Of a stretch of 64,000 nt of DNA, positions 1 through 64,000 are shown one piece after another. The notes under the pieces are model-generated. The model made no database searches. It saw nothing but the letters and a program-made list of their open reading frames with translations, and was not told the origin of the DNA. Within the stretch, counting starts at the first letter, position 1, and each line of letters opens with the position of its first letter. The DNA is from Haplodiscus bocki (Eukaryota). The position numbers and the translations under genes are program-made. The stretch spans positions 6,944,001-7,008,000 of the forward strand of contig OZ296649.1 in the NCBI GenBank assembly GCA_965655095.1, given 5' to 3'.

Positions 1-1129
1 AATGACATAAGATCATTAAACATGAATTTGAAAAATGTCTGAACGGATTATGATCTAGTATTTTCAATAAAGGTCGCCAAAAATTTGAACGGTTCACCGA
101 TACTCACCTGTCACCAGCAGTAACTTTTTGTTGCTTGGAATCTTTTCTTTTAATCCCCCCCCCTCCCACCCTCACACACCATAAAAGAAATGCAAAATGG
201 GTTAAGTTTTGAGCTTCAACTGTGGGGGGGGGGGGGTGGTTAAATTTCGAGCTTCTACTTTGGGGAGGGGGGAATTAACAGAAAAAATCCGTTGCTTGTA
301 GCACCTACGCCTACGCTGACTCAAGTCAAATAGAACAAATTTGCTGTACAACATTCAACTTCTGCGCTTAGTGTGAGAATCGTATCAATTTTTTGCTTTC
401 TGGTCTTATGTCATTTGGGCATCCACCGTTAGCCACCTCTAACTCAGTTTCAATAGTGTTCAAGTTTACTTGGCTACAGTTTATTGTCGTATACTAATTT
501 TTTCGTACGACGTAGTTATTTAGCTGAACTGTCTTACATTACATCGTATGAGCGTATAACGAAAATTTCTTTTAAAATTGTTAATCCTGTTTAAATTGGC
601 ATGTTCGGACTCACTTAATAATGACCAATATGGTTAACCAATTTGCAAAGATCTCATTGAGATGTTGATACGGTAAAGAAATAAATCAATATAGGATCTA
701 GAAATTGTTTGAATTCGAAAGGGGTTCTTGAATTTCCGGCGCAAAATCAGACAAACTACTTGATCTTGACCAATTTTTTTCCGTAAGAGTTATACTATTC
801 AACAAATTTCGTATAAAGCTTGTGTATTTCAGATTGTCTTGTAATCGTATATCATATCAGCAGAATTTCGTATTTTTTTTCGTATAAAGTGTCAAATACA
901 CTGCTTGGCTGACGAAGGAAACGAGAAGTTGACATCCTTGTTCTGACAATGTTTGAACCAAACTTTTTGCCGTACTGTAGTTAGTGGCCAATATATTTGA
1001 ACAAAATTGATGAAGGCGGTGGTTTGGGCTTTAGCCTTGCTCATTTTGCAACTATCAAGAACCGCAATGCACTATTTTCAACGAACAGTTTAGTTAGTAA
1101 TTTAGCCGCCGCGAAAACATCAAAAACAA

Positions 1130-1570
1130 GACACCCGGCTACCACCGATTTTCTTTTGTCGAAAGTTGAACGCGTTATTTTTGGAACAAAACTTCAAATT
1201 TTCTAGACTTCGAAATTTGAAATTTTTCTGATTTTCTGCAAAATCTCGGTTTAAATGGAAAGAAGAGTTAGAAATTAATATCATTTGATACGCATTCTAC
1301 AGCAAATTTGCCACTTTTACCGATTGTGAAAAAATTCAAGTGTTTCAAAAAACCCATTTTTCAAAAATACCCAAATAGCGTACGTACTTGAGAAATCTTT
1401 CTATTTCGGTTGCATTCTACGGCAAATTTGCTCAAATTTGGTGATAAAAAATCACATTCAGGATATTCGAACATTTTCAATCGGCTAGTATGCGTGAAAG
1501 AAACTCACGGGTTGAGTGGATGATTTTCCTTCCGTATTTAAATATGGCCAGAAAATAACAAACATTTTTA
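1130..1570. repeat. Dispersed repeat copy (family shared with 45810-46215)
   Basis: Collinear shared blocks with 45810-46215: ccggctaccacc; catttgatacgcattctacagcaaat; gttgcattctacg.caaat.tgct; tggatgattttcct...aaatatgg. Boundaries approximate. Confidence 0.7.
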
Positions 1571-3329
1571 TAATGCACCAAAACCCAATGTATAACCACG
1601 TTTGAAAAATGCACATCTCGTAAGTTTCCGCACAAAATTTGTCTGAGTGGAAGCAAGTTTCCGTCAATTCCTTTTAGCTTCTTGGAAGAGTTATGGTAGT
1701 TGGGTCGCAATGGTACCAACATTTTCTTTCAACCAGGAAACCTCCCTGGCGTCAATTCATCAGTTAAATAAAGTCGCGGTTGACTTAACAAGTTTAATAT
1801 TTTTATTATTTAAAATTATAACTTAATTATAAATTAAGTAATACATTATTTCGGGATTGCTTTTCAAGCTATTCCGGAGGAAGAGATAGAACAGAAGGGT
1901 GGTTGTAAAGTTGACTGTAAGCAAACTTATTGATGTTGGCATACTAGACTACCTTATGGTTATCTAACTCTTCGGTGTGTCATTAAAACTTCATTTTTGA
2001 AGGGAATCGTAAAATTCCAGGTAGCATCGGATTTTCGCATCAGAAGAGGTAATTCTGAAAACTCATCCTCAGAACAAGTAAAGTAATGAATATATACTAA
2101 AGGATTCAAACTACAAGAAAAAATAAAAATCAGTCCAAAAAATACGTCGTCTGGAAATATTAGCTTCAAAAGCACATTCCATTTAAATATTTTTGATCTA
2201 TACAACTAGTAAAAGTAATGTACGTTCTTGAAATGATGGCAAAAAGTATTAAAATAACTCATCTTTTCAAGCAATCAGACTAATGAATATTTTCTGTTAA
2301 CTGATACCGATGCTTGAGGTGGGCCTGCAGACTGTATAAGGAATATTTTCTATTACTTACACTGATACATCACCTGTTTCAAATATGTAAGATGTGTCTT
2401 CAGCCTTAATTTGATGGTTTGGAGTTATTCTAATGGTTTTGGCCTATAATTCAAGAACGTACTCTACATTTAAAATGACTGCTTCCGATGAAATGAATTG
2501 ATAAGCAGATAAAAAAATAATCGACAGAGAAATCGCATAAGGCTCATGGACGAAATAAAGAAATTCCAATAGAAGCCTTTAAACAAAATGGTGTTGCCAT
2601 GATGTTTGTCAAAGGACCTGTCCGTAATTCCGTAATGATGAAGAATTTTTACTACAAGCACTTGAACAAAATGGGTTCGCTATAAATTTTGCAAATGATA
2701 GAATCAGGAAAGTGTAGAATTCGGAATAGAAGCAATTAAACAAAATGAAATTCTTCTAAGATATGCTATTCCATCTACTGCAAAGTTTTTGAGCCGATTC
2801 GAGTCATTGCTGTCTTTAATCTTAATTGATATCCTTCTTCGAATATACTAAAAATTTATCATACCCTACCTAATGAACACATGAAAAATAATAACTATTT
2901 TCATAAAAATGAGTTTGCTTGATAATAATTTAAATCATAAGTTTAATAACAATAAATCACAGAGACGAATTTGTAAAAAAAATAGCACAATCTTCATCAA
3001 GAAGTGATTTGAATATGTCTAGTTTATATCGGTTGTATATATCATTAAAACAATTCAATTAAGTAATAAATATCCCTGCGATAAATATAGGACAATTTTT
3101 TAAAATAAATGAGCAAGGATTAGCAAGTCATAAATTTTTTTGTATTCCGATGAAAATGTAAAGAATTAATTGGCAGTGCCCTCGAGTAAACATAAATGAC
3201 AGCCTCAAATGCAGGGATATCTAATGACAGCTATGAAACTCAATCAGAAATCGGACGAAATGTCTTATTTCAAACTTGATTATTTAAGGAAGCAAATGAA
3301 ACTTTTGAAGATATAGATGATGAAATGGA

Positions 3330-3338
3330 AATTGAAGA
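3330..3338. repeat. Candidate target-site duplication (left) of the LINE, AATTGAAGA
   Basis: Abuts the microsatellite tail; the identical 9-mer at 26509-26517 lies just beyond the truncated 5' end. Confidence 0.55.
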
Positions 3339-3375
3339 ATGAATGAACGAATGAATGAATGAATGAATGAATGAA
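3339..3375 (-). repeat. (ATTC)n microsatellite 3' tail of the LINE
   Basis: About nine gaat units on + strand, ~45 bp past the ORF2 stop on the - strand. Confidence 0.9.
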
Positions 3376-3430
3376 AAATTTGAATTATTTTTTGTTGCCC
3401 GAAGGCGTACAAATAACAACTTAGAAATTA

Positions 3431-6400
3431 ACATCAATATCAGTACTAGAGCACCGAGTAACAATATAATGCAAGAATAAAGCAAGATTTTTCAATAAAC
3501 TTCCATCAGTTACATTCATCAGCTGGTCATACTTGATGTCGTTAGGGTAAGTATAGTAGTATTTAGGCAGCAGTTCTTTCCGCTTTTCAATGAAACTCTC
3601 AAACTTCAATGACAAATGATACTCATCCGGTGTACATCGGGTCTCAGAAGGGACAAGAATCGACTAGAGAAATTAGCAATTTCAATTCAACAGTCGGTAA
3701 AGCAGTTGAAGCACACCTAAAGTTTGCTCTGTCTGATCCTAACAGAGTTTCCAAATAGGGTTCAGTTTCGGTTGATTTTTATATAGACGATGGTTATCGC
3801 ACACAGAGTTGGTTTGAAGCATAGTCTGCCATGACTGAATTGATAAATCTTGACATTTTGTTTTCATGAAATTTTTGAACTCAGAATCGGATACTAAACA
3901 AGCGTATTCTTCTGCCATCAGAATTCCACAACTTATCAAAGTCTGTTTAATTGCTAAATGCCATAGTGTGACTTTATTTTTATAATTTAACCTATGAAAA
4001 ACAATACATGAAAGCTTATCATTTGATTTAATGAGTTTTTTTCCAAAAACTTTTTCGTTTCCACACAGTAAACATAATTTCATGACGGCCGAATTCTGTG
4101 TACACCATAGCTTTGGGCGCGCTTCTACGTATTTTTGGCATCCCTCTCAAAAAATTTTATGAAAAAATTTCCATGTTCTCGTAACCCCAAAGTTTACATC
4201 CATACAACAGAATTGGTAATTTTGGGTTGTCACACAGACGGAGCCTGGTTTTCACTTGAAGATACACTCTACTCAAAAGAATTTCGATTTTGAAGAGAGC
4301 CTTTTCACCTTATCAATGTTTTGCTTCATCGCGGCCTGAAAAGTGTATTCATGTCTAAAAACAAAACCTAGGTCTCAAATTGTGTCCACTCAATCAATTG
4401 TTTGGCCATGAGCAGTGACTGTATGACATTTCCGAAGTCTACATCGTGGAAAGATCATGTACTCAGTTTTATTAATATTAATACACACCAATATCAGTAT
4501 TAGAGCACCGATTGACATTATGATGGAAGAAAAAACAAGATTTTTGAATATAATTTTATCAGTTACATTCATCAGCTGGTCATACTTGATGTCGTTAGGG
4601 TAATATAGTAGTATTTAGGCAGCAGTTCTTTCCGCTTTTCAATGAAACTCTCACACTTCAATGACAAATGATACTCATGCGGTGTACATCGGGTCTCACA
4701 GAAGGGGCAAGACTCGACTAGAGAATTTAGCAATTTTAATTTAGCAGTCGGTAAAACAGTTGAAGCACACCTTAAGTTTGCTGTATTTGCTCTGTCTGAT
4801 CCTAACAGAGTTTCCAAATAGGGTTCAGTTTCAGGTCGATTTTTATATAGACGATAGTTATCGCACACAGAGTTGGTTTGAAGCATAGCCTGCCATGACT
4901 GAATTGATAAATCTTGACATTTTGTTTTCATGAAATTATTGAACTCAGAATCGGATACTAAAACAGCGTATTTTTCTGCCATCAGAATTCCACAACTTAT
5001 CAAAGTCTGTTTAATGGCTAAATGCCATAGTGTGACTTTATTTTTATAATTTAACCTATGAAAAACAATACATGAAAGCTTATCATTTGATTTAATGAGT
5101 TTTTCCAAACACCTATTCGTTTACATACAGTGAACCTAGTTTCATGGCGGCCCAATTCTCCGTACACCATAACCTTGGGCAAGCTTCTACGTATTTTCAG
5201 CATCCGTCTCAAAAAATTTATGTGAAGATATTTGTTCCATGTGCTCATAACCCCAAAGTTCACATCCATTCAACAGAATTGGTAATAATAGGTTGTCACA
5301 GAGATGGATCCTGGTTTTCACTTGAAGATTCACTCTACTCAAAAGAAATTCGATTTTGAACAGAGCTTTTTTCGCCTTATCAATATTTTGCTTCATCGCG
5401 GCCTGAAAAGTGTTATTATGTCTAAAAACAAAAGCTAAGTCGCAAATTGTGTCCACTCGCTCAATTGTTTGCCCATGAGCAGTGATTGTACGACATTTCC
5501 GAATTTCACCTCGTGGAATTATCATGTACTCAGTTTTATTAATTTTAATACACATCATTATCAGTACTAGAGCACCGAGTGACAATATGATGCAAGAAAA
5601 AAGCAAGATTTTTCGATATAATTTTATCAGTTACATTCATTAGCTGGTCATACTTGATGTCGTTAGGGTAATATAGTAGTATTTAGGCAGCAGTTCTTTC
5701 CGCTTTTCAATGAAACTCTCACACTTCAATGACAAATGATACTCATGCGGTGTACATCGGGTCTCACAGAAGGGGCAAGACTCGACTAGAGAATTTAGCA
5801 ATTTTAATTTAGCAGTCGGTAAAGCAGTTGAAGCACACCTTAAGTTTGCTGTATTTGCTCTGTCTGATCCTAACAGAGTTTCCAAATAGGGTTCAGTTTC
5901 AGGTCGATTTTTATATAGACGATGGTTATCGCACACAGAGTTGGTTTGAAGCATAGTCTGCCATGACTGAATTGATAAATCTTGACATTTTGTTTTCATG
6001 AAATTATTGAACTCAGAATCGGATACTAAAACAGCGTATTTTTCTGCCATCAGAATTCCACAACTTATCAAAGTCTGTTTAATTGCTAAATGCCATAGTG
6101 TGACTTTATTTTTATAATTTAACCTATGAAAAACAATACATGAAAGCTTATCATTTGATTTAATGAGTTTTTCCAAACACCTATTCGTTTACATACAGTG
6201 AACCTAGTTTCATGACGGCCCAATTCTCCGTACACCATAACCTTGGGCGCGCTTCTACGTATTTTCAGCATCCGTCTCAAAAAATTTATGTGAAGATATT
6301 TGTTCCATGTGCTCATAACCCCAAAGTTCACATCCATTCAACAGAATTGGTAATAATAGGTTGTCACAGAGATGGATCCTGGTTTTCACTTGAAGATTCA

Positions 6401-9400
6401 CTCTACTCAAAAGAAATTCGATTTTGAACAGAGCTTTTTTCGCCTTATCAATATTTTGCTTCATCGCGGCCTGAAAAGTGTTATTATGTCTAAAAACAAA
6501 AGCTAAGTCGCAAATTGTGTCCACTCGCTCAATTGTTTGCCCATGAGCAGTGATTGTACGACATTTCCGAATTTCACCTCGTGGAATTATCATGTACTCA
6601 GTTTTATTATTTTTAATACACATCATTATCAGTACTAGAGCACCGAGTGACAATATGATGCAAGAAAAAAGCAAGATTTTTCGATATAATTTTATCAGTT
6701 ACATTCATTAGCTGGTCATACTTGATGTCGTTAGGGTAATATAGTAGTATTTAGGCAGCAGTTCTTTCCGCTTTTCAATGAAACTCTCACACTTCAATGA
6801 CAAATGATACTCATGCGGTGTACATCGGGTCTCACAGAAGGGGCAAGACTCGACTAGAGAATTTAGCAATTTTAATTTAGCAGTCGGTAAAGCAGTTGAA
6901 GCACACCTTAAGTTTGCTGTATTTGCTCTGTCTGATCCTAACAGAGTTTCCAAATAGGGTTCAGTTTCAGGTCGATTTTTATATAGACGATGGTTATCGC
7001 ACACAGAGTTGGTTTGAAGCATAGTCTGCCATGACTGAATTGATAAATCTTGACATTTTGTTTTCATGAAATTATTGAACTCAGAATCGGATACTAAAAC
7101 AGCGTATTTTTCTGCCATCAGAATTCCACAACTTATCAAAGTCTGTTTAATTGCTAAATGCCATAGTGTGACTTTATTTTTATAATTTAACCTATGAAAA
7201 ACAATACATGAAAGCTTATCATTTGATTTAATGAGTTTTTCCAAACACCTATTCGTTTACATACAGTGAACCTAGTTTCATGACGGCCCAATTCTCCGTA
7301 CACCATAACCTTGGGCGCGCTTCTACGTATTTTCAGCATCCGTCTCAAAAAATTTATGTGAAGATATTTGTTCCATGTGCTCATAACCCCAAAGTTCACA
7401 TCCATTCAACAGAATTGGTAATAATAGGTTGTCACAGAGATGGATCCTGGTTTTCACTTGAAGATTCACTCTACTCAAAAGAAATTCGATTTTGAACAGA
7501 GCTTTTTTCGCCTTATCAATATTTTGCTTCATCGCGGCCTGAAAAGTGTTATTATGTCTAAAAACAAAGGCTAAGTCGCAAATTGTGTCCACTCGCTCAA
7601 TTGTTTGCCCATGAGCAGTGATTGTACGACATTTCCGAATTTCACCTCGTGGAATTATCATGTACTCAGTTTTATTAATTTTAATACACATCATTATCAG
7701 TACTAGAGCACCGAGTGACAATATGATGCAAGAAAAAAGCAAGATTTTTCGATATAATTTTATCAGTTACATTCAATAGCTGGTCATACTTGATGTCGTT
7801 AGGGTAAGTATAGTATTTAGGCAGCAGTTCTTTCCGCTTTCCAATGAAACTTTCACACTTCAATGACAAATGATACTCATGCGGTGTACATCGGGTCTCA
7901 CAGAAGGGGCAAGACTCGACTAGAGAATTTAGCAATTTTAATTTAGCAGTCGGTAAAGCAGTTGAAGCACACCTTAAGTTTGCTGTATTTGCTCTGTCTG
8001 ATCCTAACAGAGTTTCCAAATAGGGTTCAGTGTCAGGTCGATTTTTATATAGACGATAGTTATCGCACACAGAGTTGGTTTGAAGCATAGTCTGCCATGA
8101 CTGAATTGATAAATCTTGACATTTTGTTTTCATGAATTTATTGAGCTCAGAATCGGATACTAAAACAGCGTATTCTTCTGCCATCAGAATTCCACAACTT
8201 ATCAAAATCTGTTTAATTGCTAAATGCCATAGTGTGACTTTATTTTTATAATTTAACCTATGAAAAACAATACATGAAAGCTTATCATTTGATTTAATGA
8301 GTTTTTTCCAAACAGCTATTCGTTTCCATACAGTAATTCTAATGTCATGGCGGCCCAATTCTCCGTACACCATAACCTTGGGCGCGCTTCTACGTATTTT
8401 CAGCATCCGTCTCAAAAAATTTATGTGAAAATATTTGTTCCATGTGCTCATAACCCCAAAGTTCACATCCATTCAACAGAATTGGTAATAATAGGTTGTC
8501 ACAGAGATGGATCCTGGTTTTCACTTGAAGATTCACTCTACTCAAAAGAAGTTCGATTTTGAACAGAGCTTTTTTCGCCTTATCAATATTTTGCTTCATC
8601 GCGGCCTGAAAAGTGTTATTATGTCTAAAAACAAAAGCTAGGTCACAAATTGTGTCCACTCGCTCAATTGTTTGCCCATGAGCAGTGATTGTACGACATT
8701 TCCGAATTTCACCTCGTGGAATTATCATGTACTCAGTTTTATTAATTTTAGTACACATCATTATCAGTACTAGAGCACCGAGTGACAATATGATGCAAGA
8801 AAAAAGCAAGATTTTTCGATATAATTTTATCAGTTACATTCATTAGCTGGTCATACTTGATGTCGTTAGGGTAAGTATAGTTTTTAGGCAGCAGTTCTTT
8901 CCGCTTGCCAATGAAACTCTCACACTTCAATGACAAATGATACTCATGCGGTGTACATCGGGTCTCACAGAAGGGGCAAGACTCGACTAGAGAATTTAGC
9001 AATTTTAATTTAGCAGTCGGTAAAGCAGTTGAAGCACACCTTAAGTTTGCTGTATTTGCTCTGTCTGATCCTAACAGAGTTTCCAGATAGGGTTCAGTTT
9101 CAGGTCGATTTTTATATAGACGATAGTTATCGCACGCAGAGTTGGTTTGAAGCATAGTCTGCCATGACTGAATTGATAAATCTTGACATTTTGTTTTCAT
9201 GAAATTATTGAACTCAGAATCGGATACTAAAAAAGCGTATTCTTCTGCCATCAGAATTCCACAACTTATCAAAGTCTGTTTAATTGCTAAATGCCATAGT
9301 GTGACTTTATTTTTATAATTTAACCTATGAAAAACAATACATGAAAGCTTATCATTTGATTTAATGAGTTTTTTCCAAACACCTATTCGTTTCCATACAG

Positions 9401-12400
9401 TAATTCTAATTTCATGGCGGCCCAATTCTCCGTACACCATAACCTTGGGCGCGCTTCTACGTATTTTCAGCATCCGTCTCAAAAAATTTATGTGAAAATA
9501 TTTGTTCCATGTGCTCATAACCCCAAAGTTCACATCCATTCAACAGAATTGGTAATAATAGGTTGTCACAGAGATGGATCCTGGTTTTCACTTGAAGATT
9601 CACTCTACTCAAAAGAAGTTCGATTTTGAACAGAGCTTTTTTCGCCTTATCAATATTTTGCTTCATCGCGGCCTGAAAAGTGTTATTATGTCTAAAAACA
9701 AAAGCTAGGTCACAAATTGTGTCCACTCGCTCAATTGTTTGCCCTTGAGCAGTGATTGTACGATATTTCCGAATTTCACCTTGTGGAATTATCATGTACT
9801 CAGTTTTATTATTTTTAATACACATCATTATCAGTACTAGAGCACCGAGTGACAATATGATGCAAGAAAAAAGCAAGATTTTTCGATATAATTTTATCAG
9901 TTACATTCATTAGCTGGTCATACTTGATGTCGTTAGGGTAAGTATAGTTTTTAGGCAGCAGTTCTTTCCGCTTGCCAATGAAACTCTCACACTTCAATGA
10001 CAAATGATACTCATGCGGTGTACATCGGGTCTCACAGAAGGGGCAAGACTCGACTAGAGAATTTAGCAATTTTAATTTAGCAGTCGGTAAAGCAGTTGAA
10101 GCACACCTTAAGTTTGCTGTATTTGCTCTGTCTGATCCTAACAGAGTTTCCAGATAGGGTTCAGTTTCAGGTCGATTTTTATATAGACGATAGTTATCGC
10201 ACGCAGAGTTGGTTTGAAGCATAGTCTGCCATGACTGAATTGATAAATCTTGACATTTTGTTTTCATGAAATTATTGAACTCAGAATCGGATACTAAAAA
10301 AGCGTATTCTTCTGCCATCAGAATTCCACAACTTATCAAAGTCTGTTTAATTGCTAAATGCCATAGTGTGACTTTATTTTTATAATTTAACCTATGAAAA
10401 ACAATACATGAAAGCTTATCATTTGATTTAATGAGTTTTTTCCAAACACCTATTCGTTTCCATACAGTAATTCTAATTTCATGGCGGCCCAATTCTCCGT
10501 ACACCATAACCTTGGGCGCGCTTCTACGTATTTTCAGCATCCGTCTCAAAAAATTTATGTGAAAATATTTGTTCCATGTGCTCATAACCCCAAAGTTCAC
10601 ATCCATTCAACAGAATTGGTAATAATAGGTTGTCACAGAGATGGATCCTGGTTTTCACTTGAAGATTCACTCTACTCAAAAGAAGTTCGATTTTGAACAG
10701 AGCTTTTTTCGCCTTATCAATATTTTGCTTCATCGCGGCCTGAAAAGTGTTATTATGTCTAAAAACAAAAGCTAGGTCACAAATTGTGTCCACTCGCTCA
10801 ATTGTTTGCCCTTGAGCAGTGATTGTACGATATTTCCGAATTTCACCTTGTGGAATTATCATGTACTCAGTTTTATTATTTTTAATACACATCATTATCA
10901 GTACTAGAGCACCGAGTGACAATATGATGCAAGAAAAAAGCAAGATTTTTCGATATAATTTTATCAGTTACATTCATTAGCTGGTCATACTTGATGTCGT
11001 TAGGGTAAGTATAGTTTTTAGGCAGCAGTTCTTTCCGCTTTCCAATGAAACTCTCACACTTCAATGACAAATGATACTCATGCGGTGTACATCGGGTCTC
11101 ACAGAAGGGGCAAGACTCGACTAGAGAATTTAGCAATTTTAATTTAGCAGTCGGTAAAGCAGTTGAAGCACACCTTAAGTTTGCTGTATTTGCTCTGTCT
11201 GATCCTAACAGAGTTTCCAAATAGGGTTCAGTTTCAGGTCGATTTTTATATAGACGATAGTTATCGCACACAGAGTTGGTTTGAAGCATAGCCTGCCATG
11301 ACTGAATTGATAAATCTTGACATTTTGTTTTCATGAAATTATTGAACTCAGAATCGGATACTAAAACAGCGTATTTTTCTGCCATCAATTCCACAACTTA
11401 TCAAAGTCTGTTTAAATGCTAAATGCCATAGTGTGACTTTATTTTTATAATTTAACCTATGAAAAACAATACATGAAAGCTTATCCTTTGATTTAATGAG
11501 TTTTTTCCAAACACCTATTCGTTTCCATACAGTAAACCTAGTTTCATGGCGGCCCAATTCTCCGTACACCATAACCTTGGGCGCGCTTCTACGTATTTTC
11601 AGCATCCGTCTCAAAAAATTTATGTGGAAATATTTGTTCCATGTGCTCATAACCCCAAAGTTCACATCCATTCAACAGAATTGGTAATAATAGGTTGTCA
11701 CAGAGATGGATCCTGGTTTTCACTTGAAGATTCACTCTACTCAAAAGAAATTCGATTTTGAACAGAGCTTTTTTCGCCTTATCAATATTTTGCTTCATCG
11801 CGGCCTGAAAAGTGTTTTTATGTCTAAAAACAAAAGCTAGGTCACAAGTTGTGTCCACTCGCTCAATTGTTTGCCCATGAGCAGCGATTGTACGACATTT
11901 CCGAATTTCACCTCGTGGAATTATCATGTAGGCAGTTTTATTAATTTTAATATACATCATTATCAGTACTAGAGCACCGAGTGACAATATGATGCAAGAA
12001 AAAAGCAAGATTTTTCGATATAATTTTATCAGTTACATTCATTAGCTGGTCATACTTGATGTCATTAGGGTAAGTATAGTATTTAGGCAGCAGTTCTTTG
12101 CGCTTTCCAATGAAACTCTCACACTTCAATGACAAATGATACTCATGCGGTGTACATCGGGTCTCACAGAAGGGGCAAGACTCGACTAGAGAATTTAGCA
12201 ATTTTAATTTAGCAGTCGGTAAAGCAGTTGAAGCACACCTTAAGTTTGCTGTATTTGCTCTGTCTGATCCTAACAGAGTTTCCAAATAGGGTTCAGTTTC
12301 AGGTCGGTTTTTATGTAGACGATAGTTATCGCACACAGAGTTGGTTTGAAGCATAGTCTGCCATGACTGAATTGATAAATCTTGACATTTTGTTTTCATG

Positions 12401-15400
12401 AAATTATTGAACTCAGAATCGGATACTAAAACAGCGTATTCTTCTGCCATCAGAATTCCACAACTTATCAAAGTCTGTTTAAATGCTAAATGCCATAGTG
12501 TGACTTTATTTTTATAATTTAACCTATGAAAAACAATACATGAAAGCTTATCCTTTGATTTAATGAGTTTTTTCCAAACACCTATTCGTTTCCATACAGT
12601 AAACCTAGTTTCATGGCGGCCCAATTCTCCGTACACCATAACCTTGGGCGCGCTTCTACGTATTTTCAGCATCCGTCTCAAAAAATTTATGTGGAAATAT
12701 TTGTTCCATGTGCTCATAACCCCAAAGTTCACATCCATTCAACAGAATTGGTAATAATAGGTTGTCACAGAGATGGATCCTGGTTTTCACTTGAAGATTC
12801 ACTCCACTCAAAAGAAATTCGATTTTGAACAGAGCTTTTTTCGCCTTATCAATATTTTGCTTCATCGCGGCCTGAAAAGTGTTTTTATGTCTAAAAACAA
12901 AAGCTAGGTCACAAGTTGTGTCCACTCGCTCAATTGTTTGCCCATGAGCAGCGATTGTACGACATTTCCGAATTTCACCTCGTGGAATTATCATGTAGGC
13001 AGTTTTATTAATTTTAATATACATCATTATCAGTACTAGAGCACCGAGTGACAATATGATGCAAGAAAAAAGCAAGATTTTTCGATATAATTTTATCAGT
13101 TACATTCATTAGCTGGTCATACTTGATGTCATTAGGGTAAGTATAGTATTTAGGCAGCAGTTCTTTGCGCTTTCCAATGAAACTCTCACACTTCAATGAC
13201 AAATGATACTCATGCGGTGTACATCGGGTCTCACAGAAGGGGCAAGACTCGACTAGAGAATTTAGCAATTTTAATTTAGCAGTCGGTAAAGCAGCTGAAG
13301 CACACCTTAAGTTTGCTGTATTTGCTCTGTCTGATCCTAACAGAGTTTCCAAATAGGGTTCAGTTTCAGGTCGGTTTTTATGTAGACGATAGTTATCGCA
13401 CACAGAGTTGGTTTGAAGCATAGTCTGCCATGACTGAATTGATAAATCTTGACATTTTGTTTTCATGAAATTATTGAACTCAGAATCGGATACTAAAACA
13501 GCGTATTCTTCTGCCATCAGAATTCCACAACTTATCAAAGTCTGTTTAAATGCTAAATGCCATAGTGTGACTTTATTTTTATAATTTAACCTATGAAAAA
13601 CAATACATGAAAGCTTATCATTTGATGTAATGAGTTTTTTCCAAACACCTATTCGTTTCCATACAGTAAACCTAGTTTCATGGCGGCCCAATTCTCCGTA
13701 CACCATAACCTTGCGCGCGCTTCTACGTATTTTCAGTATTCGTCTCAAAAAATTTATGTGAAAATATTTGTTCCATGTGCTCATAACCCCAAAGTTCACA
13801 TCCATTCAACAGAATTGGTAATAATAGGTTGTCACAGAGATGGATACTGGTTTTCACTTGAAGATTCACTCTACTCAAAAGAAATTCGATTTTGAACAGA
13901 GCTTTTTTCGCCTTATCAATATTTTGCTTCATCGCGGCCTGAAAAGTGTTATTATGTCTAAAAACAAAAGCTAGGTCACAAATTGTGTCCACTCGCTCAA
14001 TTGTTTGCCCATGAGCAGTGATTGTACGACATTTCCGAATTTCACCTCGTGGAATTATCATGTAGGCAGTTTTATTAATTTTAATATACATCATTATCAG
14101 TACTAGAGCACCGAGTGACAATATGATGCAAGAAAAAAGCAAGATTTTTCGATATAATTTTATCAATTACATTCATTAGCTGGTCATACTTGATGTCATT
14201 AGGGTAAGTATAGTATTTAGGCAGCAGTTCTTTGCGCTTTCCAATGAAACTCTCACACTTCAATGACAAATGATACTCATGCGGTGTACATCGGGTCTCA
14301 CAGAAGGGGCAAGACTCGACTAGAGAATTTAGCAATTTTAATTTAGCAGTCGGTAAAGCAGTTGAAGCACACCTTAAGTTTGCTGTATTTGCTCTGTCTG
14401 ATCCTAACAGAGTTTCCAAATAGGGTTCAGTTTCAGGTCGGTTTTTATGTAGACGATAGTTATCGCACACAGAGTTGGTTTGAAGCATAGTCTGCCATGA
14501 CTGAATTGATAAATCTTGACATTTTGTTTTCATGAAATTATTGAACTCAGAATCGGATACTAAAACAGCGTATTCTTCTGCCATCAGAATTCCACAACTT
14601 ATCAAAGTCTGTTTAAATGCTAAATGCCATAGTGTGACTTTATTTTTATAATTTAACCTATGAAAAACAATACATGAAAGCTTATCATTTGATGTAATGA
14701 GTTTTTTCCAAACACCTATTCGTTTCCATACAGTAAACCTAGTTTCATGGCGGCCCAATTCTCCGTACACCATAACCTTGGGCGCGCTTCTACGTATTTT
14801 CAGTATTCGTCTCAAAAAATTTATGTGAAAATATTTGTTCCATGTGCTCATAACCCCAAAGTTCACATCCATTCAACAGAATTGGTAATAATAGGTTGTC
14901 ACAGAGATGGATACTGGTTTTCACTTGAAGATTCACTCTACTCAAAAGAAATTCGATTTTGAACAGAGCTTTTTTCGCCTTATCAATATTTTGCTTCATC
15001 GCGGCCTGAAAAGTGTTATTATGTCTAAAAACAAAAGCTAGGTCACAAATTGTGTCCACTCGCTCAATTGTTTGCCCATGAGCAGTGATTGTACGACATT
15101 TCCGAATTTCACCTCGTGGAATTATCATGTACTCAGTTTTTTTAATTTTAATACACATCATTATCAGTACTAGAGCACCGAGTGACAATATGATGCAAGA
15201 AAAAAGCAAGATTTTTCGATATAATTTTATCAGTTACATTCATTAGCTGGTCCTACTTGATGTCGTTAGGGTAAGTATAGTATTTAGGCAGCAGTTCTTT
15301 CCGCTTTTCTATGAAACTCTCACACTTCAATGACAAATGATACTCATGCGGTGTACATCGGGTCTCACAGAAGGGGCAAGACTCGACTAGAGAATTTAGC

Positions 15401-18400
15401 AATTTTAATTTAGCAGTCGGTAAAGCAGTTGAAGCACACGTAAAGTTTGCTAATTTTACCCTGTCTGATCCTAACAGAGTTTCCAAATAGGGTTCAGTTT
15501 CAGGTCGATTTTTATATAGACGATGGTTATCGCACACAGAGTTGGTTTGAATCATAGTCTGCCATGACTGAATTGATAAATCTTGACATTTTGTTTTCAT
15601 GAAATTATTGAACTCAGAGTCGGATACTAAAAAAGCGTATTCTTCTGCCATCAGAATTCCACAACTTATCAAAGTCTGTTTAATTGCTAAATGCCATAGT
15701 GTGACTTTATTTTTAAAATTTAACCTATGAAAAACAATACATGAAAGCTTATCATTTGATTTAATGAGTTTTTTCCAAACACCTATTCGTTTCTATACAG
15801 TAAAACTAATTTCATGGCGGCCTAATTCTCCGTACACCATAACCTTGAGCGCGCTTCTACGTATTTTCAGCATCCGTCTCAAAAAATTTATGTGAAAATA
15901 TTTGTTCCATGTGCTCATAACCCCAAAGTTCACATCCATTCAACAGAATTGGTAATAATAGGTTGTCACAGAGATGGATCCTGGTTTTCACTTGAAGATT
16001 CACTCTACTCAAAAGAATTTCGATTTCGAACAGAGCTTTTTTCGGCTTATCAATATTTTGCTTCATCGCGGACTGAAAAGTGTTATTATGTCTGAGAGCA
16101 AAAGCTAGGTCACAATTTGTGTCCACTCGCTCAATTGTTTGCCCATGAGCAGTGATTGTACGACATTTCCGAATTTCACCTCGTGGAATTATCATGTACT
16201 CAGTATTATTAATTTTAATACACATCATTATCAGTACTAGAGCACCGAGTGACAATATGATGCAAAAAAAAGCAAGATTTTTCGATATAATTTTATCAGT
16301 TACATTCATTAGCTGGTCATACTTGATGTCGTTAGGGTAAGTATAGTATTTAGGCAGCAGTTCTTTCCGCTTTCCAATGAAACTCTCACACTTCAATGAC
16401 AAATGATACTAATGCGGTGTACATCGGGTCTCACAGAAAGGGCAAGACTCGACTAGAGAATTTAGCAATTTTAATTTAGCAGTCGGTAATGCAGTTGAAG
16501 CACACCTTAAGTTTGCTGTATTTGCTCTGTCTGATCCTAACAGAGTTTCCGAATAGGGTTCAGTTTCAGGTCGACTGTTATAAAGACGATGGTTATCGCA
16601 CACAGAGTTGGTTTGAAGCATAGTCTGCCATGACTGAATTGATAAATCTTGACATTTTGTTTTCATGAAATTAATGAACTCAGAATCGGATACTAAAAAA
16701 GCGTATTCTTCTGCCATCAGAATTCCACAACTTATCAAAGTCTGTTTAATTGCTAAATGCCATGGTGTGACTTTATTTTTATAATTTAACCTATGAAAAA
16801 CAATACATGAAAGCTTATCATTTGGTTTAATGAGTTTTTTCCAAACACCTATTCGTTTCCATACAGTCAACCTAATTTCATGGCGGCCCAATTCTCCGTA
16901 CACCATAACCTTGGGCGCGCTTCTACGTATTTCCAGCATCCGTCTCAAAAAATTTATGTGAAAATATTTGTTCCATGTGCTCATAACCCCAAACTTCACA
17001 TCCATTCAACAGAATTGGTAATAATAGGTTGTCACAGAGATGGATCCTGGTTTTCACTTGGAGATTGACTCTACTCAAAAGAAGTTCGATTTTGAACAGA
17101 GCTTTTTTCGCCTTATCAATATTTTGCTTCATCGCGGCCTGAAAACTTTTGTCTAAAAACAAAAACTAGGTCACAAATTGTGTCCACTGGCTCAATTGTT
17201 TGCCCTTGAGCAGTGATTGTACGACATTTCCGAATTTCACCTCGTGGAATTATCATGTACTCAGTTTTAATAATTTTAATACACATCATTATCAGTACTA
17301 GAGCACCGAGTGACAATATGATGCAAAAAAAAGCAAGATTTTTCGTTATAATTTTATCAGTTACATTCATTAGCTGGTCATACTTGATGTCGTTAGGGTA
17401 AGTATAGTATTTAGGCAGCAGTTCTTTCCGCTTTCCAATGAAACTCTCACACTTCAATGACAAATGATACTCATGCGGTGTACATCGGGTCTCACAGAAA
17501 GGGCAAGACTCGACTAGAGAATTTAGCAATTTTAATTTAGCAGTCGGTAAAGCAGTTGAAGCACACGTAAAGTTTGCTAATTTTACCCTTTCTGATCCTA
17601 ACAGAGTTTCCAAATGGGGTTCAGTTTCAGGTCTACTTTTATAAAGACGATGGTTATCGCACACAGAGTTGGTTTGAAGCATAGTCTGCCATGACTGAAT
17701 TGATAAATCTTGACATTTTGTTTTCATGAAATTAATGAACTCAGAATCGGATACTAAAAAAGCGTATTCTTCTGCCATCAGAATTCCACAACTTATCAAA
17801 GTCTGTTTAATTGCTAAATGCCATAGTGTGACTTTATTTTTATAATTTAACCTATGAAAAACAATACATGAAAGCTTATCATTTGGTTTAATGAGTTTTT
17901 TCCAAACACCTATTCGTTTCCATACAGTCAACCTAATTTCATGGCGGCCCAATTCTCCGTACACCATAACCTTGGGCGCGCTTCTACGTATTTCCAGCAT
18001 CCGTCTCAAAAAATTTATGTGAAAATATTTGTTCCATGTGCTCATAACCCCAAACTTCACATCCATTCAACAGAATTGGTAATAATAGGTTGTCACAGAG
18101 ATGGATCCTGGTATTCACTTGGAGATTGACTCTACTCAAAAGAAGTTCGATTTTGAACAGAGCTTTTTTCGCCTTATCAATATTTTGCTTCATCGCGGCC
18201 TGAAAACTTTTATGTCTAAAAACAAAAACTAGGTCACAAATTGTGTTCACTGGCTCAATTGTTTGCCCATGAGCAGTGATTGTACGACATTTCCGAATTT
18301 CACCTCGTGGAATTATCATGTACTCAGTTTTAATAATTTTAATACACATCATTATCAGTACTAGAGCACCGAGTGACAATATGATGCAAAAAAAAGCAAG

Positions 18401-21400
18401 ATTTCTCGTTATAATTTATCAGTTACATTCATTAGCTGGTCATACTTGATGTCGTTAGGGTAAGGATAGTATTTAGGCAGCAGTTCTTTCCGCTTTCCAA
18501 TGAAACTCTCACACTTCAATGACAAATGATACTCATGCGTTGTACATCGGGTCTCACAGAAGGGGCAAGACTCGACTAGAGAATTTAGCAATTTTAAATT
18601 AGCAGTCGGTAAAGCAGTTGAAGCACACCTTAGGTTTGCTGTATTTGCTCTGTCTGATCCTAACAGAGTTTCCAAATAGGGTTCAGTTTCAGGTCGGTTT
18701 TTTTATAGACGATAGTTATCGCACACAGAGTTGGTTTGAAGCATAGTCTGCCATGACTGAATTGATAAATCTTGACATTTTGTTTTCATGAAATTATTGA
18801 ACTCAGAATCGCTTACTAAAACAGCTTATTCTTCTGCCATCAGAATTCCACAACTTACCAAAACCTGTTTAATTGCTAAATGCCATAGTGCGACTTCATT
18901 TTTATAATTTAACCTATGAAAAACAATACATGACAGCTTATCACTTGTTTTAATGAGTTTTTTCCAAAAACCTGTTGGTTTCCGTACAGTAAACCTAATT
19001 TCATGCCGGCCGAATTCTCTGTACACCATGGCTTTGGGCGCGCTTCTACGTATTTTCAGCATCCGTCTCAAAAAATTTTATGAAAAAATTTCCATGTTCT
19101 CGTAACCCCAAAGTTTACATCCATACAACAGAATCGGTAATATTAGGTTGTCACAGAGATGGAGCCTGGTTTTCACTGGAAAATTCACTCTACTCAAAAG
19201 ATTTTCGATTTTGAACCGAGCCTTTTTCGCCATATCAGTATTTTGCTTCATCGCGGCCTGAAAAGTGTTATTATGTCTAAAAACAATACCTAGATCACAA
19301 AATATGTCCACTCGTTCAATTGTTTGGCCATAAGCAGTGAGTGTATGACATTTCCGAATTTTGCCGCGTGAAAAGGTCATGTACTAAGTTCTATTAATAT
19401 TTATACACAACAATATCAGTACTAGAGCACCGAGTGACAATATGATGCTAGAAAAAAGCAAGATTTTTCGATATAATTTTATCAGTTACATTCATCAGCT
19501 GGTCACACTTGATGTCGTTAGGGTAAGTATAGTATTTAGGCAGCAGTTCTTTCCGCTTTGCAATGAAACTCTCACAGTTCAATGACAAATGATACCCATC
19601 CGGTGTACATCGGGTCTCACAGAAAGGGCAAGACTCGACTAGAGAATTTAGCAATTTTAATTTAGCAGTCGGTAATGCAGTTGAAGCACACCTTAAGTTT
19701 GCTGTATTTGCTCTGTCTGATCCTAACAGAGTTTCCGAATAGGGTTCAGTTTCAGGTCGATTTTCATATAGACGATGGTTATCGCACACAGAGTTGGTTT
19801 GAAGCATAGTCTGCCATGACTGAATTGATAAATCTTGACATTTTGTTTTCATGAAATTATTGAACTCAGAATCGCTTACTAAAACAGCGTATTCTTCTGC
19901 CATCAGAATTCCACAACTTACCAAAACCTGTTTAATTGCTAAATGCCATAGTGCGACTTAATTTTTATAATTTAACCTATGAAAAACAATACATGACAGC
20001 TTATCACTTGTTTTAATGAGTTTTTTCCAAAAACCTGTTGGTTTCCGTACAGTAAACCTAATTTCATGACGGCCGAATTCTCTGTACACCATAGCTTTGG
20101 GCGCGCTTCTACGTATTTTCAGCATCCGTCTCAAAAAATTTTATGAAAAAATTTCCATGTTCTCGTAACCCCAAAGTTTACATCCATACAACAGAATCGG
20201 TAATATTAGGTTGTCACAGAGATGGAGCCCGGTTTTCACTGGAAAATTCACTCTACTCAAAAGATTTTCGATTTTGAACCGAGCCTTTTTCGCCATATCA
20301 GTATTTTGCTTGATCGCGGCCTGAAAAGTGTTATTATGTCTAAAAACAATACCTAGATCACAAAATATGTCCACTCGCTCAATTGTTTGGCCATAGGCAG
20401 TGAGTGTATGACATTTCCGAATTTTGCCGCGTGAAAAGGTCATGTACTGAGTTCTATTAATCTTTATACACAACAATATCAGTACTAGAGCACCGAGTGA
20501 CAATATGATGCTAGAAAAAAGCAAGATTTTTCGATATAATTTTATCAGTTACATTCATCAGCTGGTCACACTTGATGTCGTTAGGGTAAGTATAGTATTT
20601 AGGCAGCAGTTCTTTCCGCTTTGCAATGAAACTCTCACAGTTCAATGACAAATGATACTCATCCGGTGTACATCGGGTCTCACAGAAAGGGCAAGACTCG
20701 ACTAGAGAATTTAGCAATTTTAATTTAGCAGTCGGTAATGCAGTTGAAGCACACCTTAAGTTTGCTGTATTTGCTCTGTCTGATCCTAACAGAGTTTCCG
20801 AATAGGGTTCAGTTTCAGGTCGATTTTCATATAGACGATGGTTATCGCACACAGAGTTGGTTTGAAGCATAGTCTGCCATGACTGAATTGATAAATCTTG
20901 ACATTTTGTTTTCATGAAATTATTGAACTCAGGATCGCTTACTAAAACAGCGTATTTTTCGGCCATCAGAATTCCACAACTTACCAAAACCTGTTTAATT
21001 GCTAAATGCCATAGTGCGACTTCATTTTTATAATTTAACCTATGAAAAACAATACATGACAGCTTATCACTTGTTTTAATGAGTTTTTTCCAAAAACCTG
21101 TTGGTTTCCGTACAGTAAACCTAATTTCATGCCGGCCGAATTCTCTGTACACCATAGCTTTGGGCGCGCTTCTACGTATTTTCAGCATCCGTCTCAAAAA
21201 ATTTTATGAAAAAATTTCCATGTTCTCGTAACCCCGAAGTTTACATCCATACAACAGAATCGGTAATATTAGGTTGTCACAGAGATGGAGCCCGGTTTTC
21301 ACTGGACAATTCACTCTACTCAAAAGATTTTCGATTTTGAACCGAGCCTTTTTCGCCATATCAGTATTTTGCTTCATCGCGGCCTGAAAAGTGTTATTAT

Positions 21401-24400
21401 GTCTAAAAACAATACCTAGATCACAAAATATGTCCACTCGCTCAATTGTTTGGCCATAAGCAGTGAGAGTATGAAATTTCCGAATTTTGCCGCGTGAAAA
21501 GGTCATGTACTGAGTTCTATTAATATTTATACTCAACAATATCAGTACTAGAGCACCGAGTGACAATATGATGCTAGAAAAAAGCAAGATTTTTCGATAT
21601 AATTTTATCAGTTACATTCATCAGCTGGTCACACTTGATGTCGTTAGGGTAAGTATAGTATTTAGGCAGCAGGTCTTTCCGCTTTGCAATGAAATTCTCA
21701 CAGTTCAATGACAAATGATACTCATCCGGTGTACATCGGGTCTCACAGAAAGGGCAAGACTCGACTAGAGAATTTAGCAATTTTAATTTAGCAGTCGGTA
21801 ATGCAGTTGAAGCACACCTTAAGTTTGCTGTATTTGCTCTGTCTGATTTTAACAGAGTTTCCGAATAGGGTTCAGTTTCAGGTCGATTTTCATATAGACG
21901 ATGGTTATCGCACACAGAGTTGGTTTGAAGCATAGTCTGCCATGACTGAATTGATAAATCTTGACATTTTGTTTTCATGAAATTATTGAACTCAGAATCG
22001 CTTACTAAAACAGCGTATTCTTCTGCCATCAGAATTCCACAACTTACCAAAACCTGTTTAATTGCTAAATGCCATAGTGCGACTTAATTTTTATAATTTA
22101 ACCTATGAAAAACAATACATGACAGCTTATCACTTGTTTTAATGAGTTTTTTCCAAAAACCTGTTGGTTTCCGTACAGTAAACCTAATTTCATGCCGGCC
22201 GAATTCTCTGTACACCATAGCTTTGGGCGCGCTTCTACGTATTTTCAGCATCCGTCTCAAAAAATTTTATGAAAAAATTTCCATGTTCTCGTAACCCCAA
22301 AGTTTACATCCATACAACAGAATCGGTAATATTAGGTTGTCACAGAGATGGAGCCTGGTTTTCACTGGAAAATTCACTCTACTCAAAAGATTTTCGAGTT
22401 TGAACCGAGCCTTTTTCGCCATATCAGTATTTTGCTTCATCGCGGCCTGAAAAGTGTTATTATGTCTAAAAACAATACCTAGATCACAAAATATGTCCAC
22501 TCGTTCAATTGTTTGGCCATAAGCAGTGAGTGTATGACATTTCCGAATTTTGCCGCGTGAAAAGGTCATGTACTAAGTTCTATTAATATTTATACACAAC
22601 AATATCAGTACTAGAGCACCGAGTGACAATATGATGCTAGAAAAAAGCAAGATTTTTCGATATAATTTTATCAGTTACATTCATCAGCTGGTCACACTTG
22701 ATGTCGTTAGGGTAAGTATAGTATTTAGGCAGCAGTTCTTTCCGCTTTGCAATGAAACTCTCACAGTTCAATGACAAATGATACCCATCCGGTGTACATC
22801 GGGTCTCACAGAAAGGGCAAGACTCGACTAGAGAATTTAGCAATTTTAATTTAGCAGTCGGTAATGCAGTTGAAGCACACCTTAAGTTTGCTGTATTTGC
22901 TCTGTCTGATCCTAACAGAGTTTCCGAATAGGGTTCAGTTTCAGGTCGATTTTCATATAGACGATGGTTATCGCACACAGAGTTGGTTTGAAGCATAGTC
23001 TGCCATGACTGAATTGATAAATCTTGACATTTTGTTTTCATGAAATTATTGAACTCAGAATCGCTTACTAAAACAGCGTATTCTTCTGCCATCAGAATTC
23101 CACAACTTACCAAAACCTGTTTAATTGCTAAATGCCATAGTGCGACTTAATTTTTATAATTTAACCTATGAAAAACAATACATGACAGCTTATCACTTGT
23201 TTTAATGAGTTTTTTCCAAAAACCTGTTGGTTTCCGTACAGTAAACCTAATTTCATGACGGCCGAATTCTCTGTACACCATAGCTTTGGGCGCGCTTCTA
23301 CGTATTTTCAGCATCCGTCTCAAAAAATTTTATGAAAAAATTTCCATGTTCTCGTAACCCCAAAGTTTACATCCATACAACAGAATCGGTAATATTAGGT
23401 TGTCACAGAGATGGAGCCCGGTTTTCACTGGAAAATTCACTCTACTCAAAAGATTTTCGATTTTGAACCGAGCCTTTTTCGCCATATCAGTATTTTGCTT
23501 GATCGCGGCCTGAAAAGTGTTATTATGTCTAAAAACAATACCTAGATCACAAAATATGTCCACTCGCTCAATTGTTTGGCCATAGGCAGTGAGTGTATGA
23601 CATTTCCGAATTTTGCCGCGTGAAAAGGTCATGTACTGAGTTCTATTAATCTTTATACACAACAATATCAGTACTAGAGCACCGAGTGACAATATGATGC
23701 TAGAAAAAAGCAAGATTTTTCGATATAATTTTATCAGTTACATTCATCAGCTGGTCACACTTGATGTCGTTAGGGTAAGTATAGTATTTAGGCAGCAGTT
23801 CTTTCCGCTTTGCAATGAAACTCTCACAGTTCAATGACAAATGATACTCATCCGGTGTACATCGGGTCTCACAGAAAGGGCAAGACTCGACTAGAGAATT
23901 TAGCAATTTTAATTTAGCAGTCGGTAATGCAGTTGAAGCACACCTTAAGTTTGCTGTATTTGCTCTGTCTGATCCTAACAGAGTTTCCGAATAGGGTTCA
24001 GTTTCAGGTCGATTTTCATATAGACGATGGTTATCGCACACAGAGTTGGTTTGAAGCATAGTCTGCCATGACTGAATTGATAAATCTTGACATTTTGTTT
24101 TCATGAAATTATTGAACTCAGGATCGCTTACTAAAACAGCGTATTTTTCGGCCATCAGAATTCCACAACTTACCAAAACCTGTTTAATTGCTAAATGCCA
24201 TAGTGCGACTTCATTTTTATAATTTAACCTATGAAAAACAATACATGACAGCTTATCACTTGTTTTAATGAGTTTTTTCCAAAACTCATTTTTACTGTTG
24301 GTTTCCGTACAGTAAACCTAATTTCATGCCGGCCGAATTCTCTGTACACCATAGCTTTGGGCGCGCTTCTACGTATTTTCAGCATCCGTCTCAAAAAATT

Positions 24401-25799
24401 TTATGAAAAAATTTCCATGTTCTCGTAACCCCGAAGTTTACATCCATACAACAGAATCGGTAATATTAGGTTGTCACAGAGATGGAGCCCGGTTTTCACT
24501 GGACAATTCACTCTACTCAAAAGATTTTCGATTTTGAACCGAGCCTTTTTCGCCATATCAGTATTTTGCTTCATCGCGGCCTGAAAAGTGTTATTATGTC
24601 TAAAAACAATACCTAGATCACAAAATATGTCCACTCGCTCAATTGTTTGGCCATAAGCAGTGAGAGTATGAAATTTCCGAATTTTGCCGCGTGAAAAGGT
24701 CATGTACTGAGTTCTATTAATATTTATACTCAACAATATCAGTACTAGAGCACCGAGTGACAATATGATGCTAGAAAAAAGCAAGATTTTTCGATATAAT
24801 TTTATCAGTTACATTCATCAGCTGGTCACACTTGATGTCGTTAGGGTAAGTATAGTATTTAGGCAGCAGGTCTTTCCGCTTTGCAATGAAATTCTCACAG
24901 TTCAATGACAAATGATACTCATCCGGTGTACATCGGGTCTCACAGAAAGGGCAAGACTCGACTAGAGAATTTAGCAATTTTAATTTAGCAGTCGGTAATG
25001 CAGTTGAAGCACACCTTAAGTTTGCTGTATTTGCTCTGTCTGATTTTAACAGAGTTTCCGAATAGGGTTCAGTTTCAGGTCGATTTTCATATAGACGATG
25101 GTTATCGCACACAGAGTTGGTTTGAAGCATAGTCTGCCATGACTGAATTGATAAATCTTGACATTTTGTTTTCATGAAATTATTGAACTCAGAATCGCTT
25201 ACTAAAACAGCGTATTCTTCTGCCATCAGAATTCCACAACTTACCAAAGTCTGTTTAATTGCTACATGCCATAGTGTGACTTTATTTTTATAATTTAACC
25301 TAAGAAAAACAATACATGACCGGTTATCATTTTATTTAATGAGTTTTTTCCAAACACCTATTCGTTTCCATACAGTAAACCTACTTTCATGGTGGCCCAA
25401 TTCTCCGTACACCATAACCTTGGGCGCGCTTCTACGTATTTTCAGCATCCGTCTCAAAAAATTTCTGTGAAAGAATTTGTTCCGTGTTCTCATAACCCCA
25501 AAGTTCACATCCATTCAACAGAATTGGTAATATTAGGTTGTCACACAGACGGAGCCTGGTTTTCACTTGAAGATACACTCTACTCAAAAGAATTTCCATT
25601 TTGAACAGAGCCTTTTCGCCTTATCATTATTTTGCTTCATCGCGGCTTGAAAAGTGTTATTATGTCTAAAAACAAAAGCTAGGTCACAAATTGTGTCCAC
25701 TCGCTCAATTGTTTGCCCATGAGCAGTGATTGTAAGACATTTCCGAATTTCACCTCATGGAAATATCATGTACTCAGTTTTATTAATATTTGTACACAT
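3431..25799 (-). repeat. Tandem array of 21 units (~1055-1071 bp) derived from LINE ORF2 C-terminus
   Basis: Marker cagta(c/t)tagagcaccga recurs near 3441, 4495, 5562, 6630, 7698, 8765, 9832, 10899, 11965, 13031, 14098, 15165, 16232, 17293, 18355, 19417, 20480, 21543, 22606, 23669, 24740; the ORF track repeats with the same period. Confidence 0.97.
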
Positions 25800-26500
25800 A
25801 TTCTCGTCTCAATAGCTTAATGTTGCATTAATAGCGCTTTGCATTTCTTCTGCAGTTTCACTAAAAAGTAAGGTGAAACTGAGACTTATACCTGTAATTT
25901 TTGAGCTAACATGTTTCTGAAAATCATTCATGAAAATGATGAAAAGCAGAGGCGAGAGATTATCACCGTGTCTAACTCCTACGCGGCACTCAAAAAGATC
26001 TGTTAGAGATCCGTTGACATCAACACAAGCTTTTGTTTTCCGGTAAAGATTTTCGATCACTGAAAAGATTTTTCCATTAATATGCTGGCCGAATTTTTTT
26101 CCATAGAATGGGGGGATCAACTCGGTTAAAAGCTTTCTCATAGTCGACGAAAGTCAAAGATATCTAGTTTCTTCTCAACTAGATATGTCGAAATTACAGC
26201 GTATAGGACAGAAGCGTGATCACAACAGCTCACATTTTACCTGAATCCAGCTTGTTCCTGTCCTAGAAATTTTCGATTTTCCAACTCTTTTTGACTCCTT
26301 TCAGTGACGAGTGAAGTGAAAAGCTTAAATAAGCAACTGGCAAGGGAGATACCTCTGTAACTATTTGGATCTTTCTTATCTCCCTTCTCATAAGGGGGGC
26401 GATACATGGAAAGGGCCCAGTCTTCCGGTACAACGCCACTATTGGGTATCTTTTTGAAAAAACGTGTTATCAAAGTGGTATAAATAATAGTTTTGAGAAT
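25800..26500 (-). pseudogene. LINE reverse transcriptase fragment (single copy; frameshifted; catalytic (Y/F)ADD segment missing)
   Basis: ORFs 26237..26473 and 25809..26141 carry successive RT subdomains in different frames; ...FTLLF/SETAEEMQ lacks the ADD motif expected at that point. Confidence 0.85.
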
Positions 26501-26508
26501 AAAATATG

Positions 26509-26517
26509 AATTGAAGA
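26509..26517. repeat. Candidate target-site duplication (right) of the LINE, AATTGAAGA
   Basis: Matches 3330-3338; joining the flanks gives a continuous acidic reading FEDIDDEMEIEDSKEMSIS on + strand. Confidence 0.55.
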
Positions 26518-29500
26518 TTCTAAAGAAATGAGTATAAGTTGAGTGAGGGAATGAAAAGTATGATAGAAAATGATTTTATTAATTAGAATGCCTAATAAAC
26601 ATTAAATAAACTCTTAGGGAATAAAATTAAGACGAATTAAATAAAACCATTGTCGTTTAGAAACTTCACTCTAATAGTTTGAAAATGTTCATCATATTTA
26701 TCTAATATATCTTTTGTACATATCCCCATTTTGACTTATTTCTAGTCAGAGACAGGCTAAATTCTGTCTCCTCCAAGATTTATTCCCAGCAAAAGTCTTG
26801 ATGACTTCCGTTCCATAAATTAATTTTTCAAAAAGTTTTTCTGTTTTCATATGGTAGAAACTTGGATTTTGTTCATTGATCTCTTAATATTTACCTTACC
26901 AAGATATTACGTAGTTCTTCTTACGTAACGATTTTTGTTGTATCGGAAGTCATTCTTGATATGTTCAGGTAAAACTACTTCACCATTTGTTGCTGAAAGT
27001 TATGAGAAATTTCTAATTTTCCTTATTTCTTCTCTGGTAAAAAACACAAACTGATTTCTCAGGAATAGATAAGATTTTATCACTCTCACTATCATTTCTT
27101 CTCAGAACTATTGTATCAGGTTTGTCAGGAAAGGATTCAATAGTAACTGATTCTAAGTTAGCAAATTCGAATTTTTGTTAAGGAGATTGAACAGTTTATA
27201 GTAATGCAATTTGATAACTCTTTCTTCATCAAGATCACTTTCAATTGTCTTTTTCAGTGGGAATATGACAATTTTGGATTCATACCTGAAAATTTTAAAT
27301 ATATTCATTACCAGAAGCTACAGTCTTATAGGTGAAATACTCATTTTTTGTACTTCATTTTTGAATTCATTTTGAAGCATTTTCCTAACTAGTGAAGGTT
27401 TCAAGTCATCTGTTAATTGTTCTTCCTTTACATACCACAAAAATTGTGGGTAAAGCTCTCATAAAAATTCTTCTCAGTTCTATTTTCTTTTTCCTTCATA
27501 ATTAGAGTTCTTAACTCTGTTGGGTGATGCCTCTGTTAATCTGAAATTGTTTTTCGGCATTTGTTCTCCAGAAAACACAATCCTCGAAGCAGCCTCATAG
27601 TATGATAGATTGCAAACTTCAATTAGATATAGATTATAAACAGTATTATGCGCCACGGTTTTAATCGAAACCTTGTGATTCGTAACCAGGCTACATCACT
27701 TCTCACTTCAAACCAGTCAATTGTAATGTAGTTGGACCTCCAAGGGAACCAAAATAGAAGCTCCATAGAAATGAGTCTCCATAGAAATACTCATTGTGTT
27801 TCACTGTAATCTTCCCATTTCACAGCTTTCGATGTTTTGATTGATGAACCTGATGGGTATACACCAAGGTCAATAAGTTTAATAAACGGTTAAAAATGGA
27901 ACATTTTTTCTCTGAATCTCTAGACTCATTGTTCAAATATTATTCCGAGCAGAAATCTCGGAAGCTCATTATGTATATGACATTAACTCCATTCATTTCT
28001 TCACCTTCAGGCTTCAAAAGTTTCTTTGACGTCGGAGTCTCACACGCAATCTAGCTGGATCGCTTTGATACTTCTCAAACAATTGAATCTTTTCGGATTC
28101 ACACGATCCACCTGAATTCTTAAATTAACTTGAATATTTAGGCGTGACGTAATGTCTTTACGTATTTTAAGGAATGGCTCAACATACTCCCTAAAGAATA
28201 ACTCAATATATATATGATATGGTCGCTCTACCTATTCTAATAAAAATGACTTTATATTTTGGATGTTTAGGATACCTTAAATGATCAATTTTGCATAAAC
28301 TCAACATATACTTTTTTAAAATAGCTATAGTTCTAGCTTTATTATCTGTTTCAAATTTTGATGAGCTGCTATTCTTCTTTTGGGATTTTTTTCTCAGGAG
28401 ACCGTATATGCAATTGATATTCCTTGTCTGTATTAAATATAAGTCTTTTGGTAACCTTTTCATCAATTGATAAAATAAAATCATTATTGATAGCCTCATT
28501 GAACTTTTTCTGTGTTTCAGCACTCGGAATGAAAATGAAAACAAACACAATTGAACCTTCAATTGCTACAATAAAGTCATTACAATGGTTATGAACTGAA
28601 CATCTTGATAATCACTTGTCTTCAAGCTCAGATGTAATCGTAATCCGTTGGTTTTTCGTCATTGTTCAACAGAAACCAACTGAATTTTCGAGTTTCAGGA
28701 TACCCGTTGATTTAATCTTATTTGCCGCTGTTCCCTGATCACTCTTTAAAAAGGCTTTTATAATTGTATTCGCAATGGTATTACGTTCTCCAGTATTTTT
28801 CTCAAAATATGGTAACAGATAACAGTACCCTGAGCAAATAGTCATCATCTCAATATAGTTACCACTCTTCCAACCTGTTTGTGTGTTTGTTTCTACATCA
28901 GATCTTCCAGTTTCTCGGAAGAAGACAGCAAAAGCGTTTTTCGATAATCTGTTTGTATGAGCTTCTAAAATATTGGTAACATCAGATTTTCCCAGTTTTA
29001 TATCAAATGAAAGGTATGATTTTCCTGCCTGGTGATAGTTAATGATTTCACCAATTAAAAATTCGGTCAGTTCGTTGCTATCATTCATCTGTGCTGCACT
29101 CGGATTATATTTTTCTGTAGATTGTCTGGATAATTGAATTGTCAATTAAGTTTTGACTGTTTTTCGAAAATCTTCTTTTCTCAATTGTTTTACGTGAAAT
29201 TGTACTAGTTCCGCTTCCTGTCATACCTCTAGACAATGTTTAGCATTGAATGAGTTCTCCAGGTTTCCCCGTAGGTGGAATAGCAGTTGCCCTTGGGATT
29301 TTACTTTCTTGAATCTTTAGCTTTCTGTGTTAGAATGTCTGCGTTGTATTAGAGGTTTGGCGGTCTATTATTTTTAAATCTCCTCCTTCAGATTCTAATA
29401 CAAAATTTTGACGACTGAGATTAACCAACTTAGCGTTATCAATTTTCAATCTGAATAATACACTGGTTGTCATGTTTCTTTATTCCTAGTTGTGGTAGTT

Positions 29501-30254
29501 TACAACGCCATAAATTTTTTGAAATATGTAAAACCGGGAGCAATATCCATGGTGAAGATTTGATTTTTTACTGTTCGTTTACGTTTAGCAGACATACCCG
29601 TAGCAATATTTGTCTGTATGGAAACATTATTAAAAAGTTTTGTATCTGTTTTTTCATCTGATCGATTGTATTGATCTTTGCAATTTTTAGAATAAATTCT
29701 GAAGTGGATTCAAAGGTACCTGGTTTAGTAGAATGACGACATGATTCATGTTCAGTATCACTTTCTGTGACTGATCCTTTTGTAGATTTGTTTGGTTTAA
29801 TCGTTGATTGTGTTCGAGTCTCGTGATCCAACCGTTTCATCTTTCTTTCAGTTTGCTATTTGAGAGCTTATTTTTCGTAGGCTCCAATAGGCAAGGTTAA
29901 ATCGTGAAATCTACTCCATTCAGAGGAGGGTAAAAGAATTCATTGTTATCCCGCGAAAAGCGGGATATTGCAATCACCTTCGTGTGTCTGTTTGTCTGTT
30001 TGTTTGTTTGTTTGTTAGCAGGATTTCTCATAAACTACTGGTCGGATTTTGACGAAATTTGGTGAGTAGGGAGGTAATGATCATAGGAAGACGGAGTTCA
30101 AAGTTGGGCGTGATCCGAATTGAAATCCGGATCTGAGATCCGGCTAAATGTTTCTCATGAACTACTGGTCGGATTTTTGGATCAGGATTTCAATCAGATC
30201 CAGGATAATAGTAATCTGACAATAGTAATCTGATAAGAGTAATCAGATGCGTAC

Positions 30255-30328
30255 GGCCCTCTAGCTCAGTCGGTAAGAGCATTGTCCTAAAAACGCGAGG
30301 GTTGAGAGTTCGAACCTCTGTGTGGCCA
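30255..30328 (+). tRNA. tRNA-Ile(AAT)-derived pseudo-tRNA, anticodon AAA (copy 1)
   Basis: 74 nt; A box TAGCTCAGTCGGTA, B box GTTCGAACC, T6 downstream; anticodon stem mismatch (ttgtc). Confidence 0.6.
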
Positions 30329-30396
30329 AAATTTTTTGTTAATTTGATAAAAATAATCTGATAATAGTAATCTGATAAGATTAATCAGATGCGTAC

Positions 30397-30470
30397 GGCC
30401 CTCTAGCTCAGTCGGTAAGAGCATTGTGCTAAAAACGCGACGGTCGAGAGTTCGAATCTCTGTGTGGTCA
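30397..30470 (+). tRNA. tRNA-Ile(AAT)-derived pseudo-tRNA, anticodon AAA (copy 2)
   Basis: Cloverleaf with GCTC/GAGC D stem, TTGTG-CTAAAAA-CGCGA anticodon arm, GTTCGAATC B box, T6 downstream. Confidence 0.62.
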
Positions 30471-30538
30471 AAATTTTTTGTTAAACTGATAATAGTAATC
30501 TGATAATAGTAATCTGATATTAGTAATCAGATAAGTAC

Positions 30539-30612
30539 GGACCTATACCTCAGTCGGTAAGAGCATTGTGCTAAAAACGCGAGGGTCGAGAGTTCGAAAC
30601 TCTGTGTGGCCA
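30539..30612 (+). tRNA. tRNA-derived pseudo-tRNA, anticodon AAA (copy 3)
   Basis: Same unit 142 bp downstream of copy 2; substitutions in the A box and acceptor stem. Confidence 0.55.
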
Positions 30613-30829
30613 AAATTTTTTGTTTGTCTGTTTATTTGTTTGTTTGTTTGTTAGCAGAATTTCTCAAAATAGGAGGTATTGTATATCAACGACTGGGTTA
30701 CGGTCCAGGATTTCATGTTGGATCCTGATAACAGTTATCCGGATATCCTGATTGTATCAGGATTTCAATCAGATCGAGGATAATAGTAATCTGACAATAG
30801 TAGTCTGATAAGAGTAATCACATTAGTAC

Positions 30830-30903
30830 GGCCCAATAGCTCAGTCGGTAAAAGCATTGTGCTAAAAACGCGACGGTCGAGAGTTCGAACCTCTGTGTGG
30901 GGA
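30830..30903 (+). tRNA. tRNA-derived pseudo-tRNA, anticodon AAA (copy 4)
   Basis: Same unit; 3' acceptor strand degenerate (tgtgggga). Confidence 0.5.
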
Positions 30904-30971
30904 AAAGATTTTGTTAATCTGATAATAGTAATCTTATAATAGTAATCTGATATTAGTAATCACATGCGTAC

Positions 30972-31045
30972 GGCCCTATAGCTCAGTCGGTAAGAGCATT
31001 GTGCTAAAAACGCGAGGGTCGACAGTTCGAAACTCTGTGTGTCCA
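30972..31045 (+). tRNA. tRNA-derived pseudo-tRNA, anticodon AAA (copy 5)
   Basis: Same unit; intact D and anticodon arms, T7 downstream. Confidence 0.55.
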
Positions 31046-31271
31046 AAATTTTTTTGTTTGTCTGTTTGTTTGTTTGTTCGTTTGTTTGTTTGTTAGCAGG
31101 ATTTCTCAAAATAGGAGGTATTGTATATCAACGACTGGGTTACGGTCCAGGATTTCATGTTGGATCCTGATAACAGTTATCCGGAGATCCTGATTGGATC
31201 AGGATTTCAATCATATCCAGCATAATAGTAATCTGACAATAGTAATCGGATAAGAGTAATCACACTAGTAC

Positions 31272-31345
31272 GGCTCAATAACTCAGTCGGTAAGAGCCTT
31301 GTGCTAAAAATGCGACGGTCGAGAGTTCGAACCTCTGTGTGGCCA
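31272..31345 (+). tRNA. tRNA-derived pseudo-tRNA, anticodon AAA (copy 6)
   Basis: Same unit with several substitutions. Confidence 0.5.
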
Positions 31346-31399
31346 AAAATTCTTGTTAATCTGATAATAGTAATCTGATATTAGTAATCAGATTAGTAC

Positions 31400-31473
31400 G
31401 GCCCTATAGCTCAGTCGGTAAGAGAATTGTGCTAAAAACGCTAGGGTCGAGAGTTCGAACCTCTGTGTGGCCA
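31400..31473 (+). tRNA. tRNA-derived pseudo-tRNA, anticodon AAA (copy 7)
   Basis: Same unit; intact A box and GTTCGAACC B box, T6 downstream. Confidence 0.55.
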
Positions 31474-31784
31474 AAATTTTTTGTTTGTCTGTTTGTTTGT
31501 TTGTTTGGCGAGGGAAAGATTAAGGGCTTTCGCGGGATCTGCGCTCTCCGAGTGCCATTTTCTAGTTTGATTCTGTAATGTTACAAATACATTTGTAACC
31601 ATTGCGAAATATAACAGCTCTTCTGAAGTCTTCGTTCAATGTGTCGAGTGGTGGTTCGAAATTTTCTTCATGTGTTACTTTTTCAGTTCAAATGGTATGT
31701 TTTCTGTTTGTTGAAGACGAAAAATAAAGGAAATTACCTGGATACCTTATGAAGTGTTATTCGGATACTCACTCAATGTTCCTA

Positions 31785-32035
31785 GTTCTGCTGATCCTGA
31801 TTCTGAATTTTTGAGCTCCGATTCTCCTTTTTTGAGATCTGATCCTGACTCTGGTTTCTGATTCTGATCCTGGTATGGAAATCGGATCATCATATTTAAT
31901 CCTGATTGTATTTGCGATTCTCATCCTGATGTTTGATGTTGATTTCGATATCTGATTTTGATTTTTGATTTTCAATTCTGAACTTGATCCTGATTTTGCT
32001 ATCTAATGCGTATTTCTGGTTCTGGTTTTCTGATA
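31785..32035. repeat. Degenerate hexamer repeat (TGATYC/TGATTT-like)
   Basis: ctgatcctgattctga...tctgatcctgactctggtttctgattctgatcctgg...tctgattttgatttttgatttt. Confidence 0.7.
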
Positions 32036-35000
32036 CTTGTTTATGATTTTTTGACCAGCGGAGCGAAGCTTCTTCGCACAAGGACACGTCAAAATGATTT
32101 CGTTTTTTTCCCGCCCGTGACATCCCTCTACGTTTCATCTCTTTAAATATGTTTTTCTCGGTGCCTATTGATCGAATTTTTCGATTTTTCTGTGAACACT
32201 ACGACCGGTTCCCGATCTATCTTTTTCTAGTTTTTCGACAGCCGAATTTTTCACTGGTTAGTCATCAGCGAAAAGAGTTTCGATTTTCGGATTTTTTAGA
32301 AAGCCAAGGCCATTTTTTAGTTCTGCCTCGACAATAGGCTAGGAAATCCTTATGTTTTCCAACTAACCGGTGAAACACCATTCACATGAACAGCTTGCTC
32401 TGATACTTTGCCAAGTTCTTTTTCTCATCCAGTCTTCGCCAAAAAAACCTCAAATTTTTGAAATTTGCAGAAATAAATTTGACAATCGCCATTACCCACT
32501 TCGTTTCTTAACTTCGACGCTCATTTTCTACAAACGCAATTTGGAGACCGTTTGTATATTGTTTACTTGCATTGACAAAGTGGTAATTGACCGGAATCCT
32601 CATTTTCGGTGGGTGAAAGTTTTATGCCGGCGAGCTTTTGGTGAAAACAATTGAAGTCCCAGGTTTTGTCAGAAGGCAAGTATTACTTTGTCGCACTTCT
32701 CTGAATTAGTAGCCCATGTATGGGATCCAAATGCTGGTTAAGTGGCGGGGTATGAAGCGTTAATTGCATTCAGTTTTGAGCCGAAAGTTTTGGGATTGTT
32801 TGACAAGATTTTGGCCGAAAACTTCCTAGAAAAAATCGAGGTCTCAATAAATTTCTGCGTTATGTAAAATTTAGCGCGTTCAGCGTGCCTCAAAGTGATG
32901 CATTTTTTTGAAGTGCAGAACAGATTAAGCATTGTGTCTGGCAGTGGGGTTTCAAGCAAATTTCGACTCCGAGCGAACTTTTCTGACTGATTTTTTGCCG
33001 AAAATTGTCAAAAAGTAGGTTTCTTTAAGACTTGTCGACTATTCCACAGACTTTTTATCCTGTTGTACAAACTATAACATTAAACTACGCTCAGTGACAA
33101 TCATTGCCTCTGCTGCAGAAGTTGTCGAGAGCTTGTTAGGGTACGCTTGGTCGTGGATTGATTGTCCGGCCAAGGTACTCTTTAGATGTAGGGCAATTAT
33201 TTTGATTTGTTTTTGCTCTTTGCGATAAATTGCTGCGACTCTTCTTACCTGAAAAAATGCCTCGGGTGTGCGTCTCCTAAAACAGTCAGCATCTTGTCAG
33301 TGTTCATATGACCTTCGGGTTGCGCGAGAAATCCTTTAGTCGAGTTTACTGAGAAATTGCATCGAGAAAGCATGGCTTTTGGTAAGATTTTTTGTTTCCT
33401 GGTTCGTTTTTTTTTTACTTAATGCCCTTGTTGTCAACTTTTGCAATCTTGCTGCTCTGAGACTGCACCTACAAAACAGCGACTGGCTTTTGTGGACTTT
33501 CGAGATGGCAAATTTTTCTCTTTCGGCTTACTTTTTTTGTTTGAACTTATGATAGTTACCGCTATTTTTTTTGTTGTTCTCTGCCTTGTCTCCCCGAATT
33601 TTGCTACATGCTCTATGGCATCGCTTACCCTTGTGGTTAGCGATCTAATTAAGAGGTTAAGCACCTTCGCGAGCCTTGCGCTAACCACCTTAGCGCCTAT
33701 GTTTCAATATCTGATTGTAGTTTTCGTTCTGGATTTTGATTGCCCCTTCAGATTTTAGATTTCCGTTTGATACACATTGATTATCAACACAGCAGTATCG
33801 AATTCTTGTTGAGAAATTACACCCTATCGTCCTAATTTGTCCTTTGTATGACTGGTCTCGTGTAATGTATCTGATGACCTGTTTTCAATCCAAAAAGTAC
33901 TTTCAGCCTTGTCCATAAATTGTTTGGGCTGCACGAAATATATTTAGCTCCACTGCCTTCTCGTCAGATTCAATTTCTTGTTCTAAGAGTTTCATTGGAG
34001 CCATTTCTTTGGTTTTAATTATATTCTTTGTCTCTTGATCTGCCCGGTAAAATTCTCTTCCTTTCATTATATCGAGCTTATTTCCTATCTTAGGATTTTC
34101 TATGATCAACGTCAATGGCTTGTTATACCCTTGAATGTTGATTTCATCATCATCAATATTCTCAAGTTTCGTTCTAGGATCAGTTAGAAGCGGAAATAAC
34201 ATAATCCGTCACTTGGTGGGATTCATCCCCAAAAAATCATACCTTCAAGTCGTTGAAATGGTGTATTGTGGAAAACAAAATTGTTTGCATTACAGTGAGT
34301 GAATTTTAATTGAATGTTGGTAGATTTCCCAGCATTGCTGTTAAAGGATTTGCTATGGAAGAGAAGACTTATTGTATTTCTTCTTTTTTGAGTACCTCGG
34401 CTCATTTTTGCAATAGCGTTTTTGATTCTTTTATAGCAATTTTGATGGTTTGGACAAGCTTTCCTGATTAGATTTTTGGGCATACAAAGTTCTGCGTTAA
34501 TTTCTGTTGTTTTTTCGAAGCCTGTTGCTTATCAAAAGCGTTGATTGGATTCAAGCTCATTTTTTTGAAAGTATATGTGTTTTAGCAATGTGAATTTGAT
34601 TGAATTTTTTCTTGAATTAGCTGTCTTGCAACCAGGTGAATTAATGACGAAAGTATATTCTGTTGAAACAATATCTGAAGAGATATTTATACTCTTTCTT
34701 TTACATGAGAATGCTACTTTTCTGATGACATAAATGTTCAATGTTGCAGATAACCTCACTTGCGAATGCTTGTGCTTGTATAGTGTTTACCTTTGCCCTC
34801 ATTGTTTTTTGGTGTAGCTCATGATAACCAAGACAAATAACAAAATGATGAGTTCTCACTTTTGCTCTTTTTGGAAAACATTTGTATTCCTCTGTTTTTG
34901 ATCTCTTGTCATGATAAATGTTCTGGAATGATGATTGAAGGCGGTTATTGGTTTGAATATTTCAGGCAACTAATGTCTTCATATGCTGCTTTCTCTGTTG

Positions 35001-37879
35001 TTAATAGTTCAAGAATTAAGTTTACTGTCTTCTACAAATTTATCTGGAATGGTTCTCATCTCCATTTGTGTTTTGTCTCTCCTTGTCATATTGTTTCATC
35101 ATAACGAAATTAATTGTCTACGTTCCACGCACTTTTACAAAAATTGGTAACTGTTTGGATGAATTGATAGACTGAAATTTTGAAGTTTACTGTGGTCTCG
35201 TAAGTACTTGAAGAAAATACGGATCATCAGAGTTGTTTCGCAACATCCAGAGGAACCGGAATTAGTTCAAAACGGCTGCCAATGTTACTCTAAGGAAGGA
35301 TCTCCCTTATTGAATTGTTTACATCAGTCCAATCATTTAGTTTTGGTGGTTTTTCCGATAAATTACTTGAACAAAATAGACCTGCTCAGTAATGTCATTG
35401 TTTTTTCTGATATTTGTTTTTGGCTTTTCCCATCTTTTGCTGTGTTGTTTGTGACATATGATGGATGGAGATCCTGGCAGCCCTGTTAGAGTATCTGAAA
35501 CGGTTAGAAAAACCTGCATGCTGCTTTTTTTCGTGTTTTTCCTGGTGCCGTTTATTTTGAGTCTGTCCACAGCATAAAATAAAATTGGTTTGCGTTATCA
35601 GTGAGAGCATTAATGTTATTATGTCTTATGCATTGCTGCATGTCCGGAATGTAGAAGATCTCCATTTTCTTTTCTCGATAGTTCGTTCTCGAGTTGGCAT
35701 TTGTTCATGCTTTCTTTTCTAGTTTTGAATGGCTTGGTGTTTGATCTTTCGATAACTGTTTCATTCTTAAAATTTGTCGGTTTCATTTGTCTGTTTTTGG
35801 TAGAGATCATTATTGGGGTGTTTCATTCATATCTTTTATTCCAAATAAATGCGAATCAATGTTTTTGGAAATTTTGGTGGTGATTCTGATTAACAGCATA
35901 GGTTCAATTTTGTAACTGCACCATAAGTTTTGATAAAAGTACATTCGATTAGATCAGATGCTGAAGCGGATTTCAAAATAAACATTCATCTACTGATCAT
36001 ATCGAACTTAACTCAACTGCATCAGAACTTATAGTAAATCAATAACTATGTAGTACAATGACCTCCTTAAACAGTTATGCTTGTTCGATTTGTTCACTGG
36101 TTTTCCGTTGGCGCAATTGTTGCGATGGACAGCTTGCCTTTGTGTGAAAGTGTAGTTCGATGTTACTAGAAAAGCATAGATTTATCATAATATGTTTGGT
36201 ATAACGTTTTCCAGATGAATGTGTACTATGCGTCTTTTCACATGGTTAATTGACTTTGATAACTAAAGAATAGTGAGAAACAATCCAGGTAATTTTTGAA
36301 GATGATAGCTTAGATGGAAGAGAACGAAAACCAGTAACCCAAATTGCTGTTAAAGATGAAAATGTCGTTTATATGGAGTACTTGACGAACTATTCGAAAT
36401 ACATCAAGAAACAATTCGCTGGTACTGTTTCAGCATACTTGAATAAAAGTTCACTCAATTCAACCAACAGGGAAAGCGGCGAAGAGGAAATGGTATCATT
36501 TGCTGAGCAGGAGCTGAGTTTTGATCTTAAAAATTTCACTGTTGTAATGTCTGATCAACCTTTTTTGACAGATAATCGCAAGATTCAGAATGTGACAAGT
36601 TTAAAAGAGAACTTCAAGAAATTACAATCAGAACGGGAGACTTTTCCAAGAGAAGATAATTCCGAAAAAAAACATGAAACATATTTCAAACTACATAAAA
36701 TTTTACTACTATCACAAATTACAGATTTTGCTCCTGTTCAATAATACTGTTTGACTATGCAGGAGCAACGTCTTCTGGACTGCCAGTCGGAGGAATAACC
36801 TTCTCGGGAGCCATAGCAACTGGCCCTTTAGCAACAGGTAGTGGAAATACTGGTGGTATGAGTGTGTTGAACAGAAAAATGACAAATCTAGCAGAAGAAA
36901 TTCTCCATAGAGAGGAACAGCATACAAAATAAACCAAGTTTTAATCAACTGTATTTTGATGCTTTGGAAGATTCTGCCATCGATGTGAAAGAATATGGAA
37001 ATTTCATGGGATAGTAAGATGAATACATGCAATTTTAGAAAAACAAATTCAAAGGTTTAGGAGAAATAAACACCTAAAAATGTAACCTCTTTCAGAATTA
37101 CAATACACGTCACATTTAATCTGATTTCTTATCTTTTTTCTAGCTTTTGGTTATGCTCTGTCAGCTCCTCCTGAATATTCTATGCATTAGATGCATCAAA
37201 CATATTGTATAGGTGGTAGAAAAACGGTGGAACTATAATTTCGTAGATACATGGTACAATTCACTTGAGAACCAAAAAAGCAATTTGATCTTAATGGTGG
37301 TAAGTTTATCATATGTGGTCGAATGAACTCTCAAATTTTAACAAAATGATTGGTTAACAACACACGGTGAGAGATTTTTTAAAAAAACTGGCCAGTGAAA
37401 GAATAAAGATACTTCTCCTATATTTACTCAATCTTGGTCTGATATTACCAAAAACTACTATTCTGAGATTGGTTAATGCTTATAGTAACAAGGGCCGTGG
37501 TTGTCAACATGGAACACTCCAAGACTAGTGATTTCAACAGCTGTAGCAGAAGACAGAGTTACCAAACGCAGCTGCATCGACTGGTAATATCCTTAAGACT
37601 GTTACTGGAGGATCTTTGAGAGGTTCCATTGGTGGCCAGATCAGTATCGGTACCTTAATTGATGAATCAAGACCTGCCAAGTAAATGCCGTTGCTTGCAG
37701 CATTATCTTCTGACTCCGTTGGAACGGAGCAATATAATGTTTCTGTACTGGAATGTACAAGTCGAAACCGGTAGTTTCACTTGTGAAGAATGCTACGATG
37801 AAAAAGAAAAACAACTATGTTTATAATAAATGTGCTAAATATTTAGTTTTCAATAAAGATGTTTATCCCGGGAATTATC

Positions 37880-39060
37880 TCGAATTGTAATTTGAAATTC
37901 ATTTTTCTTTTCCATGTTCTCCCAGTGTTCTTTTTTTTTCTCGAAGACTGTCGATTGGAAAGCAACGATGGAATGATCTTTCAAAAGCCCACAGTAAGAA
38001 GAGTCTCTCAAGTTGCAGGGACATAGCTTTTCATATTTTTTCCAACGAAATACTTATCGTTTGAAATTCTCAAGTTTTTTTCACTTGCGTGTCCTCCCAA
38101 AGTTTCTTTTCTCGAAGACTGCCGTCTGAGTTGCCTCAGTGGGAAGATCATTTGAAAGCCCACAGTTTAAAGTCTTCGAAAAATAGGGATGTAGCGTTTT
38201 GTACTTTTGCTGGTAATATTGTTCATTTGTAATTTGAAATGCACAATTTTAACTTGGGTCTTTCTTCAAAGTTGTTGCCCGGTGACGACTGGTTGGATTG
38301 GCACAATCGAGGGCTCATTACAAAGCCTGATTTATGGAGAATTTGTTGAGTAGCAGGGATGTCCTGTTTTATGCTTTTGCCGAGAGTTATCTTGAATTGT
38401 AATTTGAAATTCGATTTGTTTTTTGTTTAATCTTCCGGAGGTCTTTTTCTCGGAGACTACCGGTTGGGTTGCCAACCTTAGGTGGTCTTTCAAAACCCAA
38501 TAGGTTTGAAGAGTCTCCGAAGTTAGCATTGATGTAGCTTTTCGTACTTTTTTCGAGGAATATCTAGTCTTGTAATTTCGAAGTTCTTTTCCACTTGCCT
38601 GTTGTTCCAAAGTTGCTTTTTTCGGACATTGCAGGTTGAATTGCTCCGATTGAGTAATCATTCAAAAACTCACCGTGTTAAAAGTCTCTGAAGTAGCTGG
38701 ATTGGATTGTAACATTTTGTGCTTTTGAAGAGAAATGACTTGCATTTTGAAACATGAAATTTCTACTTGCATCTTCTTTCAAAGCTGTTTCTCTCGGATA
38801 CTTCCGGAATATAGACTCTGCGGAATAGCAGGGTTGTCCTTTTTTCCTTTTCCCAAGGATTAACTTGACTTATAGTTTGAATTATAAAAATTCTACATCC
38901 GTCTTTTGTCAAAGTTGTTTGTCTCGGAGACTACCGATTGGATTGCAAACATCGATTGCTCTTTCAAAAGCCTGGACTAGAGAGTCTGCGGAATAGCAGA
39001 GATATCCTTGCTGTTTTTCCCCGCTAAGTGCCGTGACTTGTAGTTCAAAATTTTTGCATG
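37880..39060. repeat. Old diverged tandem repeat, ~171-bp period, ~7 units
   Basis: ctcg(a/g)agact-like anchor near 37940, 38111, 38282, 38449, 38621, 38793, 38923, with recurring tttcaaaagccc, agagtctc, gcaggga and atttgaaatt blocks. Confidence 0.7.
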
Positions 39061-39365
39061 TGTCCTTACAATGTCGTTTTTCAGCGACTTGTGTGGCAAC
39101 CTGTTTCTCTAAATTGCTATAACGAGCCCATAAGAATCTAATGAGAAGCTTCCGTCGAGTGGAAATTAGTTCATGACGTTCCTCAGTTTTGCCGCAATTT
39201 TTAGCGAAGCGCAGCTTCGTCTCTATTTTCACCTGACATCCGCTTCGAATACGTGTTGAAGCTAGATCTCAGAGTGCAACAAAAGCCTTTCAGATAATTT
39301 TTTCATCGACCCTTTTATGGCTTCTTCCCTAATTTTGCGGACGAGTTTATATGGTGTGCTTCGCG

Positions 39366-39667
39366 TAGTTACGAAGTTGGTGAAAGTTGTACATATTGAA
39401 ACCTATCATGGCAAGTTTATTGATTTTAAATTCTGAAAAGTAGTTATAGAATGGGGATTTTAGATCCGGAAGAATCAACCCCCACTAGGGAGATTTTAAG
39501 ATATCGAGTGCAGCTAGTGGAGCGAGCAAATCAGATCTTCAAATCTTTCTAGCGGGGGTTAATGCTGTTGGGTCTAGAATGCATATTCTATAACTAATTT
39601 TTCGGAATTTAGAATCTAAAGAATGTGAATTCATAAGATGTTCATATTGAAAACGCATTCGTAACAT
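39366..39667. mobile_element. Fold-back / MITE-like palindromic element
   Basis: Left arm aaattctgaaaagtagttatagaatggggattttagatcc...aacccccactag..agattttaagat mirrors right arm atcttcaaatct..ctagcgggggtt...gggtctagaatgcatattctataactaatttttcggaattt; outer gttacgaa/ttcgtaac. Confidence 0.65.
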
Positions 39668-39946
39668 TTTGATGAAACCAAGATTGAGTTAATAATTTAA
39701 TTCATCTGCAGGATATAAAATAAATAACTCAATAAATTAAATTAGATAATTAACAATCCAATAGAAGAGACTTCCAAAGGGCTTAAGCCCGCTCAAGAGG
39801 AAGCTTCATATAATTAAACTTTCGAGGAGTGTCTAAAAATGTTCAAACATAAGGTAAATTACAATAAAAGAACAAAAGTCAATTTGATGATTCTCGTTTG
39901 CTTAATTGGCCTTTCGGTTTGACTGACTGATGTGATTGTGTTTCAG

Positions 39947-41406
39947 CTCTGGCTTCAGAGAAGCTTAACGGGAAAATTGCTGAGTTGCAGTTCTATTTGA
40001 AAGTGTACATCACCAATATTGTTCCCCTGGCGTCCGAGAAAGAAGGTTACTAATATTAGCTACTCAATACAATTCCAACTTACAGCAGAAAACGTTTATG
40101 CAGTTTCGACTGATTCAGGCTTCATTTTGAAGTGACCGAATATCTGGATAATCATTGTCGATTGAGTCAAATCGGATGAAATTAATTTTTGATGACTTGC
40201 GACTGCGAGTCATTTTAGGTCTCTGGTAGTCTTAATAATTACTGCTGTAATCAAAAACACAATAGTGGTAAAAAGAAACGCATCAAGGAACTGAAAATTG
40301 ACCTGATTTGAGAAATCCTATTGGTTAATTAAAATAAATACGCACATACCATTGGTTCAATTGAGACAATTTTTATTGATTTTGCACTTTTGCCTAAATT
40401 TGGGTGTGTTATAAAAATCTTTTCGCCAAACTGTTTCCTCCAAAAGAATCTCCTGAATCCACTGATACCTTTTAATAGCAAACTTATGTAGAGCTTTTCT
40501 ATATAAAAAAGAAGTTTTGAATTCGCCAATTTCAAAATTCTTTGTTTAAACATGTATATTCAGAAATCGTTAATTTGGGAGCTCCATATTTTTACCATCT
40601 CGAATTAATTTTTGATTCAAAGCATATTAGTGGCTTCAAGATATTCAGCGGAGTTTTTGAATATAAACTTTGTCGGAAAACAGTTCTGTAAGTGGCTCAA
40701 AAATGGAAAAAAAACCGTCAACTTGAGTCAAAATTATTCAAAATTGACTATTTGTAACTTTTGCAATTTTGACTGTAGACGTTTCAAACAACACCCATTG
40801 TAAACTAGATAGAATTCTAAGAAACTTTTAGTAAAGGCATTTTTCGAAAAATCTTAATGGTTTTTGTGATATTCGAATTTGAGATTTTCCTGTGATGCTT
40901 TTATTTTTAACACTACTAATTTGAAAATTTTAACTCAGCGTGCGTCCTGTTTGTGTTCAGAAAAGTAGATCGTTGTTACTACTTTTGAAGGTAATGCTGC
41001 TGCAGACACAAATAAAGAGCATGCTCTGAAAGATTTCTACTTCGAGTGTGTAGAGAACCAGTTGGGAGGAGTGGTTCGCCAGAAGACTGCCCCAAAAAGT
41101 TACTCGACTTGCAAGAAAGGATTTTTTTCTGCGCCCATGGACACTGAGGTCTTCCTCAACGGCATGCCCGAGCATCTCAACTTCGTGTTGGCCGCTGACC
41201 GAAATGAGCAGAAGAATTCGGCTATTGCGCAATTCAAAATATCTCCACTTTCATCATCGGTCGCGGAGAAATCTTCAGGTTCCAGGAAGGACAGTGGGGA
41301 CAAAGTTACATCTCGCTTCGAAGATGAAATGAAGTTTGAAGTCGATGTCGACAAGGTTGGAACTATCACTGTCCTGATTCATTCCCGAAAGCTATCCATG
41401 AATTAA
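39947..41406 (+). pseudogene. Possible two-exon gene fragment (39947-40045 + 40961-41406), beta-rich, loosely C2-domain-like; one in-frame TAG
   Basis: Both segments follow ttcag acceptors; a phase-1 join gives LASEKLNGKIAELQFYLKVYITNIVPLASEKEEK*IVVTTFEG...; the frame is stop-free from 40969 to the stop at 41406 and more GC-rich than its flanks. Donor gttact is weak. Confidence 0.35.
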
Positions 41407-41611
41407 TCAAGTTATTAAACTGATTTCAAATTAAAATTGCGGTTAAAATACTGCCTCATGCTGTTAGGGTCACAGCTCGATTGATTTGCGGCGTGTTGTT
41501 TGTTCTTACCTCTAATCACTCAGCCTCCATCATTGGACGGAAACAATTACAAATTCAATTTTCCGCTTCTATAGTCCTTGCCAAACGAGTTAATTCTAAA
41601 CGGCGGTTTTT

Positions 41612-42352
41612 TGCGACAAAGACATGTATAGTACTGATTTAAATTAATTGAACTCCTGGACAAAAATTAGCGTTTCCGAAGCCCAAAATCTAAAAAGCTA
41701 GAACGTTTTTGAGAAAGTAGTAGGCAAGAGTTTCTCGGATTGGTGCATTTGTGATGAGAATACAGAGTTTTTTATATTTGATGATAATCGGACGAATATT
41801 CAAACAATTAGACCCCCATTTTCGGTCTTTTTTCACCATTTCTTCACTCTTTCCATTCTCTCAGTGGTTAAATCAAATTGATTTGTAGATGTTCTGATTA
41901 ATTGGGTCTTCAATCAGTCCCCCGAGGGCATGGTATTGAACTTTTGGTGAAATCATTTTCCGTTTTTAGAAATTTCGTGGTTTTCAGGTGCCGGAAATGC
42001 GATTTACGTGTATTCAGATAGGGTATAGCGATTTCACTTCCCTCAATGATCGGGAACTTTTCAAGTAAATAATTTGAGAAATTAATTTTTTAAGACCAGA
42101 TTCAAAGCTACAAACTGTATCAGGAACTTCTTCTGTATCTTTTGTAGGTGATAAGATTTTTGGGAAAACATCAAATTTGGACAAAATGAAGCTGGTCTTA
42201 ACTTTTAAAGGAGTGGTCTAATTTTAAAACAACAACAAATAAAATTTTATGAAAAATTTGAGAAATTTATGTTATTTGAGAAATTGGACGCTAAAATTTT
42301 GTAGTTTTTGCTCAGGAGTGCACTTCATTAAAATCAGTATTGTTTGTCACCC
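41612..42352. mobile_element. Degenerate TIR element (MITE-like)
   Basis: Left tactgatttaaattaattgaactcctggacaaaaa..ttagcgt is an imperfect reverse complement of right acgctaa..tttttgctcaggagtgcacttcattaaaatcagta. Confidence 0.4.
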
Positions 42353-45300
42353 TCATTAATTTTTAGTACAGCAGATCGATTTTCTTTTCCGCCGCCCGCG
42401 GTTAATGTCCCCGCAGTTACTACAACCCCGCAGTCGAAGCTGTAGTTACTACTACCAGTTTATTCACTGAATTCGCCTTTTGCGAAGCAGATTATGCACA
42501 AATCTCAAGTACCTTCCAAAAAGCTTACTGCTTTTGACCTACTTAATATAAGCACACAGAAACTTGAACCAAACTGCTTAGCTGAGCATCAGCTACGGGT
42601 GGGAAATGATAATTTTGTTTGTAGGGCGGGGTGGTTGGGACATAACGGAAAAGAACCCAATTCTGACTCACTGAAACACAGCAAATAAGTGTCAGAAATT
42701 CATTCACAAAAACTGATGATCCAAACACTGGACGATAAGCAGGGGGCGGATTATCGGTGAAATAAAAAATGCAAAGTTTTTACTATTTTAGTTGCTAAAA
42801 CCAAGCATTGTACGTGCTAAAAACTTTAAAGTAGGTGCTATTTTACGTTGAATCTGTTCTGGAAGCCTTTTTGGAAAGCAGGTCTAATTGAACAACAGAC
42901 CCCCTTTATGTGATTAATTGCACAATCCCCACCCGGACTGTATTAGTCATGTGTAGCTGATGGGTATTGAAACCGGTGATTTCAGCACCACAACATCCTC
43001 CGTATTCATGCCCTCGCTACTCTTGGGGATACTTACTTGGCGTCAGTAAGAAACAACTGCTTCTCTTAGTTTAGTAACCCTGATACGAATGGCAATTTCT
43101 CAAGTATTGATTACTTATAGTGACCTAGTGAACAATCTCTCCCTAGCAATTTAGAGGGTTGATTGGTTACTCAGTCCGAAAAACAAAATGGTTTTAATGC
43201 CCAATTTTTTTTACTACTTTTCTGTTTTTTGTTTCTCATTTTAGAAAAAACTCTTAAGAGAAAGTGTCGCAATTGATTCATTCTGCTAATGTTTTCATAA
43301 ATACGTCTGAAATTTCCTTAAATTTGACCGTATTAGGTGCTGATGAAGGACTTTCTCCGAAGTAGGTGTTTTGTATTTGAAATGGGGAAAATCGTAACTA
43401 TTGCGTGTTTTTTGGTGATAGAACCAAAACCCGCCCCGTGCCGATTAAAAAATTCGCAGAATCATCGAAATTGATTCATACAGCTTTGGTTTATTGGAGT
43501 TTGTCATGAATAGTATGGGTAGGAACAAACAACGTGCTTGGCATCTGAATGGAGAACTGCCGCTGATTTTGTGTCACGCTTCTGGGATTAGGTTTTATGC
43601 CTGTCTTTATTAAATTTTCATTAGCTGCTGTTGATGTTTTGTGTGCTTGACAATAGATTAGAATTGGGGAATCGATGAACGTGGTAATTGTCTTCATAAC
43701 GATATAAGGCGAAATTATTTCTTGAAAAAGTGTTCATGAAGTATCCAAGTGCAAGTTCGTACCATATTACTTTTTCATCCCCTTCCCCTCCCTCGCCGTT
43801 CAATCAGTGATTGACTTTATTTGATCCTAATAGAAAATGATGTGCACTAAAATATCCATACCCTTCCTTTTTTTATTAGACCTCAAAGCTTCGTGTCATG
43901 ATCGCTATTCAATTGTGGTAGGTTTCCTCTCAGAAAATAATTATTTCAATTAACTATTTGCAATTACGGAAAATAATCGGCAATTATTTGAATCATTTGT
44001 CTTTTGCCCCCATTCGGCAATTCCTTGTTGATATAAAACCTCGGAATGAAATTTTAATTTAAAAAGGCAACAAGTCTCTCTTATTTCATTGTTCTTGAGT
44101 CATGTTTGCCAAATGAAATGCAATGCCAACATTTTGAACTCAGCTCACTTTCGGTTTTGAAACTCCTGAAAAACATTGAGAAATCCTTTCAATTTTTTGC
44201 TGATGACGTGACTCTTGATTATATGCCTGGCTGTTCAGCGCTCTTATCATTTGCGAAGCTTCGGTGTCGTCTCTTTCAGGTCTGTGCATGTTGCGTCTTC
44301 AAACAGTATTTCTCCGGAAAACTAAGCTAAAATGTTCAATGCTGGCATTGTTCAAGGTCCTTTAAACATCTATAACCTCATTTTAGTTTTTCGAGTGACA
44401 GTAACTTTGTTTCACAATTGGATTGTCATTATGTAGTAAGTGCTCTTGGTTACCAATAAAAATTGGAAAGTGAAGAGGGTTGTTTTGGATTTGTGGGAGA
44501 CGTTGTTGTTCAGGAGTAATGTAGAGAAGCACTTCGGGACTGGTGGCGTTGTTGATGGTCCCCGAGAGCAGAGGAGAGTTGACATGCTTGGACTTGAGGG
44601 CAATTCTTGAGATGAATCGGAAGAAAATCTGAAGGGGATTTGCTAGAAACTAGCGGTTGAGAAAAGTCACATTTTAAACGTACACGAGTAAGCCAGGATG
44701 AGCAAGATAAAGCAAAGGAAGTAAGATGGGAATTTTTGCATGTAATGTTCAGGAAAGTGGAAAAATTGTTGTTCGCTGAGAATAATAACGAACTCCCACA
44801 TTTTACCAGGGATGGCCGGCGACCCACTTCCTGATCGAGGAGGATAAACAGCGTTGTTTTTGGAGCAAAGGATCGGCACACGAATGACTGTTCCAACTGC
44901 ATATATCACAGCAATTGAGCTTTTCCAAACAATATGATCTTTTGTTCAAATCCAAAACTAACTGTACATACAAACAATTAGACGAATAATCAAAGTAAGT
45001 AAAAATGGGTAACTGATATGCTGAAGCGGTTTTTTTATAAAATGAAAAACCAGGAGAAAATGATCTGCAACTTTGAAAACAGTTTTATAATGGCTTGTTC
45101 GTGTGTGTATTGTTGTTGTTTTTCAATGCTTAGTTCCTATTTGCGGGAAAGTAACCTATTATTGTTTTTGGCCTGCTTTATTCGCCCTGCGGAGCTCTGC
45201 CTGAAGGAATTGTTGGGATAGACTGATGTTTTTAATCCATGAAGAAAGGAGAAGTGAGACGAGTAGTTTTGGTGGTAGACTAGGTTTATTGGGATAGACT

Positions 45301-45809
45301 TCCTTTTTTTATGATGAAAGCGTTGCTTACTGATTTCGTTGGGGAACATTCAAACATCAGGTAGTCAGTCCCACGTTTCGAAATCAGTTTGACAACCAAA
45401 GCTTAAGGGGTGTATTGTCGACCGCTTGTTCCATTTTTCTTGTTTTTCGGAATACGAGTTAAAGATAAAACAGTGCACATGATTTTTGTCGAGAAGTTGT
45501 AGTTTTCTGTTTTTTCATAGGTTTGAAGGTGTTATCTGGTATGTTTGATATAATAACTGTCATTGCGATCATTCCCATTCTATAAAAAGGCGGCATTGGA
45601 CTTCTAGACGAATATGGTTAAAATTGGCTCTGAAAACATTTTATTTGTTTAGACGGTGCATATGTTCGTTGAATTTTTTTGACGTTCTCAATTTTGGAAT
45701 GAAGAACTTTTGGGTTGAAAGCGATGAATTTCAGAAAAAATATTTTATTTGACAATGGTTATTTTGTATTATCTGTGAGATTAGCCACGCCTTTGTATAT
45801 TGGTAACAA

Positions 45810-46215
45810 GACGGCCGGCTACCACCGGCATATTTTTCGCCTTTCCGTTTTTTTAAAGATGGCTTTAAAAAAGATGAAAACGTTTTTTTTTTCGAAAAGA
45901 CACTCCGTATTGATCATATTTCCTAGTTTATCTAATTTTTTTGCCAAAAAACATAATTAAGGCGGAAAAGACATTTTCAAGAAAAAATAGCATTTGATAC
46001 GCATTCTACAGCAAATGTGGCACCTGTAGCTATTTTCGAAAACCCTATCTATTTTTCAAAAAAAAAGCAAATTTTAAAGGTTTTGAGTAAACTTACTAAT
46101 TCAGTTGCATTCTACGACAAATGTGCTACAATTTGGTGAAAACTTCCCTTTGAATGGATGATTTTCCTCCTTTGTTATAAATATGGTGGAAAATAATAAA
46201 AGAGTTTTAATAAAT
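45810..46215. repeat. Dispersed repeat copy (family shared with 1130-1570)
   Basis: Same collinear blocks and orientation as 1130-1570. Confidence 0.7.
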
Positions 46216-47806
46216 CCATAGGATATTCACTTTTCCATCTTTTTTCTTCTTCGGCAATTTTTTAGTGAAGATAAAGTGCTTGTAATGGAACATTATCTTG
46301 AAAATGATGAACTTTTCTATGAGATCTTGTTTTTAGAATATATTTCTCGGCTGAGAGAATTGTGTTTTTTAACTTTTGTTTGTTTGATTAATTCAATTGA
46401 TCAGGTCCAAACAATATTTTACTTCAACATTCTTCTGCTTTTCTTAGATTAAGCCGTTTTTTAGAAATCATTGGTTATGATGAGCAAGTTCCGGTGAGAT
46501 ATGATATAGACAGATGGTGACATCATTGTCATACGCAATTCAATTCGTATGGTGTTTTGTTTTCATATGTTCTCTTTTAGGAGACCTTGCAAGAGAAGTT
46601 TGAGGCAGATCCTAAAAATGAAAGCAGTTAGTGCGCATTTTTGGGGAACACTTTTCAAGTTCAAATTTTGGCGAGATACCAGATTTCCTTCTGATGAATG
46701 CGGCGATATTATACTCGGTAAGAAGTATGAGTTTTTTCTACAGATTCTTTTACAGACGTTTCCTGTGCATCTTTTGAATTCTTCGTATTGCCTAATTCAT
46801 GTTTCGGTTTGAAAGATGGAATTTTTGTTGACGACCTGTCAAAATATCGACTCTGGGTTTTACTGTTTGTTGGGACTTGTGAAAGAAATTTTGATCCATG
46901 TTGATTGGGCTGATTGGGCGATTTTCCATACCTTTCTTATTCATTCCCAATAGACTGATTTCAAGAGAAGAGAAACTTGTTTTCGTAGTATATGTTCTTA
47001 CCTAAATCAGTGAGGCGTGGGATCAAAAAGATCTTGCTTATTAGATGTAATTTTGAACTAATGAGATCTTGGTTGGGCAAGTTTTCAGTTTATGCCCTTT
47101 ACCACCTAGTGTAAAAAATTTTCAACTTTGGAACTGCGCATATATATTGGAATTCTGTGACAATTATATCACATATTTTCAAGTTTGTAGTGCTTAATAG
47201 AACTCAAAATTTACCTTTTTTCAAATCGGTAACGAAACACTACAAAACTGCAAAAAAGCAAAACAAAAAACTAAAAATGCTGCTTCCGTTCCTTTTTGGT
47301 CTTTGAAAAGAACTGGCAGCTCAGTTGCAATTACAGGATTTTAGAGGAAAGTAGACTGCACAGCAGCCACTGTTTACGGTACCGTTTAGAAAGAGGATTT
47401 TGTGCGGTAAAACTGGCTTCAGTTATGTAGCACTGGTTCGGGAATTCTTGGCTGCTACGGACAGCGGATCAATCTAGGCTTCGATGGGGACCACTTGAAT
47501 TTCATGCACCTGCACGAAACTCGTTTTCCAATTTTGACGGTTTAGGCCATCCAATAACTCGTAATCTACTGGGGCAGTTTGCAGTTGTCTCAATTTCTTC
47601 GTCAAGTTCATTGATGTGTTCAGGAAATTGTCTTACAAACTTTCATAATTCCATCTGAATCAAGCCGTAGGCCTCCTGCGGTCGATTTGTGTAATGATTC
47701 AAGGTTACCATATTTGCAAACCTAAGCCAAGGAGAAAACGATTTTTGGTGAGAAGTTCGTTCTCGTGCTAGCTCCGGACATTGAACCAGAGCCCTCAAGC
47801 CCCATT

Positions 47807-47973
47807 NNNNNNNNNNNNNNNNNNNNNNNNNNNNNNNNNNNNNNNNNNNNNNNNNNNNNNNNNNNNNNNNNNNNNNNNNNNNNNNNNNNNNNNNNNNNNN
47901 NNNNNNNNNNNNNNNNNNNNNNNNNNNNNNNNNNNNNNNNNNNNNNNNNNNNNNNNNNNNNNNNNNNNNNNNN
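47807..47973. other. Assembly gap (167 N)
   Basis: Run of N. Confidence 1.
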
Positions 47974-49605
47974 CCTTAGAAGATTTTCTGCCACAGACTT
48001 CCCCTCCACAGAGATCTACTGTTGCTATTAAATATTTGAGGGCAATCCATTTGTTGGAAAAGTGAACTTGATATCGGTTTTGTTTTCTTCAAATATCGGA
48101 AGTTCATTGAGGGACGGTGAACAAGCCTCACTAGTAGCAATCACTGAATTTTGCGAATCTGTCATCCTTCCTTTTATTCTTGACACAATAATAGCCACAA
48201 TTTTTCCAGAGTGCACCTCCCTCCAACATCGAGTCAAAACTTTACTTTCTTTTCCATTTGATATGAAAAGAGCAATGACTCGTTTTGACTTGGGGTCCTG
48301 AAGATGAAGTAGCGATCATATTTCTTCTCCAGTCTTTTTTGAAGGGCTTTGTTTTTTGCGTAGATGTGGACTACCGATACTTCTGGGGCTCCATTGGGCG
48401 CTTAAAGTGCCATTCCACCAGGTAATTTTTTGTCCTGACAATCATTACCCGAATACAAGTCAAAGAACGTAATTTCTTCGTAATTTTGAGCCAACGTACT
48501 GGCGGCAAGGGGATGGAGTGAGCTTGGAAGCGCTGTGTTCATGGTTGTTTCTAAGTTTCTTCAAAGGTCAATTGTTGATTTGCCCTGCGATTTTTCTGCA
48601 AGGGTTCATATGCTAATGGTTCGTAACAAGGTAGACTAAGGTGGATATTGCGGTTATAGGAAACGCTATGGAATTAATCGTGAACAAAATTTTTCTTACT
48701 GTTTTCATTTCACCTTGGGGCGGAAGAATTGGTTCAAAGTCTTATGAATCTGGTTGGAAAATTCTAAAGTTGCTTTTGTCGATGGAATGAGCAGCAGTTT
48801 GTATAAATTGCAGGCCTTCATGGCAAAGTTGTCCGGAGACTCCATCAGAGAAGTTTTCTCTTACACAAAAGTGTTTCGAAATTCCATTGAGTTGATAATT
48901 TCTGAAGCTTCTGAGCAGAACGAATTGAAAACCTTCTCATTGGAGAAACGCGATTGAAGCAAAATGAAAATCTTATCACAGTTTTTACCAATTATCAAGT
49001 TATACAATTAGTTTGTAAAGAAGTAATGTTAGTGAAGTAGTCAGTACTGTATAAAAATGAAAAGGCCAACACCTGATCATCAGCAAAGCATTTCAAGGGA
49101 TTTGTCCATTTCATTGACGTTTGTCGCCCTTGAAAATATCACCATCAAGGTGAAAATTCAATTGAGCTGAGTTAATTTCTTGAATGGCCAATGAAAGAAG
49201 CCCGAACATCGCCTGTTCAGATAAATGCAAGCGCGAAAAGATTGCAAAACAGACTCTTCAGATGACAGAACTCGGAAATAATTTTGCAGAATAAGTGTCA
49301 GGCTTACGCTTTTCATAGCCCATTCAAACGAGATGGATTTCGAACAAAACATTCAATAACCGAGCAATCATCACAACCTGTGGAGAAGCAGAATAAATTA
49401 CGACGGGTGAGTTTCAATTATTTCTCATCAGCGTTTTGCCAAGCTTCCTTTTATAACTCAATTTTTATTTACGTTAACAGCGATATCCATTTGGTCAGAA
49501 GGGAGCAAGCAATTTTTATTTCAGATGAGCACACGTTCATTGTCGAAGTAGAGCTGTGTCTTTGTCCTTTTTGAGCGATTTTCTTTTCTTGGTGGATGTT
49601 GCATT

Positions 49606-51288
49606 TGTGACGTGTGGTGTGGTTAAGTTTTATTTTCGAATGACTCGTTTATATTACTTTGAGTAGTGATGGTTGAATACCATCATCTCTCAACTATATA
49701 ATAAAGAAATCGCTCTACACTGTTTGGTATAAATGCGCAGTGTCCAGATCACAATCAGGCATTAGTCCGTACTGCAGACCTTCCAGGTCCTACTTGGTTC
49801 GAGACAGGGGGATGCTACACTGGTTCCTTACCACTACTGGGCTCACGGCTTTCAATCAGCCACTGGCGGACCAGGACCTAAGCGGGCTTCTATTTATATT
49901 GGTCCTCCCAATATGGAGCAATTTCAATAATAACTAATATTAACTCAAGGCAAACGAATTGTTTCTTGGTTCTTCGATTCTTTCAAAAATCTGATTTCTA
50001 TAACTTCTATTAATGGTGGAGGTGGTTCTTGTCCTGACTTTCTTCTATCTCTTCAAAGTTTAACAAGCTCTGAACAAATTTCATCTTTCTTAATTTTCTT
50101 TCGAATGCGTGATTCAGGTTCTCGTCACGTATATAATTTGTTAGTAGTAAGTCTGGGATTACTCTACTACTATTGAATTGAAAAAGTAGTTTTAACTACT
50201 TTGGGATTACTAAAAGTTTGGTCTGTTTACAGCTTGCTATGATAAAAGTGAAAGAAATAAAATTATGAAGTTGATTGAATATTTTCTTTTTGGTTAAGAT
50301 ACTATTTAACAAACTTTCTGATTTACAATGAATGAAATTTATTATATAACAAAGATCAGAACTCACGACATATTGGTTCGAATACTGGTGTAGTTGATCG
50401 ATGAAGTCTTCATGGGGTGGTCTTTGAATACGGAGGTTGTTTATCAAGATTTGAAGGGTTATGAAATCGAAATTGTGGAAAGAGTACAAAATTCGCAAAA
50501 GAAATTCTAAAGTTTACGAGTTGAACGTCGAACGTTCAAAATTTTCAAAATTTACAAAGACGTCTAACGTCAAAAAGAAAAAGCTCAAAATTTGAAAAAT
50601 GCAAAATTGCAGTTACGTTTTTTTCAAGAATAAAGAATGGGTCACTGAAAAAAGAGTTTTTGGCGACTCTGCCTTTTGTACTCAGCTTGACATGCTCAGC
50701 TTTATTTTGCTGGTCATCGTCTGGTGCATGATCTGCTTTTCATGCTTCAAGGTTGACTATTTTTGGGATCGTTTGTCAGGGAGTCGTCCCAAAGTTACTA
50801 TTTTTATTTCAACTGCTATAAGTTTGAAGCGTGGACGAAATTTTGTAGTTGGCTTCAAATGAAATAATTTCTGATCACAAAAGCAGTTGATAGTTACTAT
50901 TTCTGTAAGTAACTAAAATTTGATGGCTGCTAAATTTAGTCATCAACTGGTGCATTTTGATGACGTTCATTGTTGAGTTGGCGGCCAGATTTGATGACGT
51001 TCGTTGTTTTGAATTGTGGCGGTCATCTCCACAACAGAAGCTGTTTCGTCAGGAGAATAATTTTAGATAGTCTTCTGAAGTGGCTGGCGTGATGAGATGT
51101 TGCCATCAATAGCGACGTGATCAAATATTTTATATAAAGCACCGGATAAGTGAGTTCTTTAATTATAAAAAGCATCGAATAAGTGGTTAAAATATGCGCG
51201 TAGAAAATTCAAGTTAAGTCATGTTTAAGTTTAACGTTGTTTAATAATTCTGCATTCTTCATATTTGCTGGCTCTTGGCCTTGTCATA
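49606..51288 (-). repeat. Putative 3' LTR (~1.68 kb)
   Basis: On - strand starts TATGACA (TGTGAC-like) 3 nt after a PPT and ends CGTCACA; contains TATAAATAG (~49890-49898) and AATAAA (~49628-49633) near the end. No second LTR in the window to confirm. Confidence 0.6.
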
Positions 51289-51291
51289 ATG

Positions 51292-51320
51292 CTTTCCTTT
51301 TTGGAGTTTGTGTCCCACAA
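51292..51320 (-). promoter_or_regulatory. Polypurine tract AAAAAGGAAAG with upstream TTTGTG-GGA-CACAAA hairpin
   Basis: Lies between the last accessory ORF stop (51322) and the LTR-like start (51288), the expected position of a Gypsy PPT. Confidence 0.65.
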
Positions 51321-51321
51321 A

Positions 51322-51708
51322 CTAGTGCTGTTCAATATGGAAGTCACCCAAACAATAGGGTTGGCCTTTGGTGTATGCGTCCACAGCGTGAGGTCCACAA
51401 CAATGGAAAATAGCGCGAGCCAAGGGGTCATCGGTAGCAACAGGTTGTGGATCAGTCTGCGTGGATTGATTGGCCATTCGGGACGGACTGATGAATAGTT
51501 GTGATGGTGTCCTGAGGAAACTTCGATACGTGGTATGATTTGTTCGTTTGAGGACGACCGGGCCAGGTGGAGATGTAATCTTAAGTATCCGGTATTGATT
51601 GTTATCAAGGAGGTGGACCACATCTCCAACGCGAACATTGTGAGTTCGCCCATCACATGTTGTCAAAGGAGCAGAAGGAAGATTAAAAAAAAGCAAAGGG
51701 AGACCCAC
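51322..51708 (-). CDS. Accessory ORF D (128 codons): small beta-barrel-like segment, STQTD motif, C-terminal Cys/His cluster
   Basis: VRVGDVVHLLDNNQYRILKI...PVVLKR; NQSTQTDP; FHCCGPH...YCLGDFHIEQH; stop falls just before the PPT. No ATG start. Confidence 0.45.
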   Translation of the reverse strand: MGLPLLFFNLPSAPLTTCDGRTHNVRVGDVVHLLDNNQYRILKITSPPGPVVLKRTNHTTYRSFLRTPSQLFISPSRMANQSTQTDPQPVATDDPLARAIFHCCGPHAVDAYTKGQPYCLGDFHIEQH

Positions 51709-51867
51709 AACGGTCTCTCAGTGAGGAAGCTGCTAAGCTTGCAAAAAGAGTTCGCGGATGAACTTAATGAATTTGAAAATTAATAATATAAACAATTGAG
51801 TTAGTATTATAATATTGAAGGGCTATAAGAGCCAGTTAGTAAAATAAGAACACATAGTTATCAGTTT

Positions 51868-52301
51868 TCATTCTTCGAGAGGGATGGTTGAAGTTGGAGG
51901 TGAAAGTTGACGGCGACGTCGAACAGGGGGAGTTGGTAAAACTGGTACAGAGGGGTTTGAGGCTGGTTGTAGAATGGAAAGTGGAAGCGCGGAGGCAAGG
52001 ACGCGGAAGTAGAGATCGGGTTGGGCACAAGTGGGGCATTTATTTTATTGATGGGAAAGTAAAAAGTTAAGACAACGGGGACAAGCACGGTGGGGCACAT
52101 GGTTGAGAGTGGAGGATGATGAGCTCGCTGGGAAGAAAGGAGCCGTGGCACACGGGACATTTGTGGTAGAGGGGACCAGGGTGGTTGCAAGGGATTGGGG
52201 TGTCGTCATACAGCCAGGCGTTCTCGGTATCAGCAGGGTTAAAAGGGCGGCGAATGAGGTAGTTGGAGCCATTAGTGTAGGATCGGACTGGTTGTGAATC
52301 G
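51868..52301 (-). pseudogene. Accessory ORF C: RING-like finger (C2H2C4 ligand order) plus Pro/Arg-rich tail; one frameshift, one stop
   Basis: KCPVCHGSFLPSELIILHS/NHVPHRACPRCLNFLLSHQ*NKCPTCAQPDL...PTPPVRRRRQLSPPTSTIPLEE*; halves appear in track ORFs 52067..52327 and 52045..52272. Confidence 0.7.
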
Positions 52302-52461
52302 CTAAAACTCCAAACAGTGAAAGACAATTATTGGTTCAATATGTAAATTCAAATGTGAAACAGCCTTAAAATGCTACTATGTGGAGGAAAATTGTATGTC
52401 GTATAGAACATAAAAGCAAAAGTGGTATAAAAGTAGTTGAGTTTGCAAAAATGATATAATG

Positions 52462-52891
52462 TTAGCCGGGGCGACCATTTGCAGGAGGTACAGGGACGGG
52501 TATTACCCGTTCTTCTCTTTCGACGGCATTTTTTCGAAAGTTAACGGGGTCGCGATACAAATTGAGGAGGGCACGGCGGAGTATTTGATATCGAACACGA
52601 TCCCAGCGATTTAAGTTGGGGAGAGAATCATTATGATACAAAAAAAGAACAAATTCACTCCAGCGAGGATCTTTATAGGGGAAGTGAACTGCGCTTTGAT
52701 CGTTAAGGGTTAGTTGAATAGTGCCCTCCGGAAAGATCATCAGGTGCGTGATCGGGTAACGGATGTCATTGAGCACACAACTCCAAGTGAAGTCCAATGA
52801 GACTGCCTTCCATGCGTGTGAACCGTCACTAAAATTAAAATGGTTTCGAGGGACGCGGCGACGCATCACGAAGAGAGCTTTACGCAAAAAG
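52462..52891 (-). CDS. Accessory ORF B (~135-143 aa), unknown function
   Basis: Open, GC-richer, globular-looking frame MRRRVPRNHFNFSDG...PKDPRWSEFVLFLY-like...PPANGRPG; preceded by CACTGTTTTAG|C. Confidence 0.55.
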
Positions 52892-53043
52892 CTAAAACAG
52901 TGTATATAATGTATTCGCGAGCTATTTAAAGTTATATAAAATATAGTGGATGGATTAACGTAATATAGTGTTTTGAGTTTAACGAATTTCAAGTTTAACG
53001 AATAGCTTATGGAGTTTAGCGAAGGTTTTTTTATAGAAGCCAT

Positions 53044-53401
53044 TACAAAAGGGTCGATGTAAGGGATGGGACGGGAACCACCGCAAGAAGGACAGATGGG
53101 GTTGGTAAGATAGTAGAGGGTGTAGGAGCACGGTTTGCAGACGGGAATAGAATTAGGGCCAGTGAGACAGTTGGGATTAAAGCAATGAGGTACGGCTTAT
53201 TCGAGATTGCATTCTGAACAAAGGGGAATGCCAAGAGCTTGAAACAGATCAACTGGAGAACGGCAAGCAGGGCACGTAGGGGTATTGTACGTGATGAGGG
53301 AGCTACAACAGGAACGGCAGATCCGATGAGGCGCATCATTCGGGGCGTGAAGGGTGACTAGAACGGCTGCGGGCTCCAGGCAGATTAGGCAGTGGGAAGA
53401 G
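53044..53401 (-). pseudogene. Accessory ORF A: two tandem RING-like zinc fingers; one in-frame TAA (53199-53197)
   Basis: Manual translation from 53400: SSHCLICLEPAAVLVTLHAPNDAPHRICRSCCSSLITYNTPTCPACRSPVDLFQALGIPLCSECNLE*AVPHCFNPNCLTGPNSIPVCKPCSYTLYYLTNPICPSCGGSRPIPYIDPFV. Not in the ORF track because it has no start codon. Confidence 0.78.
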
Positions 53402-53549
53402 CTTAAATGGACTAAGCCGATTACAGAAAGAGGGGCACGATAGTGCCAAACAGGGGCTCCGAAGAGGCGTTTACTTTTTGGATACTTACTTATTTTACGT
53501 GGTGAACTTTGTACATTTAAACGCTATGATACATTACTTGGGGCGAAAC

Positions 53550-55929
53550 TTAGGCTGATGTAGTTTGTGTGGTTTCGACGTGAGGTACCGGAGCTGGAGT
53601 GAAGGTTGTCAGAACCAACGGAGGTGTAGTACGGATGGTTCTGGTTGATGCAGTGACGTCCGGATATAGTTTTTCTTCATCTTCGGCGGAGTAAGAGAAC
53701 GGTGCGTTAGCTTCGGTCTTCAGTAAAGTTTCTTTCGCAAGAGCGCGTAGTGCAGTGAATTCCTCACGAGTCAAAATTAAAAATGAAGAGTCTGAGTCTG
53801 TTTCAATGTCGTTCGTGACATGAATAAATTGGCCAGATTTATTCTTGAAGAAACGACGTGGAGCACAGCAATGTGCACGTGCTTGTCTGTGAAAGAGTGG
53901 AAAGTTAAGTATAAACAAAAATAAAGAAAGTACGATTGATCCGCCTGCGATTAAGAATGAAGTTTTCGCCGGTACAAACTTGTCAAGTGCTGCTTCTGTT
54001 GCAGGATTGAGAGACGTATAACGTGCTACAATTGGTTCAGTCAATTTTTGCAAAGTTTCTGGGTCCATTCGTCTAACGTCTGGAATTTCAGTCAGTTCCA
54101 ATTGTACGCTCTCAAGAATTGATTTCCGGGCGGCACCGATTGAGTAACTTGGAAAGTTAAGTCGATCGAAAGGGACATTCTGAAAAACTTGATTCAAGGG
54201 CGGTGTCAGTTTGATTGTTGCAATGTACGGTTCCGGAGTCGTTTTACATGCATCCATATCGGGTGACAAAGCAAGATCGCCTTGATTAATGTAAAGAGTA
54301 CTTTCACAACTTGGTCGAAGGACGCACGCCTGACAATCGATTGTGGACAAACTGAGTCCATTTGATCGGCTATCGTTCTTAATGTCGATTGTAGGGTGGC
54401 GAGAGATGAGGTGGTAGACGCCGTTTGCCAAGTAGATTGCCTGTGGGGCTTCTGGAAGAAGGACAGAGGAAACGGGGCAGTTTCGGAGTGCTGGTATGTC
54501 TTGATTAAAATACAACGACGTGAGACAGAGAAGCGTTTCATCAGTAGTAGTCGAAAAACCTTTGCGGCACAGTTTGATTCGATTACTGCCCGTGCATTGT
54601 TGTAGCGTAGACGCGGCTAACTCTGCAAAATTGGTATTGTCTGTTGCAATCGCGACGTAGGGTTTCGGAAATTGGTAAACTGATGCCGTCTTGCCGTCGT
54701 CGTTGGGTTGCTATAGAGGTTCGGCTTGGAAAACATTGTAGGTTGCGGATTTGGAGTTCATTGGAATGCCGAGAACAAAAGAAATGCCTTTAGGCAACAT
54801 CGTGACTTCTAAGACGATTTGCAATTCATAATAGATGGCTTCGATTCCCGATGTTATAGCAGGCGTTAGTTTGCTACCTTTCCGAAATTCTTCAGCGGCG
54901 AGTTCTTGCACGATTTTGGCGAGCTGTGTTGGAAGCAGGAATTGTGGTGTGATGTGTCCCGTAGCAAGAGATGAGATTATTGAGAAGAAATTGTTTCTAT
55001 ATGCGTAAAATGCTGCACGAAATGCTTTAAAGTGTGTGTACAATGTGCCAATTTGTGACAAATACAGTTGTGAGGACTGAAGAAAGTGACGGTAAGCACT
55101 TTCGAATTGATAACATCGGAACGCATCTTCGAGACTGTATATACGCTCGGGCATATACGAGATACGTAGGTAGGTGTCATTTTTAATTCGTTCAACACTT
55201 TCCTGAGTTAGACGAATTTCGTCTCGAAGTAAGGCAAGTTTTTCGTTGTTCTTATCTTGGACCATCTGAAATGCCTGTTGTTGTGTCTTTTGTTTTTTGG
55301 TCACTTGAGCGAGTTCTCGTTCCAATTCTTCAGTAGTATCACAAAGAATAAAAATGGAGAGTGCTTTGCATGCTACATCTTTAATTGGTTCTACCAGGAT
55401 GAATGCTGTACCCGCGGCGAGGGCTGTGACAGCACCAATGAGCCGTCGTGTTCTATTGTGAGGTTCTTTCTCAGCAGTTGAGCGTCTTTGTCGAGAGGTT
55501 CGCGGGGATGATTCTGGTGGAAAGAAGGATTTTGCAATGGCACTCAGAGTGTTGAGTTCGGATTGTGCTTCACTAATTTCAGTCTTAAGATGGTTGTACA
55601 TGTTTTCCATTTGTTGTAGAACCGGTATATGAGACTCGTTGAACGTATTGTTACCACACCCTGGCTGTGTGACGCGGTGTTGCAAGTGTGAGAGCTTCTC
55701 ATTGCTTTCGAGAACGATAACACGCACGCTGTGAATGTTAACATCTGGGAGCGTCGGGAAAGGAGAGAATAGTCGGACTTGGCTCTCACTTTCGGAAGTC
55801 ACAACTTGGTATTTAAAGATGAAAGCGGCTCCTCGCTCAAATTCCGGTAGCTGTTGTTTATTGACACTCGAATACTGTATGGTGTTCGCAATGCAAAGTA
55901 CTGTCCAGTTGTATAGCAGCGTTGTGATC
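53550..55929 (-). pseudogene. env: env, class-I F-type fusion glycoprotein (copy 1, ~790 codons, one in-frame TAG at 54711)
   Basis: Signal-like ITTLLYNWTVLCIA; furin sites RQRR and RTRR; fusion peptide LIGAVTALAAGTAFIL; heptad-like helix; Cys-rich region; TM SFLIAGGSIVLSLFLFILNF; cytoplasmic tail. Confidence 0.85.
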
Positions 55930-55946
55930 CTGAAAGGAGACTTGCG

Positions 55947-58900
55947 TTATTTCTGATGATGAGTTTTGCGTTTTCCTGCAGGAGTTTTACTAAATTTCGT
56001 TCCTGACTGTTTTTGTGGTTTTCGCTCTGGAGAGTTATAACTTGTAACTATATCAGGAAGATACGACGTCAAAAGCGGTTGTGCTTTTCTTTGTGAGGAC
56101 GTGTTAGGTCGTAATTGCATGTTAGACGTGTTTGCAGGAGGTGTTCTCCTAAGACTTCTAGCTGCGGCCTCCACAATTTCCGTGACGTTGTCACCTGGTG
56201 ATTGTCTTTCGTGGCGAAAGTCATTCTCTGGAAAAAGAGGTTGTATCTCGATTTGAGGAGTAGTCGGTGATTGTATTTCAACGTCATTTCTTGAGTGTGG
56301 ACTAGGTTGTTCTAGTGTTGGTGATGGCAATAACACAGGAGGTGATCTCGTTACTTCACGTCTCGTCGGTGCAGACGAAATAAGCGGCGTAATTCTACTT
56401 GGTGCAATTGATGCAGTTGTTCGTCCTACGGTAGGTATTGGTGTGAAAATGCTAGAAGGTGCTGGTAGAAAACTAAGACAATCATCGTGATTAAGTGTTC
56501 CATCTATATGTTTGCGTGCGTCTGTTATGTTTTGAGTTGACTGAAAAATTCTTGGTCTATTTCTCGTAGGTATATTGGACGTTGGCGGAGGTTCGAAAAA
56601 TGGTTTTAGTCTCTCGTAATGTACAACTTGTTGTTTTGCAGAGTTTTCTTTTTTAATTCTCAATGTGACATCGTTCAAACATTTTTCAATGATATATGGT
56701 CCCTTCCACGGGCTTGAGAATTTAGAAGTCGTTCCTACAGCAATGACTGGATGGTAAAGTAAAACGTTTTGTCCTTCTTTGTATATTGGGCCGTGAACCT
56801 TTTTATTATAGATAGCATTTCGGCGTTTCTGTTTTTCGTTTAAGTTGCGTCGGACTAACTAAAAAGCTCGTTGGAATGCTTGTTGTTTATTGTGCACAAA
56901 TTCGTGAATGTCTGTAGTTACATTTTCTTGTGGGTTAGGATACATGCAATCTAAAGGTAAACTCAATTCTTGTCCAAAAACTAGGAACTGCGGTGTGTAT
57001 CCTGTTGATTCATGTACCGAAGATCGATACGCCATCATTACGTAAGGCAATTGTTGTGACCAGTTGCTTTGTTCTTCATTTACGCATTTTGCTAACATGT
57101 TTTATAGAGTTTTATTCATTCTTTCAATCACTACATTTGACTGAGGATGAAAAGGTGTTGTTCGAGTTTTGTCCATTTCGAGAAGTTGCAATAATTGTTC
57201 AAAAAGTTTTGACTCGAAGTTTCGTCCCGGATCACTATGAAGGCTGTGTGGACAACCAAAGCGACTGATCCAATGATCAACTAAAGCGTTTGCAGTTGTG
57301 ACAGCTGTTTGATCTGGTAATGGTATTGCTTCGTACCATTTTGTGAAATGATCGCCAATTACTAGTATGTGTTTATTTCCATTTGACATTGGCAAAGGTC
57401 CCATGAAATCAATTCCAATGTGATGAAAAGGATAACTGGCTTGCCATTCTATCAATGAATGATGATATTTCTTAGGTGGTCCCGAACGTTTTTGACATTC
57501 CGGGCATCGACTGACAAACAATTTTGTGTCTTCCTGCAGTCCTGGCCAGTAGAATCTTTGTTTTATTTTCTCTGAGGTTTTAGCAACTCCTAAGTGTCCG
57601 GCTGTTGGTGATGAATGACATGCTGATAGAATTTCTTGCGTCATTGATGGTGGTACTATTTGTTGTAATACCACTTGGTTATCTGCAGTTTCGAATTTTC
57701 TGCACAAAATTCCATCGAGGAGTTGTAGACTTTTCAATTGATTGTTGAGTTGCCATGCTAGCCTAGGGAGTCCTTGTAATTCTTGTGATGTGGGCACTTC
57801 TCCTTTTTCGATCCATTCAATCAGTTTAGACAATGCCTCATCTTGTCGTTGTGCTTGACCTAGCGCAGAGCGTACCGGTGTCTCAGTCAGTTTCTGTGAT
57901 TGTTCGTTTTTGTGTTGATCGTAGACTGTGATAGTTAAGTTCGACTGTGCACAAATTTCTCTGATAAGGCGTTCAACTTTATGCCATTCTAACCGATCAA
58001 GTCCACAACCGGCTTTTGGCATACTAATTTCAGTGACTTTATGTTTATTTGCGTGCTTTGTCATTGCTTCTAGTGATTGTCTCAAACTATCGTACATTGG
58101 TTTTTGGAAAAAGAGTTTCTTCGTAACTAAGTGGTAGATGAAACTATCATCTACTTGTTGAACAAAAAGCGGAGAGTTGGTACTTTCAGGAAAATTGTAT
58201 GGAAACTTGCGGTTGAAACTTCGGGCAATTCCCGCGGACATTCTGAAGTCTGATGATATGCAGTGTGCTAGTGAGTCTTTTGATTCAAAAAGATTACCAT
58301 TTTTATGAATGAGTTCAAAAAATTTTGTTTTCGCTGGTTCATCTGGTTTTTCTGTGCTCGAAGAAGTAGTTACTTGGTTAACAATTGGTATTCGTGAAAG
58401 TTCGTCGGCGTGACCAATACTTTTTCCTGGCCTATGTTGCACCTCATAATCAAATGCTGCTAACTTTTCGAGCCATCTTGCTGTTAATCCGTCTGGATCT
58501 TTAAAGTTATGTAACCACTGCAGTGCACGATGATCAGTAACAATTTTGAATTTCCTTCCGAGAAGGTAATGTTTAAAATGTCGAGTGAAAGTTACAATGG
58601 CTAAGAGTTCTCGTTTCGTTGCAGAATAATTTGTTTGAGACTTTGAAAATGCCTTAGTTGCGTAGCAAATAGCTCGCTGTTTTCCGTCCTGCACTTGGGA
58701 TAGTACTGCTCCCATTGCTGTTAAACTTGCCTCAGTGTACAAAATAAATGGTTCTTTCACGTCCGGGAAGGCTAGGATTGGTGTAGAAGACAAATGTTTC
58801 TTTAAACTTTCAAATGCTTCGTGCGTTTCTTCTGTCCAAGTAAAGGAGCTTTTAGTTTCACTAGCTTTATGCAATGGTCGAGCTCTCATAGCAAAGTTTT

Positions 58901-59747
58901 TAATATACCGTCTGTAATATGAACAAAGTCCCAAAAACGACTTGACATCTGTTTGATTTTGTGGTACCGGAAAGTTTTGAACTGCTTCAACTTTTTCTGG
59001 ATCGGCTTCCAATCCATTTTTGCTGATTACGTGTCCTAAGAACTGAACTTTTGTTTGGAAAAAGGCGCATTTTGTCGGACTGATTTTTAGATTCGCCTCG
59101 CGAAATCTTTGGAAAACTTGTTGCAGTCTTTTAATATGCTCCTCTGGTGTTTTCGAAAAGATGATACAGTCATCTAAATAGGGTACTGTAATGTTCCACG
59201 TGAGTCCAACAAGCACGTGTTCCATTAGACTTTGAAATGTGTTCGGACTGCCCGTTAGTCCCATTGGCATGCGTAGCGATTTAAATGATCCGAAAGGAGT
59301 ACTAAACGCTGTATAGTTTTGGCTTTGGGGTTCCATTGGTAATTGGTAAAATCCCCATGACATGTCTATTGTTGTGAAGTAAGCACTTCCTTGAAGTGTA
59401 TCAAAAATTTCTTCAATTGACGGTATCGGCCAACAAGACTTAATTGTTTGTTCATTTAGTTTTCTGTAGTCTATTACTAATCGCAGTTTTCCATTCTTCT
59501 TCGGAACTAGCATTGCTGGTGCACTATAAGGGCTATGACATGGTGTGATCAATTCTTTGTTCATGAAAGCATCTATTTTCTCTTTCGAATCATCTTTGTA
59601 ATGCACTGGCATTCTTCTATTCGGTAATTTTATTGGTTGTGAGCCTGGCTTCACATCTATTCTATGACTAGTTGCATCGCACTTTCAGAGGTCCCAATGA
59701 TTGATTGAGAAGATATCACTATAGTCATCTATTAAGTTTCTAAAATC
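55947..59747 (-). pseudogene. pol: pol (copy 1): RT - RNase H - macrodomain - integrase - GPY/F - Pro/Ser/Thr tail; one frame with in-frame stops
   Basis: SPYSAP, LRLVIDYRKLN, MPMGL, YLDD; RNase H LYTEAS/ELLAI/TDH/HADELSR; HHCC (H..GHLG..CPEC), IDFMGP, SDPG, IERMNKTL; WKGPY. Stops at 57102-57104, 56859-56861 and one just upstream of RT. Confidence 0.95.
57921..58322 (-). other. TARG1/OARD1-class macrodomain embedded in pol
   Basis: GNLF..DSLAHCISSDFRMSAGIA..F; IYHLVTKK; KP.YDSLRQSLEAM; ISMPKAGCGLDRLEW; ITVY, matching the recalled human OARD1 motifs throughout. Confidence 0.92.
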
Positions 59748-61801
59748 TGCCTGTCTGTGAAAGAGTGGAAAGTTAAGTGAAAACAAAAATACAGAAAGTA
59801 AAATTTGATCCGCCTGCGATTAAGAATGAAGTTTTCGCCGGTACAAACTTGTCAAGTGCTGCTTCTGTTGCAGGATTGAGAGACGTATAATGTGCTACAA
59901 TTGGTTCAGTCAATTTTTGCAAAGTTTCTGGGTTCATTCGTCTAACGTCTGGAATTTCAGTCAGTTCCAATTGTACGCTCTCAAGAATTGATTTCCGGGC
60001 GGCACCGATTGAGTAACTTGGAAAGTTAAGTGGATCGAAAGGGACATTCTGAAAAACTTGATTCAAGGGCGGTGCCAGTTTGATTGTCGCAATGTACGGT
60101 TCCGGAGTCGTTTTACATGCATCCATATCGGGTGACAAAACAAGATCGCCTTGATTAATGTAAAGAGTACTTTCACAACTTGGTCGAAGGACGCACGCCT
60201 GTCAATCGATTGTAGACAAACTGAGTCCATTTGATCGGCTATCGTTCTTGATGTCGATTGTAGGGTGGCGAGAGATGAGGTGATAGACGCCGTTTGCCAA
60301 GTAGATTGCCTGTGGGGCTTCTGGAAGAAGGACAGAGGAAACGGGGCAGTTTCGGAGTGCTGGTATGTCTTGATTAAAATACAACGACGTGAGACAGAGA
60401 AGCGTTTCATCAATAGTAGTCGAAAAATCTTTGCGGCACAGTTTGATTCGATTACTGCCCGCGCATTGTTGTAGCGTAGACGCGGCTAACTCTGCAAAAT
60501 TGGTATTGTCTGTTGCAATCGTGACGTAGGGTTTCGGAAATTGGTAAACTGATGCCGTCTTGCTGTCGTCGTTGGGTTGGTCGTTGGGAGGTTCGGCTTT
60601 GAAAACATTGTAGGTTGCGGATTTGGAGTTCATTGGAATGCCGAGAACAAAAGAAATGCCTTTAGGCAACATCGTGACTTCTCAGACGATTTGCAATTCA
60701 TAATAGATGGCTTCGAATCCCGATGGTATAGCAGGCGTTAGTTTGCTACCTTTCCGAACTTCTTCAGCGGCGAGTTCTTGCACGATTTTGGCGAGCTGTG
60801 TTGGAAGCAGGAATTGTGGTGTGATGTGTCCCGTAGCAAGAGATGAGATTATTGAGAAGAAATTGTTTCTATATGCGTAAAATGCTGCACGAAATGCTTT
60901 AAAGTGTGTGTACAATGTGCCAATTTGTGACAAATACAGTTGTGAGGCCTGAAGAGGGTGATGGTAAGCACTTTCGAATTGATAACATCGAAACGCATCT
61001 TCGAGACTGTATATACGCTCGAGCATATACGAGATACGTAGGTAGGTGTCGTTTTTAATTCGTTCAACACTTTCCTGAGTTAGACGAATTTCGTCTCGAA
61101 GTAAGGCAAGTTTTTCGTTGTTCTTATTTTGGACCATCTGAAATGCCTGTTGTTGTGTCTTTTGTTTTTTGGTCACTTGAGCGAGTTCTCGTTCCAATTC
61201 TTCAGTAGAATCACAAAGATTAAAAATGGAGAGTGCATTGCATGCTACATCTTTAATTGGTTCTCCCAGGATGAATCCTGTACCTGCGGCGAGGGCTGCG
61301 ACAGCACCAATGAGCCGTCGTGTTCTATTGTGAGGTTCTTCCTCAGCAGTTGAGCGTCTTTGTCGAGAGGTTCGTGGGGATGATGCTGGTGGAAAGAAGG
61401 ATTTTGCAATGGCACTCAGAGTGTTGAGTTCGGATTGTGCTTCACTAATTTCAGTCTTAAGATGGTTGTACATGTTTTCCATTTGTTGTAGAACCGGTAT
61501 ATGAGACTCGTTGAACGTATTGTTACCACACCCTGGCTGTGTGACGCGGTGTTGCAAGTGTGAGAGCTTCTCATTGCTTTCGAGAACGATAACACGCACG
61601 CTGTGAATGTTAACATCTGGGAGCGTCGGGAAAGGAGAGAATAGTCGGACTTGGCTCTCACTTTCGGAAGTCACAACTTGGTATTTAAAGATGAAAGCGG
61701 CTCCTCGCTCAAATTCCGGTAGCTATTGTTTATTGACACTCGAATACTGTATGGTGTTCGCAATGCAAAGTACTGTCCAGTTGTATAGCAGCGTTGTGAT
61801 C
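59748..61801 (-). pseudogene. env: env (copy 2), stops and frameshifts, truncated just after TM by the duplication junction
   Basis: Near-identical to copy 1 at offset ~5872; track ORFs 60682..61674, 60202..60672, 59773..60138. Confidence 0.88.
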
Positions 61802-61818
61802 CTGAAAGGAGACTTGCG

Positions 61819-64000
61819 TTATTTCTGATGATGAGTTTTGCGTTTTCCTGCAGGAGTTTTACTAAATTTCGTTCCTGACTGTTTTTGTGGTTTTCGCTCT
61901 GGAGAGTTATAACTTGTAACTATATCAGGAAGATACGACGTCAAAAGCGGTTGTGCTTTTCTTTGTGAGGACGTGTTAGGTCGTAATTGCATGTTAGACG
62001 TGTTTGCAGGAGGTGTTCTCCTAAGACTTCTAGCTGCGGCCTCCACAATTTCCGTGACGTTGTCACCTGGTGATTGTCTTTCGTGGCGAAAGTCATTCTC
62101 TGGAAAAAGAGGTTGTATCCCGATTTGAGGAGTAGTCGGTGATTGTATTACAACGTCGTTTCTTGTATGTGGGCTAGGTTGTTCTAGTGTTAGTGATGGC
62201 GAGAAGACAGGAGGTTATCTCGTGACTTCACGTCTTGTCGGTACGGACGAAATAAGCGGCGTAATTCTACTTGGTGTAATTGATGCAGTTGTTCGTCCTA
62301 AGGTAGGTATTGGTGTGAAAATGCTAGAAGGTGCTGGTAGAAAACTAAGACAATCATCGTGATTAAGTGTTCCATCTATATTTTTGCGTGCGTCTGTTAT
62401 GTTTTGAGTTGACTGAAAACTTCTTGGTTTATTTCTCGTGGGTACATTGGACGTTGGCGGAGGTTCGAAAAATGGTTTTAGTCTCTCGTAATGTACAACT
62501 TGTTGTTTTGCAGAGTTTTCTTTTTTAATTCTCAATGTGACATCGTTCAAACATTTTTCAATGATATATGGTCCCTTCCACGGGCTTGAGAATTTAGAAG
62601 TCGTTCCTACAGCAATGACTGGATGGTAAAGTAAAACGTTTTGTCCTTCTTTGTATATTGGGCCGTGAACCTTTTTATTATAGATAGCATTTCGGCGTTT
62701 CTGTTTTTCGTTTAAGTTGCGTCGGACTAACTAAAAAGCTCGTTGGAATGCTTGTTGTTTATTGTGCACAAATTCGTGAATGTCTGTAGTTACATTTTCT
62801 TGTGGGTTAGGATACATGCAATCTAAAGGTAAACTCAATTCTTGTCCAAAAACTAGGAACTGCGGTGTGTATCCTGTTGATTCATGTACCGAAGATCGAT
62901 ACGCCATCATTACGTAAGGCAATTGTTGTGACCAGTTGCTTTGTTCTTCATTTACGCATTTTGCTAACATGTTTTGTAGAGTTTTATTCATTTTTTCAAT
63001 CACTGCATTTGACTGAGGATGAAAAGGTGTTGTTCGAGTTTTGTCCATTTCGAGAAGTTGCAATAATTGTTCAAAAAGTTTTGACTCGAAGTTTCGTCCC
63101 TGATCACTATGAAGGCTGTGTGGACAACCAAAGCGACTGATCCAATGATCAACTAAAGCGTTTGCAGTTGTGACAGCTGTTTGATCTGGTAATGGTATTG
63201 CTTCGTACCATTTTGTGAAATGATCGCCAATTACTAGTATGTGTTTATTTCCATTTGACATTGGCAAAGGTCCCATGAAATCAATTCCAATGTGATGAAA
63301 AGGATAACTGGCTTGCCATTCTATCAATGAATGATGATATTTCTTAGGTGGTCCCGAACGTTTTTGACATTCCGGGCATCGACTGACAAACAATTTTGTG
63401 TCTTCCTGCAGTCCTGGCCAGTAGAATCTTTGTTTTATTTTCTCTGAGGTTTTAGCAACTCCTAAGTGTCCGGCTGTTGGTGATGAATGACATGCTGATA
63501 GAATTTCTTGCGTCATTGATGGTGGTACTATTTGTTGTAATACCACTTGGTTATCTGCAGTTTCGAATTTTCTGCACAAAATTCCATCGAGGAGTTGTAG
63601 ACTTTTCAATTGATTGTTGAGTTGCCATGCTAGCCTAGGGAGTCCTTGTAATTCTTGTGATGTGGGCACTTTTCCTTTTTCGATCCATTCAATCAGTTTA
63701 GACAGTGCCTCATCTTGTCGTTGTGCTTGACCTAGCGCAGAGCGTACCGGTGTCTCAGTCAGTTTCTGTGATTGTTCGTCTTTGTGTTGATCATAGACTG
63801 TGATAGTTAAGTTCGACTGTGCACAAGTTTCTCTGATAAGGCGTTCAACTTTATGCCATTCTAACCGATCAAGTCCACAACCGGCTTTTGGCATACTAAT
63901 TTCAGTGACTTTATGTTTATTTGCGTGCTTTGTCATTGCTTCTAGTGATTGTCGCAAACTATCGTACAATGGTTTTTGGAAAAAGCGTTACTTCGTAACT
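61819..64000 (-). pseudogene. pol: pol (copy 2, partial): macrodomain C-half - integrase - GPY/F - tail
   Basis: ORF 62731..63969 with IDFMGP, SDQG, IEKMNKTL; stops at 63988-63990, 62731-62733 and 62215-62217. Confidence 0.93.

Follow-up and report, generated by a model that had tools for sequence, protein, structure and literature searches.

A TARG1/OARD1-class macrodomain lying between the RNase H and the integrase within the pol gene of an env-carrying Ty3/gypsy retrotransposon from Haplodiscus bocki

Introduction

A domain resembling the ADP-ribosylhydrolase TARG1 lies inside the pol gene of a retrotransposon in the genome of Haplodiscus bocki, which raises the question of whether it is a working part of the element and, if so, what it would do there. 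The window, that is, the whole stretch of DNA analyzed, comprises 64,000 nucleotides (contig OZ296649.1, positions 6,944,001 to 7,008,000 of the forward strand). An earlier note on this DNA had described a complete, in-frame TARG1/OARD1-class macrodomain between the RNase H and integrase of a Gypsy pol, with Lys and Asp residues corresponding to the catalytic K84 and D125 of human TARG1. It had proposed that the domain, packaged along with RT and integrase, could take ADP-ribose off proteins or cDNA of the element.

Element organization

An LTR retroelement is present in the last 12 kb of the window as two partial copies, arranged head to tail on the minus strand (Table 1). Copy B reads from a pre-RT junction near 59750 through reverse transcriptase, RNase H, macrodomain, integrase and a C-terminal tail to a stop codon at 55947-49. 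Beyond this stop an env-like gene extends to 53550, and is followed by the RING ORF and further Cys-rich ORFs. Regions 59748-64000 and 53880-58128 are 97.9% alike, with 84 substitutions in 4249 aligned bases; the duplication unit is ~5.87 kb and its junction lies over a short shared stretch. At this junction copy A's env runs into copy B's pre-RT region, and copy B is therefore without gag and protease. Segmental duplication, a template switch or an assembly artefact may have produced the junction. Both copies are dead, because each has in-frame stops, of which one in copy A falls inside the macrodomain.

Table 1. Position of features of the two retroelement copies in the window
Feature	Position	Strand	Remarks
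TARG1/OARD1-class macrodomain (copy B), complete, in frame in pol	57921..58322	-	assigned on sequence and model
Lys codon aligned to TARG1 catalytic Lys84	58119..58121	-	
Asp codon aligned to TARG1 catalytic Asp125	57996..57998	-	
Reverse transcriptase core	59025..59507	-	Pfam RVT_1, E 5e-34
RNase H	58389..58838	-	end aligns with C-terminus of Ty3 RT crystal construct; ~17 codons upstream of macrodomain
Bridge / integrase N-terminal extension	57675..57863	-	32% identity to same region of P0015
Integrase zinc finger and catalytic core	57144..57656	-	in-frame stops after it: 57102-04, 56859-61
C-terminal domain of integrase (Integrase_p58_C, 56601-56702) and long Pro/Ser/Thr-rich pol tail	55947..56858	-	
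Env-like gene, same frame, behind pol stop	53550..55946	-	internal stop 54711-13
RING-finger ORF	53197..53523	-	starts 27 nt past env stop; sub-cutoff match to zf-C3HC4_3 (E 2e-5)
Cys-rich ORF, in frame behind RING ORF	52462..53196	-	weak double-zinc-ribbon match, E 0.02
Copy A, tandem duplicate of 53880-58128	59748..64000	-	macrodomain C-terminal half, integrase, env cut at TM region
Copy A macrodomain, C-terminal half	63793-64000	-	stop at 63988-90
Duplication junction	59748..59753	-	copy A env (at TM region) joined to copy B pre-RT region

Among solved structures the RT-RNase H region was closest to Ty3 RT (E 9e-83), followed by the caulimovirus-type enzyme (1e-50) and retroviral RTs (<=1e-34). 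The order RT, RNase H, integrase is that of Ty3/gypsy (Metaviridae) pol genes, and a protease lies upstream in family member P0003, which belongs to a cluster with 923 members. No LTR pair or convincing polypurine tract was found in the window, the 5' part being either outside it or displaced at the duplication junction. The element is a Ty3/gypsy retrotransposon that carries an env.

The alignment of RT-RNase H with Ty3 reaches residue 1011 of Gag-Pol and that of integrase starts at 1073, leaving a gap of 62 aa. Because the corresponding spacing in the window pol is 227 aa, the macrodomain and the two linkers that flank it, both poorly conserved in the family, amount to an insertion of ~165 aa. 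In the crystal construct of Ty3 RT, three residues follow the terminal motif of RNase H. The macrodomain is thus downstream of the presumed end of RT, as judged by comparison with Ty3, and would most simply stay on integrase; with cleavage sites placed purely by analogy, it probably travels with that enzyme.

Env, RING and neighboring sequences

The env-like gene contains basic furin-type sites, a hydrophobic fusion-peptide-like stretch (55383-55439) and a TM helix (53901-53957). Pfam and PDB sequence searches gave no match to it; an Atlas search returned Baculo_F and Fusion_gly clusters at 0.93-0.94 with a low recognition score, so far a lead to an F-type fusogen. One RING (53197..53523) is supported, and as no LTR was found it is a candidate member of the element only. 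Several short Cys/His-rich open frames lie behind env at 51322-53523 on the minus strand, of which only the first has a RING match. Their strand is strongly C-rich, with a GC skew of 0.31 on the plus strand at 52001-54000. These frames, for which no bounding LTR was found, may be accessory genes of the element.

Other features of the window include an assembly gap (a run of N) at 47807-47973, ~3 kb beyond the apparent 3' region of the element, and a tandem array at 4168-25778 of ~21 units of ~1067 bp which are 83-99% alike and fall into two sub-blocks. Each of these units has a minus-strand open frame of up to 263-316 aa without a Pfam match. Nested tandem repeats with a unit of ~142 bp, 85-92% alike, were located at 30177-31507.

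Fold and active site of the macrodomain

Comparison of the window macrodomain with human TARG1 gave an E value of 7e-31 and 44% identity. Single-sequence AlphaFold reached a pLDDT of 50 and an alignment-based model was used instead, with a pLDDT of 94 and a TM score of 0.89 to TARG1. The model has a minimal macro fold with a six-stranded sheet and no N- or C-terminal extensions, and in the fold search TARG1 was the nearest solved structure. Equivalents of TARG1 His32, Cys33, Ser35, Thr83, Lys84, Gly123, Leu124 and Asp125 are present, the catalytic Lys84/Asp125 dyad among them. A set of 133 homologue domains from outside the family defines 32 conserved sites, and the window domain agrees with it at 29 of these. 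Judged by its sequence and predicted structure, it is a macrodomain of the TARG1/OARD1 (ALC1-like) class. The earlier description of it as complete and in frame was borne out, as were the alignment of both catalytic residues and, by domain matches, the position between RNase H and integrase.

At a few sites next to the pocket the family differs from typical homologues. The Asp of the G-D-L-F motif is replaced by Asn in 47 of 56 family copies, compared with Asp in 104 and Asn in 18 of the 133 outside domains. In the diphosphate loop, a position that is Ile or Leu in every one of the 133 outside domains is Ala in the window copy, which has private changes at other sites as well. The Asn and Ala substitutions could lower binding or catalysis; in macrodomains in general, Asp-to-Asn in G-D-L-F would more probably weaken adenine binding than catalysis.

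TARG1/OARD1/C6orf130 (PDB 4j5r, 2lgr) is a standalone cellular gene, whereas the window domain is part of a retroelement polyprotein and differs from the human protein in the loop after helix 1 and in carrying Asn and Ala at two sites that are conserved elsewhere. It is not a cellular OARD1 orthologue, being embedded in pol and placed outside the vertebrate OARD1 clade of a weakly resolved tree. Nor is it a DarG, a protein recognized by a DarT operon, a C-terminal toxin-binding domain and the lack of an acidic dyad residue. Identity to the DarG antitoxin macrodomain (PDB 5m31, 5m3i) is only 19-23%; DarG is without the acidic partner of the dyad, according to the available text of PMC7050489, and the window element is without a toxin partner.

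Alphavirus nsP3 and coronavirus Mac1 likewise place a macrodomain within a replication polyprotein, and their counter-PARP role is established, but they are MacroD-type and only 9-17% identical to the window domain. The TARG1-like domains of arthropod RNA viruses are nearer (24-42% identity), with predicted structures only. No Gypsy pol or RNase H was present among the best 50 matches listed in the BFVD and wide-PDB fold searches, a result without bearing on the "pseudo-RNase H" idea discussed below, and Atlas gave no usable match for the RNase H-macrodomain-bridge region.

Conservation in the family

A full HMMER search together with three word-based ones retrieved 276 proteins, and 107 of them are at least 68% identical to the window pol in alignment. 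Twelve of these copies extend over RNase H, macrodomain and bridge/integrase. A further 31 reach from RNase H into the macrodomain, 25 from the macrodomain into bridge/integrase, and 39 cover the macrodomain only, so that in 68 of 107 it is contiguous with RNase H and/or bridge/integrase; most copies are decayed. As the macrodomain was the bait for all of them, copies without it could not appear among the 107. The macrodomain is a trait of an abundant family and not of the window copies alone. Absence from other copies, which the earlier note had named as evidence against its reading, is therefore not what was found. The dyad Lys is kept in 83 of 91 copies and the Asp in 70 of 77, both being kept in 58 of the 68 copies covering both sites.

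Selection was assessed per column by comparing residues seen once with residues common to several copies, which separates decay from evolution of the active lineage. Of the variants common to at least six copies, 3 fell on the 32 TARG1-conserved sites and 26 on the 57 variable ones (p 0.005 by Fisher's test; 0.03 with a threshold of 4 copies and 0.016 with 10), while singletons were evenly spread (73 and 126, respectively). Over 133 sites, outside conservation was negatively correlated with shared variation (Spearman rho -0.30, p 0.0004) and uncorrelated with singleton variation (+0.05, p 0.58). The test works at the protein level on copies fetched with a macrodomain query, and the number of shared variants can be raised by mutations that recur or by copies that were duplicated. 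This pattern points to purifying selection while the family replicated, followed by neutral decay; the earlier note had regarded neutral evolution as damaging to its proposal, and shared variants instead avoid the TARG1-conserved sites. The signal cannot tell folding from catalysis, and constraint on the fold is not proof of constraint on catalysis.

In several copies the macrodomain is slightly less conserved than RT and integrase (in P0003, for example, 0.90 versus 0.95-0.97), and in sister family P0029 it is 48% identical to that of the window versus 84% for RNase H. Between window copies A and B the macrodomain shows 2 synonymous and 3 non-synonymous differences in 71 codons, too few for dN/dS. 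For the same pair, env has an omega of 0.97 with four stop differences, and integrase 0 synonymous and 3 non-synonymous differences.

Recurrence in other lineages

From 2831 hits, 150 were listed, and the 100 with at least 165 aa were scanned with Pfam. Nine of the 100 carry RT, RNase H, integrase or protease domains, and Lys and Asp are present in all nine. The macrodomain comes right after RNase H in P0029, P0074, P0090 and P0129, whose RNase H is 84, 50, 44 and 34% identical to that of the window, respectively. It is C-terminal to integrase in P0015, behind an integrase zinc finger in P0062 and P0082 (both gene models look incomplete), behind a protease in P0108 and behind a weak RT match in P0121. 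The full RNase H-macrodomain-integrase order was seen only in the window family, because the remaining fragments stop short of it. The fusion itself recurs, since in distant Gypsy-like pols a domain of this class is found behind RNase H, behind integrase or behind protease.

The tree of 152 domains was poorly resolved. The family falls outside the vertebrate OARD1 clade in it, loosely grouped with P0029, P0088, P0035 and P0108, and the other retroelement domains are scattered. The 11 LTR-linked domains need 7 changes on this tree. In an AU test on 45 of the 152 rows, leaving out the long-branch, decayed P0119 and near-duplicate family rows, a single clade was not rejected (p 0.276), and multiple independent captures were thus not demonstrable.

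Several further contexts were noted. P0035 and P0108 form a second retroelement family, with a related macrodomain after protease and not after RNase H. In P0121 the RT ahead of the macrodomain is divergent, and in P0148 the macrodomain precedes NADAR and AAA_30 helicase domains. The macrodomain-bearing protein P0128 has an N-terminal Cys-rich finger and, as we take it, resembles a non-LTR ORF1. P0128, P0121 and P0148 are possible captures by other mobile elements. Fusions of other kinds among the 100 longer hits comprised four DNA ligase III BRCT proteins and one PNKP (together P0040, P0072, P0073, P0132 and P0109), two NADAR proteins and one picorna-like polyprotein. The last, P0130, has 3401 aa with helicase and RdRP and an N-terminal TARG1-type macrodomain with intact dyad. 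TARG1-like domains also occur in Kadipiro virus VP8 and in virga-, negev- and flavi-like viruses, all RNA viruses, and TARG1-like genes were found in 21 phage records, among them H1-H15 from Lactobacillus, Fusobacterium, Bacillus G and Escherichia phages (27-37% identity).

Virus-borne macrodomains as such are already known. The earlier note had seen the novelty of this locus in the combination with env and RINGs; one RING and a lead to an F-type env remain of that combination, and the novelty lies instead in the fusion itself and in its recurrence in unrelated Gypsy lineages. Repeat databases or automatic domain annotation may already flag such fusions.

Relation to errantiviruses

The "ancient errantiviruses" of Chary and Hayashi (PMC13524379) have the same RT-RNase H-bridge-integrase order as the window element, followed by an F-like env of which the env-like gene in the window is a possible counterpart. 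In those elements the bridge is made of "mini" or "pseudo-RNase H" domains after RNase H, and in the available portions of that paper, which surveys the RNase H-integrase bridge of 1512 errantiviruses, a macrodomain is never named. The window bridge probably is the "mini" domain of those authors. As described in the same portions, "pseudo-RNase H" sits in the RNase H-integrase slot of nearly all insect errantiviruses and has five core strands, of which the second and third have changed places with each other when compared with RNase H. The table includes layouts of the kinds RNase H-pseudo-mini and RNase H-pseudo-pseudo (PMC13524379).

Minus its first strand, the model of the window macrodomain reads strand-strand-strand-helix-strand-helix-strand. 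The sheet order of TARG1, we assume, would give exactly the strand swap of pseudo-RNase H. An intact macrodomain directly follows RNase H in P0074 and P0090, and their RNase H is presumably of the insect-errantivirus kind. By analogy, a TARG1-class hydrolase might be an unrecognized recurrent module of animal Ty3/gypsy Pol, and the insect "pseudo-RNase H" a degenerate macrodomain rather than a duplicated RNase H, a possibility that we put forward tentatively and with more doubt than conviction. Against it, the HHpred analysis of POL mentions no macrodomain in the sections available of the preprint of PMC13524379.

In searches of the open-licence literature, macrodomains of LTR elements were found only for fish endogenous retroviruses and none for Gypsy pol. 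Some teleost epsilon-like endogenous retroviruses carry macro domain ORFs (PMC4977317, citing Basta et al. 2009); these too are LTR retroelements with a macrodomain, but they belong to the Retroviridae and the domains are in additional ORFs, as far as the excerpt of PMC4977317 goes. Many viral genomes have TARG1-like homologues, few with all essential residues, according to a passage of PMC4245714. The accessible parts of the reviews PMC7729036, PMC8120803, PMC10221186 and PMC4695847 contain no mention of retrotransposon macrodomains.

Proposed function

TARG1 removes ADP-ribose from Glu/Asp, from O-acyl esters and from nucleic-acid ends, phosphate ends included (PMC7050489, in part), as well as from thymidine, an activity lost in K84A (PMC8501950, in part). 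On balance we lean towards a role as an eraser, in which the hydrolase would strip host ADP-ribose and so protect the particle or integration complex from host PARPs. In this scheme a TARG1-class ADP-ribosylhydrolase would have been captured into the stretch of pol that links the end of RNase H to the N-terminal extension of integrase, and would be translated and packaged with Pol. If protease cuts at a Ty3-like RT end, the macrodomain would remain attached to integrase at its N-terminus, or would be set free in the particle by a second cut; borne by integrase, it would enter the nucleus with the cDNA. The Lys/Asp dyad would remove PARP-laid ADP-ribose from Glu/Asp of particle proteins or, alternatively, from ends or bases of element RNA or cDNA, allowing reverse transcription, nuclear entry and integration to proceed. 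Like the macrodomains of RNA viruses, it would serve as an accessory enzyme of counter-defence, with the difference that it arrives as part of the replication complex. A host PARP acting on a Gypsy element was not found in the literature searched.

The hydrolase might instead aid integration, an integrase-bound enzyme clearing ADP-ribose caps or PARP1/2 marks from cDNA ends and single-strand gaps so that the host can ligate them. The reversal by TARG1 of ADP-ribose on nucleic-acid phosphate ends, as given in part of PMC7050489, would suit this idea, as would a macrodomain that probably stays with integrase. The four cellular fusions to DNA ligase III BRCT proteins and the one to PNKP, both nick-repair enzymes, point the same way. 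We nevertheless consider it unlikely, as the same class occurs in RNA viruses without a DNA stage, lies away from integrase in P0108 (after protease), and is lacking in Ty3; most Gypsy elements integrate without a macrodomain.

Quite unlikely, too, is a reader function in which the macrodomain would bind ADP-ribose and, as chromodomains do, anchor the integration complex at damage sites or at chromatin that is ADP-ribosylated. Both residues of the dyad, Lys and Asp, are retained in the window family and in all nine retroelement-linked domains, and the Asn of G-D-L-F would more probably affect adenine binding than catalysis. The family-wide departures of the pocket speak for a reader. ALC1-like macrodomains include readers (in the text available of PMC7050489), and the macrodomain of P0015, C-terminal to integrase, occupies what the available portions of PMC13524379 describe as the chromodomain slot.

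It is very improbable that the domain is a passenger which goes back to one capture of a host TARG1 cDNA by a permissive linker and is kept only because it must fold and stay in frame. Catalytic residues that are presumably dispensable for folding are kept across sister families only 40-48% identical and across pols with an RNase H identity of 34-50%. In favor of a passenger, the window copies are pseudogenes, selection on folding would also spare conserved sites, and the bridge from RNase H to integrase varies in structure among Ty3/gypsy elements (PMC13524379, in part).

Significance

Macrodomains are a standard marker of PARP-virus conflict. That this one was kept with its working residues while the element multiplied suggests that hosts use ADP-ribose tags against such elements, which carry their own eraser; the implication would be an ADP-ribosylation of retrotransposon proteins or nucleic acids by the host, and an answer to it by the elements. 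The domain is small, soluble and assayable, and would allow one to ask what is ADP-ribosylated in retrotransposition, a question that is open outside mammalian L1 and retroviruses. Were "pseudo-RNase H" a macrodomain, a widespread unexplained domain of insect errantivirus Pol would be re-identified, and ADP-ribosylation would be an old and general battleground of animal LTR elements, testable in Drosophila gypsy and ZAM.
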